Origin: Alphaproteobacteria bacterium
Lineage (GTDB): Bacteria > Pseudomonadota > Alphaproteobacteria > UBA828
Direction: 5' to 3'
Assembly (NCBI GenBank): GCA_963422645.2
Contig: CAXXVO010000017.1
Span: forward strand, 234,553-298,552
DNA length: 64,000 nt
Both the position numbers and the translations under genes were made by a program. The notes beneath the pieces are model-generated. The model had not been told where the DNA came from. It did no database searches and saw only the letters and a program-made list of their open reading frames with translations. Positions 1 through 64,000 of the stretch are shown here, one piece after another (position 1 is the first letter of the stretch; every line of letters begins with the position of its first letter).

Positions 1-1168
1 GTGCGATCCCCGCGCGGGCAAGAAGGCTGCGGCTGATCGAGATCTGATCGCCGTAGTCGAGCACGGCATGGCGCGCTTTCTCGGCTCCGTAGAAGCCGAG
101 ATGGCGGGCCGCAATCTCGATCAGGGCGGCAGTGCTTTCGGCAACGCGGGCGGCGTTCCAACGTTCGACGCACGCGACGACCCTCTCCTGCTCCAGGCCG
201 AGCGCCTCTGTGGCGTCCGGGTGCGCATCGCCGAGCTTCTTGGTGACGAGGCTCTGGAGAGGGCCGCCGTCCTCACGCAAAAAGGCGCGGCGGTAGGCAC
301 CGAACCCCGCCGTCCGACCATCATGGTCCGCGTTTAGCCACGTCGCGATCTTCTGTGCCCGTCTCTGGTCCGTCACTGTCCCACCGTCGAGGACGCGGGC
401 GGCTCTGGTCAGCCTCGCCCCATCGAACGCGTCCTCGGCGCACACCTCGGCGAGCACGCTTTCGGGCGTTGCCCCCTCGGCCACAGCGAGGCGTTCCCGC
501 ATTGCCGCGATGGCGCCGGCGGTGCCGCCATGACGCTCCAGCACGGCTGCGAAACGATCCCGCGTACTGCTCACGTCCGCCAGCAGGGCGCCGAAACCTT
601 CTTCGCCGATGACCGCAGTCATCGCGGCGAGGGCGGAGGCAAGGGCATCGTCAACGCCGGGTCGGGCGGCGTGCAGCAGACGCGCGCGGGCCGCGCCCAG
701 CAGCGTGGTGCTCATGCGCTCGTCGGCGATCTCGAAATTCGGCGCGACGCCCGCCTCCAGCGGGAAGCGCCGCAGCAGCGACTGGCAGAAGGCGTGGATG
801 GTCTGGATCTTGAGCCCGTCGGGCACGTCGAGCACGGCGGCAAAGAGGCGGCGCGCTCGGTCGAGCATGGAGCGCCGGGGCGGGGCGCCGGTCAGCACGG
901 TCAACGCGGCCGAAAGCGCCTCGTCGTCCGCGACGGTCCAGCCCGCAAGCTCGCGCGTGATCCTGAGTGCCATCTCGGCGGCGGCAGCGCGGGTGAAGGT
1001 GAGGCAAAGGATTCGCTCGGGCGCGGTGCCGCCGAGCAGCAGGCGCAGCACGCGGTCTGTCAGCACCTTGGTCTTGCCCGTTCCCGCCGAGGCGCCGACC
1101 CAGACCGAGGCACCGGGGTCCGACGCCCTGTGCTGGGCCGGCGTCATCCCGGGCACGCGCGCGGCCAT
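1..1168 (-). CDS. addA: Double-strand break repair helicase/nuclease AddA, 5' part (continues beyond window start)
   Basis: Manual translation from ATG 1168: MAARVPGMTPAQHRASDPGASVWVGASAGTGKTKVLTDRVLRLLL...ILCLTFTRAAAAEM (UvrD-type Walker A and motif Ia). Start overlaps the addB stop. Confidence 0.93.
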   Translation of the reverse strand, partial: MAARVPGMTPAQHRASDPGASVWVGASAGTGKTKVLTDRVLRLLLGGTAPERILCLTFTRAAAAEMALRITRELAGWTVADDEALSAALTVLTGAPPRRSMLDRARRLFAAVLDVPDGLKIQTIHAFCQSLLRRFPLEAGVAPNFEIADERMSTTLLGAARARLLHAARPGVDDALASALAAMTAVIGEEGFGALLADVSSTRDRFAAVLERHGGTAGAIAAMRERLAVAEGATPESVLAEVCAEDAFDGARLTRAARVLDGGTVTDQRRAQKIATWLNADHDGRTAGFGAYRRAFLREDGGPLQSLVTKKLGDAHPDATEALGLEQERVVACVERWNAARVAESTAALIEIAARHLGFYGAEKARHAVLDYGDQISISRSLLARAGIA

Positions 1169-4152
1169 CAGTTGTCACTGCCGGGCACCGACCACTCCTT
1201 GTGCCGGGCGAGGTGGGCATAGTCGTTCCAGCGTGGGGCGAGTGCCGGGCGGGGCACCGGATGATAGGGGGTTGCCGGATCGTCGAAACGGGCGATCAAC
1301 GCACGCAGGCCGTCCGCTGCTGCGTCCGCGAGCGCGCCCGCATCGCCGCCGATCGCGGTGATCTCGCCGGCGGTCTCGGCGCCGCTCAGCTTCCAGTAGG
1401 CGAGCGCCGCGACGTCAGCCGCAGCAACGCCTTTGAAACCGCCCGCCTCGGCAATCGCGGCCTCCAACGAGAGTTGCGGGCACCGGCCTTCGGTAACGTG
1501 TTTCTTTGGCGGAGTGCCGCCGGTCTTGTAGTCGATGATCTCCAGCGCGCCTGCTTCCGAGCGGTCGATCCGATCGGCCTTCGCCGTGAGGCGGAAAGGA
1601 CCTGCCGGCCCCTCCAGGTCGAGGACGCCCTCCACCTCGGTCGCGAGCGGCAGCAAACCGGGTCGGCGATCCCGTTCGGTGTCGACAAACCAGCGCGCAA
1701 GCCGCTCGAAGCGCGGCAACCAGAAGGCGAGCACGCCGGGCCGCGCACCTGCCGCCTCGAAGTGCGCCCGGCCGAGCTCCAGCAAGCGCGCCTCGACATC
1801 CGTAGGCAGCGCGTCCCCGTGTTCCCGCACGAAAGCGTCCAAAATCCGGTGGATGATGCTGCCGCGCTCCGCCGCGCTCGGGTCCGCGTCAACGGGGTCG
1901 AGCTTGAAGAGGCGAAGGATGTCGCGCGCATAGATGGAATAGGGGTCGCCGATCCAGGTCTCGATCCGCGTGACCGAGAGGCGCCTGGGCCGTGCTCTAA
2001 CCGGCGGCGCGGGTGCCGGCGCTGGGCGCGGGCCGGGCAGTTCCGCCGGCCGGTCCAGGGCATGCCACCAGGTGAGCAGCGCCGGATTCATGGCGCGGAG
2101 CGCTGATGCTCTCTCCGGCCCGATGGCCAGCAAGGCATCGAGACGCTGGAGCCAGCGCGCGGGGATGGTCGGCGTGCCTTCGATGCGTCGCGCCCGCGTC
2201 AGATAGACCTCTTGTGTCCCACAGCATTGAACGAAGTCGTGGGCGGAGAGCCCGATGCGAAGCTCTGGCGGCGGCAGTCCGAAGTCCGCGCGCATAGGGC
2301 GGCTCATCCAGGGATCGCCCGCAGCCGCCGGCGGCCAGACCCCCTCGTTCAGCCCGCCCAGGATCATGCAGTCCGCGTGCTGCAAGCGGGCTTCCAGCGG
2401 GCCCCAGACTTGCAGGCGCGGGTGGCGGCCGAAGGCCGGGCGGACCACATGGTCCTCCATCAGCGCATCGAGCAGCGCCGGATAGTGGGTCGGCGCCACC
2501 GGCGGCAGCGCCGGCGCCGCCTCCAGGAGCCCGGCGACGAAGCGCGCCGCCTGCGCGCCGGCCTCACCCGACCAGAGCCGGGCGGGCCCGGCTTCGTCAG
2601 CAGTGGCCGCGAGCCATTCCGCGAACTCCACGTGGGCTTGCAGGAGCTTGCGCAGGTCGGCCTCGGGCAGCGCCATGAGGGCGGCGAAGGGCGCGGCGGC
2701 GACTTCCAGCCCTTCGAGCCAGGTGCGGATGGCAGCGTCGCCCTCCTTCAGCGCTGACCGCAGGCCGCTGAAGCCGGGCGCAGGCCGCGGGCCGCGCAGG
2801 ATCGCTGATTCCATCGCCCGCACGGAATCGCGGAACGCGGCAGGCCGTTGGCCGCCAGCCGCGAGCGGATGCTTGAGCGCGGCCAGCAGCGGGACCGGCG
2901 CGGCCTCCTCGGCAATCATGCGCGCGGAGAGCCGCAGAAAGGCGCCGGGCGCCGTCTCCCCCAGCGGCTCGCCGGCGGAATCGTCCACCTCGATCCGCCA
3001 GCGCCTGAGCTCCGCCGCCACCCTGCGGGCCAGTGCGCGGTCCGCCGTCACCAGCGCTGCGGTGCGGCCCGGCATCTCCAGCGCGCGGCGCATGACGATG
3101 GCGATGACGCCCGCTTCCTCTTGCGGGCTCGCGCAGTCGATCCGGTGGAGGTCGCGGAGCGCGTCGGGTGCCGGCGGCGGCAGCGTGCGCCATGCGGTGA
3201 TGGTCTCCGCCGGGCGCATGGCGTCGGCGATCAGCCGCGAACGGGCGCGGGCGGCGGCGGTACCCGCCCCATCGCCGCCCGGCCAAGGCTCAACGTCCTC
3301 GCGCGCTATGCCGATATGGTCGATCAGCCCTTTGAGTGCGTACTGCGGGTGGGTGGCGCCGATGGCTTCCCAGGTCTCGTCGTCGGCCTCCGTGTTGAGG
3401 CCGGGGAGGACGACGGCACCCTGCGGCAGGCGCGCGACGGTAGCCAGCAGGTCGCGCGTGGCCGGCACGCTCCCGGTGGAGCCTGCGGCGATCACCGGAT
3501 ACGCCGGCGGCTCCGCTGCCCATTGCGCGGCGAGGGCTTCCAGCAGGGCGTTGCGGCGCGCGGCCGGGTCCATCAGGCCCCGCTCCGCCAGATGTTCCGG
3601 CCACGTGTCCATGATGATCGCGAGGAAACTCAGCACCTGTTGCCAATGCGTCGCGTATTCCTCCGGTGCGAGGTCGCCGAGTCCAAGTGGGTTGCGCCGG
3701 GCGATCTGGATTTCGTCGAGCAGGTCTGCAAGCGCGCGCGCGAGCCGCGCGGCTTGATCCACCGCGCTTGCGCCGATCAGCGCCGCGCCGCCTGGCGTCT
3801 CGCCCAGCCTCTGGATCAGGCGAGTGAGTTGCAGCCGGCGCTCTAGCGGCGAGACAGCGTCTGGCAGGGTCTCGTCCTCTTCGTCGCCGAGGCTCGGCTC
3901 GTCCTCGTCGATGTCGCCGAGCGGGCGGATGCGCGGCGGCAGCAGGGCTTGCCCCGGCGCTGCGCGCAGGAAGGCGAGTCCAAGCGCCCGGCAGGCGCGT
4001 CGCGTCGGCAGCAGGATGGTGAGCCGGCTCAGTGCCAGCGGGTCGCTGGGGTCTAGCGGTACTGCCCGGCCCGACAGGATGCCGCCTGCAAGCGCATCGA
4101 CGAACGACGCGTAGGGCGGCACCGTGTAGACGGTGGGCGCTCCCTTGCTCAT
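1168..4152 (-). CDS. addB: Double-strand break repair protein AddB
   Basis: 994 aa; LLPTRRA N-terminal motif; C-terminal PD-(D/E)xK nuclease (KADRID...IIDYKTG); next to addA. Confidence 0.95.
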   Translation of the reverse strand: MSKGAPTVYTVPPYASFVDALAGGILSGRAVPLDPSDPLALSRLTILLPTRRACRALGLAFLRAAPGQALLPPRIRPLGDIDEDEPSLGDEEDETLPDAVSPLERRLQLTRLIQRLGETPGGAALIGASAVDQAARLARALADLLDEIQIARRNPLGLGDLAPEEYATHWQQVLSFLAIIMDTWPEHLAERGLMDPAARRNALLEALAAQWAAEPPAYPVIAAGSTGSVPATRDLLATVARLPQGAVVLPGLNTEADDETWEAIGATHPQYALKGLIDHIGIAREDVEPWPGGDGAGTAAARARSRLIADAMRPAETITAWRTLPPPAPDALRDLHRIDCASPQEEAGVIAIVMRRALEMPGRTAALVTADRALARRVAAELRRWRIEVDDSAGEPLGETAPGAFLRLSARMIAEEAAPVPLLAALKHPLAAGGQRPAAFRDSVRAMESAILRGPRPAPGFSGLRSALKEGDAAIRTWLEGLEVAAAPFAALMALPEADLRKLLQAHVEFAEWLAATADEAGPARLWSGEAGAQAARFVAGLLEAAPALPPVAPTHYPALLDALMEDHVVRPAFGRHPRLQVWGPLEARLQHADCMILGGLNEGVWPPAAAGDPWMSRPMRADFGLPPPELRIGLSAHDFVQCCGTQEVYLTRARRIEGTPTIPARWLQRLDALLAIGPERASALRAMNPALLTWWHALDRPAELPGPRPAPAPAPPVRARPRRLSVTRIETWIGDPYSIYARDILRLFKLDPVDADPSAAERGSIIHRILDAFVREHGDALPTDVEARLLELGRAHFEAAGARPGVLAFWLPRFERLARWFVDTERDRRPGLLPLATEVEGVLDLEGPAGPFRLTAKADRIDRSEAGALEIIDYKTGGTPPKKHVTEGRCPQLSLEAAIAEAGGFKGVAAADVAALAYWKLSGAETAGEITAIGGDAGALADAAADGLRALIARFDDPATPYHPVPRPALAPRWNDYAHLARHKEWSVPGSDN

Positions 4153-4892
4153 CCACTTTCTCCGCCCCGTTCGCGGGTGAGGTAGCGCTCGGCGGCTTCG
4201 AGGCCGTCCAGCGAGCCGACGTGGAGCATGTGGCCGCGATGCTCCAACCCGAAGAGGCGGCCCGTGAGGATCGCCTCGTCATAGTGGCGGTTGAGCGAGT
4301 AGGCGCCGGCGGGCGCATCCGCAAAGAGACGGGGGTGTAGGACTTGCGTGCCGGTGAAGACGAAGGGCGCGGCCGGCGCCCTGCCGCGCCGGCTGAGCCG
4401 CCCGTCCTCATGGCGGAAGAAGTCGCCCGCGCCGTCGTAGCCCAGCGCGCGGGGCAGGGGGCAGATGAGGAGGAGCGCATCCATCGCCTCACCGTCCCAG
4501 GCCGCGGCCAGGCATGGCAGCGCCGGTGGGCCGCCCTCCGCCAAGACGACGTCGCTGTTCACGACATAGAACGCGTCATCGCCGAGCCATGGGAGCGCGC
4601 GGCGCACGCCACCGCCGGTCTCCAGCCGCTCTTCTTCGCGCGAGAAGCGAATGCCGGGCGTGCCAAGCCGCTCCGTATGCGCGGCGAGGAAGGACTCGAT
4701 CTGCGCCGCCAGGTGATGGGTGTTGACGACGATGTCGTCCACGCCGGCCCGTTCCAGGCTCTCCAGGGCGTGGGCGATGAGCGGCTTGCCGGCGACCCGA
4801 ACGAGCGGCTTCGGAATCGTCTCACTCACCGCGCGCATGCGCGTGCCCAGGCCCGCCGCGAGCACCATCCCTCGCGAGGGCCGGGCGCTCAC
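4149..4892 (-). CDS. murU: Nucleotidyltransferase (MurNAc-1-P uridylyltransferase-like)
   Basis: MVLAAGLGTRMR...PKPL and LETGGG motifs; GTG start overlaps the upstream stop; conserved amgK-murU-addB order. Confidence 0.85.
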   Translation of the reverse strand: MSARPSRGMVLAAGLGTRMRAVSETIPKPLVRVAGKPLIAHALESLERAGVDDIVVNTHHLAAQIESFLAAHTERLGTPGIRFSREEERLETGGGVRRALPWLGDDAFYVVNSDVVLAEGGPPALPCLAAAWDGEAMDALLLICPLPRALGYDGAGDFFRHEDGRLSRRGRAPAAPFVFTGTQVLHPRLFADAPAGAYSLNRHYDEAILTGRLFGLEHRGHMLHVGSLDGLEAAERYLTRERGGESG

Positions 4893-5899
4893 GGTGCGGG
4901 ACTCCGCACCTGCGGCGGGACCCAGCGGTCGAACCAGGCCCGCACCGGGGCGAGCGAGGGATGGACGAGATCGGCATCGAGGTGCTGCCACACCCTCGGC
5001 AAATGGGCGAGATAGCCGGGTTTGTTGTCCCGCTTCGCCAGCCGGTGGAAGACGCCGATGATCCGCACCGCACGCTGCGCGCCGAGAATGGCGTACGCCG
5101 CACGGAACGCAGCCTCATCGAGGTTGGGCGACGCGTTCAGATAGCGCGCGACCATCGCCGCCTCCAGGCCGGCGCCGAGGTCACGCCGCGCGTCCTGCAG
5201 CAGCGAGACCAGGTCGTATGCCGGAGGGCCTGCGCGCGCGTCCTGAAAATCCAGCAGCCCGACCCGGCCGACCCCCGACGCGCCGCAGTCCCCGTCGCCC
5301 CGCGCCGGAAGCCACATCAGATTGCCGGCGTGAAAGTCGCGCAGGCAGAGCACCGCCGGGCCCCGTATCGCCTCTTCCAGCGGTTCGCACCACGCCGCCT
5401 CGAATTCTGCCGCCATCGAGGACTCCGCCGCATCTCCAATGGCAGTCTCCAGAAAGAGCGAGGCATCGCTCATCAGCCACGCGGGGCCGTAGTGAGGCAG
5501 ATCGGGTGGCATCGGCCGGCGGCGGAGATCGATCAGAATATCGGTCGCCGCCTCGTAGAGCGTGCGTTCCAGGGAGGACGCGTCTGGACCGGCGAGCAGG
5601 GCTGAAAAAGAGTCGTCACCTAAGTCCTCGAGCAGAGCGAAGCCCAGGGCCTCGTCTGAGTCGAAGATTTCAGGGGCGCTGTAGCCCATGTCCCTAAGCA
5701 GCCGCGCGATCCGCGCGAAAGGGCCGATGGAATGCCCGGGCGGAGGGTCGTCCATGAGCACTATCGTGGTATCGCCCCGTGTGAGCCGCTCGTAACGCCG
5801 CGCCGAGGCGTCGCCGGCGAGCGGTCGGTACGCCGCATCGCCCCAGCCTGCGCGCGCTGCGAAGGCCTGGCGCTGCCTCTCGCGCTCGAGATCGCTCAC
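4889..5899 (-). CDS. amgK: Aminoglycoside-phosphotransferase-family anomeric MurNAc/GlcNAc kinase
   Basis: LAGDASARRY, RDFHAGNL and LLDFQDA motifs; lies between tsaE and murU. Confidence 0.85.
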   Translation of the reverse strand: MSDLERERQRQAFAARAGWGDAAYRPLAGDASARRYERLTRGDTTIVLMDDPPPGHSIGPFARIARLLRDMGYSAPEIFDSDEALGFALLEDLGDDSFSALLAGPDASSLERTLYEAATDILIDLRRRPMPPDLPHYGPAWLMSDASLFLETAIGDAAESSMAAEFEAAWCEPLEEAIRGPAVLCLRDFHAGNLMWLPARGDGDCGASGVGRVGLLDFQDARAGPPAYDLVSLLQDARRDLGAGLEAAMVARYLNASPNLDEAAFRAAYAILGAQRAVRIIGVFHRLAKRDNKPGYLAHLPRVWQHLDADLVHPSLAPVRAWFDRWVPPQVRSPAP

Positions 5900-6390
5900 C
5901 CGTCCGCCTCCAGATTTCGCGCGATAGTAACTGCAAGTGTTCGGGCGCGGGGTCCGTGGGGAGTGATCGTGACGAGCCGCGTCTCGTCGTTTTCGCCCGG
6001 CGCGAGGTGCAACTCCAGCCAGTCGGCAGGCATCATGGCACCCAGCTTCTCCGGCCATTCGATCAGCGAGATGGCGTTCGAGAACGCGTCCTCGATGCCG
6101 AGCTCGTAGGCGTCCTCCGGCCCATCCAGGCGGTAGAGGTCGAAGTGCCAGATCGCACCCGCCGCGTGCTCGTAGATCTGCACCAGGGTGAAGGTGGGGC
6201 TTGGAACCTCCTCCTCCGGCCGGCCGAGCCGGGCGCGGATGAAGGCCCTTGCGAAGGCGGTCTTGCCGCTGCCAAGCGGCCCACGGAGCCCAACTACGTC
6301 GCCCGACGCCGCGTGCGGGGCGCTGCGCTGCGCTAGCCGCTCGGTGTCCGCGAGGGCGTCCGCACGCAGGGTGAGGGGCTCGCGCGGCGT
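5896..6390 (-). CDS. tsaE: tRNA t6A biosynthesis ATPase TsaE (start codon uncertain, non-canonical)
   Basis: In-frame GPLGSGKT Walker A, VPSPTFTLVQIY, HFDLYRL and LIEWPE motifs; no ATG/GTG/TTG in frame upstream of Walker A. Confidence 0.9.
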   Translation of the reverse strand, partial: TPREPLTLRADALADTERLAQRSAPHAASGDVVGLRGPLGSGKTAFARAFIRARLGRPEEEVPSPTFTLVQIYEHAAGAIWHFDLYRLDGPEDAYELGIEDAFSNAISLIEWPEKLGAMMPADWLELHLAPGENDETRLVTITPHGPRARTLAVTIARNLEADG

Positions 6391-6427
6391 CGCGCTTTCG
6401 CTCTCCGTGGCGCTCGGCGCCCTATCG

Positions 6428-7723
6428 TCAGTATCGGTAGTGATCGGGCTTGAACGGCCCCTCTTGTGGCACCCCGATGTAAGCGGACTGCTTGTCCGAG
6501 AGCGCGGTCAGCTTCGCACCCAGCTTGCCCAGATGGAGCGCCGCTACCTTCTCGTCGAGGTGCTTAGGCAGGGTGTAGACGCGGTGCTCGTAGCTCGCGT
6601 GGTTCTGCCAGAGCTCCATCTGCGCCAGCACCTGGTTGGAGAACGAGGAGCTCATCACGAAAGAGGGATGACCGGTGGCGCAGCCGAGATTCACGAGACG
6701 GCCCTTGGCCAGCACGATCAGGCGCTTGCCGTCGGGGAACTCGACCTCGTCCACCTGCGGCTTGACCTCGTGCCAGGGGAAGTTGGCCAGCGCGTCGATC
6801 TGAATCTCGGAATCGAAGTGGCCGATGTTACAGACGATGGCGCGGTCCTTCATCTGGCGCATGTGGTCGATGGTGATGACGTCGACGTTGCCGGTGGCGG
6901 TGACGAACACGTCCGCCTCGCCGGCCTTGTCGTCCATGGTCGAGACCTCGTAGCCCTCCATCGCCGCCTGCAGCGCGCAGATCGGGTCGATCTCGGTCAC
7001 GCAGACGCGCGCGCCCTGCCCGCGCAGCGACGCCGCACAGCCCTTGCCGACATCGCCATAGCCGTTCACCACCGCGATCTTGCCCGCGAGCATCACGTCG
7101 GTCGCTCGCTTGATGCCGTCCACGAGGCTCTCGCGACAGCCGTAGAGGTTGTCGAACTTCGACTTGGTGACCGAATCGTTCACGTTGATGGCGGGCGCGC
7201 CCAGGGTGCCCTTCTGCTCCATCTCGTAGAGCCGGAGCACTCCGGTTGTGGTCTCCTCCGAAATCCCCTTGATGTCCGCCATCAGCGAGGGGTGCTCGTC
7301 ATGCATGAACTTGGTGAGGTCGCCGCCGTCATCCAGGATCATGTTGGGGCGCCAGCCGTCAGGGCCCTCGACGGTCCGGTCGATGCACCAGTCGTACTCC
7401 TCCTCGGTCTCACCCTTCCAGGCGAAGACGGGGACGCCGGCATCGGCCATGGCGGCGGCGGCGTGGTCCTGGGTCGAGAAGATGTTGCAGGAGCTCCAGC
7501 GCACCTCCGCGCCCAGCGCCCTCAGCGTCTCGATAAGGACGGCGGTCTGAATCGTCATGTGGAGGCAGCCGGCGATGCGTGCGCCGGCCAGCACCTGCGC
7601 CTCGCCGAACTCTGCGCGGAGCGCCATCAGCCCCGGCATTTCGGTCTCGGCGATGGCGATTTCCTTGCGGCCCCAGCCGGCGAGCGAGAGGTCCTTCACC
7701 TTGTAGTCGGCGCCGTTCGTCAT
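6428..7723 (-). CDS. ahcY: Adenosylhomocysteinase
   Basis: [40 protein letters not shown] motifs; C-terminal HYRY. Confidence 0.98.
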
Positions 7724-7829
7724 TCTTGGTTCCTTGCCCGCCTGCGCGGCTTACCCGCCTCTGCCGGCGCGGCTTGTAGCACCGCCGCCGGGGGGTCACA
7801 ACAGGCGTCACCCGTCACGGCATGCTGCC

Positions 7830-9632
7830 TCAAGAATCACCGGGAAAGGCGTCGATCAGCTTCGCGATGCGGCCTGCCTCGGTCTGGTTCAGCAACTCCT
7901 CCGCATGACGCGTTGCCACTGCGGCGTCGAGCGCGAGGATGCGTTGCTTCACGCGCGGAACATTCTGCGGCGCCATGGAGAGATCGCGCAGGCCGAACCC
8001 CAGTAACATCGCGGTAAAACGCGGGTTGCCCGCGAGCTCACCGCAGAGATTGACCGGAATGCCGGCCCGCCGGGCGGCATCGGTGGCGAAGCGGATGAGC
8101 CGGAGCACTGCGGGATGGAGGGGGTCGTACAGGTGCGCGACCTGATCGTCGCCGCGGTCGGTCGCGAGCGTGTACATGGTGAGGTCGTTGGTGCCGAGGG
8201 AGAAGAAGTCGCAGGCGTCGGCCAGCGCATCGGCCGCGAGCGCTGCGCCCGGCGTCTCGATCATGATTCCGAGCGGCGGTGCATCGACGATCGCTACTCG
8301 CCTGCGGGTCAGCCGGCGGACCATCTTGTCCACGGCCTTCCGCACCTGCCTGATTTCCTCCACCGAAGTGATCATCGGCACCAGAATGCCCACGGGCCCG
8401 TGGGCGCCGGCGCGCAAAATGGCCGCGATCTGCGCCTCCAGCAGTGCCGGCGCCTTTAGCGAAAGACGGATGGCGCGGAGCCCGAGTGCCGGATTGACGC
8501 TTGGCGCGATGTGCTCGCCGAGGGAGTAGGCGAGCTTGTCCGAACCCACATCGAGGGTCCGCACGGTCACCGGCGCCCCTTCCATGCCGGCGACGATTTC
8601 CTTGAGCGCGACGTACTGCTCGTCCTCGCTCGGCGGCTCCTCTCGGTTCATGTACAGGAACTCGCTGCGCAGAAGCCCGATTCCCTCGGCGCCCGCCTCC
8701 TGCGCCTGCGGCAGCTCATTCGGCAGCTCGATGTTGCATTGCAGGGTGACGCGCGCGCCGTCGGACGAGACGGCCGCGACCCGGCGCAATCGGGCGAGCT
8801 GGCGCTCGCGGCGCTCGAGCGCGCGGCGGCGGCGCTCAAGACGGGCGATCGTCTCCTCGCCGGGGTTGACCACGAGCCCGCCGCGCACGCCGTCCACTGC
8901 CACGATGTCGCCTGAGCGTACGGCACCGACGAGGTCCGCCACCCCTAGCACCGCCGGCAACCCGAGCGAGCGCGCCATGATCGCGGTGTGCCCCTCGGCG
9001 CCGCCGAGCGCTGCGGCGAAGCCGCCGATGCGCGCGGGGTCCATGAGCGCGGTGTCGGCGGGCGTGATCTCCTCGGCGATGATGATGGTGCCGGGAGGCA
9101 GGCCGGAAAACGCCTGGTAGCCCGCCCGGGTCAGGTTGCGCACGAGGCGCGCGCTCGCCTCGCGCACGTCGTCGATCTTGCCCGCGAGATAGGAATCCTC
9201 CATCCCGGCGAAGGCCTGCGCGATCTCCGAAAGCTGCACCTGGACCGCCGCCTCGGCGTTGATGCGCGCATCCCTGATGCGCATCTCGACGCCGCGCACG
9301 AGACGGGAGCCCGAGAGCATCAGGAGGTGCGCATCGAGCAGGTGGCGAAGCTGGCCTGCCACCTCCTCCGGCAGCGCCTCGGCCTGGGCCTGTAGCTGGC
9401 GGATCTGCGCTGCGGAGAGCGCAACGGCGTCGTGGAAGCGCGCGATCTCGGCTTCGACCGCGTCGTCCTCGATGCGGTACTCGGGCACGTCGATGAGGCC
9501 GCGCTCGACCACGTGCGCGGGCCCCACCGCGATGCCGGCGGATACGCCCAGGCCGCTGAAGCGCCGCTCTGGCCGATCCGCCAGTTCAAGGGCCAGAGCC
9601 CACGCGGAGGCGGTGCTTCCTTCAGTCTTCAT
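7830..9632 (-). CDS. ptsI: PEP-protein phosphotransferase (PTS enzyme I, no GAF domain)
   Basis: GHTAIMARSLG phospho-His motif, GIGLLRSEF, NPALGLRAIR and SLGTNDL; about 600 aa. Confidence 0.92.
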   Translation of the reverse strand: MKTEGSTASAWALALELADRPERRFSGLGVSAGIAVGPAHVVERGLIDVPEYRIEDDAVEAEIARFHDAVALSAAQIRQLQAQAEALPEEVAGQLRHLLDAHLLMLSGSRLVRGVEMRIRDARINAEAAVQVQLSEIAQAFAGMEDSYLAGKIDDVREASARLVRNLTRAGYQAFSGLPPGTIIIAEEITPADTALMDPARIGGFAAALGGAEGHTAIMARSLGLPAVLGVADLVGAVRSGDIVAVDGVRGGLVVNPGEETIARLERRRRALERRERQLARLRRVAAVSSDGARVTLQCNIELPNELPQAQEAGAEGIGLLRSEFLYMNREEPPSEDEQYVALKEIVAGMEGAPVTVRTLDVGSDKLAYSLGEHIAPSVNPALGLRAIRLSLKAPALLEAQIAAILRAGAHGPVGILVPMITSVEEIRQVRKAVDKMVRRLTRRRVAIVDAPPLGIMIETPGAALAADALADACDFFSLGTNDLTMYTLATDRGDDQVAHLYDPLHPAVLRLIRFATDAARRAGIPVNLCGELAGNPRFTAMLLGFGLRDLSMAPQNVPRVKQRILALDAAVATRHAEELLNQTEAGRIAKLIDAFPGDS

Positions 9633-9921
9633 CGAAGCCACCGTCCACGAGTGCCGTCAGCGCCGCCAGTGCCGCGTCCGCGTCCCTGCCCGCGGTCTCG
9701 ATCTCGATCTCGCTGCCAGGCCCCGCCACCAGCATCATCAGCCCGAGGATCGAGAGGCCCGAGACCCGCGTGCCGTTGCAGGAGACGGCGACGTCGACTT
9801 CGAAGCGCGAGGCGGTCTTGACGAATTTCGCCGCCGCGCGCGCGTGGAGCCCGCGCCGGTTGCCGATCAGGCATGTGCGGCGGTGGCTCCCTTCGCCGGG
9901 CTTGGTCGCCGCCTCGTTCAC
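9622..9921 (-). CDS. ptsH: HPr/NPr phosphocarrier
   Basis: GLHARAAAKFV (His15) and SILGLMML (Ser46) motifs. Confidence 0.93.
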   Translation of the reverse strand: MNEAATKPGEGSHRRTCLIGNRRGLHARAAAKFVKTASRFEVDVAVSCNGTRVSGLSILGLMMLVAGPGSEIEIETAGRDADAALAALTALVDGGFDED

Positions 9922-10325
9922 GCCTCGTCACCCTCAAGCAGCCGGCCCGCGACGTGGATATAGGTGCGCCCGGCCTCCTGCGCGGCGGCCACGGCGGCGC
10001 GCAGATCGCTGCCCGAGCGCACGCTCGCGAGCTTGATCAGCATCGGCAGGTTTACGCCGGCGATGACCTCGACATTCGCGCCCTCCATGACCGAGATGGC
10101 GAGGTTCGAGGGCGTCCCGCCGAACATATCAGTAAGCACGATCACGCCGTCACCATCATCGGTGGCGCCGATGGCGTCGAGAATGTCCTGGCGGCGCTGC
10201 TCCATGTCGTCGTCGGGGCCGATGCAGATGGCGCGCGTGCGGGGCTGCGGCCCGACGACGTGCTCGGTTGCCGCGACGAACTCCTCGGCGAGCCCTCCGT
10301 GCGTGACCAGAACGATGCCGATCAT
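9918..10325 (-). CDS. PTS EIIA, mannose/fructose type (ManX-like)
   Basis: MIGIVLVTHG...TDMFGGTPSN...GVNLPML. Confidence 0.92.
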   Translation of the reverse strand: MIGIVLVTHGGLAEEFVAATEHVVGPQPRTRAICIGPDDDMEQRRQDILDAIGATDDGDGVIVLTDMFGGTPSNLAISVMEGANVEVIAGVNLPMLIKLASVRSGSDLRAAVAAAQEAGRTYIHVAGRLLEGDEA

Positions 10326-10329
10326 CGAC

Positions 10330-11241
10330 TCACCCCGCCGCCCGCCGCTCCGGCGCGCTCTCGGTGTCGAGATCGCGGTGGCGCAGCGTGATCTGCCAGC
10401 GCCCGCCGCCCAGCGTCTGGGCCAGATGCTCCGCCACGGCGACCGAGCGATGCCGCCCGCCCGTGCATCCAAGCGCGATCGTGAGGTAGGAGCGCCCGTC
10501 CCGCTCGAAGGCCGGAAGCAGCGGCCTGAACATCGCCACCATGCCCTCGAAGAACGAGCCGTAGGCCGGGTCGTCCCGCACGTGGCGCGCGACCTCGGGT
10601 TCGCGCCCGGTGAGCGGCCGGAGTGTCGGCACATGGTGAGGGTTTGTGAGGAAGCGGACATCGAACACGAAGTCGGCGTCCGGCGGCACGCCGCGGCTGT
10701 AGGCGAAAGAGAGCACGAAGATCGCGCGCGCCCGCTTGGACTCCGGCTCGAAGCGCGCAGCAATGATGCTGCGCAGATCGCGGACGGAAAGCCGGCTCGT
10801 GTTGAGGGTGATATCCGCACGGTCGCGGACCCAGCCGAGCAGTGCGCGCTCGCGCGCAATTCCCTCAACGACCGGCTGGTCATGCGCCAGCGGGTGCGGG
10901 CGGCGGGTCTCGCTGAAGCGTCGGCGCAGCACCTCGGTCTCGCAGTCGAGGAAGAGCAGGGCGATCTCGCCGGGCCCGCCCGTGCCGAGCAAGGGCTCGA
11001 GATAGCGCTCGATCTCGCCGGGATCGAATCCCCTGGTGCGTGAATCGATGCCGAGCGCGAGCGCGCCCCGCTGCCCGTTCTCGCCCCGCGCTTGGACCAG
11101 TTCCGAGAGCATCGAGAGGGGCAGGTTGTCGATCGCCTCGTAGCCGAGGTCTTCCAGAATCTTGAGCGCCGTCGACTTGCCGGCGCCGGACATTCCGGTC
11201 ACCAGAACGAGGGTGCGATCGCCGGAGGGCTCAATACCCAT
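10330..11241 (-). CDS. rapZ: RNase adapter RapZ
   Basis: VTGMSGAGKS, DNLP, RRFSETRRPHPL, FDVRFL and GCTGGRHRSV motifs. Confidence 0.95.
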   Translation of the reverse strand: MGIEPSGDRTLVLVTGMSGAGKSTALKILEDLGYEAIDNLPLSMLSELVQARGENGQRGALALGIDSRTRGFDPGEIERYLEPLLGTGGPGEIALLFLDCETEVLRRRFSETRRPHPLAHDQPVVEGIARERALLGWVRDRADITLNTSRLSVRDLRSIIAARFEPESKRARAIFVLSFAYSRGVPPDADFVFDVRFLTNPHHVPTLRPLTGREPEVARHVRDDPAYGSFFEGMVAMFRPLLPAFERDGRSYLTIALGCTGGRHRSVAVAEHLAQTLGGGRWQITLRHRDLDTESAPERRAAG

Positions 11242-11693
11242 CAGCCAGCCGAGCGTTCTGCCTGCGCCTGCTGGCCGACGGCAGCGACACGCGAGAGCGC
11301 GAGCCGAAGCTTCGCCGGCGTGGACGCCTCGAATGGGGCAAGCATCACGTGCGCGATCCGATGACCGCAGAGTTCGACGGTCGCAGCCTCCGGCATACGC
11401 TCCACCGCGTCGGGCTGGACCAGGTCGACCACCAGCTGGACCGGGCATTGATGCACGAACTCCATCGAGACGATCCCGATTCCTCGCACTTCGAGCAGTC
11501 CCGCGATACGCGACGGTGGCGCCGCGAGCAACGCCTCGCCGCTGCTCGTCAACGCAACTTGATCGTCAGCGACGAGTCGCGCGCCGCCCTCGATCAGGCG
11601 CAGCGCGAGGTCGGACTTGCCGGCGCCGGGGGCGCCGCGCAGCAGAACGCCCTTGCCCGCCAGGGCGACGCAGCTGGCATGGACCAGAACCAT
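11241..11693 (-). CDS. hprK: Short alphaproteobacterial HPr kinase/phosphorylase
   Basis: HASCV, GAPGAGKSDLAL, LVADD and LLEVRGIGI motifs. Confidence 0.9.
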   Translation of the reverse strand: MVLVHASCVALAGKGVLLRGAPGAGKSDLALRLIEGGARLVADDQVALTSSGEALLAAPPSRIAGLLEVRGIGIVSMEFVHQCPVQLVVDLVQPDAVERMPEAATVELCGHRIAHVMLAPFEASTPAKLRLALSRVAAVGQQAQAERSAG

Positions 11694-11740
11694 CGGGCGA
11701 CCGTGCGGCCCGGCGCGACGGCTGTCAATCGGCCGGGCTC

Positions 11741-12205
11741 TCACGCCCGCGAGGTGTCGGCCGCAGCGGTGAGCACGGCATAAAGCGCCTCCGCGTTGTC
11801 GGCGCCGCGCAAGCGCGCGCATACACGGTGGTCGCGCAGCAGGCGCGAGACCAGCGCCAGCGCCTTCAGATGATCCGATCCTGCAGAATCCGGCGCGAGC
11901 AGCAGGAAAATGAGGTCCACCGGCTTCCCGTCCACCGCGTCGAACTCGATGGGCTCCCGCAGGCGGGCAAACACCGCCGAAAGCTGCGTCAGACTGGCGA
12001 GCCTGCCATGCGGGATTGCAACCCCGTCACCGACCCCGGTCGAGCCCAGACGCTCGCGTGCGAGCAGCAGGTTGAGGACGTCCCGCTCCTCATGCGCCGT
12101 CTGCGCCGCGGCGATGGCGGAAAGCTGCTGCAGCGCCTGCTTCTTGCTGCCTGCTTTCACGTCGTCCAGGACGCCGCTCAATGGCAAGAGGTCCGCAATC
12201 TCCAT
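11741..12205 (-). CDS. ptsN: PTS IIA nitrogen-regulatory protein
   Basis: RERLGSTGVGDGVAIPH and PVDLIFLLLAP motifs. Confidence 0.95.
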   Translation of the reverse strand: MEIADLLPLSGVLDDVKAGSKKQALQQLSAIAAAQTAHEERDVLNLLLARERLGSTGVGDGVAIPHGRLASLTQLSAVFARLREPIEFDAVDGKPVDLIFLLLAPDSAGSDHLKALALVSRLLRDHRVCARLRGADNAEALYAVLTAAADTSRA

Positions 12206-12286
12206 TCCCCGGCCGCTCTGTTGGTTGCCGTAGAAGGCAGCGCTTGGTCGCCGGTGGTGGCGGCCGATGCTCGGCCGTGACGCCCT

Positions 12287-12643
12287 TCAGTCGGCCGTCT
12301 GCGGCGACGGCTCGGCCCCGTCCGGGGCCTTCGCGCCGCGCGGGGACTTGTGATGGTCACGCAGCTTGCGCTTGTGCCGGCGCATGCGCTTCTCCAGCCG
12401 CTCGGCCGCGATGCTGAAGCTCGCCGTCATGTCGGCAGCCGACGCGTGGCTCTGAAACCTGATGCCGTGGCCGACGTGGATCATAAGGTCGGTCTCGATC
12501 ATCTGAGCCACCTTGGCGAATACCGCTTGCGCGTCGATGGCCGTGGAAAAGAATTTCCCGGCCGAGGTCTCGAGACGTCGCGTAACCTGGTCGCGAAAGC
12601 TTTCGTTGACGCTGACGTGCCGGCCTGTGATGGCGATCTGCAT
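12287..12643 (-). CDS. hpf: Ribosome hibernation promoting factor (HPF/RaiA, short form)
   Basis: MQIAITGRHV...AAERLEKRMRRHKRKL; directly upstream of ptsN. Confidence 0.88.
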   Translation of the reverse strand: MQIAITGRHVSVNESFRDQVTRRLETSAGKFFSTAIDAQAVFAKVAQMIETDLMIHVGHGIRFQSHASAADMTASFSIAAERLEKRMRRHKRKLRDHHKSPRGAKAPDGAEPSPQTAD

Positions 12644-12742
12644 GATTACCCCCGCAGTCTCGCTGCAAGGCCGATTATACGCGAGGTGGACCCAAGGCGG
12701 GAAGCGCGGCGGGCGATCCTATCGAATCCGGCGGGGCTCCGG

Positions 12743-12814
12743 TGCCGCCGGGAAGAATCGAACTTCCGGCCCCTCCCTTACCAAGGGAGTGCTCTACCCC
12801 TGAGCTACGGCGGC
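12743..12814 (-). tRNA. tRNA-Thr(GGT)
   Basis: GCCGCCGTAGCTCAGGGGTAGAGCACTCCCTT-GGT-AAGGGAG...GTTCGATTC...CGGCGGCA cloverleaf; followed by CCG, so CCA is not fully encoded. Confidence 0.95.
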
Positions 12815-12933
12815 GCGGGCGCGACCTTGCCACAGCGCCGGCCCCCCGGCAACGGCGAGCGGCAGTCTTGCCGCGAGCCACATGCATTCTCAGGATGTTG
12901 AGCTTCAGAGGGGCCGGCTCGCGATGCGAGCCG

Positions 12934-12960
12934 GAGCGAGCGCCCGCCGCCTGAGGGCAA
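12934..12960 (+). repeat. Intergenic REP-like repeat (GAGCGAGCGCCCGCCGCCTGAGGGCAA)
   Basis: Near-identical to copies at 24713-24768 and to an inverted partial copy at 24531-24547. Confidence 0.6.
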
Positions 12961-12969
12961 TGAATAAAG

Positions 12970-14857
12970 GTAACTGCCCAGGTTCTTGCTGTGAAAATTC
13001 TCTGGGATTCGGCACAACGCTACCCACGCGACGCCCGTGTGCTCCTCTGGGGTCGCCGGGTTTCACAGCTCACGATGCCCCTCTTGCGGACTGCGACCGG
13101 TAAGCTACCCCGATGTGGCCCGAAGTCCGCCCGCGCGACGGGCACCGATTTTCATTCTATGGGGTGGTCCAGCACGGCGTCGACCATGATCGTTTATGAG
13201 AATGGCTCCGCTGTTGGAGAACCCGTGCCAGGTGAGCTTACGCGCACTTGACGGTGGCGATGAGCCGATCCGATGGGCTGGTCAGGGCTTCGATGATATT
13301 CCAGCCCTGCTTTCTGGCGGTGGTGATGACGCTGCGCAGGATGGCGAAGTTCTCGGCCCCCTGCGCGGACCGGAAGCCCCCGGAGATCTTCTGGCGCAGC
13401 TTCATCATCCGAAGGTCGCGCTCGGCCTCGTTGTTCGTGAACCCGACCTCGAGGTCGATCAGGAACCGGAGCACCGCGCATTTGTGGTCGCGCAGCCTCA
13501 AGGCCAGATTGTGACCGATCCTTCGCTTCCGGCGCTTCTTCCTCTTGCCAGGCGAGAACGGTGGTTGGCTCTCGTGAAAGGCCAGCGCATCGGCGATGAT
13601 CTCGTCGTATCGGCGCTCGATCAGCGCCACAAGCCTCGCCGGAACGGCGATATCCTTGTCCAGCGCGATGCGGGCGGCGCGATTGGCTCGGCGCAGGAGC
13701 TGCTGCATCCGCCGGGCCCAAGCCTCCCCTTCGATGTCCACCAGCGCCTGCAACTCCCGCAGGTGATGGGCGTTGCACAGGCCGTGCTCCACCCCTTCCA
13801 TCGCGAAGTACGGCTTCCAGTGATCGTGCACGACGATGCCGGAGACACCCGAGAGCAGGGCGCCGCGCTTGCCGCTGACCCGGTACGCCGCCAGCAGCGG
13901 CGTGCAGATCACATGAAGCCACTGCGTCTGACCGCCGATCCGCAAGCCGGTCTCGTCCATGTGTTTCACCCGCGCCGTGCCCGCCGCCAGGTCCTGTATG
14001 TGCAAGGCCGCGTCCCGCAGCCGCTCGGCCGCCCTCTCGCTCATCGTCGCCAACGTCGCAGCCGTCACCGGCGCGCCGAAGAGCTCGGCCATCACCTGCG
14101 ACAGCCGATCCTCCGGCAGGAAGTGAGCGTGCTGAAGGTAGACCGCCACCCCGGCAATGCGCGGGCCGTACTGCACCGGCGCCGACACCCCGTCGGGGAA
14201 CGCCGCCCGGGTCACCGTCCCGCAATGCCCGCAGCACTTGGCATGCGCCCGGTGCTCGGTCACCTCCAGGGGGCTCGGCTCGGGCAGATCGAACACCTGG
14301 CGGGCGACGGGCGTTCCCGCCCTGGCCGCGTCCGAAAGCGGCGAACCGCATCCCTTGCAGGAAGCCGGGACGTGATCCTTCACCCGATCCGGGTGATCGG
14401 CGCGGCGCAGCGTCTTGCCCTTGTGGCCGGGCTGGCCACCGGGCTTGCGGCCCGATTTGCCGCGCAGGCTTCGGGTTCGCCGCTTCGAATTCGGCTTCCT
14501 CAGCCCATCGCTCGAAGGCGGCTTGCCGCTGTTGCCGCTGTTGAGGCCGAGACGGCGCTCCAACTCCTCGATGCGCTCGACGAGACGCGCGACTTGCTCT
14601 TCCAGCCGCGCGTTCTGCTGCCGAAGCCAGGCATTTTCCTCCCGAAGCCGGGCGTTCTCCTCCTCCAGGCGGGCGATCTTCTGCGCGGGCGTTTCGGGCG
14701 CTGCTCCCGTCGAAGGGCCGCGCGGCGACTCGGGATTGCTCATGTCGTTGTTGAGTCATTTCCCGAAATTCCCGTCAAGCCCTTTCCACCAACTCCGAAC
14801 GAGAAACGCCTCAATCCACTGGCCCAAAATGACAAATCAGACGACCTGGGCAGTTAC
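12970..14857 (-). mobile_element. IS66-family insertion sequence (single ORF, ISBst12-like), 1,888 bp
   Basis: 14-bp TIR GTAACTGCCCAGGT (12970-12983) / ACCTGGGCAGTTAC (14844-14857); 8-bp TSD GAATAAAG at 12962-12969 and 14858-14865. Confidence 0.95.
13238..14743 (-). CDS. IS66 family transposase
   Basis: Coiled coil followed by NSGKPPSSD; CxxC/CxxC zinc ribbon; DDE motifs HMDETG, VHDHW, TNNEAERDLR. Confidence 0.95.
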   Translation of the reverse strand: MSNPESPRGPSTGAAPETPAQKIARLEEENARLREENAWLRQQNARLEEQVARLVERIEELERRLGLNSGNSGKPPSSDGLRKPNSKRRTRSLRGKSGRKPGGQPGHKGKTLRRADHPDRVKDHVPASCKGCGSPLSDAARAGTPVARQVFDLPEPSPLEVTEHRAHAKCCGHCGTVTRAAFPDGVSAPVQYGPRIAGVAVYLQHAHFLPEDRLSQVMAELFGAPVTAATLATMSERAAERLRDAALHIQDLAAGTARVKHMDETGLRIGGQTQWLHVICTPLLAAYRVSGKRGALLSGVSGIVVHDHWKPYFAMEGVEHGLCNAHHLRELQALVDIEGEAWARRMQQLLRRANRAARIALDKDIAVPARLVALIERRYDEIIADALAFHESQPPFSPGKRKKRRKRRIGHNLALRLRDHKCAVLRFLIDLEVGFTNNEAERDLRMMKLRQKISGGFRSAQGAENFAILRSVITTARKQGWNIIEALTSPSDRLIATVKCA

Positions 14858-14901
14858 GAATAAAGTATCAGTGAGGCCTTGACCGCCGCGGCGACTCCAC
14901 T

Positions 14902-14936
14902 ATATTGCGTCGCAACATGATGCTGCACTGCAATAT
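14902..14936. promoter_or_regulatory. Probable PhaR operator upstream of the phasin gene
   Basis: ATATTGCGTCGCAACAT-GAT-GCTGCACTGCAATAT: paired TGC-N3-GCA palindromes typical of phasin promoters. Confidence 0.65.
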
Positions 14937-14999
14937 GACGCGTTTTCGTGGAGCGGCGCGCATCGCCTGGAACAATCCCCAACCGAGAGGGTGAAAGCG

Positions 15000-15416
15000 A
15001 TGACCACCAAATCCGAAACAGCGAGCAAGGCCACCGCGTCCGGCCCCAAGACCCCCTGGAACGGCGCCCTGCCCTTCGAGACCATTGCCGAGGAGAGCCG
15101 TGCGAGCTTCGGCAGCGTCGTCGAGGCTTCGACCATCGCAGCGAAGGGCTACGGCGCCATCGGCAACGCCTGGTTCGACTTCGCCAAGGAGGCGATGGCC
15201 GCCCAGGCCGGCGTGGCCGAGGCGCTGATGGGTGCGCGCAGCTGGGCCGAGCTCACCGAGGCCCAGACCGGGGCTGCAAAGGGTGCCTTTGAGCGCACGA
15301 TGACGGCCGGCAACCGCATTGCGGACATGACCGTCAAGACCGCCGGCGACGCGATGGAGCCGATCCGCGCACGCGCCGAGGATGTGGTCGAGCGCTACGG
15401 CAAGTCCGCCGTCTAA
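15000..15416 (+). CDS. Phasin (PHA granule-associated protein)
   Basis: 138-aa Ala-rich helical protein (ARSWAELTEAQT...AMEPIRAR); PhaR-like site upstream. Confidence 0.8.
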   Translation: MTTKSETASKATASGPKTPWNGALPFETIAEESRASFGSVVEASTIAAKGYGAIGNAWFDFAKEAMAAQAGVAEALMGARSWAELTEAQTGAAKGAFERTMTAGNRIADMTVKTAGDAMEPIRARAEDVVERYGKSAV

Positions 15417-15437
15417 CGGCGCCCGACACCCCTTACC

Positions 15438-15469
15438 AAGGGCCCGGAGCCGCACGGTTCCGGGCCCTT
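15438..15469. terminator. Hairpin terminator between convergent phasin and purN
   Basis: AAGGGCCCGGAGCCG-CA-CGGTTCCGGGCCCTT. Confidence 0.75.
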
Positions 15470-15472
15470 CGC

Positions 15473-16126
15473 TTAAGGGCTTGGCGCCGGGTTGATGAGA
15501 GCACCGCCCGGTGCCTCCGCGTCTATGACGCAGCGCTCGCCCACGAGCGAAACGCGGCGCTCGGCAATCAGGCGAACGGCGAGCGGCAGGCAGCGATGCT
15601 CCTCGCGCAACACCCGGGCCGCGAGCGTCTCGACTGTATCGTCTGGCAAGACCGGGACTGCCGCTTGAACGATGATCGGCCCGTTGTCCACCTCGGGCCG
15701 CACGAAGTGGACCGTACAACCGGCAAAGCGAACCCCGGCCTCGATGGCCCTGGCGTGGGTGTCGAGCCCCTTGAATGCGGGCAGCAAGGAAGGGTGGATG
15801 TTGATCAGCCGGTCGCGCCAGCGCTCGACGAACTCGGCCGTGAGCACACGCATGAAACCCGCAAGGCAGACCAGCCCGACACCGCTCGCCTCGAGCGCCT
15901 GGGAGAGCGCCTGCTCGAAGGCCGCGTGGGAGCCATACCCCCTGTGGTCGATCGCCCGATGGGGCAGGCCCGCGCGTTCAGCTCGCGTGAGTCCGAAGGC
16001 GTCGGCCCGGTTGGAAAGCACCAGCACGATCTCGCTCTCGGCTTCCGCGCGCGCGCAATCGTCGATGAGGGCCTGCAGATTGGTCCCGCTGCCCGAGATC
16101 AGGACTCCAACTTTCAGCTGCGCCAT
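15473..16126 (-). CDS. purN: Phosphoribosylglycinamide formyltransferase
   Basis: VLISGSGTNLQAL, LAGFMRVL, INIHPSLLPAFKG and GCTVHFV motifs. Confidence 0.96.
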   Translation of the reverse strand: MAQLKVGVLISGSGTNLQALIDDCARAEAESEIVLVLSNRADAFGLTRAERAGLPHRAIDHRGYGSHAAFEQALSQALEASGVGLVCLAGFMRVLTAEFVERWRDRLINIHPSLLPAFKGLDTHARAIEAGVRFAGCTVHFVRPEVDNGPIIVQAAVPVLPDDTVETLAARVLREEHRCLPLAVRLIAERRVSLVGERCVIDAEAPGGALINPAPSP

Positions 16127-16253
16127 GTGGTCTCCCGCCGACTTCCGGCCGCTGCCGGTCGCTTGGATGCAGACGCCATGATACCCTGCCGTCCGGGTTT
16201 CAGGCCGCCGCCGGCCGCAAGACGTGACGTCAGTGAGTACTCCGAGCTCAACC

Positions 16254-17444
16254 ATGTGTGGACCAGCCCGCATCGCGCTCTTGTGCGCGCTGGTGCTGCT
16301 CCTCGCCTGCGGCACGGCACGCGCGAATTCTGTGTTCACCGTGGCGCACGTTCCCATCGATGCCGAGGCCGCATCGGCGGCGGAGGCGCGGGAGCTCGCC
16401 ATCGCCGCGGGCCAACGCGCCGCGCTGGAGACCCTGCTGCGCCGCCTCACGGTCGCGGGCACGGCTCTGCCGGCGCCTGCCGAAGAGCCCATCGCGGCGA
16501 TGATGGCGGGCTTCGCGATCGATCGCGAGCTGGTCTCGACCACCCGCTACCGCGCGTTGCTGACCGTGGATTTCGACCCGGCCGAGGTGCGCTGGCTGCT
16601 GCGCGAGAGCGGCATCGCCTATGCCGAGACCGTGAGCAAGCCCGTGTTGGTGGTGGCGGTTCAGCGCGACCCCGGCGGCATCCTGCTGTGGGAGGACGGC
16701 AATCGCTGGCGGCGGGCGTGGGAGGAGCGCCCCCTGCATGGCGGCCTGGTGCCTATCCTCCTGCCGCTCGGCGATGTCATCGATCTCGGCACGGTCGATG
16801 CCGCGCAGGCGTTGGCGTCGGATGCTGACACTCTCACCGCGCTCGCCGCGCTTTACGGCTCGAGCGAAGTCGCCGTCGCCATCGCCGGCCTTTCCGGCTC
16901 CGCTGCCGTCGCAAAACCGTCTGCGCCTGCCGCACCGGGGGCGGAGGGCGCCGACAACGATGCCCCGGCCGCAGGCCGCGCCCTTACGCTCTCGCTGCGC
17001 CGGATCGCTGAGGACGAGAGCCAGGCCATCCAGAAGACGCTGATCGGCCGCGCGGGGGAGAGCGAGCGGGCGCTGCTCAAGCGCGGCACCGACCGGGTCG
17101 TCACCCTGCTGGAGGATGACTGGAAGGCCACCAATCTGATCCGCTACGACGAGCAGCGGGCGCTTCGGGCGACGGTGCCGATCGCCGGCCTCGGCGAATG
17201 GGTGTCGATCCAACAGCGCATTGCGGCGCTCGCCATGGTTGCATCGGTCGAAATCGACTCCCTCTCGCTGCGCGAGGGGCGGGTCACGCTCCGCTTTCAC
17301 GGCACAGAGGACCAGCTCCGCCTCGCCCTCGGCCAGAATGACCTCGATCTCGCGCCTGAGGCGGATAAATGGGTTCTGCGTCCCCGCGCCGAGCCGCCGA
17401 ATCCGGTGGCGCCCGATGCGCTCGCGCCGGGTGAGGGCGAGTGA
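16254..17444 (+). CDS. Exported DUF2066-like protein
   Basis: Signal peptide; VFTVAHVPIDAEA...ARELAI; usual position between pur genes and hdaA. Confidence 0.7.
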   Translation: MCGPARIALLCALVLLLACGTARANSVFTVAHVPIDAEAASAAEARELAIAAGQRAALETLLRRLTVAGTALPAPAEEPIAAMMAGFAIDRELVSTTRYRALLTVDFDPAEVRWLLRESGIAYAETVSKPVLVVAVQRDPGGILLWEDGNRWRRAWEERPLHGGLVPILLPLGDVIDLGTVDAAQALASDADTLTALAALYGSSEVAVAIAGLSGSAAVAKPSAPAAPGAEGADNDAPAAGRALTLSLRRIAEDESQAIQKTLIGRAGESERALLKRGTDRVVTLLEDDWKATNLIRYDEQRALRATVPIAGLGEWVSIQQRIAALAMVASVEIDSLSLREGRVTLRFHGTEDQLRLALGQNDLDLAPEADKWVLRPRAEPPNPVAPDALAPGEGE

Positions 17445-17451
17445 GGCACCC

Positions 17452-18156
17452 ATGGCGGCCAAGACAGAACTCGGATGGCAACGCACCTTCGACTGGGGCG
17501 TCCGTCCCGCGCTGGGACGGGAGGATTTTCTGGTCGCACCCTGCAACGAGGCTGCAGTCGCCTGGCTCGACCGTTGGCCGGACTGGCCAGGCCCCCCGCT
17601 CGTAATCTACGGGCCCCCCGGCTCAGGCAAGAGCCATCTCGCCGAAGTGTGGCGCAGGCGGAGCGGCGCCGAGATTCTCCCTGCGGCAGGGCTCTCAGAG
17701 GCGCAGCCCGAAGCCGGAAGGACGCCGGCGCTGGTCATCGACGGTCTGGGCGGGTCGGTCGACGAGCGCTCTCTCCTGCACATCTACAACGCCATCGCCG
17801 AGCGGGGCGGCCATCTGCTGCTCACCGCCCGAACCCCGCCGGCGCGCTGGCCGCTCACGCTCCCCGATCTTGCCTCCCGGCTGAGGCTCGCGCCGGCAGC
17901 GGCGCTCGGCCTGCCCGACGATGCGTTGCTCGGCGCCCTGATGCTCAAGCTCTTCGCCGACCGGCAGATCACGGTGGCACCCGAAGTGCCGGCCTACGTC
18001 GTGCCGCGCATCGAGCGGACCTTCGAGGCCGTGGCCCGCCTGGTCGACCGCCTCGACCGAGCGGCGCTCGCCGAAGGCAGGGCGGTCACCGTGCCGCTCG
18101 TGCGCACGGTGCTTGCCCTGGGCGAGGGCGGATCCGAGGCACCGCCGCACGCTTGA
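17452..18156 (+). CDS. hdaA: DnaA regulatory inactivator HdaA
   Basis: EDFLVAPCNEAA, GPPGSGKSHLA, LPDLASRL and KLFADRQI motifs. Confidence 0.9.
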   Translation: MAAKTELGWQRTFDWGVRPALGREDFLVAPCNEAAVAWLDRWPDWPGPPLVIYGPPGSGKSHLAEVWRRRSGAEILPAAGLSEAQPEAGRTPALVIDGLGGSVDERSLLHIYNAIAERGGHLLLTARTPPARWPLTLPDLASRLRLAPAAALGLPDDALLGALMLKLFADRQITVAPEVPAYVVPRIERTFEAVARLVDRLDRAALAEGRAVTVPLVRTVLALGEGGSEAPPHA

Positions 18157-18261
18157 TTCACGGGACCACCCGGGCCCGCGCGATTTTGTCAGGGTGCCGT
18201 AATGACCGTATTGTAAGACGCCGCAAATCAAGCCAAGTAGAAGGGACGCGGGGGTAGCCGA

Positions 18262-20424
18262 ATGGCGGAAGCCAAGCGGGCCGAGCAGGCGGAAAGCTTC
18301 GCGCCGGCCGACAAGTTCATCAACCGTGAGCTGAGTTGGCTCGCCTTCAACGAGCGCGTGATGGAGGAGGCCGAGAACCTCGATCATCCCGTGCTCGAGC
18401 GGCTGCGCTTCCTCTCGATCTCCGGATCGAACCTTGATGAGTTCTACATGGTCCGCGTGGCGGGCCTGCACGGTCAGGTCGAGGCGGGCATCCTCGAATC
18501 GTCCCAGGACGGCCTGAGCCCCGTTGCGCAAATCCGCGCCGTCATCGCGCGCGCCAATGCGCTGATGGCCCAGCAGCAGGAGCGCTGGCTCGCACTCCGC
18601 GGGGAGCTGGCCGAGGCTGGCATCACAATCCTCTCGGCCGACCGGCTCCGGGGCGACGAAGGGCGGTGGCTCGACGACTACTTCATCGATCGCCTCTTTC
18701 CGGTGCTGACACCGCTCGCCATCGACCCGGCCCATCCGTTTCCGTTCATTCCAAATCTGGGTTTCAGTCTGGCGCTCGAGCTGGTGGAGGAAGGCACCCG
18801 GCGTCAGCTGCCGTCGTTGGTGCGCATTCCCAGCCAGGTGGAACGCTTCATCCGCCTGCCCGAGGGTGAACGGGGCGAGATCCGCTTCATCGCGCTCGAG
18901 GACGTGGTGGAGCTCTATCTCCACCGACTCTTCCCCGGCTATTCTGCGCGCGCGGTGGGTCAGTTCCGCATCGTCCGCGACAGCGATATCGAGCTGGAGG
19001 AGGAGGCGGAGGACCTGGTGCGCTCGTTCGAGAGCGCGCTCAAGCGGCGCCGGCGCGGCAGCGTCATCCGGCTTGAAGTGGATTCCACAATGCCGTTGAG
19101 CATGTTGGACTTCCTCGCCGACCAGCTTCACGTCGACCGGCGCGACGTGGTCAAGGTCGAAGGGATTCTGGGGCTTGCGGACACGTCCATGCTCATCAAG
19201 TGCAGCCGGGCCGACCTCGAATTCCGGCCCTACCTGGCGCGCTTCCCCGAGCGGATCCGGGATTTTGGCGGCGATTGCTTCGCCGCGATCAAGGCCAAGG
19301 ACATCGTCGTCCACCACCCCTACGAGAGCTTCGACGTGGTCGTCCAGTTCCTGCGACAGGCAGCGCGGGACCCGGATGTGATTGCGATCAAGCAGACGCT
19401 CTATCGCACCAGCAACAATTCCCCCATCGTCAACGCGTTGATCGAGGCGGCGGAAGCGGGCAAGTCGGTCACCGCGCTGGTCGAGCTCAAAGCGCGCTTC
19501 GACGAGGCGGCGAACATCCGCTGGGCGCGCGATCTGGAACGCGCCGGCGCCCAGGTGGTCTACGGTTTCATGAACCTCAAGACCCACGCCAAGGCATCGT
19601 TGGTGGCCCGTCGCGAGGCTGACGGCCTGCGCAGCTACGTGCACTACGGCACCGGCAACTATCACCCGATCACTGCCGCGATCTACACCGACCTCTCTTT
19701 CTTCACCTGCGATCCGGCGCTCTGCCGCGATGCGGCGTTGCTCTTCAACTACCTGACCGGCGGGGCGGCGCCCGAGCACTACGAGAAGATCGCCGTCGCC
19801 CCGCTCGGCATGCGCAGCGCAATCCAGGAGCTGATCGAGGCGGAGACCGCTCACGCTCTGGCCGGCCGGCCGGCGGCGATCTGGGTCAAGCTCAACTCCC
19901 TGGTCGATCCCGAGGTGATCGAGGCGCTCTACGCCGCCGCCGCCGCCGGGGTCTCCATCGACCTGGTGGTGCGCGGCACCTGCTGCCTCAAACCGGGGGT
20001 GCCGGGCCTCTCGGAGAACATCCGGGTCAAGAGCATCGTCGGGCGCTTCCTCGAGCACTCCCGCATCATGTGCTTCGGTGCCGGTCACGGCCTGCCTTCG
20101 CCCGAGGCCAAGGTGTACATCTCGTCCGCTGACTGGATGGGACGCAATCTGGACCGGCGGGTAGAGGTCATGGTGCCGATCGAGAACCCGACCGTGCACG
20201 AGCAGATCCTCGACGAGATCATGACGGCGAACCTCAGGGACAACGAGCAGAGCTGGACGCTCGACGTCGGCGGCAACTTCTCGCGCTCGGGCCACGACGG
20301 CGAGCCCTTCAACGCCCACCATTTCTTCATGACCAACCCGTCGCTCTCCGGCCGCGGCACGGCGCGGCGCGAGCCGTGGCTCGCCGTGGCGAGTTCGGGC
20401 GGCGACGAGCCGGACGACGGGTGA
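18262..20424 (+). CDS. ppk1: Polyphosphate kinase 1
   Basis: [41 protein letters not shown] and RFLEHSR motifs. Confidence 0.97.
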
Positions 20425-21980
20425 CGGAGCAGCAGGCGGCGCCTCGCCTCGTGGCCGACGCGGCGACGCTCCCGGTCGCGGCCGGGGGTTTTCCGGCCGC
20501 AGCGCCAGTCGATGCGGCGGACGCGCCCTATGGCGTTCTCGACGTCGGTTCGAACTCGATCCGCCTCGTGGTGTTCGAGGGGCTCACGCGTGCGCCGGCG
20601 CCGGTCTTCAACGAGCGCGAACTCTGTGGCCTCGGCGCCACCCTGGCCGAGACCGGGGCGCTCGCGCCCGACGCGGTGGAGCCCGCGCTCGATGCGCTGC
20701 GCCGCTTCGCCGCCGCCGCCACAGCGCTCGGCGTCGGTCCGCTCGACGCGGTGACAACGGCCGCGGTCCGCGACGCGATTGACGGCGCGCGCTTCTGCGC
20801 TGCCGTGGCCCGCGAGACCGGCTTCTCGCTCCGGATCCTCACGGGCGAGGAGGAGGCACGCTACGCCGCGCTCGGCGTGGTCTCGGCCTTTCCTGCGGCG
20901 AGCGGACTGATGGCGGACCTGGGCGGCGGCAGCCTCGAGCTGGTTCGCTTGGAGCAGGGGCAGCTCGCAGAGCACGCAACGCTGCCGCTCGGCGTGCTCC
21001 GTCTCGGTAGCCTGGCGCCTGACCGCCGCTCCGCGCTCGCGGCCGAGCGGCTCAAGGCGTTGCCCTGGCTCGATCGGGTGCGTGGCGAGCCGGTCTATCT
21101 CGTGGGCGGTGCGTGGCGGGCGCTGGCCCGGCTTCGCATGGCGGCCGAGCGGCACCCCATCCCCGTCGTTCATCACTATCGCATGACGCCGGCCGAAGCG
21201 CGCGAGGCCACCAAGGAGTACGCCGCCGCCGATCCCGCGACGCTTCGTCCGGGGCCGGAGGGAATGTTGCCCAGGCGGCTCGCGACCGTGCCGAGCGGCG
21301 CGTGTGCGCTGAAGGCATTGCTGAAAGTGGCGGGGCCGGGCGAGGTGCTGTTCTCCGCCTTCGGCCTGCGCGAGGGCCTGCTTTTCGATAGGCTGCCTGC
21401 GGCGGTGCAGGCGCAGGATCCGCTTCACGACGCCTGTCGGGCGATCGCGCGGCGGGACGGCCGCTCGCTCGTCTATGCCGAGGCTCTCGCCTCCTGGCTT
21501 GCACGGTCGACGCTCCCTATTTTTGAGCGGCATCGGGCTGTCCTACCGGCGGCGGCGTTCCTCTCCGAAATCGCCTGGCGCCAGCATCCGGACCTGCGCG
21601 CGTCCGATGCCTTCGTGCGCATCTCGCGCGCTCCCTTTGTCGGCATCGACCATGCGGGCCGGGTGTTTCTGGCGCTTGCCGTGGCCACCCGCTACAAGTC
21701 GCGCCTTCCCGTCGGGGCCGCCCGTCCGGTGAACCGACTGTTGCCGCAGGCGGTGCGGGCCGATGCCCGCGCGCTCGGGCTCGCGCTCAGGCTGGCCGAG
21801 CGGCTCTCCTGCGGGGAGCCGGCGGTGCTCGACGGCTCGCGGCTCGCGGCGGAGGACGGCCGCCTCGTGCTGCGGCTCGCGCCCGAGCACCGGCCGCTCG
21901 CATCGGGCAAGGCACGCACGGCGGCAGGAGCGCTGGCGCGGGCTCTGGGCCGCGCCATCACCTTCGAGGTGAATCGCTAA
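20421..21980 (+). CDS. ppx: Ppx/GppA exopolyphosphatase
   Basis: [25 protein letters not shown] and GLREG motifs; follows ppk1. Confidence 0.93.
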
Positions 21981-22045
21981 CCCGCACTCTTCGCCACGGT
22001 CAGAGCCTGCGCCCTCAACGGGACGGGCCAGGCAAAATACTTGGC

Positions 22046-22093
22046 GGGATTCCCGGGATAAGTGGGATTAAGTGGGACAAGTGGGATTCCGGG
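22046..22093 (+). repeat. Tandem GGGAT-type repeat (six GGG tracts, 8-10 bp period)
   Basis: GGGATTCCCGGGATAAGTGGGATTAAGTGGGACAAGTGGGATTCCGGG; shares a 16-bp core with 45517-45532. Confidence 0.7.
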
Positions 22094-22286
22094 CGGTAGC
22101 CGCTCGCCAAGAATGCGGCCACTCGTCCTGCCTCCACCTGCCGCGATCTGCGCGCTCTTCATGGCGCAACAGTGGAGCGCCCGCCGCGCGCCCTGCACCG
22201 CACCATGGTCCGGGCATCCCGATCAGGACACCGGGTGGCCTTGCGCGCGCTCTCGCGCTATGAGGAACTTCGCTGCTGGTGCTCGT

Positions 22287-22371
22287 GCGGGCGTGGCGGA
22301 AGCGGTAGACGCGCGGGTCTCAAAAACCCGTTCCTTCGGGAGTGTGAGTTCGAGTCTCACCGCCCGCACCA
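22287..22371 (+). tRNA. tRNA-Leu(CAA)
   Basis: GCGGGCGTGGCGGAAGCGGTAGACGC...CT-CAA-AA...long variable arm...GTTCGAGTC...CGCCCGCACCA. Confidence 0.96.
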
Positions 22372-22382
22372 AGCGCCAACTA

Positions 22383-22459
22383 TGTCGCTCACGGCAGCCG
22401 GCCTGCGGCCGGCGCCTGCGCGGCCTGTCGCGAGTCCGTCGAAGACGGACCCGCTCTAG
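22383..22459 (-). repeat. CTAGAGC-headed intergenic repeat, copy 1
   Basis: Reverse complement aligns with 45252-45361; the CTAG contains the glnT stop codon. Confidence 0.8.
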
Positions 22460-23763
22460 CAATCCAGGGTGTTGCTGCGCTCCCAGTCGGAGATCGTGCC
22501 GGCGAATTCGTTCCACTCGCTCGTCTTGAGCTTGACGTAGCTCTTCACGAAGCTCTCGCCGAAGCCCGCGCGCACCACCTTGTCCTTCTCGAAGAGCCTG
22601 AGCGCGTCGAGCAGGTTGAGCGGCAGCCTGCGCGCACCGCGCAGCTTGTGGCCCTCGGCATAGAGGTTGAGGTCGGTGCGCGCGCCGGGCTCGCGCTGGT
22701 TCTCGATGCCGTCGAGTCCGGCGACGACCACGCCCGCCTGCAGCAAGTAGGGGTTCGACGCGCCGTCCATCAGCCTCAGTTCGAAGCGCCCGGCATCGGG
22801 AATGCGCACCATGGTCGAGCGGTTGTTGCCGCCGTAGGCCACCACGTTGGGCGACCACGTGGCGCCGGAGAGCGTGACCGGCGCGTTGATTCGTTTGTAG
22901 CTGTTCACGGTCGGGTTCCAGAGCGCACAGAGCGCAGGCGCGCGCTGCATGATGCCGCCCAGGAACTGATAGCCGAGCTCGGAGATGCCAAGCTCGCCCT
23001 TGGCATCGTGGAACAGGTTCTTCTTGCCGGAATTATTCCAGATCGAGACATGGGCGTGGCAGCCGTTGCCCGTCAGGTTGGAGAAGGGTTTTGGCATGAA
23101 GGTCGCGCGCAGCCCGTGCTTCTCGGCCAGCGACTTCACCATGTACTTGAAGAAGACGTGGCGGTCGGCGGTGACCAGCACGTCGTCATAGTCCCAGTTC
23201 ATCTCGAACTGGCCGTTGGCGTCCTCGTGGTCGTTCTGATAGGGGCCCCAGCCCAGGTCCAGCATGGCGTCGCAGATTTCGGAGACCACGTCGTAGCGGC
23301 GCATCAGGGCCGCCTGATCGTAGCAGGGCTTGGACTGGGTATCGAGCGGGTCGGAGATCGCGGTGCCGTCCGCGCTCACGATGAAGTACTCCGCCTCGAC
23401 CCCGGTCTTGACCCGGTAGCCTTGCTTCTTCGCCTCGTCGAGCTTGCTCTTGAGCTTGAGCCGGGGCGTGTCCGGCATGGGCTCGCCGTTCATCCAGCAA
23501 TCGCCGGCGAGCCAGCCGACATCCGGCTTCCAGGGCAGCTGGATCAGGCTCGCGGGGTCGGGCTTGACCAGCATGTCGGGATGGGCGGGCGTCGAATCGA
23601 GCCAGGCGGCGAAGGCGGCGAAGCCCGCGCCATCCTCCTGCATGCCCGCGATCGCCTGCGCCGGCACCAGCTTGGCGCGGAGCACGCCGAACAGGTCCAC
23701 GAAGCTGATCAGGAAATAGCGAATCTTCTTCTGTTTCGCGGCCTGAGCCAGGTCCACGGCCAT
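22456..23763 (-). CDS. glnT: Type III glutamate-ammonia ligase / gamma-glutamylmethylamide synthetase-like (GlnT/GmaS)
   Basis: IRYFLISFVDLFG.LRAKLVP, KPCYDQAALMRRYDV, QNDHEDANGQFEMNW and ATFMPKPF motifs. Confidence 0.88.
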   Translation of the reverse strand: MAVDLAQAAKQKKIRYFLISFVDLFGVLRAKLVPAQAIAGMQEDGAGFAAFAAWLDSTPAHPDMLVKPDPASLIQLPWKPDVGWLAGDCWMNGEPMPDTPRLKLKSKLDEAKKQGYRVKTGVEAEYFIVSADGTAISDPLDTQSKPCYDQAALMRRYDVVSEICDAMLDLGWGPYQNDHEDANGQFEMNWDYDDVLVTADRHVFFKYMVKSLAEKHGLRATFMPKPFSNLTGNGCHAHVSIWNNSGKKNLFHDAKGELGISELGYQFLGGIMQRAPALCALWNPTVNSYKRINAPVTLSGATWSPNVVAYGGNNRSTMVRIPDAGRFELRLMDGASNPYLLQAGVVVAGLDGIENQREPGARTDLNLYAEGHKLRGARRLPLNLLDALRLFEKDKVVRAGFGESFVKSYVKLKTSEWNEFAGTISDWERSNTLDC

Positions 23764-23804
23764 CACTCCTTACTCCCTTGTCTCGGATGCGCGTCGGCGG
23801 GCTG

Positions 23805-24515
23805 CTACCAGGGCAGCTCCCTGCCGTCATACTGGAAGAAGCGGCCGGTCTGGCCGCCGCCATAGTTCGCCACCACCTGGCGGATGCCGGCGATGCTGTC
23901 CACCTTGTTGACAGGCGCGTCGGGCCCGCCCATGTCGGTCACCACCCAGCCGGGATGGACCGCGATCGTGCGCACCCCGCGCGGTGCGAGATCGATGGAG
24001 AGTCCCTTGACCAGCAGGTTCAGCGCCGCCTTGCTCGAGCGGTAGGGATAGAGACCGCCGTCGGCCAGCTCGGTGATGCAGCCCATGTGGGTCGACATGA
24101 AGAGGAGCAGCTTCATCTCGCTCGCCGCGACGTGGTCGACGAAGGCCTCGGTGACGCGGAGCGGCGCCATGGTGTTGATCTCGTGCACCTGCATCCAGGC
24201 GTCGTAGTCGATGCTACCGAAGGCGGCCGGCCCCATCGCGTCGATCGAGCAGCCGAGCAGGCCCGCGTTGTTGACCAGCATGTCGATCGGCGTGCCGCGA
24301 AACTCGTCTGCGAGCGCCGCGATCTGCTCCGGCTTGCTCACGTCGAGGGTGTGCAGCGTGATCGCGCCGTCGGAGCGCGCGGCGAGCGCGGCAAGCTCGG
24401 TGGCGGTCTCGGGCGTCCGGCAGCAGGCATAGATGCGCCAGCCGTCGCCCACGAATTGCCGCACAATTTCAAGGCCGAGCCCCCTGCTCGCACCGGTGAC
24501 CAGCATTGACGACAT
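23805..24515 (-). CDS. Short-chain dehydrogenase (CsgA/C-factor-like)
   Basis: TGASRGLG, NNAG, YRSSK, HPGWVVTDMGG; C-terminal ELPW. Confidence 0.9.
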   Translation of the reverse strand: MSSMLVTGASRGLGLEIVRQFVGDGWRIYACCRTPETATELAALAARSDGAITLHTLDVSKPEQIAALADEFRGTPIDMLVNNAGLLGCSIDAMGPAAFGSIDYDAWMQVHEINTMAPLRVTEAFVDHVAASEMKLLLFMSTHMGCITELADGGLYPYRSSKAALNLLVKGLSIDLAPRGVRTIAVHPGWVVTDMGGPDAPVNKVDSIAGIRQVVANYGGGQTGRFFQYDGRELPW

Positions 24516-24712
24516 CGCCAGAACCCTCCCTTGCCCTCAAGCGGCGGCAGAATAGCGAACCCCGCCGCACCGACAAGGGCAGAGGCTTGCGGGCAGAGCC
24601 CCACCGCACGCGGCAGCCGACGAAGCGTCTGCCAAGAAGAGGGCCGGACCACAGGTCCGGACGGCGCGACCGCGCCGCGCGCCGAATGGCGCGTAAGCCA
24701 AGCGAACGGAGT

Positions 24713-24792
24713 GAGCGCCCGGCGCCTGAGGGAAGACATAAAGAGCGAGCGCCCGGCGCTTGAGGGAAATAATTAAATCAGCGCCCGGCGCC
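24713..24792 (+). repeat. Tandem direct repeats GAGCGCCCGGCGC(C/T)TGAGGGAA, two full copies plus a partial third
   Basis: Copies at 24713-24734, 24747-24768 and 24780-24792, separated by A-rich spacers. Confidence 0.75.
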
Positions 24793-24804
24793 ACGTGCGT
24801 GCGA

Positions 24805-24851
24805 CCCCTCCTCACCCCGACCCTCTCCTCCCCAGCAGGGAGGAGAGGGAG
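24805..24851. repeat. Alphaproteobacterial palindromic REP-like element
   Basis: CCTCACCCCGA-CCCTCTCCTCCC-CAGCA-GGGAGGAGAGGG, 12-bp perfect stem. Confidence 0.7.
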
Positions 24852-25020
24852 AAATAGTCGGCGCCGTCTTCGTCCCCCCTCCGCCCAGCGGGGGTCTCCA
24901 AGTGATCCGATACGTTCTTCCTGCCGCCTACGTCATGCGCTTTGCCCGATCTGGACCCTATAGGTCCGCGTGGCCATACTGGCGGCATAGGTTCGGCGCC
25001 AGGGAGAAGGAGCGCAATTC

Positions 25021-26157
25021 ATGTCGTCCATTCCGTCCGCCCTGGAGATCACCAGGGACATCGTCCGCATGGACACCCGCAATCCCCCTGGCCGCGAGGT
25101 GGAGTGCGCCCATTATCTGGGCGACCTGCTGAGCGCCGCGGGGATCGAGGTCTCCTACCACGAGTTCGCGCCGGAGCGGACGAGCCTGGTCGCGGTGCTG
25201 CGCGGCGAAGGCGGCAACGGCAAGAAGCCGCTCTGCTTCGGCGGGCATATCGACGTGGTGCCGCTCGGCGCCAAGGAGTGGTCGGTGGACCCCTTCGGCG
25301 CCGACATCGTGGACGGCAAGCTCTTTGGCCGCGGCACCACCGACATGAAGGCCGGCATCTCCGCCTTCGTCCACGTCGCGCTGAAACTCGCAGCCGAGGA
25401 GAAGCGCGGCGCGGCTGACATGGTGATGGCGATCTGCGCTGGCGAGGAGACCGGTTGCGAAGGCTCCTACCACCTGGCCGAGATCGGCGCGCTCGGCGAG
25501 GCCGGCGCCATCGTCATCGCCGAGCCGACCTCGAACTACCCGATCCTTGGCCACAAGGGCGCGCTCTGGCTGAAGGTGGAGACCGAAGGCGTCACCGCCC
25601 ACGGCTCGATGCCCGAGCACGGCGACAACGCGCTCTACAAGGCGGCGCGCTCGGTGACCGCGCTCGAGGAGTTCGATTTCAACGTGATGCCCCACGAGCT
25701 GCTCGGAAGGTCGACCCTCAACGTCGGCACCATGCAGGGCGGGCTCAACCTCAACTCGGTGCCGGATCATGCCGAGTTCACCGTCGACATCAGGACGCTG
25801 CCCGGGCAGGACCACGCAGAGATTTTCTCGGGCCTGGAGGGCTACCTCGGCGACGAGAACAAGATCGCCCGCGTGGTCGATTGCGGCGGTGTGCACACCC
25901 CGCATACCCACCCGTGGATTCAGGAAATCTATGCGGTGATGGAGCCGATCCTCGGTGAGAAGATCGAGCCGCGCGGTGCGCCATACTTCACCGACGCCTC
26001 GGCGCTGATGCCGGCCTACGGGCGCCCACCGACGATAATCCTCGGACCCGGCGAAATGCACATGGCCCACCAGACGGACGAGTACTGTCCCGTGGCTCAC
26101 GTCGAGCAGGCGGCGGAGACCTACGAGATACTGGCCCGCAACTGGTGCGGCTACTGA
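25021..26157 (+). CDS. M20 family metallopeptidase/deacylase (ArgE/DapE-like)
   Basis: GHIDVVP, GRGTTDMKAG, GEETG, IAEPT, AHGS and AHQTDEY motifs. Confidence 0.92.
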   Translation: MSSIPSALEITRDIVRMDTRNPPGREVECAHYLGDLLSAAGIEVSYHEFAPERTSLVAVLRGEGGNGKKPLCFGGHIDVVPLGAKEWSVDPFGADIVDGKLFGRGTTDMKAGISAFVHVALKLAAEEKRGAADMVMAICAGEETGCEGSYHLAEIGALGEAGAIVIAEPTSNYPILGHKGALWLKVETEGVTAHGSMPEHGDNALYKAARSVTALEEFDFNVMPHELLGRSTLNVGTMQGGLNLNSVPDHAEFTVDIRTLPGQDHAEIFSGLEGYLGDENKIARVVDCGGVHTPHTHPWIQEIYAVMEPILGEKIEPRGAPYFTDASALMPAYGRPPTIILGPGEMHMAHQTDEYCPVAHVEQAAETYEILARNWCGY

Positions 26158-26282
26158 GCGGGTGCCGGAGGGCGCGGACGGAGCGCTTGTGGACTCGAGC
26201 GCGGGCGCGGTTGTACGCTTCCGGCAGGGATTGAGCCGTGCGGGCCGCTAAGGGCCCCGGCTTCGATGGGGAGGCAACCTCC

Positions 26283-27041
26283 ATGAAGATCATGATCATC
26301 AACCCCAACTCATCGCAGGACATGACCGACGCCGATGCCGTGGCCGGGCGCTCGGTTGCGCGGGAGGGGACCGAAGTCGTGGCGGTGACGCCCGACTACG
26401 CGCCGGCCTCGATCGAATCCTTCTATGACGAATACCTGTGCGTGCCGGGAATCCTGAACGAGATCCGCAAGGGCGATCAACAAGGCTTCGACGCCTACAT
26501 CATCGCCTGCTACGGCGACCCAGGCCTGCACGCCGCGCGCGAGATGACCGACAAGCCGGTGATCGGGATCGCGGAAGCCTCGCTCTACATGGCCTGCCAG
26601 CTCGCGGCGCGGGTCGCGATCGTCACCATCATCCCGCGCTTCCGCGTGCCGGTTGAGGACATGGTCGCGGGCTACGGGCTCAGCAGCAGGGTGATCGTGC
26701 GCACCTCGCCGGTCTACGTGCTCGACGTTGAGCAGGACTACGAGGGCTCGCTCGAGAAGCTGCGGCAGGAATGCTATCGCGCCCGCGACGAGGACGATGC
26801 CGAGGCGATTTGCCTCGGCTGCGCCGGCTTCGCGGAGTTCGCCGACGGGCTCGAAGCCGAGCTCGGCATCCCGGTGCTCGACGGGGTTGTGTGCGCCACC
26901 AAGATGGCCGAGGGCATCGTCGAGATCGGGCGCAAGACGAGCAAGTGGAAGACCTACAGGTTCCCGGAGCAGAAGTCATTCACCGGGATGTTGCAGCAGT
27001 TCGGTACCGAGGCTACGGCCGGTAGGGCCGCCGCCGAGTAA
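26283..27041 (+). CDS. Hydantoin/allantoin racemase (Asp/Glu racemase family)
   Basis: MKIMIINPNSS; catalytic Cys pair in IACYGDPG and LGCAG. Confidence 0.9.
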   Translation: MKIMIINPNSSQDMTDADAVAGRSVAREGTEVVAVTPDYAPASIESFYDEYLCVPGILNEIRKGDQQGFDAYIIACYGDPGLHAAREMTDKPVIGIAEASLYMACQLAARVAIVTIIPRFRVPVEDMVAGYGLSSRVIVRTSPVYVLDVEQDYEGSLEKLRQECYRARDEDDAEAICLGCAGFAEFADGLEAELGIPVLDGVVCATKMAEGIVEIGRKTSKWKTYRFPEQKSFTGMLQQFGTEATAGRAAAE

Positions 27042-27105
27042 GCACCGGCCGCCCGGTGCGAACCGGGCGCCGTCACCGAATTATGGGAGGCTAAAGGAGG
27101 CAGAG

Positions 27106-28410
27106 ATGGACAGCGCACACCTTGACAAGAGGCACGAGAAGTTCTGCGACGACGCCGAGACACGCTCGCGCTCAGCGGCCGGGCTCGACCGGCGCGAGTT
27201 CATGGCGGCGGCAGGCGCCACGGCCGTGGTTGCCGCGGCCGGCCTGGCGGCGACCGAAGCCGAGGCCGCATTCTCCGACCGGGTTGCCGGCATCACCCAG
27301 GACGAACCGATGGAGATCATCGGCACCGGGGTCTCCGCGCAGGAGCGCTTCTTCAGGAAGTTCGAGGAGATGAGCGGCGGGCTCCAGGTCACCGGGCAGG
27401 TCGCGAGCCTCGCCGATTCGGTCCAGAAGTGGATGACCGGTGGTTACGAGACCTTCTCGATGATCGAGACCAACGCCTTCCGCACGCCGGCGCTCCGGGA
27501 GGCGGAGACGATTGCGCCGATCCCGGTGGAGAAGATCACCAACTGGGAGTTCGCCGATACACTCTTCTCCGACCCCGCTCACGTCGGTGCCGATCACACC
27601 AGCGGCTGGCCGGTCGAGATGGTCTATTGGGACGACACCCGCACCTCGTTCGGGATGCTGCCCCAGATCTACAACATGGATGCGCTCGGCATCCTCCCTC
27701 ACAAGTTCGCCGAAACCCAGACGGATCGGCTCACGCCGGACACGCTCGGGGTGCTCTACGAGGGCCAGTGGCGCGACGTGGACGTGCGGGGCAAGGTCTC
27801 GATCCAGAACGAGGACCTGATCGGCCCGCCGCGCTGCGCGAGCTATCTGGTGAAGAACCGCAAGATGGACCCGGTCACGGTCGGCTACGGCGATCTCGAG
27901 CCGGACGAGCTCAAGAACGTCATCGACTTCTTGATCGGTGCCAAGCAGGACGGCGTCTTCCGCGCGCTCTGGACCAACTACGGCGAGGCGGTGAACCTGC
28001 TCGCCTCCGAGGAGGTCTGGGGCATCGACTGCTGGAACCCGGTGATCGAGGACGTGAAGAAGCGTGGCATTCCCTGCTTTTATGTCGACGTCTGGGAGGG
28101 CACCGGAGCCTGGTATTACGGCATGTGCCTCTCCAGCGAGGCGCCGCAGCCCGAGGTCGCCATGGCCTATATGGACTGGTGCCTCGAAGGCTGGCGCGGC
28201 GCGGCCGATGCCGAGCAGGGCTACTATTCGCCTTGCCCGGACACCGCGCGGAACTACATGACCGAAGAGGCGTGGCTGAAGTGGTACGAGGGGCGCGGGC
28301 GCGACACCGGACCCAAGCTCCGGCGCCAATCCAACATCGCCTACTGGATGATCTGGCCGCGCCAGATCACGCTCTTCATCAAGGAGTGGAACCGCTTCCT
28401 CGCCGCTTGA
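27106..28410 (+). CDS. Tat-exported ABC substrate-binding protein (PotD/PotF-like)
   Basis: LDRREFM twin-arginine signal; EAVNLLASEEV and YMDWCLEGW resemble polyamine-type binding proteins. Confidence 0.7.
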   Translation: MDSAHLDKRHEKFCDDAETRSRSAAGLDRREFMAAAGATAVVAAAGLAATEAEAAFSDRVAGITQDEPMEIIGTGVSAQERFFRKFEEMSGGLQVTGQVASLADSVQKWMTGGYETFSMIETNAFRTPALREAETIAPIPVEKITNWEFADTLFSDPAHVGADHTSGWPVEMVYWDDTRTSFGMLPQIYNMDALGILPHKFAETQTDRLTPDTLGVLYEGQWRDVDVRGKVSIQNEDLIGPPRCASYLVKNRKMDPVTVGYGDLEPDELKNVIDFLIGAKQDGVFRALWTNYGEAVNLLASEEVWGIDCWNPVIEDVKKRGIPCFYVDVWEGTGAWYYGMCLSSEAPQPEVAMAYMDWCLEGWRGAADAEQGYYSPCPDTARNYMTEEAWLKWYEGRGRDTGPKLRRQSNIAYWMIWPRQITLFIKEWNRFLAA

Positions 28411-28425
28411 GGAATCTCTCTCCTC

Positions 28426-28457
28426 GCCCCGCCGGCACCGGGTCGTGCCGGCGGGGC
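28426..28457 (+). terminator. GC hairpin after the binding-protein gene
   Basis: GCCCCGCCGGCAC-CGGGTC-GTGCCGGCGGGGC. Confidence 0.55.
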
Positions 28458-28546
28458 AACGCGCTCCCAGGCGCACGTGAGGGCGCGGGCCTCTGCGCGT
28501 TCCTCAGGCGGACCCTTCGAGCCGTCCCCGCATATCGGGAGCATTC

Positions 28547-30589
28547 ATGAGCCTTCGCATCGCCATCGATACCGGGGGAACGTTTACGGACGTTATCGCA
28601 ATTGACGAGAAGACGGGCGAGCAGCTTGCCATCAAGACGCCGAGCACGCCCGACGATCCGAGCCGGGGTCTGATCAACGGGATTCAGGAAGTCGTCGGCG
28701 AGACCGACGCACAACTAAGCCAGATCCTGCACGGCACCACGACGGCGACGAATGCCGTGCTCGAGCATCGTTTCGAAGGGCTCGGCCTGCTCGTGACATC
28801 CGGCTTTCGCCACATCATCGAGATCGCGCGCCAATCCGTGCCCGACGGCTACGGCAACTCCTTCTTCTGGGTGAAGCCGCCCAGGCTCGTGCCGCTTCAT
28901 CTGGTCCAGGAGGTGACGGAGCGCATGAGCTACGACGGCTCCGTCATGACGCCTCTCGACGAGAAGAGCGTGATCGAAGCGGTGGACCATCTCGTCGATT
29001 TCGGCGCCACGCGCATCGCCGTCTGTCTGCTCCATTCCTATGCGAACCCGGCGCATGAACAGCGTGTCGGTGCGATCATCGAGGAGAACTTTCCCGACGC
29101 CTTCGTGTCCCTGTCGTCGGTCGTCCTGCCTGAGTACCGCGAGTACGAACGCGCGATGACGACGTTGATCGACGTGATGGTCAAGCCCTACTGCCAGACC
29201 TATCTCGGTCGCGCCCGCGACAGGATCGCGGAGGGCTCGGGCGACAAGCCCTTCCTGATCATGCAGTCCAATGGCGGGATCGTCTCCAGCGAGGCCGCCG
29301 GCGAGAAGCCGGTGACGATGCTGCTCTCGGGGCCGGCGGGGGGCGTCCTCGGCGCCACCCATATGGCGAACCTCGCCGGCTACAGCGATATCCTGACGCT
29401 CGATGTCGGCGGCACATCCACCGATGTCTCGCTGGTGCGCGGGCTCACGCCGCAACTCTCGACACACACCACGATCGAGCACTATCCGGTCAAGACGCCC
29501 ATGCTGGATGTCGTGGCCGTCGGCGCCGGCGGTGGATCGCTCGCCTGGATCGATCCCTACGGTGCGCTCAAGGTCGGCCCGGAGAGCGCGGGCGCCGATC
29601 CTGGACCCATCTGCTATCGGCGCGGCGGAAGCGAGCCCACGGTGACGGACGCGGGCGTGGTGCTGGGGCGCTTGCCGGGAGCGTTGATCGGCGGCGGTCT
29701 CAAGCTGGACGTCGATGCCGCGCGCGGCGCCTTCGAGACGCTCGGGAAGAAACTCGGCCTCTCTGCGGAGGAAGCGGCCGCCGGTGTCCTCGAGATTGCT
29801 GCTTCCAACCAGGTGCAGGGCATTCGCAAGGTGACGACGACGCGCGGGCTCGACCCCGGCGACTACGCGATGATCGCCTTCGGCGGCGCGGGCGGCCTGT
29901 TCGCCGCCGATGTGGCGGACTTCCTCGGAATCAAGGTCGCGGTCTCGCCGCCCAATCCGGGCAACCTCTCCGCCTTCGGCCTGCACGTCTGCGATATCAA
30001 GCGCGACTACGTGCGCACTCTGGTGCGCCAACAGTCGACCGCCTCGGTCGATAAGCTTGACGGGTTATGGGCTGACCTCGAACGGCTGGGTTGCGACGAG
30101 ATCGCGGCCGAGGGCGTGGCGCGCGAGGCGATCCAGCTCGAAAGGAGTGCCGACGTTCGCTACGTCGGTGAAGGCCACGAGGTGCTGGTCTCGATCCCGG
30201 CCGGCCTTTCCGGCGCCGAAGCCGTCGAGCACATGTGGTCGGACTTTCACCGGGTCCATGACGACACCTTCGGCTTCCATTACAAAGGCAGCCAGGATGT
30301 CGAGGTCGTAAGCCTGCGCGTGCAGGCGATCGGGCGCATGCACCGCCCTGCCGTGCGCACGGTCGAGCCGGGTTCGGACTCGTGCAGCCCTGCCGGGTCG
30401 CGCGATGTCTACTGGCGCGGCCGGGGTTGGGTATCCTGCCCCATCTGGCGCCGGGAGGGCTTGTCCCGGAACTTTGCCACGCAGGGGCCGGGTATCGTCG
30501 AGGAGTACGGCTCGACCCTCGTGGTGCCCGAGGGCTGGGCCCTCAGGAATGACGATTACGGCAACCTCATCCTGGAGAAAGAGGCATGA
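28547..30589 (+). CDS. Hydantoinase A / oxoprolinase family subunit
   Basis: IDTGGTFTD, HGTTTATNA, SGPAGG, DVGGTSTD and SAGADPGP motifs. Confidence 0.94.
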   Translation: MSLRIAIDTGGTFTDVIAIDEKTGEQLAIKTPSTPDDPSRGLINGIQEVVGETDAQLSQILHGTTTATNAVLEHRFEGLGLLVTSGFRHIIEIARQSVPDGYGNSFFWVKPPRLVPLHLVQEVTERMSYDGSVMTPLDEKSVIEAVDHLVDFGATRIAVCLLHSYANPAHEQRVGAIIEENFPDAFVSLSSVVLPEYREYERAMTTLIDVMVKPYCQTYLGRARDRIAEGSGDKPFLIMQSNGGIVSSEAAGEKPVTMLLSGPAGGVLGATHMANLAGYSDILTLDVGGTSTDVSLVRGLTPQLSTHTTIEHYPVKTPMLDVVAVGAGGGSLAWIDPYGALKVGPESAGADPGPICYRRGGSEPTVTDAGVVLGRLPGALIGGGLKLDVDAARGAFETLGKKLGLSAEEAAAGVLEIAASNQVQGIRKVTTTRGLDPGDYAMIAFGGAGGLFAADVADFLGIKVAVSPPNPGNLSAFGLHVCDIKRDYVRTLVRQQSTASVDKLDGLWADLERLGCDEIAAEGVAREAIQLERSADVRYVGEGHEVLVSIPAGLSGAEAVEHMWSDFHRVHDDTFGFHYKGSQDVEVVSLRVQAIGRMHRPAVRTVEPGSDSCSPAGSRDVYWRGRGWVSCPIWRREGLSRNFATQGPGIVEEYGSTLVVPEGWALRNDDYGNLILEKEA

Positions 30590-32505
30590 GCGCAGTCACG
30601 GCCAAGGACGCGGGGGCGCCGCTCGGCCCGATCGAGCTTGAGGTCATTACCGGCACGATCCGCACCGCCGAGCTGGAGATCGAGGCGGCGGTCGAGCGGA
30701 CGGCGCGCTCGCCGATGATCAGGGACCAGCACGACTATCGCGTGGCGCTCTTCGACGCGCGCGGGCGCAAGCTGACGGGGCGCTCCTACGCCGCGCTGGT
30801 CGAGCCGGTGTTCGAGTACTTCGATGAGGGCGACATCCACCCAGGAGACATCTTCTTCTGGAACGACCCCTACAACAGCGCGGGCGGCATCGGGCACATC
30901 CCCGATCTGTGCACGACCATTCCTATCTTCTACGGCGACCGGCTGATCGGCTTCAGCCAGGTTTTCGGCCACCACGACGATGTCGGCGGCTCGGTGCCGG
31001 GCAGCCTGCCCGCCAATGCCACCGACATGTGGACCGAGGGACTGGTGGTTCCCCCCATCAAGATCTACGAGCGGGGGAGGATCAACGAGGCCGTCTTCAA
31101 GATCATCTCGCGCAATTCGCGGCTTTCGGAGCATCTGCGCGGCGATCTCGATGCCGAAATCGGCGCCGCCAGGCTCGGCAGCCAGCGCATCGTTACGTTG
31201 GCCGAGCGCTACGGCGTGGATGCCCTTGAAGCCGCCTACGACGCGATCATCGAGAATTGCGCCGAGACCATTCGCCGCGAGCTACTCCCCAAGATTCGCG
31301 ACGGGGTCTACGCCTGGGAGGACTACATCGAGGACGACGGCGTCGAAGGGCCGCAGATGCATGCGCTGCGCCTGACGATGACCAAGACCGTCGACAAGAT
31401 CGTGCTCGACTTCACGGGCACATCGAAGGAGGCGAAGGGGCCGATCAACTGGCCCATCGACTACGCGGATGGAAAATTCGCGCGCAAGTGGATGGGTCCG
31501 GTGCTCCGCTCGCTCGCGGCGACGCCTGAGCGGGCGGCCGAGATCGACATGAACGAGGGCGTTCTCGACGTCATCGAGCTGAAGTTTCCGCCCAAGGGAA
31601 CGCTGGTGACGCCGAGCTTCGGCAAGGCCACGGGCCTGCGCTTCTTCCCCCTGCTGCGCTCGCTCGGGATCTTCGCGGCGCTGCTGGCCAAGGCGACCGA
31701 CGGGCGCATGCCGGCCGATCACGAGACGATCCGGATCTGGGGTCTGCACGGCGGGCGTATCGGCCACGACTTCTTCCTGTTTCGCGAGGTGCTGGGCGGT
31801 GGTGGGCCGGGGCGCCCGTGGGCGGACGGCAGCGACGTCGTTCACGTGGTGCCGAACTCGCGCAACCTGCCCGCAGAGTTCTCGGAGACCCGGTACCCCG
31901 TCATCATCGAACGCTTAGGCCTGGCGACGGACTCAGGCGGTGCTGGCTGCCGTCGCGGCGGGTTTGGCTATGACAAGCAGGTGAGGGCGCTCGAAGACTG
32001 CGAGGCGCTCTCCAACGCCGACCGCGCAATGATCAACACCTACGGCGTCAACGGCGGCAAGTACGGCGGCACCTACGGCCTGGAAATCGACAATCCAGAC
32101 GGCACACAGCGCAAGATCGCCGGCATGGACGACCGGGTTCAGGTCGCTGCCGGCTCGACGATCAGAATCCGGACGACAGGGGGTGGTGGCTGGGGCGACC
32201 CGCTGGCGCGAGAGCCGGAGATGGTTTGCTACGACGTTCAGTGCGGCCTCGTTTCGGAGCAGGCGGCGCGCGAGGACTACGGCGTCGTGCTCGGGCGCGA
32301 GGGCCGGCGCTATAGAGTCGACCAGGATGCGACGGATCGCCTGCGCGGGCGCATGAGGGCCGCGCGCGGGCCGCTCCCCATGTTCAGCCGCGGGCCCTAT
32401 TTCGAGCAGATGAAGCGCGACCAGGCGATCGCGCGGCCAGAGGGCTTCGACGACCCGGACGACGGCTGGCTCGCCGACGGCATGGTTCCGGAGGCGGCGG
32501 AGTGA
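30586..32505 (+). CDS. Hydantoinase B / oxoprolinase family subunit
   Basis: RTARSPMIRD, NDPY...GHIPD, GHHDDVGG and TTGGGGWGDP motifs. Confidence 0.94.
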   Translation: MSAVTAKDAGAPLGPIELEVITGTIRTAELEIEAAVERTARSPMIRDQHDYRVALFDARGRKLTGRSYAALVEPVFEYFDEGDIHPGDIFFWNDPYNSAGGIGHIPDLCTTIPIFYGDRLIGFSQVFGHHDDVGGSVPGSLPANATDMWTEGLVVPPIKIYERGRINEAVFKIISRNSRLSEHLRGDLDAEIGAARLGSQRIVTLAERYGVDALEAAYDAIIENCAETIRRELLPKIRDGVYAWEDYIEDDGVEGPQMHALRLTMTKTVDKIVLDFTGTSKEAKGPINWPIDYADGKFARKWMGPVLRSLAATPERAAEIDMNEGVLDVIELKFPPKGTLVTPSFGKATGLRFFPLLRSLGIFAALLAKATDGRMPADHETIRIWGLHGGRIGHDFFLFREVLGGGGPGRPWADGSDVVHVVPNSRNLPAEFSETRYPVIIERLGLATDSGGAGCRRGGFGYDKQVRALEDCEALSNADRAMINTYGVNGGKYGGTYGLEIDNPDGTQRKIAGMDDRVQVAAGSTIRIRTTGGGGWGDPLAREPEMVCYDVQCGLVSEQAAREDYGVVLGREGRRYRVDQDATDRLRGRMRAARGPLPMFSRGPYFEQMKRDQAIARPEGFDDPDDGWLADGMVPEAAE

Positions 32506-33371
32506 AGCCAGCGCTCTTCGACTATGTGGCGCCACAAAGCATCGAAGAAGCGCTCGAAGCCCTAGCGAGCGACGAGATGGCGAGGCCGCTGGCGGGCGGC
32601 CAAAGCCTGATCCCCACAATGAACTTCCGTATCGCGGCGCCCTCCAGGCTGGTGGATCTTGCCCGGATCGACGCGCTCAAGGGACACGCGATCGAGGGCG
32701 ATGTCATCCGCGTGGGCGCGATGACCCGCCAACGGGATCTCGAACGCGACGGAGAGGTTCGGCGGGCGAACCCCCTGATCGCCGAAGTCCTGGGCAACGT
32801 CGCGCACATCGTCATCCGCAATCGCGGCACGGTGGGCGGCAGCATCGCCCATGCCGACGCCGCGGCCGAGCTCCCCTGCATGCTGGTGGCGACGGGCGGC
32901 TCGGTCGTCGCGCGCAGCGTCGCGGGCGAGCGGACGATTGCTGCCGATGACCTTTTCCACTTTCACATGACGACGGCGCTTCAGCCGGGTGAGCTGCTGA
33001 CCGAGGTGCGCATACCGACCCTTCCCCCCCGTACGGGTTATGCGTTCCAGGAGGTCGCGCGCCGCCACGGCGACTATGCCCTCGCCGGTGTCTGCGCGCT
33101 GGTGACGCTGAGGGACGGCGTCTGCACCGCCGTGCGCCTCGCAGCCTGCGGCGTGGCTTCGAAAGCGACGCGCCTCGCCGAGGCCGAGAATGCCTTGCGG
33201 GACGCCGCACCGGAGGGAAGCGCGCTCGCGGGCGCGGCCGAAGCGGCGCGCACGTATTCGACGTCGGGCGACGATAGACAGGCCAGCGCGGAATACCGCA
33301 AGGACCTCGTTGCGGCGCTGGTCCGGCGCACCGTCGCCAAAGCCGCCGACCGGGCAGGGGAGCGGGCGTGA
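32502..33371 (+). CDS. Molybdenum hydroxylase FAD subunit (CoxM/CutM-like)
   Basis: MKPALFDY, LAGGQSLIP and IRNRGTVGGSIAHAD motifs. Confidence 0.92.
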   Translation: MKPALFDYVAPQSIEEALEALASDEMARPLAGGQSLIPTMNFRIAAPSRLVDLARIDALKGHAIEGDVIRVGAMTRQRDLERDGEVRRANPLIAEVLGNVAHIVIRNRGTVGGSIAHADAAAELPCMLVATGGSVVARSVAGERTIAADDLFHFHMTTALQPGELLTEVRIPTLPPRTGYAFQEVARRHGDYALAGVCALVTLRDGVCTAVRLAACGVASKATRLAEAENALRDAAPEGSALAGAAEAARTYSTSGDDRQASAEYRKDLVAALVRRTVAKAADRAGERA

Positions 33372-33904
33372 TGGCGAGGTCGACTGCGCGCAAGAAGCCG
33401 CTCGGGCGATCTCCCGACCCGCAGGTACCGGTATCCATGACCGTCAACGGCGAGCGGGTCGAGCGCGAGGTCAGCCCCCGCATGCTGCTGAGCGACTTCA
33501 TTCGACACGAGCTGGGCCTGACGGGAACCCATGTCGGCTGCGAACATGGCGTCTGCGGGTGCTGCACGGTGATCATCGACGGCAGGGCCGGGCGGTCCTG
33601 CCTCGCCTTTGCGGTACAGGCGGACGGGGCAGACATACGTACGATCGAGAGCGTTGCTTCCGCCGACGGCACGCTGCATCCGGTCCAGCAGGCCTTTCGC
33701 GAATGCCACGGGCTGCAATGCGGCTATTGCACGCCCGGTTTCGTCATGTCGATCATGGACTACCTGGAAGACAACCCGGACCCGGACCTTTCGGAGGACG
33801 CCATTCGCGAGGTCCTGTCGGGCAATCTGTGCCGCTGCACCGGCTACAAGAACATCATGGCCGCCTTCCGCCGCAGCGCGGAACTGATGCGCGAAGCGCG
33901 CTAG
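33371..33904 (+). CDS. Molybdenum hydroxylase 2Fe-2S subunit (CoxS-like)
   Basis: GCEHGVCGCCTV, QCGYCTPG and NLCRCTGY motifs. Confidence 0.93.
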   Translation: MARSTARKKPLGRSPDPQVPVSMTVNGERVEREVSPRMLLSDFIRHELGLTGTHVGCEHGVCGCCTVIIDGRAGRSCLAFAVQADGADIRTIESVASADGTLHPVQQAFRECHGLQCGYCTPGFVMSIMDYLEDNPDPDLSEDAIREVLSGNLCRCTGYKNIMAAFRRSAELMREAR

Positions 33905-33923
33905 AGAAACGGGGGTCAGAACC

Positions 33924-36323
33924 GTGTCGACGCGCCAGTTCGGCGAACCGATCGAGCGCAATGCCGACCCTGCCCTGCTGCGCGGCGAGGGCAGCTTCAT
34001 CGACGACATCGATCTTCCCGGCGCGCTCCATGTGGCGTTCGCGCGCAGCACTGTCGCAAGGGCAAGGATCCTCTCGGTCGACACGTCTGCCGCCGAAGCC
34101 CTCGACGGCGTGGTCAAGGTCTACACCTGCGACACCATTGGCGCCCTCGATGCCGACTTGCCCCTGCTGATCCCGAACCCCGACCTCACCCACCCCAGGA
34201 CGCAGCGTCCGCTTGCCCGCGACGACGTGTTCTACGTTGGGCAATGCATCGCCATGGTGGTGGCGGTCGACCGTTACGTCGCCGAGGACGCGGTGCGCCT
34301 GATCGATGTCGACTACGACCCCCTGCCGGTCGAGATGGACCTGGAAAAGGCGGTGGAGGACGACGCGCCGCCGGTTCACTCCGACGTGCCCAATAACACC
34401 GCCGGCAAATTCCGGGTTGAGACTGGAGACACGGACGCGGCGTTTGCGAAGGCCGAGCACATCACGCGAATCAAGATTCGCCTCGAGCGCAGCACGGCCG
34501 CGCCGATGGAATGCCGCGCGATCGCGGCGCGCTGGGAGGCTGTGACCGGCGAGCTCACGGTCTGGGACAGCACGCAGTCGACGTTGTCCGTGCGTGGCGC
34601 CCTGGCCACCGTGCTCCAGATCGATGAGGACAAGGTGCGCGTGATCGCGCCCAACGTGGGCGGCGGCTTCGGCCAGAAGATCATGATGTTCTACCCTGAC
34701 GAGCTGCTGGTTCCGCTGGCAGCGATGGAGCTCGGGCGCCCGGTCAAGTACATCGAGGACAGGGTCGAGAACTTCATCGGCGCGTCCCAGGAACGGACGC
34801 AGATCCACACCCTCGAGCTCGCGGCCATGAATGATGGCCGGGTGATCGGCCTGAAGGACGACTTCCTGCACGATACCGGGGCGTTCATTCCCTACGGCAT
34901 CGCCGTCGCCCAGGTGAGCTCGACCTCGATCGCGGGCCCCTACCGCATCCCGAGTTTTCGGGTCACCTTCCGCCCCGTCTACATGCCGACCGTGCAGGTG
35001 ACCCCCTATCGCGGGTGCGGCAGGCCCCATGCCTGCTACGCTATCGAGCGTGCCATGGACCAGCTCGCCGGCGAGCTTGGCCTCGACCGCTTCGAGGTGC
35101 GGCGGCGGAACTTCATCGGAAAGGACGAGTTTCCCTACCCGCGCGAGGGCGTGATCTTCGCCGACGGTCTGCAGGTCATCCACGACAGCGGCGCCTACGA
35201 GGAGGCACTCGAGAGGCTGAGCGAGGCGATCGATATCGAGGGCTTCCGCGCCGAGCAGGCGGCCGCCCGCGAGGAGGGACGATATCTCGGTCTCGGCTTC
35301 GGGTTCTATGTCGAGGGAACGGGGCTCGGCCCCTACGAGGGCGGGCACATCAAGATTCACCCGATCACCGGCAAGGTCTTTGTCAGCACGGGTTTGACTG
35401 ATCAGGGTCAGGGCCACGAGACGGTGTTCGCTCAAATCGCCGCCGAGCAGACAGGCGCACGTGTCGAAGACGTGATCGTCGTCGAGGGGGACACCGGCGC
35501 CTTCGGATGGGGAGTGGCGACCTTCGCGAGCCGCGCCGCGGTGTGCAGCGGCAATGCGATCCACATGGCTGCTGTGAAGGCGCGCGCGCAGATCGTCGAG
35601 GCCGCAGCCAACATGATGGAGTGCAGCCAGGCGGATATCGAGCTGCACGATGGTGCGGCGTGGGTGAAGGGGACCGACCGCCGGGCGACGCTGGCGGAAA
35701 TCGCGACCGCGACCAACCCGCTGCGCTACGCCTTCAACAAGCCATCGGCCAGCGCCACGCAATTCGCGCCAGCGAGCCGGCACGACGGGCCGCAGCTTGC
35801 CGAGGGCAGAACGCCGGGCATCGAAACCACCGACTACTACAGCCCGCCGCATGCGACCTGGGCCTTCGGTGCCCATGCAGCCGTGATCGAGGTCGATCCC
35901 GAACTCTGCACGATCGACGTGAAGCGCTACGTCTGCATTCACGATTGCGGGCGGATGATCAACCCGATGATCGTGGACGGCCAGGTCATGGGCGGGATCG
36001 CGCAAGGCGTGGGCGGCGCGTTCTATGAGCGCTGCGAATTCGACGAAGAGGGAACCCCGCTCAACGCCAATTTCATGGATTTCCTGATTCCATACGCGAC
36101 CGAGGTGCCCAACGCGGAGATCATTCACTCGGAGACGCCGTCTCCGCTCAACCCGCTCGGCGTCAAGGGTGTGGGCGAAGCCGGTACCATCCCGGTCGCG
36201 CAGGTTTACGCGTCAGCGGTGGAGGATGCCCTGCAGCCCTTCGGGATCGCGCCGATCCGCGAGGCGCCGCTGACGCCCGACGCGATCCACCGGATGCTGA
36301 AGCAGGCGCGCGACGCCGCCTAA
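33924..36323 (+). CDS. Molybdenum hydroxylase large subunit (xanthine dehydrogenase/CoxL-like, not form I CODH)
   Basis: VGGGFGQK, active-site TPYRGCGR, QGQGHET and GVKGVGEAG motifs. Confidence 0.9.
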   Translation: MSTRQFGEPIERNADPALLRGEGSFIDDIDLPGALHVAFARSTVARARILSVDTSAAEALDGVVKVYTCDTIGALDADLPLLIPNPDLTHPRTQRPLARDDVFYVGQCIAMVVAVDRYVAEDAVRLIDVDYDPLPVEMDLEKAVEDDAPPVHSDVPNNTAGKFRVETGDTDAAFAKAEHITRIKIRLERSTAAPMECRAIAARWEAVTGELTVWDSTQSTLSVRGALATVLQIDEDKVRVIAPNVGGGFGQKIMMFYPDELLVPLAAMELGRPVKYIEDRVENFIGASQERTQIHTLELAAMNDGRVIGLKDDFLHDTGAFIPYGIAVAQVSSTSIAGPYRIPSFRVTFRPVYMPTVQVTPYRGCGRPHACYAIERAMDQLAGELGLDRFEVRRRNFIGKDEFPYPREGVIFADGLQVIHDSGAYEEALERLSEAIDIEGFRAEQAAAREEGRYLGLGFGFYVEGTGLGPYEGGHIKIHPITGKVFVSTGLTDQGQGHETVFAQIAAEQTGARVEDVIVVEGDTGAFGWGVATFASRAAVCSGNAIHMAAVKARAQIVEAAANMMECSQADIELHDGAAWVKGTDRRATLAEIATATNPLRYAFNKPSASATQFAPASRHDGPQLAEGRTPGIETTDYYSPPHATWAFGAHAAVIEVDPELCTIDVKRYVCIHDCGRMINPMIVDGQVMGGIAQGVGGAFYERCEFDEEGTPLNANFMDFLIPYATEVPNAEIIHSETPSPLNPLGVKGVGEAGTIPVAQVYASAVEDALQPFGIAPIREAPLTPDAIHRMLKQARDAA

Positions 36324-36898
36324 CTACGGCGCCCAATCAGCAGCCCGAACAACCGCTTGATCCACGCTGCGATGACGACACGCGTGAGTTGCGTGCCCTC
36401 GATAGCCTGGGGTGGCTCCTGAACATCGGCCTCGGCCTCGTGCCCGCGTTGGGCGAGCTTGTCGCGGAGGTTCTCCGCAAACTGTGCGGTGAGGTGGTTG
36501 GCGACATCCTGGATGATTCCGCCGCGGCCCATCTGCGCGAGCGCGCCGGTCAGGCGGATGGTGCCGTGGAGCCTGACCTGGGAGCCACCATCTCGCTCGT
36601 GGATTTCGTAGGCGATGCTCGCCTTTGCACGGTTGTTGCCTCGCCGGTCGATTCCAGAGGCTTCGATCCTCGCGCTGCGGGCCTCGTGGTCGGTCTCGAC
36701 GATGGCGGCCGCGCCCTCGAAGGCGGCCGTCACTGGCCCGAGCTTCACCGTCACCTTGCCCGTGTAGGTCGACTCACCCGTCTGGGCGAGAAGTTCCGCG
36801 CCGGGCATGCAGGTCACAACCTCGGGCACGTCCTGGAAGAAGGTCCAGACGCGGCTGGGTGGCTGGTCGATGTCGAACGACGTCTCGATATTTGGCAC
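36320..36898 (-). CDS. CoxG/SRPBCC family protein
   Basis: VWTFFQDVPEVVTCMPGA...VKLGP...GALAQMGRG; convergent on the large subunit gene. Confidence 0.85.
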   Translation of the reverse strand: MPNIETSFDIDQPPSRVWTFFQDVPEVVTCMPGAELLAQTGESTYTGKVTVKLGPVTAAFEGAAAIVETDHEARSARIEASGIDRRGNNRAKASIAYEIHERDGGSQVRLHGTIRLTGALAQMGRGGIIQDVANHLTAQFAENLRDKLAQRGHEAEADVQEPPQAIEGTQLTRVVIAAWIKRLFGLLIGRRS

Positions 36899-36972
36899 GT
36901 CATGGCCTCGCGGTTAGGGCGTGCGTGGCGCTATCCTGGAATTCTCACCGATGCCATGGCGAGAAACGCGGG

Positions 36973-38403
36973 CTAATCGAAGCGCGCGGGCGCGGGGCTC
37001 ACCACGCGGGTCTCGCCGCCCTCGGCGACTTCGAAGACGGCAAGGCCCCGTTCCGCGATCCCCTCGTCGTCGAAGCGAAACAGCCCGTCCGCGCCGAGAA
37101 AACCGCCCCGGTTGCCGATGGCCTGCGGACCGAACGAGTTGCCCGCACGCGCGAGTGCCGCCGCGAGCGCGGTCGCGTCATAGGCGAGGGTGGCGATCGC
37201 GCCCGGCGGCTCTCCAAAGATCCGGTGGTAGCGTGTCTCGAAGGTCCGTCGCGCGGCAGGGTCGGGCCCCGCGAACCAGCCGCCCGCGAGCGCCGGCTCG
37301 CCGAGCGTCGCTGGTTCTTCCCAGAGGCCGGTTCCGAGGATGCGAATCTTGGCGGGGTCGATGTCGTAGTAGGGCAGCAGCGGCGCGACCTGCCGCAGCC
37401 GGGCGCCGCCATCGGCCAGCAGCACCGCATCGAAGGGCAACTCGCCCAGCGTGTCGAGCGTCTGGAGCCGTTTCATGCGGCGTCGGGCAGCGGCATCGTT
37501 CTGGCGGGCCAGCGTCCTTCGCTCGTCCTTCAGGGCCTGGGCGCGCCGGTCGAATTCGGCGAGCTCGCGTACCACGTCCGCAGCATCGGACCCGTCGGGG
37601 GCGTAGGTGCGAACCCGTGTGAGCGAGAGGCCCGTGAGCGCCGCGGCTGCCCAGGCTTCGTCCGCCACCGCCGCGCCGTATCGCGTCTCGGGCGCCAGCA
37701 GGGCGATTCGTCGGTGCCCGTTGCTCGCCGCATGGGCGAAGACCCGCCTGATCTGTGTGCGCGGCGTGTGGCCCAGCAGATAGACGCCCTCGCTTGCCAC
37801 CGTCCGGTCGGTCGAGAAGGCCACCACGGTGACGCCGTGAGCCCGGGCATCAGTGGCGACGGCGTTCACTCCTTCGGCAAACAAGGGACCGAGGATTAGA
37901 TCGACGCCGTCTTTGAGGAGCGCGAGCGCGGCACGCTCCGCGCCCGGCGCCGTACCTCCCGTGTCGCGTGGCAGTATAAGAAAGCGCTCGTCGGCCGTGT
38001 CGAACAGCGCGAGCTGCGCGGCGTGCAGCAAGGATTCTCCTGCCGCTGCGTAAGGGCCGGAAAGCGGCAGCAGGAGCCCCACCCTGGCGGCGGGTTGTGC
38101 CGTCCCGGGCGCCGCAGCCTCACTGTCCTCGTCCGTGGAAGGCTCGCCGGCGGCTGGCGCCGTGTCGTCCGTGGCGAGGGCAGAAAGTGTCCCATCCGCC
38201 GGCGTTTCCAGCGGAGACAAGCGCTCGGGCGCTACCGCTCCTGTTTCGGCCGCCGCGCCCGGCGACGTCTGGCCTTCGGGCGGCGGCGGCGGTACGCTCG
38301 GCGCGGCGCAGGCGCCCGCAAGGAGGATCAGCAGCAGAGCGGCGCCAGCCGATCCGATCCGCCGGCGCCGGCCGGCTGCGGAGAAGGTGCGAGGTCGATC
38401 CAT
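36973..38403 (-). CDS. Penicillin-binding protein activator (LpoA/LppC-like lipoprotein)
   Basis: Lipobox LAGAC; VGLLLPLSG, ILGPLFA and LAYDA motifs; divergent from rsmI. Confidence 0.85.
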   Translation of the reverse strand: MDRPRTFSAAGRRRRIGSAGAALLLILLAGACAAPSVPPPPPEGQTSPGAAAETGAVAPERLSPLETPADGTLSALATDDTAPAAGEPSTDEDSEAAAPGTAQPAARVGLLLPLSGPYAAAGESLLHAAQLALFDTADERFLILPRDTGGTAPGAERAALALLKDGVDLILGPLFAEGVNAVATDARAHGVTVVAFSTDRTVASEGVYLLGHTPRTQIRRVFAHAASNGHRRIALLAPETRYGAAVADEAWAAAALTGLSLTRVRTYAPDGSDAADVVRELAEFDRRAQALKDERRTLARQNDAAARRRMKRLQTLDTLGELPFDAVLLADGGARLRQVAPLLPYYDIDPAKIRILGTGLWEEPATLGEPALAGGWFAGPDPAARRTFETRYHRIFGEPPGAIATLAYDATALAAALARAGNSFGPQAIGNRGGFLGADGLFRFDDEGIAERGLAVFEVAEGGETRVVSPAPARFD

Positions 38404-39337
38404 GTCCGAGGAAGCTCCCGCGACGCCCGCAGGCGCGGGGCAGACTAGGCGCGACGACCCGGTGAGTAAACCGCAGCCGAGCGCGGAGCCGGGCCTTTGG
38501 CTGGTGGCGACGCCGATCGGCAATCTGGGGGATATTTCGAAGCGGGCCCTGGCCGTGCTGGCATCCGTCGATCGCGTCGCTTGCGAGGACACCCGCCGGA
38601 CTGGACGACTCCTCTCCCGCCACGGCATCGAGGCTCGCCTCATTTCCTATCACGAGCACAACGCGGCGCGGGTCCGCCCGACGCTGATCCGTGCGCTCCG
38701 GGGCGGTGGCTCAGTGGCCCTGGTCTCGGACGCCGGCACGCCGCTGATCTCCGACCCCGGCTACAAGCTGGTCCGTGCCACTCTCGATGCCGGCGTGCGC
38801 GTGACCGGCTGCCCCGGCCCGAGCGCGCCGTTGCTGGCGCTCATCCTCTCCGGCCTGCCTACCGATCGGTTTTATTTCGGCGGCTTCCTGCCTCACAGGG
38901 AGGGGCCGCGCCGGCAGGCGCTCGCCGGGCTCCGGCCTCTCGACGCCACACTCGTCTTCTTCGAATCGCCCCGCCGGCTGGCTGCGGCGCTGGCAGACAT
39001 GGATTCGACGTTCGGCCCGCGTCCGGCGACTGTGGCGCGCGAGCTGACCAAGCTGCACGAGGAAGTGCGGCGCGGAACACTCGACGCGCTCGCAGGTCAT
39101 TACGCAGTTGCCGGCGCGCCCAAGGGCGAGGTCGTGATCGTCGTGGGCGGCTGGGGCGACTCGGTGCAGCCGACGCTCTCGGACGCGGATATCGACGAGC
39201 GCCTGGATGGCCTCCTCGCCGACGGTAGCGTCCGCGACGCGGCGACGACGCTCAGCGCCGAGACCGGGTTGCCACGCCGCGAGCTCTATGCCCGTGCGCT
39301 GGCGCGGGCACGGGAGGGATGCGCGGTCGATTCATAG
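38402..39337 (+). CDS. rsmI: 16S rRNA C1402 2'-O-methyltransferase
   Basis: LVATPIGNLGDIS, ACEDTR, VSDAGTPLISDPG, FESPRR and RELTKLHEE motifs. Confidence 0.96.
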   Translation: MSEEAPATPAGAGQTRRDDPVSKPQPSAEPGLWLVATPIGNLGDISKRALAVLASVDRVACEDTRRTGRLLSRHGIEARLISYHEHNAARVRPTLIRALRGGGSVALVSDAGTPLISDPGYKLVRATLDAGVRVTGCPGPSAPLLALILSGLPTDRFYFGGFLPHREGPRRQALAGLRPLDATLVFFESPRRLAAALADMDSTFGPRPATVARELTKLHEEVRRGTLDALAGHYAVAGAPKGEVVIVVGGWGDSVQPTLSDADIDERLDGLLADGSVRDAATTLSAETGLPRRELYARALARAREGCAVDS

Positions 39338-39711
39338 AGGCGCGACGGGCGGCCTATGAGCGTGGCCTTGCGGCGGAGCGGCTTTGCGCGCTGCGACTCC
39401 GGCTCATGGGCTGGCGTATCCTCGCGCGGCGCTACGCCACCCCTGTGGGCGAGCTCGACATTGTCGCGAAGCGCGGCGCGTTGATTGCATTCGTCGAAGT
39501 CAAGTATCGCAAGGAACATCAGGGCATTCTCGAGACAATCAGTGCGCATCAGCGGCGCCGAATTGAGAATGCGGCGACCATTTTCTTGTCGCGCAATCCG
39601 AAATGGCGCAAGCTTTCATTCCGATTCGATTTGATGGTGGTGAGCCCTTGGCGATGGCCGAACCACCTGCCCGACGCGTGGCGCCCCAACCGCAGCGGGG
39701 CAGTTCTCTGA
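39319..39711 (+). CDS. yraN: YraN family (UPF0102) putative nuclease
   Basis: GLAAE...GELDIVA...FVEVK...RFD. Confidence 0.9.
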   Translation: MRGRFIEARRAAYERGLAAERLCALRLRLMGWRILARRYATPVGELDIVAKRGALIAFVEVKYRKEHQGILETISAHQRRRIENAATIFLSRNPKWRKLSFRFDLMVVSPWRWPNHLPDAWRPNRSGAVL

Positions 39712-40340
39712 CAGTATTAACCCGGCGCCCGAGCCGGAAGGCAGGGCTAGCCCTTGTACTTGTGCTCCTTTTGGCCGGCTCTCTCTCCCTCTCCGCCTGC
39801 GGCGAACTCCTGATTGGCGCGGCAGCGACGACGGGCGTCGCAATCGCCGAGGAACGCTCAGTTGGCGATGCGGTCGACGACCTGACCATTCGGGCCGAGC
39901 TCAACCACCTCTTCTTCCGAGACAATGTCGAGCTTTATCGGGATGTGTCGTTCAGCGTGGTCGAGGGTCGTGTTCTGCTCAAGGGCACCCTATCCACGCC
40001 TGAGAACCGCATCCATGCGCTTCGGATCGCCTGGCGCGCTGCCGGCGTTCGCGAGGTAATCAACGAGATTCAGGTAACCGACGACAGCGGGATCCTGGAT
40101 TACGCGCGGGACACGTGGATTTCGGCGCTGCTCAAGGCAAAGCTCTTGGTGGATGGCGATGTCCTCTCCATCAACTACAGCGTGGAGACGGTCAACGGCA
40201 CCGTCTTCCTCTTGGGTATCGCGCAGGACGAAACTGAGCTCGCGCGGGTTACCGAGCATGCCCGTGGCATCGAGGATGTGAAGCGCGTCGTGAGCCATGT
40301 GGTGATGAAGGACGACCGCCGCCGCCCGATAACACCTTGA
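39678..40340 (+). CDS. BON-domain lipoprotein, paralog 1 (start uncertain)
   Basis: Lipobox LSAC; ERSVGDAVDD; two BON domains (VVEGRVLLKG, TVNGTVFLLG). Confidence 0.85.
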   Translation: MAPQPQRGSSLTVLTRRPSRKAGLALVLVLLLAGSLSLSACGELLIGAAATTGVAIAEERSVGDAVDDLTIRAELNHLFFRDNVELYRDVSFSVVEGRVLLKGTLSTPENRIHALRIAWRAAGVREVINEIQVTDDSGILDYARDTWISALLKAKLLVDGDVLSINYSVETVNGTVFLLGIAQDETELARVTEHARGIEDVKRVVSHVVMKDDRRRPITP

Positions 40341-41014
40341 TGACCGGCCCGGCGATTGCCAGCGCAGACCGCACGGGTGACCGAAGCCTGCGCCCGTGGC
40401 GCCGCGTAGGGCTGGGCGCCGGGCTCGTCCTCGCCCTGGCCGGTCCTCTATGCCTCGCCGGTTGCGCGGACGTCATCCTTAGCGCGGCCACCACGACGGG
40501 CCTCGCGGTCGTCGAGGAACGCACGGTCGGCGACGCCGTCAAGGACCTGACCATCCAGGCGGAGCTCAACCATCTCTTTTTCCAGGACGATCTCGCACTC
40601 TACAACGACGTGTCGCTCAGCGTGGTGGAGGGGCGCGTCCTGCTCAAGGGCAGCGTGCCGACGCATGAGGACCGAATTCGTGCGGGCTGGGTCGCCCGGC
40701 AGGCCTCGCGCGCTCAGGAGGTGATCAACGAGCTGCAGGTGACCGGCGAAGGCGGGATCCTGGATTATGCAAAGGACAGGTGGATATCGTTGCTGCTAGA
40801 GACCAAGCTGCTCTTCGATATAGACATCCTGTCGGTCAATTACGACATCGCGACCGTCAACGGCACGGTCTACCTCTTGGGGATTGCGCAGGATGAGGGT
40901 GAGCTGGAACAGGTCAAGGAGCACGCCCGGAGCGTCGATGGCGTCGAGCGTGTCGTGAGCCACGTGATCATGAAGGACGACCCCCGCCGCCCGGCACCAC
41001 CTGATGCCCGGTGA
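40337..41014 (+). CDS. BON-domain lipoprotein, paralog 2
   Basis: Lipobox LAGC; same two BON domains; tandem duplicate of paralog 1. Confidence 0.88.
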   Translation: MMTGPAIASADRTGDRSLRPWRRVGLGAGLVLALAGPLCLAGCADVILSAATTTGLAVVEERTVGDAVKDLTIQAELNHLFFQDDLALYNDVSLSVVEGRVLLKGSVPTHEDRIRAGWVARQASRAQEVINELQVTGEGGILDYAKDRWISLLLETKLLFDIDILSVNYDIATVNGTVYLLGIAQDEGELEQVKEHARSVDGVERVVSHVIMKDDPRRPAPPDAR

Positions 41015-41831
41015 CACGATCGAAGGTGCGCTCCGCGCGGTTGGCACTCTCGCGGACGAAGAGATCGACCTGGCCGATGCCGCGCTGCTGCTCGGCGCCC
41101 TCGACCTGCCGGGCGCGTCGCTCGATGGCTACCGGGCCCATGTCGGCCGCCTCGGCGACGATGTGGCGGCCCTCGCCCCCACTGGCGAGCCGCTGGAGCG
41201 CCGGCGCAGGCACCTCAACGCCGTGCTCTTCGAGGCACACGGCTATGCCGGCGATACCGAGAGCTACGATGCTCCCGAGAACGCGAATCTGCTCCAGGTC
41301 ATCGACCGCAGGGTCGGTCTCCCGGTCAGCCTCGGCATCCTCTATATCCACGCCGCGCGGGCTCAGGGCTGGGCGGTGAACGGGCTGGCTTTCCCCGGTC
41401 ACTTCCTGGTGCGTATGGACGAAGGCGACCGCCGCGTGATCGTCGATCCCTTCCACCAGGGCCAGGCGCTGGAGGCCGGCCACCTGCGCGGCCTGCTCAA
41501 GCAGTTTCAGGGCGCGGATGCGGAACTCGGTCCAGTCCACTACGCGCCGGTCGGCAACCGGGCGATCCTTCTCCGGCTTCAAAACAACATCAAGTCTCGG
41601 GCGCTGCAGGCGGGCGACGGGGCACGCGCTGCCGCAATCCTGGAGCGGATGCTGCTGATCGCGCCGGAGGCCGGCGGCCTCTGGCATGAGCTCGGCGTGG
41701 TGCGTAGCAGGCTTGGCACCATCAAGGGTGCGGTCGAAGCGCTGGAGCGGAGCCTCACCTGCTCGCTGCCTGAGGCCGTGCGGCCGCGTGTCGAGGCGGC
41801 GCTTGCGTCTCTTGCGACCAGCTTGCACTAG
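41004..41831 (+). CDS. SirB1/transglutaminase-like TPR protein
   Basis: [32 protein letters not shown] and RLQNNIK motifs. Confidence 0.88.
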
Positions 41832-41860
41832 GCGGTGAGAGGCGCAATGGGGTCCAGGAC

Positions 41861-42808
41861 ATGAGCCTCGCCGTGGCCATTCAGATGGACCCGATCGAGG
41901 CCATCGACATCGAGGCCGACAGCACCTTCGTGCTCGCTCTGGAGGCGCAGGCCAGGGGCCATCGGCTGCACCACTACCTGCCGCAGCATCTTTCATTGAC
42001 CGCGGCCGGCGCGGTGGCGACGGTGCGACCCCTCGAGGTGCGCCGGAAGGCCGGTGATCACTTCTCCCTCGACGCGCCGGAGACCGTCGATCTGGCCACC
42101 ATGGACGTCGTCCTGATGCGCCAGGACCCGCCCTTCGACATGGCCTACATAACGGCCACCCATATCCTGGAGCACATCCAGCCTGAGACGCTGGTCGTCA
42201 ACGATCCGGCCCAGGTGCGGAACGCGCCGGAGAAGCTCTTCGTCACGCGTTTCAAGGAGCTGATGCCGCCCACACTGATCACTGCCGAGCGCAAAATGAT
42301 CGTCGATTTCCGCGCTCAGCACGGCGACATCATCCTCAAGCCCCTCTTCGGCAACGGCGGTGCAGGCGTGTTCCACGTCGGGCCCGGGGACGAAAACCTC
42401 AACGCGCTCATCGAGATGTTCGGCACATACTTTCGCGAGCCGATCATCGTCCAGGCCTATCTGCCGGCGGTCCGCGACGGTGACAAGCGCATCATCCTGG
42501 TGGATGGCGAGCCGGTGGGCGCCGTGAACCGGGTGCCGGCCGCCGGCGAGGCGCGCGCCAACATGCACGTCGGCGCCCGTCCCGACAAATCCGAGTTAAG
42601 CGATCGCGACCGCGAGATCTGCGCGGCGATCGGCCCGGCACTCAGGGAACGCGGCCTGATCTTCACCGGGATCGACGTGATCGGCGGCAATCTCACCGAG
42701 ATCAACGTCACCTCGCCCACCGGTATTCAGGAGATCAACCGCCTCGACGGCACCTGCCTCGAAGCCCTGATCTGGGATGCGATCGAGGCCCGGCTCGCTC
42801 AGGCGTAG
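41861..42808 (+). CDS. gshB: Glutathione synthetase
   Basis: [28 protein letters not shown] and [10 protein letters not shown] motifs. Confidence 0.97.
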
Positions 42809-42840
42809 CCTTGCGTTCAGGCCGCCTCCTGCGCCTCACC

Positions 42841-43236
42841 CTATAAGCGTTCTCGCTTGGGCGGCCCCGGGTCGCCGATGCTCCAGCCGGCGCCATCCAC
42901 CGCGATCTCGGTCTCGGCAGCGACGGTGCCCGGATCGAGGCAGAGCACGTTGACGCTGTAGCAATCGGGCGCCGAGCGCGGCGAGTAAAAGGACTTCACG
43001 CCGCACACCCCGCAGAAGAGGTGCTCGGCAACACGCGTGCCGAAGCGGTAGCTGGTCAGCGTGTCCGCGCCCGAAAGCAGGGTGAAGCGCGATTTCGGCA
43101 CCACCAGATGGCGGTAGCCTGACTTCCGGCAGATCGAGCAGTTGCAGTCGTGCACCTCGATCTCGGCCGGGGCCTCGCAGCTGAAGCGCACCGCGCCGCA
43201 GTGGCAGCCGCCCCGGTGGGTGACGAGCGCCGTCAA
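42841..43236 (-). CDS. GFA/CENP-V family zinc protein
   Basis: GGCHCGAVRF, CNCSICRK and FCGVCG motifs. Confidence 0.9.
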   Translation of the reverse strand: MTALVTHRGGCHCGAVRFSCEAPAEIEVHDCNCSICRKSGYRHLVVPKSRFTLLSGADTLTSYRFGTRVAEHLFCGVCGVKSFYSPRSAPDCYSVNVLCLDPGTVAAETEIAVDGAGWSIGDPGPPKRERL

Positions 43237-43353
43237 TGGTCGCGGTTTGTCGCGCCGGTGGCAGGTACGGAGGGCAACACGCGCATCTCGACCCTCTCTC
43301 CTGCGCGTCGCGCAAACGCCCGCCGTGAATTTCAGCGGGCGCGGGCCGGGGAC

Positions 43354-43428
43354 TGGAGCGGGCGATGGGATTCGAACCCACGACCCCAACCTTGGCAAGG
43401 TTGTGCTCTACCCCTGAGCTACGCCCGC
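43354..43428 (-). tRNA. tRNA-Gly(GCC)
   Basis: GCGGGCGTAGCTCAGGGGTAGAGCACAACCTT-GCC-AAGGTTG...GTTCGAATCC...CGCTCCA. Confidence 0.96.
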
Positions 43429-43809
43429 AAGTGCCCAGCCCCGTGCGCCGCGATAGTACGCGATCGGCGCATCCGTACAAGCGCAATCCCGGTGACACAA
43501 TTCGGACCGAAAAGGGTATGCGCGACTCCTGCATCCTGCTCCCCGGGCAGATGGCGATTGACGCTGGCCTGCGGCAAGGGTAGGAGGGACGCGGGCCGAG
43601 GACGCCGCGTCGCACGCGCGTCCCGATTTGGGCCCGACGGCGGGTCATTCGTCGGCCGCATTGCGGCCACCTCGCCGGCGAAGGAGCAAATATCCTGCAT
43701 CGCGTCATCGGTCCGCGACATGCGGCTGGGTGCCACGCCGGCGTCCGTGCCGTGTTGTCACGCGAAGGCCCGCAGGATGCGGCATGGATGCCGCAATGGA
43801 GGAAATTTC

Positions 43810-45255
43810 GTGGAATTGAATGAAGAATTTACGGATCTCGGCTTGAGCGAGCCGCTGCTCGCCGCCGTTGCCGAGGCCGGCTACGAGACGCCCACGCCGA
43901 TTCAGCAGAAGGCCATCCCGCTGGTCCTGCGCGGTGTCGACGTGCTGGGCTGCGCCCAGACCGGCACGGGCAAGACCGCGTCCTACGCGCTGCCGATCAT
44001 CGACATATTGAGCTCCGGCACGGGCAAGTCGCGCATGCCGCGCTGCCTGATCCTGGCGCCGACGCGAGAGCTCGCACAGCAGATCGCGGACAACTTCGCA
44101 ACCTACGGCGCCAAACACAGCCTGCGCCAGGCGCTGCTCATCGGCGGCGAGGGATTCACGCTTCAGGAAGCCGCGCTCGGCAAGGACCCCGACATACTGA
44201 TCGCCACGCCCGGCCGCCTGATCGACATGTTCGAGCGGGGCCGGATTATGCTGGGCGGCGTCAAGGTGCTGGTGATCGACGAGGCCGATCGCATGCTCGA
44301 CATGGGCTTCATCCCGGATGTCGAGCGCATCGTCCAGACGCTCCCGCGCATCCGCCAGACTCTCATGTTCTCCGCCACGCTCGGGCCCGAGATCAAGCGG
44401 CTCGGCAAAGAGTTTCTGATCAACCCGAAGGAGGTGAGCGTCGCGCCGTCGGCCACGGTGGCCGGCACCGTCAGCCACGCGATGATCCTGGTTGACCCTG
44501 AAGAGAAGCGCGTTGCGCTGCGTGTCCTGCTCCGCGACGAGGCGGTGCAGAGCGCGCTGATCTTCTGCAACCGCAAGAGGGACGTCGATATCGTCTGCGC
44601 TTCGCTCCAGCGCCACGGCATGGACGCCCGCGCGCTGCACGGCGACATGGTGCAGTACCGCCGGACCGAGACGCTGGCGGCATTCAAGGGCGGCGAGGTC
44701 AACCTCCTCGTCTGCAGCGACGTGGCCGGGCGCGGCCTCGATATCGAGGCCGTCTCCCACGTCATCAACTTCGACGTGCCCCACAATCCGGAGGACTACG
44801 TTCATCGCATCGGCCGCACCGGCCGGGCTGGCCGCGAAGGCCGGGCGATCACCTTGGCCACGCACGAGGAAGCCGAGGCGGTGGACGCCATCGCGGCGCT
44901 CGTCAATGCCACGATCCCGCTCACGACCGCCGATGGCGAGCCGGCCGAGCTCGACTCCGCCCTCCGCGATCGCGGGCGTCCGCGCCGCGGCCGCCGGGGT
45001 CGGGATGAGCCCCGCACGACCGAGAAGCGGCCCGCGCGCAGTCGGACGCGCAGCACGGCGGCCGCCGAGAGCCGGCCCAAACGGGAGAAGAAGCCCGCGG
45101 GCACCGCGGAGGCAAGTGAGAGCCAACCTGCCCGCAGGGCGACCGAGAAGAGCACACCTGCGCGCGGGGACGAGCCAGTTACGGGGCTCGGCGATCACGT
45201 GCCAGCGTTCCTCAGCGATCCCTTCCCGGTTCTGCCGCCCGGCGCGGAGCGCTAG
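43810..45255 (+). CDS. DEAD-box RNA helicase (RhlE-like)
   Basis: Q motif PTPIQ, AQTGTGKT, PTRELA, DEADRM, SAT and HRIGRTGR; basic C-terminal tail. Confidence 0.95.
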   Translation: MELNEEFTDLGLSEPLLAAVAEAGYETPTPIQQKAIPLVLRGVDVLGCAQTGTGKTASYALPIIDILSSGTGKSRMPRCLILAPTRELAQQIADNFATYGAKHSLRQALLIGGEGFTLQEAALGKDPDILIATPGRLIDMFERGRIMLGGVKVLVIDEADRMLDMGFIPDVERIVQTLPRIRQTLMFSATLGPEIKRLGKEFLINPKEVSVAPSATVAGTVSHAMILVDPEEKRVALRVLLRDEAVQSALIFCNRKRDVDIVCASLQRHGMDARALHGDMVQYRRTETLAAFKGGEVNLLVCSDVAGRGLDIEAVSHVINFDVPHNPEDYVHRIGRTGRAGREGRAITLATHEEAEAVDAIAALVNATIPLTTADGEPAELDSALRDRGRPRRGRRGRDEPRTTEKRPARSRTRSTAAAESRPKREKKPAGTAEASESQPARRATEKSTPARGDEPVTGLGDHVPAFLSDPFPVLPPGAER

Positions 45256-45361
45256 AGCGCGTCCGACTTAGACGGACGCGCGAGAGGCCGCGACCGCGGC
45301 CCGCCGCGAATGCGGCGCCCTCGCGGAGGTGTCGGCCGCAGGCCGGCTGCCGTGAGCGACA
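45252..45361 (+). repeat. CTAGAGC-headed intergenic repeat, copy 2 (about 33-bp internal insert)
   Basis: Homologous to 22383-22459; CTAG contains the helicase stop; followed by hairpin AGAGCGTTTCCG...CGGAAACGCTCT (45369-45399). Confidence 0.8.
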
Positions 45362-45497
45362 AGACGTAAGAGCGTTTCCGTGTAAAGCGGAAACGCTCTC
45401 GCCCGCACACCACACCGCAGTCACGGCCGGCGTCGCGTCCCGCGTGTCTTGCGGAAGCGGACGACGCCAGAGAACTTTGGACTCATCTTTTTTCTGC

Positions 45498-45532
45498 GGG
45501 ATTCGCCGGGATTGAGCGGGATAAGTGGGATT
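45498..45532 (+). repeat. GGGAT-type tandem repeat, copy 2 (four GGG tracts)
   Basis: GGGATTCGCCGGGATTGAGCGGGATAAGTGGGATT. Confidence 0.65.
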
Positions 45533-45622
45533 CGGTAGAGCGGGTGGCGGCCGGTGCAGGCGGCAGCCACTCGACCGGGGAGCACCTCCCCGCGTCAGCC
45601 GTCGCGCGGCCAAGTACGGCGG

Positions 45623-46156
45623 TTAAAGCTCGTTCTTGTAGAAACGGCCGTCCTTCATGATGACCGGAATGTGGCGGCCCTGCTCCTGAAGCAGTCCGAG
45701 ATCGCTGAGGGGGTCACCGTCCACCACCAGGATGTCCGCCAGCGCCCCCGGCGCGATGGTGCCGAGCTCGCCTGAGCGCTGCGTCAGCGCGGCGTTGATC
45801 GAGGTTGCGGAGCGCAGCACGTCCACAGGTGCAAGCACCTCGCTCCGGATCAGGAACTCCTGGCTCTGCCGGTCCTGCAAGGGCCCGAGCAGGTCGGTGC
45901 CAAAGCCCATGGGCACGCCGGCGGCCTGGCAAACCTCGAGCGAGCGCAGCCCGTCGTTGCCGAGATCCTGAAGCTTGTCGGCGAATACCTTGCGCAGACC
46001 GAACTCGGCGCCTGACTCCAGCATCGCGAATAGCGTAACCAGCGTCGGCACGACGAAGGCGCCGGCCTCTGCGGCGGCCTCCGCCGCTTCTGCGTCGATC
46101 TGGGTGCCGTGCTCGATCGAGCGCACGCCGAGCGCGGCGCAGCGGCGCACCGCGCT
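45623..46156 (-). pseudogene. 3' half of interrupted metal-dependent amidohydrolase
   Basis: VRSIEHG, GFGTDL, GTIAPGALADILVVDGDPL motifs; joins in frame to 50696-51396 once the insert and one TSD are removed. Confidence 0.92.
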
Positions 46157-46164
46157 TGTAGGGG

Positions 46165-46283
46165 GACGAAAGTCATTGCGAATCCGGAAGATGCCGGGAA
46201 GAAGGCGGAAGAAGGCGGACGGTCAAGGGGTTGGCGGCGTTTCCGGGGTCTGGCGGGCCGGACGAAAGTCTTTGCGAATCCGG
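46165..46283 (+). repeat. Left-end putative transposase-binding sites L1 and L2
   Basis: GACGAAAGTC(A/T)TTGCGAATCCGG at 46165-46187 and 46261-46283, 73 bp apart. Confidence 0.85.
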
Positions 46284-46426
46284 CCCGGAAAGGGCCGTGA
46301 ATTGGCTGGAAACGGTGATTTTCGGGGCGTTTCAGGGGTGCTGAAAGGCCTGTAAATCGGGGCGGTTCCGGGGGTGCGGATTCGCCGGTAAATCGGGGTG
46401 CGGCGCGGTGCTTCGCCTCGCCCGGT

Positions 46427-47365
46427 CTACGATGCCGGCGTTGTCCCCGCGCCGGCCTCCTTCCCTTCGAGATCGGTGCGCCGCGGGTCGCGTGCGATCT
46501 CTTCATCGGAGAACGGCTTTCGCCCGGGGTTCTCGACCTCCCAGTTTTCCATCCATGGCAGCGACTGGCATCCGCAGTTGATCGTCTCGGCGGCGGGTCC
46601 GGCGGGATCGCGGGGGTACATGAGCGAAGCGCCGCCGACGTCGAAGGGCCTGGCGGCTTCCCTGGTCTGTCCGTCGACGGCGTCGTGGGCGATGCGGCTT
46701 CTGAGCTTTCCGGAGCGTCGCCACTGCTTCCTCAGCCCCGGCAGGATCCCGGCGGCCTGCTCCATGCGCTGCTGTCCGGCCATGGAGTATGCGCGGCCGA
46801 GCTCGGTCCGCACGATTGTCAGGGCGCGGGACCTGCCGCCGGTCTTGAGGATGGCGGCGACGCGTCCGGTGGTCTCGCCGACGGGGACCGAGCCGGCCAT
46901 GGCGAGGCCGAGTTCGGTATTGACGCGCTCGGCAAGCGTCGTGGAGACGTCCTTCATCCTGTCGGTGAGGAAGGATCGCATGGCGAGGAGCTGGCGGGTG
47001 TCGACCTCGGGCAGGACGGCGGCGATGCGGAAGTCGGGGGCATCGAGGCGCATGGCGGCGTCGACGGGGGCGTCCATGGTATCGATGCCGGCGTCCCAGG
47101 CGCGGGTTGCGCCCTCGGCCATGGCCCGCCCGGCGTCTGCGCCGAGGCTGTCGAGGGCGTCCCGGACGGAGGCCTGGAGGGATGGCAGCGCCCACGCCTG
47201 GTAATCGGAGGGCGCGCCGGCGAGGGTGGCCCGGATGTCGCGCTCGGCGCGCCCGAGGATGCGGCCGACCTCGGCGGCGGTGTCCTTCTGGATGCGGGGC
47301 AGGGCGCGGGCGCGGCGGGATCGCTCGCCCTTGAGCCTGCGCTCGCGCTGACGGTCGGTAGCCAC
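46427..47365 (-). CDS. Phage minor head/morphogenesis protein (Mu gpF / SPP1 gp7-like)
   Basis: RALTIVRTELGRAY, KQW...R.AH...DGQ...F...LMYPRDP...ETINCGC. Confidence 0.88.
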   Translation of the reverse strand: MATDRQRERRLKGERSRRARALPRIQKDTAAEVGRILGRAERDIRATLAGAPSDYQAWALPSLQASVRDALDSLGADAGRAMAEGATRAWDAGIDTMDAPVDAAMRLDAPDFRIAAVLPEVDTRQLLAMRSFLTDRMKDVSTTLAERVNTELGLAMAGSVPVGETTGRVAAILKTGGRSRALTIVRTELGRAYSMAGQQRMEQAAGILPGLRKQWRRSGKLRSRIAHDAVDGQTREAARPFDVGGASLMYPRDPAGPAAETINCGCQSLPWMENWEVENPGRKPFSDEEIARDPRRTDLEGKEAGAGTTPAS

Positions 47366-47368
47366 GTG

Positions 47369-48799
47369 CTACGCCTCGCCGTCGTCGTCGTCCTCGTCCT
47401 GCGGGGGCTCGCGGAAGGCGTCTTCTTCGGCCCGTCCGGCGGCGTCTTCGCGCGCCGCCTCGAGTTCGGCGTCGGCGTCGATCTCGACGCCGAGGCGCCC
47501 GGCGACGGCGGCGATGACGCGGAGCGCGGTGGCGTCCGAGAGCAGGCCGCGCTCGATGGCGAGCGCCGCGGCGCCTGCGGTCTGGGCGAGCGCGGCGGCG
47601 TGTCGGGAGGCGTCGGCGACCACCATCTCGGGCCATTCGACGGAGACGGCGAGGGCGGGGTCTGCGGGATCGGGCCATGATGCGCCGGAGGGGTCGAGCC
47701 TGCGGGCGATGGCGTAGTCTGCGGCCCGGCGCAGGATCTCGGTCCACAGCCTCTGGCGCATCTTGAGGGTCTTGAAGGCGGGATCGCCCATCTCTGCGGC
47801 GGTTGCGCGGTTGACGTCGCCGCCGCCGCCGAACCAGTGCTCGGGCATGCCGGCGCCGCCGAGCAGGTGGTTGCGGAAGAGGCGGGATGTTGCGTCGAGG
47901 TCGCGGCCGCCGAGGTCCGGGGCGAGGGGCTGCCAGGTCTCGCTCTCGTTGTGGACGCGGACGGTTCCGGGCGTGGGCGCCGTGGCCCTTGCGGCGCGCT
48001 CCTCGACCTCTTCCTGACTGGCGCCGGTCATGGTGACGTCCCAGACGAAGGCGCGGAGGAAGTGGGCGCGGTCGATCTCTCCGAAGAGGTGTCGCTCGTA
48101 TCCGTCGAGCCAGTCGATGGCGGCGAGCAGGTCGGAGCGTCCGCGGGATGCGCCGGGCCTGGCGTTGGCGCGGAAGTAGAGGATGTCGCCCGAGGTCATG
48201 GTCTCGCGGATGGCGCGGGCGGCGGGCGCGAGGGCGGTCTCGGGTCCGCCGATGGCGGTGCGGTAGCGCCGGGCTTCGCCCCTGCGGTCCTTCTTCGTCA
48301 CGATGCCGATGGGGCGGGACGCGTTGTCGGGGTCCATGACCACGGTCTCGACGGCGTCGGGGTCGAGCCACGCCATGCGGACGTGACCGGAGGCGGGGTC
48401 TGCGAAGACGGGCCATGCGGTCTCGCCGGCGAGCGCGAGGTCGCGCATGAGCTCGGGGAGGCGGAGCGGCATGTCGGTGACGGGATCGCGCCACCATGCG
48501 TCGAGCCATTCCTGGGCGTCCGGATCGGGGACGCGCACGCGCACGCCGTCGGCGAGGAGGAAGGCGATGGGGAGTTCGACCAGTTGCCGGGCGAGGAGGT
48601 TGGTCTCCCAGAGATGGGCGGCGAGCTTCCTCATCCTGCTCTGGGTCAGCGGCGAGAGGTCGCGGCGTCCGTCTCCGGTGAGCGGGCGCCACTGGTCCTC
48701 GTCCCTGTCGATTCCCTTCCCCGCCGCCTCCCGGAGGGCGGTAGCGTGCGGCGGGGCGCCGCCGAGCATGCGGATGAGGGCGGAGCGGATCACCGCCAC
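47369..48799 (-). CDS. Probable phage portal protein
   Basis: 476 aa between terminase and gpF-like genes; RGRSDL, GMPEHWFGGGGDVNRATA and WPE are portal-like motifs. Confidence 0.75.
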   Translation of the reverse strand: MAVIRSALIRMLGGAPPHATALREAAGKGIDRDEDQWRPLTGDGRRDLSPLTQSRMRKLAAHLWETNLLARQLVELPIAFLLADGVRVRVPDPDAQEWLDAWWRDPVTDMPLRLPELMRDLALAGETAWPVFADPASGHVRMAWLDPDAVETVVMDPDNASRPIGIVTKKDRRGEARRYRTAIGGPETALAPAARAIRETMTSGDILYFRANARPGASRGRSDLLAAIDWLDGYERHLFGEIDRAHFLRAFVWDVTMTGASQEEVEERAARATAPTPGTVRVHNESETWQPLAPDLGGRDLDATSRLFRNHLLGGAGMPEHWFGGGGDVNRATAAEMGDPAFKTLKMRQRLWTEILRRAADYAIARRLDPSGASWPDPADPALAVSVEWPEMVVADASRHAAALAQTAGAAALAIERGLLSDATALRVIAAVAGRLGVEIDADAELEAAREDAAGRAEEDAFREPPQDEDDDDGEA

Positions 48800-49137
48800 A
48801 TCCCCTCCCCGGGCCGCCCGAACATGGTGAGGGGCTGGCGCCCGGCAAGGCGGGAGGGTGTGAAGGCGTCGCGGGGATCGCCCTGCGCCCAGGCGCCGGC
48901 CGGGGGCGGGCGGCTTTCGGCGGCAGCCGCGCAGGCCAGCGCTGCGGCCCAGAAGCGGTCGGCATGGCCGTCGGTCTCGCCGTCGGCGGCGAGGCGGGGG
49001 CTGCCGGTGGGTCCGACGGTCTTGCGCACGGCGTGCAGGTCGGCGCGGAGCACCGGGTCGCCGGAGGGCACGCGGATGGTGCGGTCTTCGAAGCGCTCCT
49101 TCAGCGCGGTGGCGAGGTCGATACCTCCGGCAAGCAC
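48790..49137 (-). pseudogene. C-terminal fragment of a Mu-like terminase large subunit
   Basis: DLATALKERFEDRTIRVP...LRADLHAVRK...GHADRFWAAALA; ATPase domain absent. Confidence 0.8.
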
Positions 49138-49341
49138 TACGTCACCTTCGAGGTCGCCTCGAGCAGGCTATTCTCGTCGCCGAAGCGGTATTTCGACAGA
49201 GTCCTATCCACTATTCACTATAAAGGATGGCAGCCGCCGTTCTCCGGCGCGGTCTACGTCCGCGCTAGATTCACGACCCTGCCGAGGGACGCAGGATCAC
49301 GAGGCCCCTGGTCGGTCACCTACACCCATCGGGCGTCCTAG
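49120..49341 (+). pseudogene. C-terminal fragment of a putative tail/FN3-like protein
   Basis: Open frame ...KHYVTFEVASS...VYVRARF...GPWS...* with no plausible start of its own; lower GC; abuts the terminase fragment back to back. Confidence 0.4.
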
Positions 49342-49355
49342 GAGATTCGACGGCG

Positions 49356-49979
49356 GTGCCCGGCGTGAGAGACCCCCGCGAATCAACCCCGGTCGAGCCC
49401 GGAGAGGGTTCCACCCCCCCCATTCGCGTCGTCCGCGCAGCCATCGGCCCTCGAGCAATGGCCGAGGTCGAGCGAGCCGTCAACGGGCTCGCGCTCGCGC
49501 GCCGGGGCCCCGGCGCGGACGACTGCTACGAGGCATGGCTGCCCGACGGGATGCTCCCGGCAGACTGCACCGACGCCCTGGACGCCCTCGCCCGCAACTA
49601 CGCCCGCGAGGTGCTGAACGCACGCGCGGACACGCCCTCGCCCGCCGTCTGCAACTGTTACTTCGCAGGACAGGCCTGCCTCTGGCACGTCGACCAGTAC
49701 GCAGGGCGGGGAGTTCCCGACACCCTCGACCGGACCGTCTCCGCAAGCCTCATCGTCGAACGCGCCGCAGCCGGCGGCGACATGGTCTTCCAGGACCCGG
49801 GCCGGAAACGCCGCCCCGTACGGATCGACCCGCCGCCGGGATCGCTCGTCCTCTTCCCCGCAGACTGGTGGCACAGGGTCGCACCCGCCACCGCCGGCAT
49901 CCGCCGCTCGCTCGTGCGATGGTGGGCGCAGTCGAACGGAGAGAGGTTCTCGTCCCTCGCCCGGCCCGACGGAGGATGA
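49356..49979 (+). CDS. 2OG-Fe(II) oxygenase (PKHD/prolyl-hydroxylase-like)
   Basis: WHVD (HxD), RTVSASL, GGDMVF, GSLVLFP and WHRVAP...GIRRSLV.W (distal His and Arg). Confidence 0.82.
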   Translation: MPGVRDPRESTPVEPGEGSTPPIRVVRAAIGPRAMAEVERAVNGLALARRGPGADDCYEAWLPDGMLPADCTDALDALARNYAREVLNARADTPSPAVCNCYFAGQACLWHVDQYAGRGVPDTLDRTVSASLIVERAAAGGDMVFQDPGRKRRPVRIDPPPGSLVLFPADWWHRVAPATAGIRRSLVRWWAQSNGERFSSLARPDGG

Positions 49980-49983
49980 CACG

Positions 49984-50526
49984 GTGATCGACATCCAGGA
50001 CGCGATCCGCCGGCTCATGGCGCACGACGGCCTGCGTCCGCCCCACGGCTTCCTGCCGGGCTCCTTCCCCGGCGGCATCGACACGATGTTCGACGAGGCG
50101 ACATGGAAGGCCTACGGCTGGAACCCGATCCCCGGCCTGCCGGACTACGGCCCCGACCCGGACGCCAGCCCCAAGCCGGCATGGGCCATGATCGCCGAAG
50201 CGGGCGAGCGCGCCGCCGCCGAAGACCTCCGGCAAGAAAGGGCGCAAGGGCTCGACCGGGAGGCAACCCGCCGCATCCGGAAGGCCTACGGGGCAAGGAG
50301 CTGGGAGCACGAGGCCAGACGGCGGCTGCGCGGCGCCGCCACCGAGGAGCAGGACGCCGAACGCGACCGCCTGCGCCGGCTCTGCCGCGCGCTCCGCAAG
50401 CGCATCGAAACCATGGACGCGGGCGCGCTCGAGCGCTTCGACGCAGCCGACGACAGACACTGGCGCCCGCCCGAAGCCGGGCCCGCCCAGCCCCCCGCGC
50501 CCGAGGCGGAGGAGAAGGCGGAATAG
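49984..50526 (+). CDS. Hypothetical phage protein, possibly tail-fibre-assembly-like
   Basis: GGAGG RBS; 180 aa with PKPAW motif, charged helices and a D...W end. Confidence 0.6.
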   Translation: MIDIQDAIRRLMAHDGLRPPHGFLPGSFPGGIDTMFDEATWKAYGWNPIPGLPDYGPDPDASPKPAWAMIAEAGERAAAEDLRQERAQGLDREATRRIRKAYGARSWEHEARRRLRGAATEEQDAERDRLRRLCRALRKRIETMDAGALERFDAADDRHWRPPEAGPAQPPAPEAEEKAE

Positions 50527-50645
50527 AACCCTTGCAGGGGCCGTGCACACCGAATTCCGCGCCCCTGAACGGCCCGTGCATGGCCGATGCAGAGGCCGTT
50601 TTTCCAGCCCGAATCAGCCCCGAAAATCAGCCTGTTTTCCAGGCC

Positions 50646-50689
50646 ATTCGCAAAGACTTCTGGCCGCGATTCGCAAAGACTTCTGGCCG
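50646..50689 (-). repeat. Right-end putative transposase-binding sites R2 and R1
   Basis: ATTCGCAAAGACTTCTGGCCG at 50646-50666 and 50669-50689; core is the reverse complement of the left-end AAGTCTTTGCGAAT. Confidence 0.87.
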
Positions 50690-50695
50690 GCTACA

Positions 50696-51396
50696 GCGCT
50701 CGCCGTGTGCGCATGGGCCATCACATAGGTGCGCCGGGTCGCCGCCTCCTCCACGCCGACCCTGATTTCCTCGTCGGAGTACTGGTCCATCCAGAGGGGA
50801 TCGGTCGGCGAGAGCACGCCGCCCGACACCATCATCTTGATCTGGTGCGCTCCCTTGCGAAGCTCCTCCCGCACCACCTGGCGCACCGCATCGACGCCGT
50901 CGGCCACCTGCGAGACGATCCCGTGATAGCCGGCGCAGCCGCAGGGCTCGAAGCGGGTCTGGTTGCGCATGTCGCCGTGGCCGCCGGTCTGGCTGATGGC
51001 CCGGCCGGAGAAGAGCACCCTCGAGCCCGCGATCAAGCCTTGCTCCACGGCGAGCGCCAGCCCCAGGTCGGCGCCGCCCGCATCGCGCACCGTGGTGAAG
51101 CCCCGCTTCAGCGAGCTTTCGAGGCTGAGCCTTGCGTGCTGGTAGATCAGGGACGCCGGCATGTCGTCGAGCGACGGGATGTTGAGGTCAACGAGGAGAG
51201 CGTGGAAATGGGCATCGATCAGGCCCGGCATCAGCGTTCGCCCGCCGCAGGCTACGCGTTCCGCATCGGCCGGTGCGCGGACCGCGCCGTCGGCGACCTC
51301 CTTGATCCGGCCCTCCTCGACCACCACGGCCGCGTTCTCGCGTGGCTCGGCGGAGACCCCGTCGAACACTCTGCATCCCTCGAAGATGATCGTCAC
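50696..51396 (-). pseudogene. 5' half of interrupted metal-dependent amidohydrolase
   Basis: TLMPGLIDAHFH, GFTTVRDAGG, SQTGGHGD, IKMMVSGGV and VMAHAHTASA, followed by the element end. Confidence 0.92.
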
Positions 51397-51428
51397 GGCG
51401 CCATTCTCCCCTTTGCTCAATCCGCCCT

Positions 51429-53189
51429 TTACCAGGCGAGCCCGTAGGCCGGTCGCCGCGGGTCCGCCCCGCCCGAGAGCGTGCCCCCTTCGCCCTCCTT
51501 GACCAGCACGCACATGGCGCCGGCGGGCCAAGCCCACTCCGGCCACCACTCGACCCCGTGGCCCCAGGCGGCGAGTGTGTCGCCGGCTGCCTCCGAGATG
51601 CGCCCCTCCAGCATCAGCTTGCCCGGATGGTACTCGTGCGGCTCGAAGGAATTGGGGAAGCTCATGGTCGCAAACCTTGGCGCTTCCACCGCGGCCTGCG
51701 GGTTCATGCCGTAGACCACGATGTTCACGAAGGTCTGGAGCATCGCCTGGATCTGAACGTCGCCGCCGGGCGTGCCGAAGGGCATGACGAACCCGTCTTC
51801 GCCCATGGCGAGCGCCGGGTTTGGCGTGAGCCGCGGCCGCTTGCCGGGCGCCACGCTCGAGGCGTGCGCGGGATCGGCCCAGGACTGCGCGCCGCGCGAA
51901 GAGGCGCAAAGCCCGGTGCCCGGAATTACCGGCGAATCGAATGAGATATCGCTCGGCGTCGCCGAGAAGACGTTGCCTTCGTCATCGATGACGCAGACGT
52001 AGGAGGTGTCGTGCGCGGCCTCCACGGGCCCCGTTGAGGCCGCTCCCTGCGCGCAGGCGAGCGTCGCCAGTCCTTGCGCCGGGTCGCCCGCCGGCGGCAT
52101 CTCGAGCCATGCCTCGCCGGGCCGGATGAGGGCGCGGCGGCTGGCGGCGTAGTCGTCGGAGAGGAGCGCCGCCGTCGGCACGTCGACGAAGCGCGGGTCG
52201 CCGATCCAGCGCTCGCGGTCGGCAAAAGCTAATTTCAGCGCCTCCGCCATCATGTGCAGCGCTTCCGGGCTGTTGTGGCCGTGCGCGGCCAGCGCCTTCG
52301 TGTCCAGCAGGCGAAGCGCCTGAAGCAGCGTCGGCCCCTGGCACCAGGGGCCGCAGGCGTAAACGTCGATGCCCTCGATCGTGACCCGCTCGGGCGGCTC
52401 CACCGCCACCCTGAAGGAGGCGAGGTCGTCGGCCGTGAGCAGGCCGCCCTTCTCCCGGTGGTGGTTCACGATGGCGGCGGCGATGTCGCCCCGGTAGAAG
52501 GCCGCGCGGGCGGCATCGAGCCCGGCCCCGCGGTCGTCGCCGGCAGCGCGCTCCTCGTCCGCCATGTACTGGAGCGAGCGCCCGAGGTCGGCCTGCACAA
52601 AGAGATCGCCCACGGCAGGCGGCCGGCCGCCGGGCAGATAGATTTCGGCGTTCGACGGCCAGCGGTTGTACGCGTCGGCCTTCTTGGCGATGACGCTCGC
52701 CATCAGTGGGTACATCACGAAGCCGTCGCGTGCGAGCCGGATCGCGGCCTCTGCCACCTCGCCGAAGGTCATGGTGCCGTGGCGTTCCAGCGCGGTGATC
52801 CAGGCGTCCGGCGCGCTCGGCACGACTGTGCGCAGCGGGCCCACCGGGATGTGACCGTCGTGCTCGCGCACGAAGAGATCGGGCGTAACCGCCGCCGGCC
52901 AGGTGCCGAGCCCGCTAATGGTCTCCACCTGCCCGGTCTTCGCGCTGTAGAGGATGATCGGCGCAACGCCCGCGACGTTGACGAGATCACTGTGCACGAC
53001 ACCCAAAGCGATGCCCGCGGCGACGCCCGCATCGATGGCGTTGCCGCCCGCCTCCAGGATCGCGAAGCCTGCCTGTGCGGCGAGGTAGTGTCCGGCCACG
53101 ATCGCGTGCCGGTGGCCGCGGATCACCGGCCTGAGCGCGTCGATCGCCTCCGGGTCGAACAGCGCGTACTCGCTCCTGCGTTCGCTCAT
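51429..53189 (-). CDS. ggt: Gamma-glutamyltransferase family protein
   Basis: GGNAIDAGVA, LKLAFADR, DTSY (nucleophile Thr), PGKRP and FGTPGGD motifs. Confidence 0.9.
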   Translation of the reverse strand: MSERRSEYALFDPEAIDALRPVIRGHRHAIVAGHYLAAQAGFAILEAGGNAIDAGVAAGIALGVVHSDLVNVAGVAPIILYSAKTGQVETISGLGTWPAAVTPDLFVREHDGHIPVGPLRTVVPSAPDAWITALERHGTMTFGEVAEAAIRLARDGFVMYPLMASVIAKKADAYNRWPSNAEIYLPGGRPPAVGDLFVQADLGRSLQYMADEERAAGDDRGAGLDAARAAFYRGDIAAAIVNHHREKGGLLTADDLASFRVAVEPPERVTIEGIDVYACGPWCQGPTLLQALRLLDTKALAAHGHNSPEALHMMAEALKLAFADRERWIGDPRFVDVPTAALLSDDYAASRRALIRPGEAWLEMPPAGDPAQGLATLACAQGAASTGPVEAAHDTSYVCVIDDEGNVFSATPSDISFDSPVIPGTGLCASSRGAQSWADPAHASSVAPGKRPRLTPNPALAMGEDGFVMPFGTPGGDVQIQAMLQTFVNIVVYGMNPQAAVEAPRFATMSFPNSFEPHEYHPGKLMLEGRISEAAGDTLAAWGHGVEWWPEWAWPAGAMCVLVKEGEGGTLSGGADPRRPAYGLAW

Positions 53190-53191
53190 GG

Positions 53192-54454
53192 CTACTCCTG
53201 ATTCGCGAGGTCGACGAGGCAGGCGGCCAGCGTCCGGGCACCCGCAGCAAGGTCGGCCGGCGTCGCGTTCTCCGCCTCGTTGTGGCTGACGCCCCGCTCG
53301 CAGGGCACGAAGATCATGCCGGTAGGGCAAAGGTGATTGATGTGGCCTGCATCGTGGCCCGCGCCGGAGGGCATGCGCATGACCGGATGGCCCAGGCTCG
53401 CGGCATAGCCCTCCACCATGTCGATCAGGGTGGGGTCGAACACCAGAGGCGCAATTTCCATGATGGGCCGGACCGTGACCGTGCAGCCGCGTGCGTGCGC
53501 CTCGCAGGTGGGCGCGATCTGCGCGCTGATGCGCGCGATCAGGTCGGGGTCGGGATGGCGGAAGTCGATGGTGAAGAACGCGTGGCCCGGCACGGTGGCG
53601 GGCGAGCCGGGATGGCACTCGAAGCGGCCGACGGTGAAGCGCACCGTGTCGGACTCGTCGGCCATCAGCCCCTCGAGCGCAGTCACCATGGCCACCGCCG
53701 CCTTGAGCGCATCCCTGCGCACCCTGAGCGGGGTGGTGCCCGCGTGCGCCTCCGCGCCACTCACCTCCACGGTGAACCAGTAGATGCCCTGGATCCCGGT
53801 CACGGCGCCGATGGTCAGGCCTTCGTTCTCGAGCCGCGGACCCTGCTCGATGTGCGCTTCAACGTAAGCCGCGAATGGATGGCCGAAGGGGCGGTGCGCC
53901 AGCCCCGGCGTGGACGCGAGCGTCTCGGCGAGCGCGTCTTCGAGCGTCACTCCCTCGCGATCCACGAGGCCGAGTTGCTCCTCCAGCCGCATCACGCCGG
54001 CGAACACCGCAGACCCCATGGCGCCCGGCTGGAAGCGCCCGCCCTCCTCATTGGTCCATGCCACCACGTCGATGGGCCGCTCGGTCTCGATCCCGGCCTG
54101 CGCGATGGCTTCGAGCGCCTCGAACCCGCCGATCACGCCATAGGAGCCGTCGAACTTGCCGCCGCGCGGCTGGCTGTCGAGGTGGCTCCCCGTCACCACG
54201 GGCGCCGCATCTGCCTGCCGGCCAGGGCGGCGGACGTAGAGGTTCGCGATGTCGTCGGTCGCAACGTCGAAGCCGAGATCGCCGGCCCACTCCACCATCA
54301 GTGCCCGGGCGCGGCGGTCTTCGTCGGAGAGTGCGGCGCGGTTGACCCCGCCCTTCGCGGTCGCGCCGATCTCCGCCATCGCCATCTGGCGGGACCAGAG
54401 CCTCGCCTCGTCCACTGCCGCTGCCGCCGCGAGCGCTTCTGCCTTCGCATCCAT
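53192..54454 (-). CDS. M20 Zn-dependent N-carbamoyl-amino-acid/beta-ureidopropionase-type hydrolase
   Basis: TGSHLDSQP.GGKFDG, NEEGGRF, EAHIEQGP, HAGTTP and SGAGHDA motifs. Confidence 0.92.
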   Translation of the reverse strand: MDAKAEALAAAAAVDEARLWSRQMAMAEIGATAKGGVNRAALSDEDRRARALMVEWAGDLGFDVATDDIANLYVRRPGRQADAAPVVTGSHLDSQPRGGKFDGSYGVIGGFEALEAIAQAGIETERPIDVVAWTNEEGGRFQPGAMGSAVFAGVMRLEEQLGLVDREGVTLEDALAETLASTPGLAHRPFGHPFAAYVEAHIEQGPRLENEGLTIGAVTGIQGIYWFTVEVSGAEAHAGTTPLRVRRDALKAAVAMVTALEGLMADESDTVRFTVGRFECHPGSPATVPGHAFFTIDFRHPDPDLIARISAQIAPTCEAHARGCTVTVRPIMEIAPLVFDPTLIDMVEGYAASLGHPVMRMPSGAGHDAGHINHLCPTGMIFVPCERGVSHNEAENATPADLAAGARTLAACLVDLANQE

Positions 54455-54520
54455 CGCCCACCTCCCGCCGCGCACCGTAGAATACGGCACCCCGTAAGCA
54501 AAGCGGGCCGGCGGTATTCG

Positions 54521-55615
54521 TCAGGCGCCCGGTCCTCCTTCGGCAGCGACCGGCACCGGCCTGCCCAGCCGGGCGGATTCGAGCGCGGCGAGCGCGAAGC
54601 GCAGCACCTGCCGGCCCTCGCGCGCGGTCAGCACCGGACGCCCGCCTTGCGACAGCACCTTCAGAAAGTGGCGTGTGGAGAGCACGAAGCTTTGCTCCCA
54701 GCCGGTCGCCACGTCGCGGAACTCGGTGATGGTGTCGTCCCGGTACAACGCCACCGGCGGCGTGTCGCCCAGGCGCCCGTGGCCGCCGTTCACCCAGATC
54801 ACGCCCTTGCTGCCGGTGATCTCCACGCGGTCGTCCTGGGCATAGTGGCGGGTTGCGATCTCAAGCTCCGGCGAATGGACGATCTCCAGGTTGCCGATGC
54901 GGTTGCCGGGAAAGCGGAACGAGACGATCGAGGGCGCGTCCAGCCGCTCCCGGTGGTCTGCCGTTTCGGTCTGCCCGATGAAGGCGTGGACCTCCTCCGG
55001 CTCGCCCATGAAGTGCCAGGCGAGGGCGAACTTGTGGTGGCCGTCGTCGAACACCAGCGGCCCGCCGCCGGATTTTTCGGGCCGCTGCCGCCAGGCGATG
55101 GCGCTTGCCGGCACGTCCCAGGCGGTGGCACTCCGCCCCGGGTTGCTCTTGATACGGATGGAGAGCGGCGTGCCGATCGCGTCGTCCGCGATCAGCTCCC
55201 TCGCACGGACGACCGGGGGGTAGAACAGGAAGTTCTCGAACACCTTGAACGGGCGGTCCGAGGCGTCCGCCGCGGCGACCAGGCGGTCGGCCTCCTCGAG
55301 CGAGATGCACATCGGCTTCTGGAGCGAGACCACCTTGCCGGCATCGACGGCCTTCAGCGCCGCTTCCAGATGCAGATGATGGGGCAGCAGGATCTCGACC
55401 AGATCCACGTCCGGGCGGGCGAGCAGCGCATCGATGTCGTCGCAGATTGCGACGTCGTCCAAGCCCCAGGCCGCCGCCCGCTCCGCCGCACGCGCGGTGT
55501 CCTGATCGCAGAGCGCCACGATCCGCGCCAGCGGGCTGGCCAGGTACTCGATGGCGTGCAGATCGGAGATCCGGCCCGTGCCCACGATGCCGACTCCAAT
55601 GGGACCGCTTTGCAT
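54521..55615 (-). CDS. Gfo/Idh/MocA oxidoreductase
   Basis: GIVGTGRI, QKPM and GGPLVFDDGHH motifs. Confidence 0.9.
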   Translation of the reverse strand: MQSGPIGVGIVGTGRISDLHAIEYLASPLARIVALCDQDTARAAERAAAWGLDDVAICDDIDALLARPDVDLVEILLPHHLHLEAALKAVDAGKVVSLQKPMCISLEEADRLVAAADASDRPFKVFENFLFYPPVVRARELIADDAIGTPLSIRIKSNPGRSATAWDVPASAIAWRQRPEKSGGGPLVFDDGHHKFALAWHFMGEPEEVHAFIGQTETADHRERLDAPSIVSFRFPGNRIGNLEIVHSPELEIATRHYAQDDRVEITGSKGVIWVNGGHGRLGDTPPVALYRDDTITEFRDVATGWEQSFVLSTRHFLKVLSQGGRPVLTAREGRQVLRFALAALESARLGRPVPVAAEGGPGA

Positions 55616-55840
55616 GACTCTTCAGCTCCCGTCGCGGCAGCGCATTAACACGCCGGCCATGCGGCGTCGCCCCGCAGCGCCAATACGCCGCGAACGTAGG
55701 CGGAGTCCGCGCCGTCGTGCAACGCAGGTTGCCGATGTCTTGCTGATGGTTCGGTATGCTCTCGTGCGATACCCTGGTGCATTTGCCCCCTTTTCGTTGA
55801 CACTGCGCGAAGCGATACGCTTGACTGCCGAGGCGCTCAT

Positions 55841-55854
55841 TGACAGCGCTGGCA
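55841..55854. promoter_or_regulatory. LacI-family operator-like palindrome
   Basis: TGACAGCGCTGGCA, 25 bp upstream of the sugar-binding protein start. Confidence 0.5.
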
Positions 55855-55878
55855 TATCAACCGCACGGGGGAATATCC

Positions 55879-57150
55879 ATGATCACTCTCAACAGGCGCA
55901 GGCTGCTGGCCGCCGTGGCGGTCGCGCCGGCCCTGCTGCTCGGCGCGCCCGCTTTCGCGCAAGGCGGCGACGTCACCCTGACGCACTACTTCACCGGCGA
56001 GTTCGGACTCAAGATCTTCAATGAGCAGGTCGCGAAGTTCGAAGCCGACACGGACTACACGATCAAGAACAGCCCCATCGGTCACGAGGACTTCAAGACC
56101 GATATCCTGGTGCGCGCGGCCGGCGACAGCCTGCCGGACGTCTTCAGCTACTGGGCCGGGGCGCGGACGCAGTTCGTCGTCGATTCCGGAAGCCTCCATC
56201 CCATCGACGAGATGTGGGCCCGGGACGGCCTCGACAATGTGGTGGCGAAGTCGGTGGCCGACAGCGCTACCATGTACAACGGCCAGCGCTACCTGGTGCC
56301 GTTCAACTACCACTACGCGGGCATGTTCTATAACACCCAGGTGCTTGCGGACGCAGGCGTCACCGATATGCCGACGACCTGGGACGGGTTCATGGCGCTC
56401 TGCGAGACGCTGAAGGGCAAGGGCGTGACGCCGATCGCGCTCGGCTCGAAGAACCGCTGGCCCGCCCAGTTCTGGTTCGACTACTTGCTGCTCGGCACCG
56501 CTGGCCCCGACTACCGCGCAAGTCTGATGAATGGCTCCGCGGCTTACGACGACGCCGAGGTCAAGGCCGCCATGGCGATGTGGAGGGATCTGGCGGACAA
56601 GGGATACTTCGCGGCCAACGCCAACGCCGATTCGTGGACGGATGCGTCCGACAAGGTGGCCCGCGGCGATGCGGCGATGACCCTGATGGGCACCTGGATC
56701 ACCGGCTACTGGAACGGACTGGAGCTGGAGGCCGGCAAGGACTATGACTTCTTCCCCTTCCCGTCCATCGCGGACGGCGTCCCCACGTCGGTGGTCGGCC
56801 CGGTGGACGGTCTGGTCATCTCCAACGACGGGGAGAACCGCGCCGGCGCCGAGGCGTTCCTGAGCTACATGATGTCGAGCGCCGATGTGCAGGCGAGCTG
56901 GACCGGCGCTTATGGGGCGCTCTCTGCCAACGTCAACGTCGATCCGGCGAACTACAACGTGGTCATGCAGCGGGTCTCCACCGTCGTGGCCGGCGCCGAC
57001 AACTTTGCGTTCAACTACGACCTCGCGACGCCACCACCGGTGGCGGAGGTCGGGCTCTCCATGTTCTCGCGCTTCATGGATGACCCGAGCCAGGTAGACG
57101 ACATCCTCGCTCAGGTCGCCGCGGACGCCGCCCAAGCGTTCACGGAGTAG
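55879..57150 (+). CDS. Carbohydrate ABC transporter substrate-binding protein
   Basis: LNRRRLL signal; PDVFSYW, YLVPF...MFYN, PTTWD and AAMTLMGTW motifs. Confidence 0.92.
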   Translation: MITLNRRRLLAAVAVAPALLLGAPAFAQGGDVTLTHYFTGEFGLKIFNEQVAKFEADTDYTIKNSPIGHEDFKTDILVRAAGDSLPDVFSYWAGARTQFVVDSGSLHPIDEMWARDGLDNVVAKSVADSATMYNGQRYLVPFNYHYAGMFYNTQVLADAGVTDMPTTWDGFMALCETLKGKGVTPIALGSKNRWPAQFWFDYLLLGTAGPDYRASLMNGSAAYDDAEVKAAMAMWRDLADKGYFAANANADSWTDASDKVARGDAAMTLMGTWITGYWNGLELEAGKDYDFFPFPSIADGVPTSVVGPVDGLVISNDGENRAGAEAFLSYMMSSADVQASWTGAYGALSANVNVDPANYNVVMQRVSTVVAGADNFAFNYDLATPPPVAEVGLSMFSRFMDDPSQVDDILAQVAADAAQAFTE

Positions 57151-57227
57151 ACGCGGTTTCGTGCGGGCGGGCCGCCGGGCGCTATTCACCCGGCGGCCCG
57201 TCCACCTTCCGGCATGAGCAGTGACCG

Positions 57228-58109
57228 ATGGAACGGGAGAACCGTTTCTGGCGGGTGACTCTGCTGGCTCTGCCGCTTGCGGTGTTCGCAGCGTTCGTGA
57301 TCTGGCCGCTTGCGAGCTCCTTCTACTACAGCTTCACCAACTGGAACGGCTTCAATCCCGACTACGACTACGTCGGCTTCGATAACTTCTTCAAGATTTA
57401 CACCGACAAGCTCTTCCTCAACGCCGCGATCAACACGGCGCTCTGGATCGTCGCGGCGATCGTCGTGCCGACCGTGCTCGGGCTTGCGCTCGCGCTCCTG
57501 ATCGACAGCCGCATTCCCGGCGGGTCGGTGTTCAAGTCGGTCTTCTACTTGCCCATCTGCCTCTCGGCCGTGGTGGTCGGGCAGATCTGGGTGTGGATCT
57601 ACCAGCCGGACTGGGGGCTGCTAAACACCGTGGTGGAGGCGGTGAGCGGCGAGCAGTTCAACTACGCGTGGCTGGCGAAGCCGGATAGCGCGCTGTGGTC
57701 GGTAATCCTCGTCTGGTCGTGGCAGCAGACCGGGCTCTCGATGGTGATCTTCCTGGCCGGGCTGACCACCATCCCCGAGGATCTGCTGGAGGTCTGCGAG
57801 ATCGAGGGCGCGAAAGTCTTTCAGCGCATCCGCCTGGTGGTCATCCCTCTGCTCGCGCCGGCCACCGTGGTGGTGATCGCGCTCAACGTCATCAACTCGC
57901 TCAAGGGGTTCGACATCCTCTACACCATGACCGGCGGCGGACCCTTCAACAGCTCCGACACGCTGGCCATGCACATGTACAACGAGTCCTTCAAGAAGTA
58001 CCTGATGGGCTACGGCAGCGCGATCTCGGTGGTACTGTTCCTGATCGCACTGACCATCATCCGCCTCTACTTCCGCCAGTTGCGCAAGGTCGACGCGCTC
58101 CATGGTTGA
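57228..58109 (+). CDS. Carbohydrate ABC transporter permease
   Basis: Hydrophobic; YVGFDNF, EAA-like loop and MTGGGP. Confidence 0.92.
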   Translation: MERENRFWRVTLLALPLAVFAAFVIWPLASSFYYSFTNWNGFNPDYDYVGFDNFFKIYTDKLFLNAAINTALWIVAAIVVPTVLGLALALLIDSRIPGGSVFKSVFYLPICLSAVVVGQIWVWIYQPDWGLLNTVVEAVSGEQFNYAWLAKPDSALWSVILVWSWQQTGLSMVIFLAGLTTIPEDLLEVCEIEGAKVFQRIRLVVIPLLAPATVVVIALNVINSLKGFDILYTMTGGGPFNSSDTLAMHMYNESFKKYLMGYGSAISVVLFLIALTIIRLYFRQLRKVDALHG

Positions 58110-58962
58110 CGCGGCGTACCTCCCAGAGACGCGCAGGCGGTTCAACCCATGGCCCGCGGTGATCTTCATCGCGCTCGCGGTTCTGGCGGTGCTATTCCTG
58201 GCGCCGACCGCCGGCGTGCTGCTCTCCTCGATCAAGACCACCCGCGAAATCGCGTTCGGCCAGCTGTGGACGATCCCGTCCGAGCTCTTCTGGGGCAACT
58301 TCGCCGAGGTGCTCGGCAATCCGGCGGTGCACCGATACTTCGCCAACACGATTCTCGTCACTGCTCCTGCGACGGTGTCCTCGATCGCGCTGGGGTCGCT
58401 GGCCGGCTACGTCTTCGCCAAGCTGCCCTTCCGCGGTAGCAACCTGCTCTTTCTCGTTATTGTCTCCGGCATGTTCTTCCCGCCGCAGGTGATCCTGATC
58501 CCGCTCTTTCGGCTCTTCAACGCCATGGATCTGATCGACACCCTCTACCCCATCATCATCATTCACACCGCGATGGGCATTCCCATCTGCACGCTCCTGA
58601 TGCGCAACTTCTTCGCCACCGTCCCGACCGCGCTGCGTGAGGCGGCCATCCTGGAAGGCGCGAACGAGTGGCAGGTGCTGACCCGGGTGGCGCTGCCGCT
58701 GAGCCTGCCGGCGCTGGCGGTGCTGGCAACGCTCCAGTTCACCTGGATCTGGAACGACTTCCTGTGGCCGCTCATCTTCACCCAGTCCGACGAGAATCGG
58801 ACCATCATGCTGGGGATCGTGAACCTGCAGGGGCAGTATTCGGTGGCCTGGGGGGTGCAGGGGTCGCTGTCGCTGATCGCGAGCCTGCCGACGCTCATCG
58901 TGTTCCTCTTCTTCCAGCGCTACTTCATCAAGGGGATGACCATGGGGGCGGTGAAGGGCTGA
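58102..58962 (+). CDS. Carbohydrate ABC transporter permease
   Basis: EAAILEGA, WNDFLWP and FQRYFIKG.T.GAVKG motifs. Confidence 0.93.
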   Translation: MVDAAYLPETRRRFNPWPAVIFIALAVLAVLFLAPTAGVLLSSIKTTREIAFGQLWTIPSELFWGNFAEVLGNPAVHRYFANTILVTAPATVSSIALGSLAGYVFAKLPFRGSNLLFLVIVSGMFFPPQVILIPLFRLFNAMDLIDTLYPIIIIHTAMGIPICTLLMRNFFATVPTALREAAILEGANEWQVLTRVALPLSLPALAVLATLQFTWIWNDFLWPLIFTQSDENRTIMLGIVNLQGQYSVAWGVQGSLSLIASLPTLIVFLFFQRYFIKGMTMGAVKG

Positions 58963-58964
58963 CG

Positions 58965-60038
58965 ATGGCAGAGCTTGCCTTGCATGGCGTCTCGAAGCGC
59001 TTCGGCGAGGTGCTCGCCGTCGACGGCGTCGATCTGGCGATCGCGCACGGCGAGTTCGTGGTCCTCGTCGGCCCCTCGGGGTGCGGCAAGACCACCACGC
59101 TGCGGATGATCTCAGGCCTGGAGAGCGTGAGCGCCGGGCGCATCCTGATCGGCGGGCACGACGTGACGGACGTCGCGCCTGCGCGGCGCGGGGTGGCGAT
59201 GGTGTTCCAGTCCTACGCGCTCTTTCCCCACATGACGGCGGCGCAGAACATCGGCTTCGGGCTGCGGCTGGCCAAGGTGCCGAAGGCCGAGATCGCCCGG
59301 CGCGTGACCGAGGTTGCCGCGACGCTTCAGATCGAGGCGTTGCTCGGGCGCTACCCGCGCGAGCTCTCCGGCGGGCAACGCCAGCGCGTGGCCATCGGGC
59401 GGTCCATCATCCGCGACCCGCAGATCTTCCTCTTCGACGAGCCCCTCTCCAACCTCGACGCCGCGCTCCGGGTGCGGATGCGCCTGGAGATCGCGCGGCT
59501 TCGCGACCGGCTCGATGCCACCATGGTCTACGTCACCCACGACCAGACCGAGGCCATGACGCTGGCCGACCGGATCGTGGTGTTCGACCATGGGCGGATC
59601 GAGCAGGTCGGCGCGCCGGAGGAGCTCTACGATGCGCCTGCCAACCGGTTCGTGGCCGGATTCATCGGCGCGCCTGCGATGAACTTCATCGATGCCGCGA
59701 TCGAAGCGGCCGAGGGAGGAGAGCCGCAGGTGCGGTTCGGCCCGGTGTCGCTGCCGGCCGGGCGTCTGCGCGATGCGGCGCCGGGGCCGATTACGTTGGG
59801 CGTTCGTCCGGAGCACCTCTACATCGCGCCTGCGGCCGAGGCGGACTTCCGCGGGCGGGTCGAGATTGTCGAGAAGCTGGGCGGTGAGTCGCTGGCCTAT
59901 CTGCAGACGGAGTTCACGGCCGAGCCGATCACGATCAAGCTCTCCGAAGAAGCGCTCGTCCGGCCCGGAGACGAGGTTCCGGTCCGGGTGGGACGGGAAC
60001 GCTTCCACCTCTTCGGAGAGACGGGAGCCGTTCTTTAG
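58965..60038 (+). CDS. Carbohydrate ABC transporter ATPase (MalK/UgpC-like)
   Basis: GPSGCGKTT, LSGGQRQR, FDEPLSNLD, YVTHDQ; TOBE-like C-terminus. Confidence 0.95.
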   Translation: MAELALHGVSKRFGEVLAVDGVDLAIAHGEFVVLVGPSGCGKTTTLRMISGLESVSAGRILIGGHDVTDVAPARRGVAMVFQSYALFPHMTAAQNIGFGLRLAKVPKAEIARRVTEVAATLQIEALLGRYPRELSGGQRQRVAIGRSIIRDPQIFLFDEPLSNLDAALRVRMRLEIARLRDRLDATMVYVTHDQTEAMTLADRIVVFDHGRIEQVGAPEELYDAPANRFVAGFIGAPAMNFIDAAIEAAEGGEPQVRFGPVSLPAGRLRDAAPGPITLGVRPEHLYIAPAAEADFRGRVEIVEKLGGESLAYLQTEFTAEPITIKLSEEALVRPGDEVPVRVGRERFHLFGETGAVL

Positions 60039-60105
60039 AGTCTTGTTTCTGAGGTTTGCAAGACTTCGGGTCGGCCGGGCGGTTCTCCCAGCCCAGGCCT
60101 CTCAA

Positions 60106-60137
60106 CCGTCATACCCGGACTTGATCCGTGCACCCCA
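60106..60137 (+). repeat. Degenerate alphaproteobacterial palindromic repeat
   Basis: CCGTCATACCCGGACTTGATCCGTGCACCCC resembles the GTCATGCCCGGGCTTGACCCGGGCATCC class; single copy in this window. Confidence 0.45.
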
Positions 60138-60268
60138 TCGTGTTCGGTCAGACTTGGGTGCCCTCGTGGATGCTGTCGGACTTTCTGCAACCGTTGGCTT
60201 AGTCGTTTGGAGAGTGTAACAAAGACCCAGCAGGCGTCGGGCTGAAGCATCTACCAGAGGGAACTACT

Positions 60269-60354
60269 ATGACAAGAACACTAATCGCAACAGCGCTGCT
60301 GATCTCAACCGCTTATGCGACCGCGGTGGCATCGGAGCCAGTCCATGTTAGCTT
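60269..60354 (+). pseudogene. 5' stub of a secreted protein gene truncated by the element
   Basis: GAGGG RBS; MTRTLIATALLISTAYATAVA-SEPVHVS signal peptide ends at the TIR. Confidence 0.55.
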
Positions 60355-62712
60355 CAGACTTCCTGACCTCTGCTGATTTTAGGTGACACGAGCCGCGCGG
60401 ATTCCGAGGCCCCGTCGATGTCGTAGACTATGCGCAGACGGGTGCCGGGGAAGACCGTTTCGGTGGCGTTCAGGTCGCTCAGAACCGCATCGATCCAACG
60501 GTCGCAGGCGTCGTTTGCGAGGCCAAGAATGTGGACCCGCAGGAGGCCATTGCCAGGATCCGGCAGGATGTCGGCATCGGCGGTGAGCAGCGCTTGAAGC
60601 AGTTTCCGGGGATGGGGCTTGTGGCCCTGCGCCTGCATGACGGGAAGCATCATGCGGGTTTCGGCGCGGTAGGCGATCATCCGGATGACGTCGAGGAGGA
60701 GGCGCTCGCGCGCGGGCAAGGCATCGAGCTGCTCGGCTTCGTCGAGGTCGCCGGCCCGGCAGTGCTTGGGCGTCTCCCTGCGGCTGGCCCTGACGATGTC
60801 GCGGACATCCTGGAGGTCCCTGACTTCCCTCCTGAGTTCCGCCGTCGGCTGCTTCTTCCGGGCCGTGTCGGCGATGCGGTTGCGCAGGCGGCCAAGCTGG
60901 CGGTCGAGGCGATGGATTGCCTTGTCATAGGCCCGCCGCAGCGGGTTGACGACCATGGCGGCGGGATCGAGAGGCTCGAGCTCGTGGGTCGGCAGGGCGT
61001 CGAGATTGAACTCGTCACGCATGTACTTGAAGAAGTTCTCCTGCGACCAGCGCGAGAACATGGCGCCCGCAACCTCAGCCATCGGCTTGTGCGGATCGGT
61101 GGTGATCAGCGGCACCTGACGGCCGTTGTCGAGCAGGCGGCGGATCTGGCGCACCCTGAAGCCGTTCGGCAACGTCACCGGCTTCTCAGCCAGCCGCATG
61201 GTGGCGCTGCCGTCCGCCGCCGGTCCGTGAATGGGAACGGTCATCGCGCCGAAGTCCTCGGCCGGCCAGTCCTCGCCCCTGAAGTTCTTGTGCCAGGTCA
61301 GGCAGGCGACGCCGCGCCTCGCCAGCCGGCGGAACAGATCCGGGCTCCAGCCCTCGCGGTCGAAGACCAGGGTGAGCGCCGGCTGGCCGGGATGCTCGGC
61401 GGTCAGGTCCGGCGCCCCGGCGCCAACGATCCCAAGCTCCTGCAGCGCCGGCACCACGTCGGCTTCGATGGCCGCGACCATCTTCGGGTCCAGCGGCTTG
61501 TGCAGACAGAGCAGCGGCTTGCCGCCCAGAGCGTTGATCCAGTAGCTGGCGCTCGCCGGCAGGCACAGCTTCTCGCGCGAGACGAAGTGCTTGGGCAAGC
61601 GCCCCTTGCGGCCGGAGTAGACCTTGACGTGCCCGTCGATGGCCAGCGTCGCCCAGAGCTCCGGCTCGTCGGCCTTGCCAGCGCCTGGCAAGGGCGAGCT
61701 GCCACGCCCGCACGCCGGCCTCGTCGTCGGCGATGAGAGCGATCTTGCGGCGCAGCGTCTTGACCTCGGGGCAGCGATCGAGGCCGAGAATGGCGCCCCA
61801 TTCGCCCGGCGCCTGGTAGCGCAGGCTCTCGGGGTTGCGCACCCGCGCCAAGGTCATGAAGGCCAGGAAGAGCAGGATCGTAGGCAAGCCGTAATAGCCC
61901 TTCGGCAGCAATGGCAGGAGACCGGTCTCGGAGAGAAGACCTTCCTTCAGCAGGGCCGGCAGGGCGGCGAGCACGCCGCCGAAGCGGACACCGCGGGCGG
62001 CGGCGGCGAACTGCGGTTCGACCGGCCCCGCCTGTCCACAACTGGCCAGAACCCGAGCCGGAACATCGCAAGTCGCACGCCCCATCGGCGCCTGCCGGTC
62101 CCGCCGATCGCGCGCGCTGCGATCCGTTTGCGGCTGCGCTTCCAGCCCCGGCGCCGTCTCCGGCCCCGGGGCACCGGTACTCTCTTCATCGACACGGCCT
62201 TCAGGAGCCGCACCCGCGTCAGGCGGCGCAGCCAGCGCTGAGCGTCCGGGCTCCCCATCCGCCTCCGTGTTGCCGATCAGTCCCTGACGGCGCCACTTGT
62301 TGACCGATGGCGCTGACACGCCGAGAACCCGGGCCGCCGCAGAGCCGCTCAGGCCCGATGCCAGCAACGCCGTCGCCTTCTCCGCCAACTCCGGAGTGAA
62401 CACCGACGGCCCGCGACCGCGCCGGGGCTTCATGAACCCCGCTTCGCCCTCGGCCAGGTAGCGCCGTCGTGCGCGCTGCACCGTCGCGCGCGAGACAGCG
62501 AAAGCGTCAGCCAGTTCCTGCGGCGAGACCGCGCTGATCGCCGCGAGGCGGCCGATCCGCAAGAGCATGGCCGTGCGGTCATCGGCGGCGTGGCTGTCAA
62601 AGGGAATGAGGTTGGAAAAGTAGGTGAAGGTGTCGTCCGAGATCAGGACGGCGAAGCAGCTGTTGCCGATCGAGACCGCCTCTGGAGGGCACATTGGGAG
62701 GGTACTGGGCAT
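60354..62712 (-). pseudogene. Large HTH + DDE putative transposase with a frameshift near 61675
   Basis: ORF 61186-62712 (two HTHs, GLDRCPEVKTLRRK) and ORF 60354-61691 (IDGH, VFDREG, RWSQENFFKY) join at ...RW-Q-ADEPE if one base is removed. Confidence 0.8.
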
Positions 62713-62866
62713 GGTTGAGACCGTGCAATTGGTATCAAATTATACTATCAGACCTCGGGCGCGACACCCAGCGAAAAACCGCCTGAAACAACCGAAATGT
62801 ATCAGAATTCAAGGAGTTCCCGGCACGCTGCCCAGAACAGCCAGCATCACGAGGTCAGGAAGTCTG
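60355..62866 (-). mobile_element. Unclassified IS-like element, about 2.5 kb, copy 1
   Basis: Perfect TIR CAGACTTCCTGACCTC (60355-60370) / GAGGTCAGGAAGTCTG (62851-62866), extendable by one T/A; encloses a transposase gene. Confidence 0.88.
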
Positions 62867-64000
62867 AGACTATGCGCAGACGGGTGCCGGGGAAGACCGT
62901 TTCGGTGGCGTTCAGGTCGCTCAGAACCGCATCGATCCAACGGTCGCAGGCGTCGTTTGCGAGGCCAAGAATGTGGACCCGCAGGAGGCCATTGCCAGGA
63001 TCCGGCAGGATGTCGGCATCGGCGGTGAGCAGCGCTTGAAGCAGTTTCCGGGGATGGGGCTTGTGGCCCTGCGCCTGCATGACGGGAAGCATCATGCGGG
63101 TTTCGGCGCGGTAGGCGATCATCCGGATGACGTCGAGGAGGAGGCGCTCGCGCGCGGGCAAGGCATCGAGCTGCTCGGCTTCGTCGAGGTCGCCGGCCCG
63201 GCAGTGCTTGGGCGTCTCCCTGCGGCTGGCCCTGACGATGTCGCGGACATCCTGGAGGTCCCTGACTTCCCTCCTGAGTTCCGCCGTCGGCTGCTTCTTC
63301 CGGGCCGTGTCGGCGATGCGGTTGCGCAGGCGGCCAAGCTGGCGGTCGAGGCGATGGATTGCCTTGTCATAGGCCCGCCGCAGCGGGTTGACGACCATGG
63401 CGGCGGGATCGAGAGGCTCGAGCTCGTGGGTCGGCAGGGCGTCGAGATTGAACTCGTCACGCATGTACTTGAAGAAGTTCTCCTGCGACCAGCGCGAGAA
63501 CATGGCGCCCGCAACCTCAGCCATCGGCTTGTGCGGATCGGTGGTGATCAGCGGCACCTGACGGCCGTTGTCGAGCAGGCGGCGGATCTGGCGCACCCTG
63601 AAGCCGTTCGGCAACGTCACCGGCTTCTCAGCCAGCCGCATGGTGGCGCTGCCGTCCGCCGCCGGTCCGTGAATGGGAACGGTCATCGCGCCGAAGTCCT
63701 CGGCCGGCCAGTCCTCGCCCCTGAAGTTCTTGTGCCAGGTCAGGCAGGCGACGCCGCGCCTCGCCAGCCGGCGGAACAGATCCGGGCTCCAGCCCTCGCG
63801 GTCGAAGACCAGGGTGAGCGCCGGCTGGCCGGGATGCTCGGCGGTCAGGTCCGGCGCCCCGGCGCCAACGATCCCAAGCTCCTGCAGCGCCGGCACCACG
63901 TCGGCTTCGATGGCCGCGACCATCTTCGGGTCCAGCGGCTTGTGCAGACAGAGCAGCGGCTTGCCGCCCAGAGCGTTGATCCAGTAGCTAGCGCTCGCCG
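62867..64000 (-). mobile_element. Second copy of the same element, lacking its terminal 70 bp (runs off the window)
   Basis: Matches 60425 onward at offset 2442; one SNP seen (61548 G vs 63990 A). Confidence 0.9.

What the first reader, a model, noticed from the sequence alone, without database searches (positions are those of the whole stretch)
46152..50700. Transposase-less 4.5-kb Mu-like mini-element with intact ends inserted in a host gene
Seen: TGTAG...CTACA termini, a perfect 5-bp TSD (GCGCT) and paired end repeats. The cargo is gpF-like, portal, terminase stub, tail-like stub, 2OG-Fe(II) oxygenase and a hypothetical gene, with no transposase, capsid or repressor. Known: TG..CA ends, a 5-bp TSD and multiple subterminal transposase sites characterise Mu-type transposition. 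Inference: the interrupted gene's halves are undecayed while the phage has lost most of its genome. The short form may therefore move as a natural mini-Mu or satellite mobilised in trans, and its retained portal/gpF could interact with helper head assembly.
Basis: partly seen in the sequence, partly recalled or inferred. Interest (0 to 1): 0.85.

Follow-up and report, generated by a model that had tools for sequence, protein, structure and literature searches.

The report
Gutted Mu-like prophage, one of ~43
The 4.5-kb insert is a real, precisely inserted but gutted copy of a Mu-like transposable phage. It is one of about 43 such transposase-less remnants scattered through this genome, which is unusual, but nothing shows that this short form itself is copied or acts as a satellite.

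Summary
Window 46157-50695 (4539 bp) has TGTAG...CTACA tips, a perfect GCGCT duplication and two Mu-style binding repeats at each end. It splits an amidohydrolase gene whose halves rejoin in frame.

- **Empty site:** two genus relatives and contigs of two other sequencing runs of the same species label carry the uninterrupted site. The insertion is therefore recent and strain-polymorphic.
- **Cargo:** gpF-like gene, portal, a C-terminal terminase stub, a 2OG-Fe(II) oxygenase and one unknown gene. No tail stub was found.
- **Family:** the genome holds 86 such tips (about 43 elements), against 0-1 in each of 20 other species of the genus. Twenty pairs have their own perfect 5-bp duplications.
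- **Private deletions:** every arm has a different inner breakpoint and no deletion junction occurs at two loci. Many junctions carry IS21 or a 5.2-kb transposon, or remnants of its end.
- **No helper:** no cognate MuA/MuB gene is in the assembly. A 43.6-kb viral contig shows the full-length layout, with the transposase in the middle.

Best reading: a defective relic whose deletion is private to this locus, not a propagating mini-Mu or satellite. Mobilisation in trans, or deletion during transposition, is not excluded.

The parts
46152..46156 (.). left copy of the 5-bp target-site duplication GCGCT
   Evidence: present once in relatives G005 and G002 and in the empty-site contigs of runs X4 and X5
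46157..46290 (+). left end: TGTAG tip plus two transposase-site-like repeats (46169-46183, 46265-46279), 96 bp apart
   Evidence: same end (99-100% identical over 120 bp) at 24 places in the genome
46427..47365 (-). gpF-like head-morphogenesis gene, 312 aa, open
   Evidence: 45% identical to the Phage_Mu_F protein (39 bits) of viral contig G035
47369..48799 (-). portal gene, 476 aa, open
   Evidence: phrog_10963 7e-58; 53% identity to Microcystis phage Mae-JY22 and to four IMG/VR contigs
48790..49121 (-). C-terminal stub of the large terminase gene, cut by the deletion
   Evidence: Terminase_6C profile positions 96-152 only; the gene is complete (461 aa) in the C6 copy
49121..49123 (.). internal deletion junction: left arm ends at 49121, one extra T at 49122, right arm starts at 49123; no microhomology
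   Evidence: alignment to longer left arms (C13, C6) and longer right arms (C8, C15); unique in the genome
49356..49979 (+). 2OG-Fe(II) oxygenase, 207 aa; accessory gene near the right end
   Evidence: PF13640 4e-10; phrog_61 9e-14
49984..50526 (+). 180-aa protein of unknown function
   Evidence: no Pfam or PHROG match
50640..50695 (-). right end: CTACA tip plus two adjacent repeats (50646-50660, 50669-50683)
   Evidence: 41 right-type tips in the genome
50696..50700 (.). right copy of the duplication GCGCT
45623..46156 (-). C-terminal half of the interrupted amidohydrolase gene
   Evidence: PF01979 positions 166-340; in frame with the other half after in-silico excision
50696..51909 (-). N-terminal half of the interrupted amidohydrolase gene
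   Evidence: PF01979 positions 1-160; G005 orthologue 93% identical in a 651-aa open frame

Best explanation
The element is a dead, internally deleted remnant of a roughly 40-kb Mu-like transposable phage.

Shown. A phage genome entered the amidohydrolase gene by Mu-type DDE transposition, giving TG..CA tips and a 5-bp duplication. The event is recent enough to be polymorphic among strains.

Inferred. The whole middle was then lost in one illegitimate joining event that left a 1-nt filler. The lost part includes the early region with the transposase genes, lysis genes, most of the terminase gene, and the capsid and tail genes. What remains is a 2965-bp left arm and a 1573-bp right arm.

The deletion is private to this locus. 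It most likely happened in place after a longer genome had inserted. The same fate befell about 43 related insertions in this genome, many with visible help from IS21 and a 5.2-kb transposon. The remnant keeps ends that look competent, but it has no transposase and no cognate one is in the genome. It is therefore immobile unless a related complete phage enters the cell.
For: Insertion is real and precise.
- Tips, duplication and four end repeats.
- The host frame is restored by in-silico excision.
- The empty site with a single GCGCT is in G005 (96% nucleotide identity) and G002.
- Of 4 runs laid, 2 (X4, X5) have a contig joining 46151 to 50696 with 0-2 mismatches in the flanks. X1 has a contig across the right tip and flank.

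Mu-type ancestry.
- The longest left arm (C6) carries GemA, an SLT lysozyme, Gp27, terminase, portal and gpF in Mu order.
- The right arms carry a J-like tail gene.
- Viral contig G035 (43.6 kb) is collinear and has a 592-aa phrog_310 transposase in its middle.

The deletion is private.
- 24 left arms of this type end at 22 different points; the only repeat is position 198, the IS21 hot spot.
- Among 86 arms, no deletion junction 40-mer recurs.
- The junction 28-mer is absent from the metagenome and genome collections.

Deletion in place is common in this genome.
- Whole IS21 or the 5.2-kb transposon sits at the arm-to-arm joint in at least 8 of the 20 paired elements.
- 10-bp and 204-bp remnants of that transposon's end lie in two otherwise clean joints.
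- 26 of 87 IS21 segments and 13 of 44 transposon segments abut family DNA, which is 2.9% of the genome.
- An element in G022 likewise joins a capsid gene to a truncated portal gene.

No helper.
- PF02914 and PF09299 give no match.
- No tblastn match to the A/B proteins of Mae-JY22 or G035.
- phrog_310 hits only the 5.2-kb transposon's 536-aa transposase and IS. That transposase is not similar to G035's A.

The donor is not a resident copy.
- The nearest left arms are 98.6-99.1% identical.
- Portal differences are mostly synonymous: 15-16 synonymous against 6-7 non-synonymous, dN/dS 0.12-0.16.
Against: - No strain or relative was seen with a longer prophage at this site, only the empty site. 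Insertion of an already short form is therefore not excluded.
- The joint carries no IS remnant, so the deletion mechanism here is unknown.
- Both tips are kept with striking regularity: about 45 left-type against 41 right-type tips. Arms are short, with a median near 0.9 kb against a 43.6-kb relative. Random decay in place does not obviously predict either; a process that needs both ends would.
- The deletion joint itself was not bridged by any listed short-read contig. It rests on the assembly.
Confidence: 0.6

Rival explanations
1. Natural mini-Mu: the 4.5-kb form, already deleted, was moved into this gene in trans. The transposase would come from a complete related phage, superinfecting or since lost.
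For: - Both ends and their repeats are intact.
- The insertion is strain-polymorphic with identical flanks.
- Five or six small 'clean' elements of 0.8-5 kb have perfect duplications.
- All four combinations of left and right arm types occur with intact duplications.
- Left and right tip counts are nearly equal.
Against: - The junction is unique in the genome and in the scanned collections.
- If short forms were copied by replicative transposition, identical junctions should recur. None does among 86 arms.
- There is no cognate transposase in the assembly.
- No resident copy is close enough to be the donor.
Confidence: 0.2
2. Dead on arrival: the deletion arose during the transposition event itself. 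For example, replication from both ends of a full-length master stalled and the broken ends were joined. Each new copy would then be born with its own internal deletion.
For: - Every copy has a private breakpoint while keeping both tips.
- Three left arms are 99.9-100% identical over 905 bp yet end at 974, 1454 and 1615.
- The window joint has a 1-nt filler and no homology, as end-joining gives.
- Arms are short.
Against: - No master copy is present.
- Many joints are explained instead by IS21 or the 5.2-kb transposon.
- Copies differ by up to 6.5%, with an excess of synonymous change, so they do not descend from one resident master.
- As far as I recall, the mechanism is not established for Mu.
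Confidence: 0.15
3. Phage satellite: the retained portal and gpF genes are kept because they interact with a helper's head assembly.
For: - Both genes are open. The portal shows dN/dS of 0.12-0.16 between copies.
Against: - The gene set is not conserved. Only 4 of 24 left arms of this type reach the end of the portal gene and 11 of 24 the end of gpF.
- There is no integrase, repressor, replication or packaging-redirection gene.
- The terminase gene is cut.
- The selection signal fits history before insertion.
Confidence: 0.03
4. Assembly artefact: the 4.5-kb form is a chimeric join of two repeat arms.
For: - Both arms are repeats (4 and 7 copies). No listed short-read contig bridges 49121-49123.
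Against: - The assembly resolves about 70 identical 2.5-kb IS21 copies inside contigs, so reads were long.
- In run X1 the right tip is joined to the right flank and the left flank contig stops at the tip, as expected for an occupied site.
- Both flanks belong to one gene and carry a perfect duplication.
Confidence: 0.02

Closest known systems
Bacteriophage Mu and laboratory mini-Mu (Mud) elements (recalled knowledge; reviewed in PMC3145075, seen as abstract in the listing)
   Same: - TG..CA tips and a 5-bp duplication.
- Several transposase-site repeats, spaced apart at one end and adjacent at the other.
- Head genes in the order Gp27, terminase, portal, gpF.
- Short derivatives that keep only the ends need MuA/MuB in trans.
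   Different: - This one is natural, not engineered.
- No cognate transposase is in the cell.
- In this phage group the early and transposase region lies in the middle, and the terminase-portal-gpF block reads outward to one tip.
- The short form is not seen copied.
IMG/VR contig UViG_3300029651_000002 (43.6 kb, handle G035) and Microcystis phage Mae-JY22 (PP438414.1)
   Same: - Portal 53% identical; gpF-like 43-45% identical.
- In G035 alone, GemA, Gp27, terminase and J-like tail proteins are collinear with the family.
- G035 gives the full-length layout and a phrog_310 transposase.
   Different: - These are distant relatives.
- The TGTAG tip pattern was not found in viral contigs.
- They are complete phages, not remnants.
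Defective Mu-like prophages in bacterial genomes (for example in Neisseria, Haemophilus and Deinococcus; recalled, with the listings)
   Same: Mu-type prophage remnants that have lost functions and stay in the chromosome.
   Different: - As far as I recall, those genomes hold a few copies.
- Here there are about 43 remnants with both tips kept, against 0-1 tips in each of 20 congeners.
Families of internally deleted DNA transposons (Ac/Ds, P elements, MITEs; recalled analogy)
   Same: Many copies keep both ends and have lost internal sequence, including the transposase.
   Different: - In those families identical deleted forms multiply.
- Here no deleted form occurs twice.

Membership tests
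Mu-like transposable phage (derivative of) | TG...CA termini | tested here: met
   TGTAG at 46157 and CTACA at 50695. The same tips occur 86 times in the genome.
Mu-like transposable phage (derivative of) | 5-bp target-site duplication with a matching empty site | tested here: met
   GCGCT on both sides. It is single in G005 and G002 and in contigs of runs X4 and X5. 20 pairs in the genome have perfect 5-bp duplications.
Mu-like transposable phage (derivative of) | several subterminal transposase-binding repeats, arranged differently at the two ends | tested here: met
   Two inverted repeats per end, 96 bp apart at the left and adjacent at the right; 0.01 expected by chance. Binding itself was not testable.
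Mu-like transposable phage (derivative of) | Mu-type morphogenesis genes in Mu order | tested here: met
   GemA, SLT lysozyme, Gp27, terminase, portal and gpF in the C6 copy. The window keeps the terminase stub, portal and gpF.
Mu-like transposable phage (derivative of) | MuA-type DDE transposase and MuB in the element | tested here: not met
   None in the window element. No cognate gene in the genome. Present in the complete relative G035.
Mini-Mu / non-autonomous element mobilised in trans | the same deleted form at two or more loci with different duplications | tested here: not met
   The junction is unique and absent from the scanned collections.
Mini-Mu / non-autonomous element mobilised in trans | a helper with the same ends and a transposase in the same cell | tested here: not met
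   No full-length copy. The longest elements are 22.7 kb and 12.1 kb and lack a transposase of the family.
Mini-Mu / non-autonomous element mobilised in trans | presence/absence polymorphism of the insertion | tested here: met
   Empty site in 2 of 4 runs laid; occupied in X1. This does not tell which form inserted.
Phage satellite | a conserved gene set of its own (integration, regulation, helper hijacking) | tested here: not met
   Cargo is whatever the deletion left, and it differs in every copy. No regulator or integrase.

The most novel reading that the evidence does not exclude
A Mu-like phage lineage behaves in this species as a proliferating chromosomal transposon family that is still active, as the strain-polymorphic insertion suggests. 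Its copies are either born with private internal deletions during replicative transposition, or are tip-bearing minis moved one at a time in trans by incoming complete phages. Either way, the ~43 remnants would record a mode of phage-derived genome expansion not described for Mu-like phages in the three literature searches run here.
Probability: 0.2. Interest if true: 0.8.

Novelty: new variant of a known kind. Interest (0 to 1): 0.55.

Why it matters
Defective Mu-like prophages are known, and mini-Mu elements are a laboratory staple. A genome with about 43 Mu-type remnants is not an ordinary prophage load. All of them lack a transposase, nearly all keep both ends, and congeners have none or one tip.

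This raises a concrete question: how can a phage that replicates by transposition leave so many insertions in surviving cells? It also gives a natural data set of more than 80 arm breakpoints and joints with which to study how such prophages are disarmed. That data set includes a strong association with two other mobile elements.

For the window element itself the message is sobering. It is a relic, and nothing shows that it works as a mini-Mu or a satellite.

Tried and rejected
- **Helper search in the genome.** Pfam DDE_2 and Mu-transpos_C gave no match. rve hits were all IS or transposon genes. tblastn with the proteins of Mae-JY22 and of viral contig G035 found no A or B homologue. phrog_310 hit only the 5.2-kb transposon's transposase and IS.
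- **The 5.2-kb transposon as helper.** I considered it and rejected it. Its ends (TGAGCG...CGCTCA) are unlike TGTAG ends. Its transposase is not similar to G035's A.
- **IS21 as the mover.** IstA carries a Mu-transpos_C_2 domain, but IS21's own ends are TGTCAA... and TGTTGTT.... Rejected.
- **Full-length relatives with the same tips.**
  - The tip pattern gave 5 places in two alphaproteobacterial MAGs. It gave none in metagenome or viral contigs.
  - Those MAGs and G022 lack a full-length phrog_310 gene.
  - The two facing tips 29.5 kb apart in G031 are both left-type with unmatched flanks, so they do not bound one element.
  - The ends of G035 could not be defined.
- **G022 copies.** They turned out to be remnants too.
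- **Expression.** No RNA holder was listed.
- **The deletion joint in reads.** It was not bridged by any listed contig. 264 pieces were not shown and contigs break at repeats, so this says nothing either way.
- **Literature.** Three searches (listings and abstracts only) and one term search in PMC8705779 (one passage) found no description of natural families of internally deleted Mu-like elements. Supplements were not consulted.
- **My gene caller.** The simple GC3-based caller mis-called some frames, such as a 331-aa shadow ORF. It also missed the window's own gene. Counts from it are therefore lower bounds.
Full report
**The object**

Reading the window confirms the description. TGTAG begins at 46157, CTACA ends at 50695, and GCGCT flanks both sides (46152-46156 and 50696-50700). 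The element proper is 4539 bp.

A 15-base repeat (GAAGTCTTTGCGAAT, up to 2 mismatches) occurs only four times in the 64-kb window. Two lie at each end, in inverted orientation, against 0.01 expected by chance. At the left end the two sites are 96 bp apart; at the right end they are adjacent. By recalled knowledge this is the asymmetry of Mu attL and attR.

The genes are:
- a 312-aa gpF-like head-morphogenesis protein;
- a 476-aa portal;
- an ORF holding only the last part of the terminase nuclease domain;
- a 2OG-Fe(II) oxygenase;
- a 180-aa protein with no family match.

There is no transposase, capsid or repressor. The 'tail-like stub' is not there. Aligned to longer right arms elsewhere, the window's right arm begins 216 bp after the stop of a 1412-aa J-like tail gene.

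**The target**

The flanks are the two halves of an amidohydrolase gene (Pfam PF01979 positions 1-160 and 166-340). Removing the element and one GCGCT in a script gives a single 604-aa open frame containing both halves.

The search in 21 genomes matched in 15. The closest, G005 (same genus), has a 93%-identical protein in a 651-aa open frame. At the DNA level the two window flanks overlap by exactly five bases on the G005 and G002 sequences, so these are empty sites with one GCGCT.

I laid contigs of four public runs on the region.
- X4 and X5 each have a contig that joins 46151 to 50696: it skips 4544 bases with 5 shared. The flanks show 2 and 0 mismatches.
- X1 has a contig running from inside the right tip into the flank.
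- X6 shows neither.

The insertion is therefore real, precise and polymorphic among samples that carry the same species label.

**It is one of many**

BLAST of the element against its own genome gave dozens of hits. A tip pattern finds 86 tips in this genome: 39 forward and 47 reverse. It finds 0 or 1 in each of 20 other species of the genus, and only 2 of those 20 have one match.

My regex found 83 tips:
- 23 left tips like the window's ('LA');
- 18 of a variant whose arm is 72-76% identical ('LB');
- 41 right tips;
- 1 odd tip.

The pattern search adds three left-type variants with TGTGG.

Twenty tip pairs have identical 5-bp flanks. All are distinct except GCGGC, which occurs twice, and they bound elements of 893 bp to 22.7 kb. 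When the element is excised in silico, 9 of these 20 restore a long open frame. That script's thresholds missed the window's own case, which one search shows directly.

Of the 43 unpaired tips, five left/right pairs match by duplication across contigs or distant sites. The mean in 300 random draws is 1.0 and the maximum 5. This points to rearrangements between copies.

**What the family was**

The longest left arm (C6, 9.5 kb) reads toward the tip: GemA, an HNH-like protein, an SLT lysozyme, Gp27, a 461-aa terminase, portal, gpF. Right arms read toward their tip in one of two ways:
- a J-like central tail fibre, then the oxygenase and the 180-aa gene;
- in the ~90%-identical right-end variant, a 298-aa gene.

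A 43.6-kb IMG/VR contig (G035) has the same layout in full:
- capsid and tail genes run out to one end;
- regulators lie in the middle;
- then come a 341-aa gene, a 592-aa phrog_310 transposase (4e-80) and a 420-aa gene;
- then early genes, GemA, Gp27, terminase, portal (53% identical) and a Phage_Mu_F protein (45%) at the other end.

The tool reports G035 as 95% complete. The window element thus keeps only the two outermost pieces of such a genome.

**No helper**

In this 99.6%-complete assembly the following all failed to find a cognate transposase:
- Pfam DDE_2 and Mu-transpos_C;
- tblastn with the A and B proteins of Mae-JY22 and of G035.

The phrog_310 profile finds G035's gene at 1e-82. 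In this genome it hits only the 536/537-aa transposase of a separate 5.2-kb transposon, plus IS. That transposon has different ends, and its transposase is not detectably similar to G035's.

GemA occurs only in the C6 copy. The two MAGs with TGTAG tips and G022 also lack a full-length phrog_310 gene.

**Is the short form copied?**

No evidence says so.
- The 24 LA arms end at 55, 187, 198 (three times), 217, 224, 361, 530, 570, 727, 930, 974, 1346, 1454, 1532, 1615, 1827, 1837, 2036, 2965 (the window), 4024, 4158 and 9470 bases from the tip. The LB and right arms are equally scattered.
- Among 86 arms, the only truly shared joint is left-arm position 198 next to IS21. That is an IS21 hot spot, used three times in two orientations.
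- The window's joint is unique in the genome and absent from the metagenome and genome collections.

**How deletions arise here**

The genome is full of other mobile DNA:
- an IS21-family element of 2551 bp, with about 70 copies that are 100% identical;
- a 5192-bp transposon with TGAGCG...CGCTCA ends and 5-bp duplications;
- IS4-like and IS1595 elements.

Of 87 IS21 segments, 26 abut family DNA, as do 13 of 44 segments of the transposon. Family DNA is only 2.9% of the genome.

In at least 8 of the 20 paired elements the left and right arms are separated only by these elements. Two 'clean' joints contain a 10-bp or a 204-bp remnant of the transposon's end. One contains a 51-70-bp patch copied from deeper in the left arm, and one shows 8-10 bp of microhomology.

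The window joint has a single extra T and no homology. An element in G022 joins a capsid gene directly to a portal gene lacking its first 80 codons.

Loss of the lethal middle of the prophage in place therefore happens often. It also explains why the arms survive: in this phage group the early genes lie in the centre.

**History of the copies**

Left arms differ by 0-6.5% over 905 bp, and three are 99.9-100% identical yet end at different points.

Between the window's portal and the C9 and C13 copies there are 15-16 synonymous against 6-7 non-synonymous differences, giving dN/dS of 0.12-0.16. For gpF most pairs lie near 0.5. Ten of 11 gpF copies and 4 of 4 portal copies are open.

No resident copy is closer than about 99% to the window's left arm. 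The right arm is a mosaic: its last 768 bp are 100% identical to one copy, and it is 97.9% identical to the long arms.

I read this as copies derived from a diverse population of functional phages, not from one another by neutral copying. This is inference.

**Verdict**

- **Best reading (0.6).** A recently inserted Mu-type phage genome lost its centre. It left a private 4.5-kb remnant that cannot move unaided.
- **Still open.** The remnant may have arrived already short with a helper (0.2), or have been born deleted during transposition (0.15). Three things keep these alive: the near-equal counts of left and right tips, the short arms, and the fact that only the empty site, never a longer occupant, was seen.
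- **Little or no support.** A satellite role (0.03) or a misassembly (0.02).

Three literature searches and one term search found no description of such a family (listings, abstracts and one passage only).

Noticed in passing
L010:699-3249 (G000:C9:570970-573520); also G000:C10:37027-39577 and G000:C19:136808 onward: A 2551-bp IS21-family element (IstA 517 aa, IstB 242 aa) has about 70 copies that are 100% identical. It inserted three times at position 198/199 of the left end, in two orientations. The target (CCTGTA|AATCGG) resembles the IS's own terminal sequence.
   Followed up: partly
L011:3710-8901 (G000:C8:807700-812891): A 5192-bp transposon with TGAGCG...CGCTCA ends and 5-bp duplications. 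It encodes a 536-aa phrog_310-type (Mu-family) transposase, a 382-aa and a 205-aa protein without family, and a DUF3991-Toprim protein. About 10 full copies and many partial ones are 99.8-100% identical. Thirteen of 44 segments abut the phage-family DNA.
   Followed up: partly
whole genome G000: IS21 and the 5.2-kb transposon are about ten times enriched next to the Mu-like remnants: about 30% of segments lie against 2.9% of the genome. Whether this reflects target preference or tolerated insertion was not resolved.
   Followed up: partly
G000:C6:164266 with C5:244783; C13:47701 with C17:4848; C14:105180 with C15:297860; C14:131213 with C15:22446; C19:154904 with C14:63015: Left and right tips at distant places share the same 5-bp duplication: 5 matches against about 1 expected. 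This suggests inversions or translocations between copies, or contig breaks inside elements.
   Followed up: partly
L023:13208-19560 (G022:C7): A genome of another family in the same order carries a related remnant. A 768-aa capsid gene is joined to a portal gene lacking its first 80 codons, followed by gpF and a TGTA-type tip. This is another centre-deleted two-arm relic.
   Followed up: partly
window 47376 and 48914/50636 (contigs of runs X5 and X4): Other samples of the species show joints absent from this assembly. In X5 the 5.2-kb transposon's end is joined to a left arm at window position 47376. In X4 a possible joint links 48914 to 50636, with only 22 bases on one side. The mobile-element complement differs between strains.
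   Followed up: no
window 50020: Contigs representing the other right-arm copies lack 22 bases present here, inside the 180-aa gene. The window's copy is a distinct allele.
   Followed up: no
G000:C10:199536-200021, C13:74972-75454, C13:180324-180701, C7:18573-18872: Further Phage_Mu_Gp27 (DUF3486) matches lie outside the TGTAG family. They may be other Mu-type head modules or prophages; no transposase was seen near them in the rve list.
   Followed up: no
L033/L034 (G031, record OZ241868.1, 3031338 and 3060869): Two left-type TGTAG tips face each other 29.5 kb apart with unmatched flanks in an alphaproteobacterial MAG. The tip family thus exists outside this genus, but no complete phage was found there.
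   Followed up: partly
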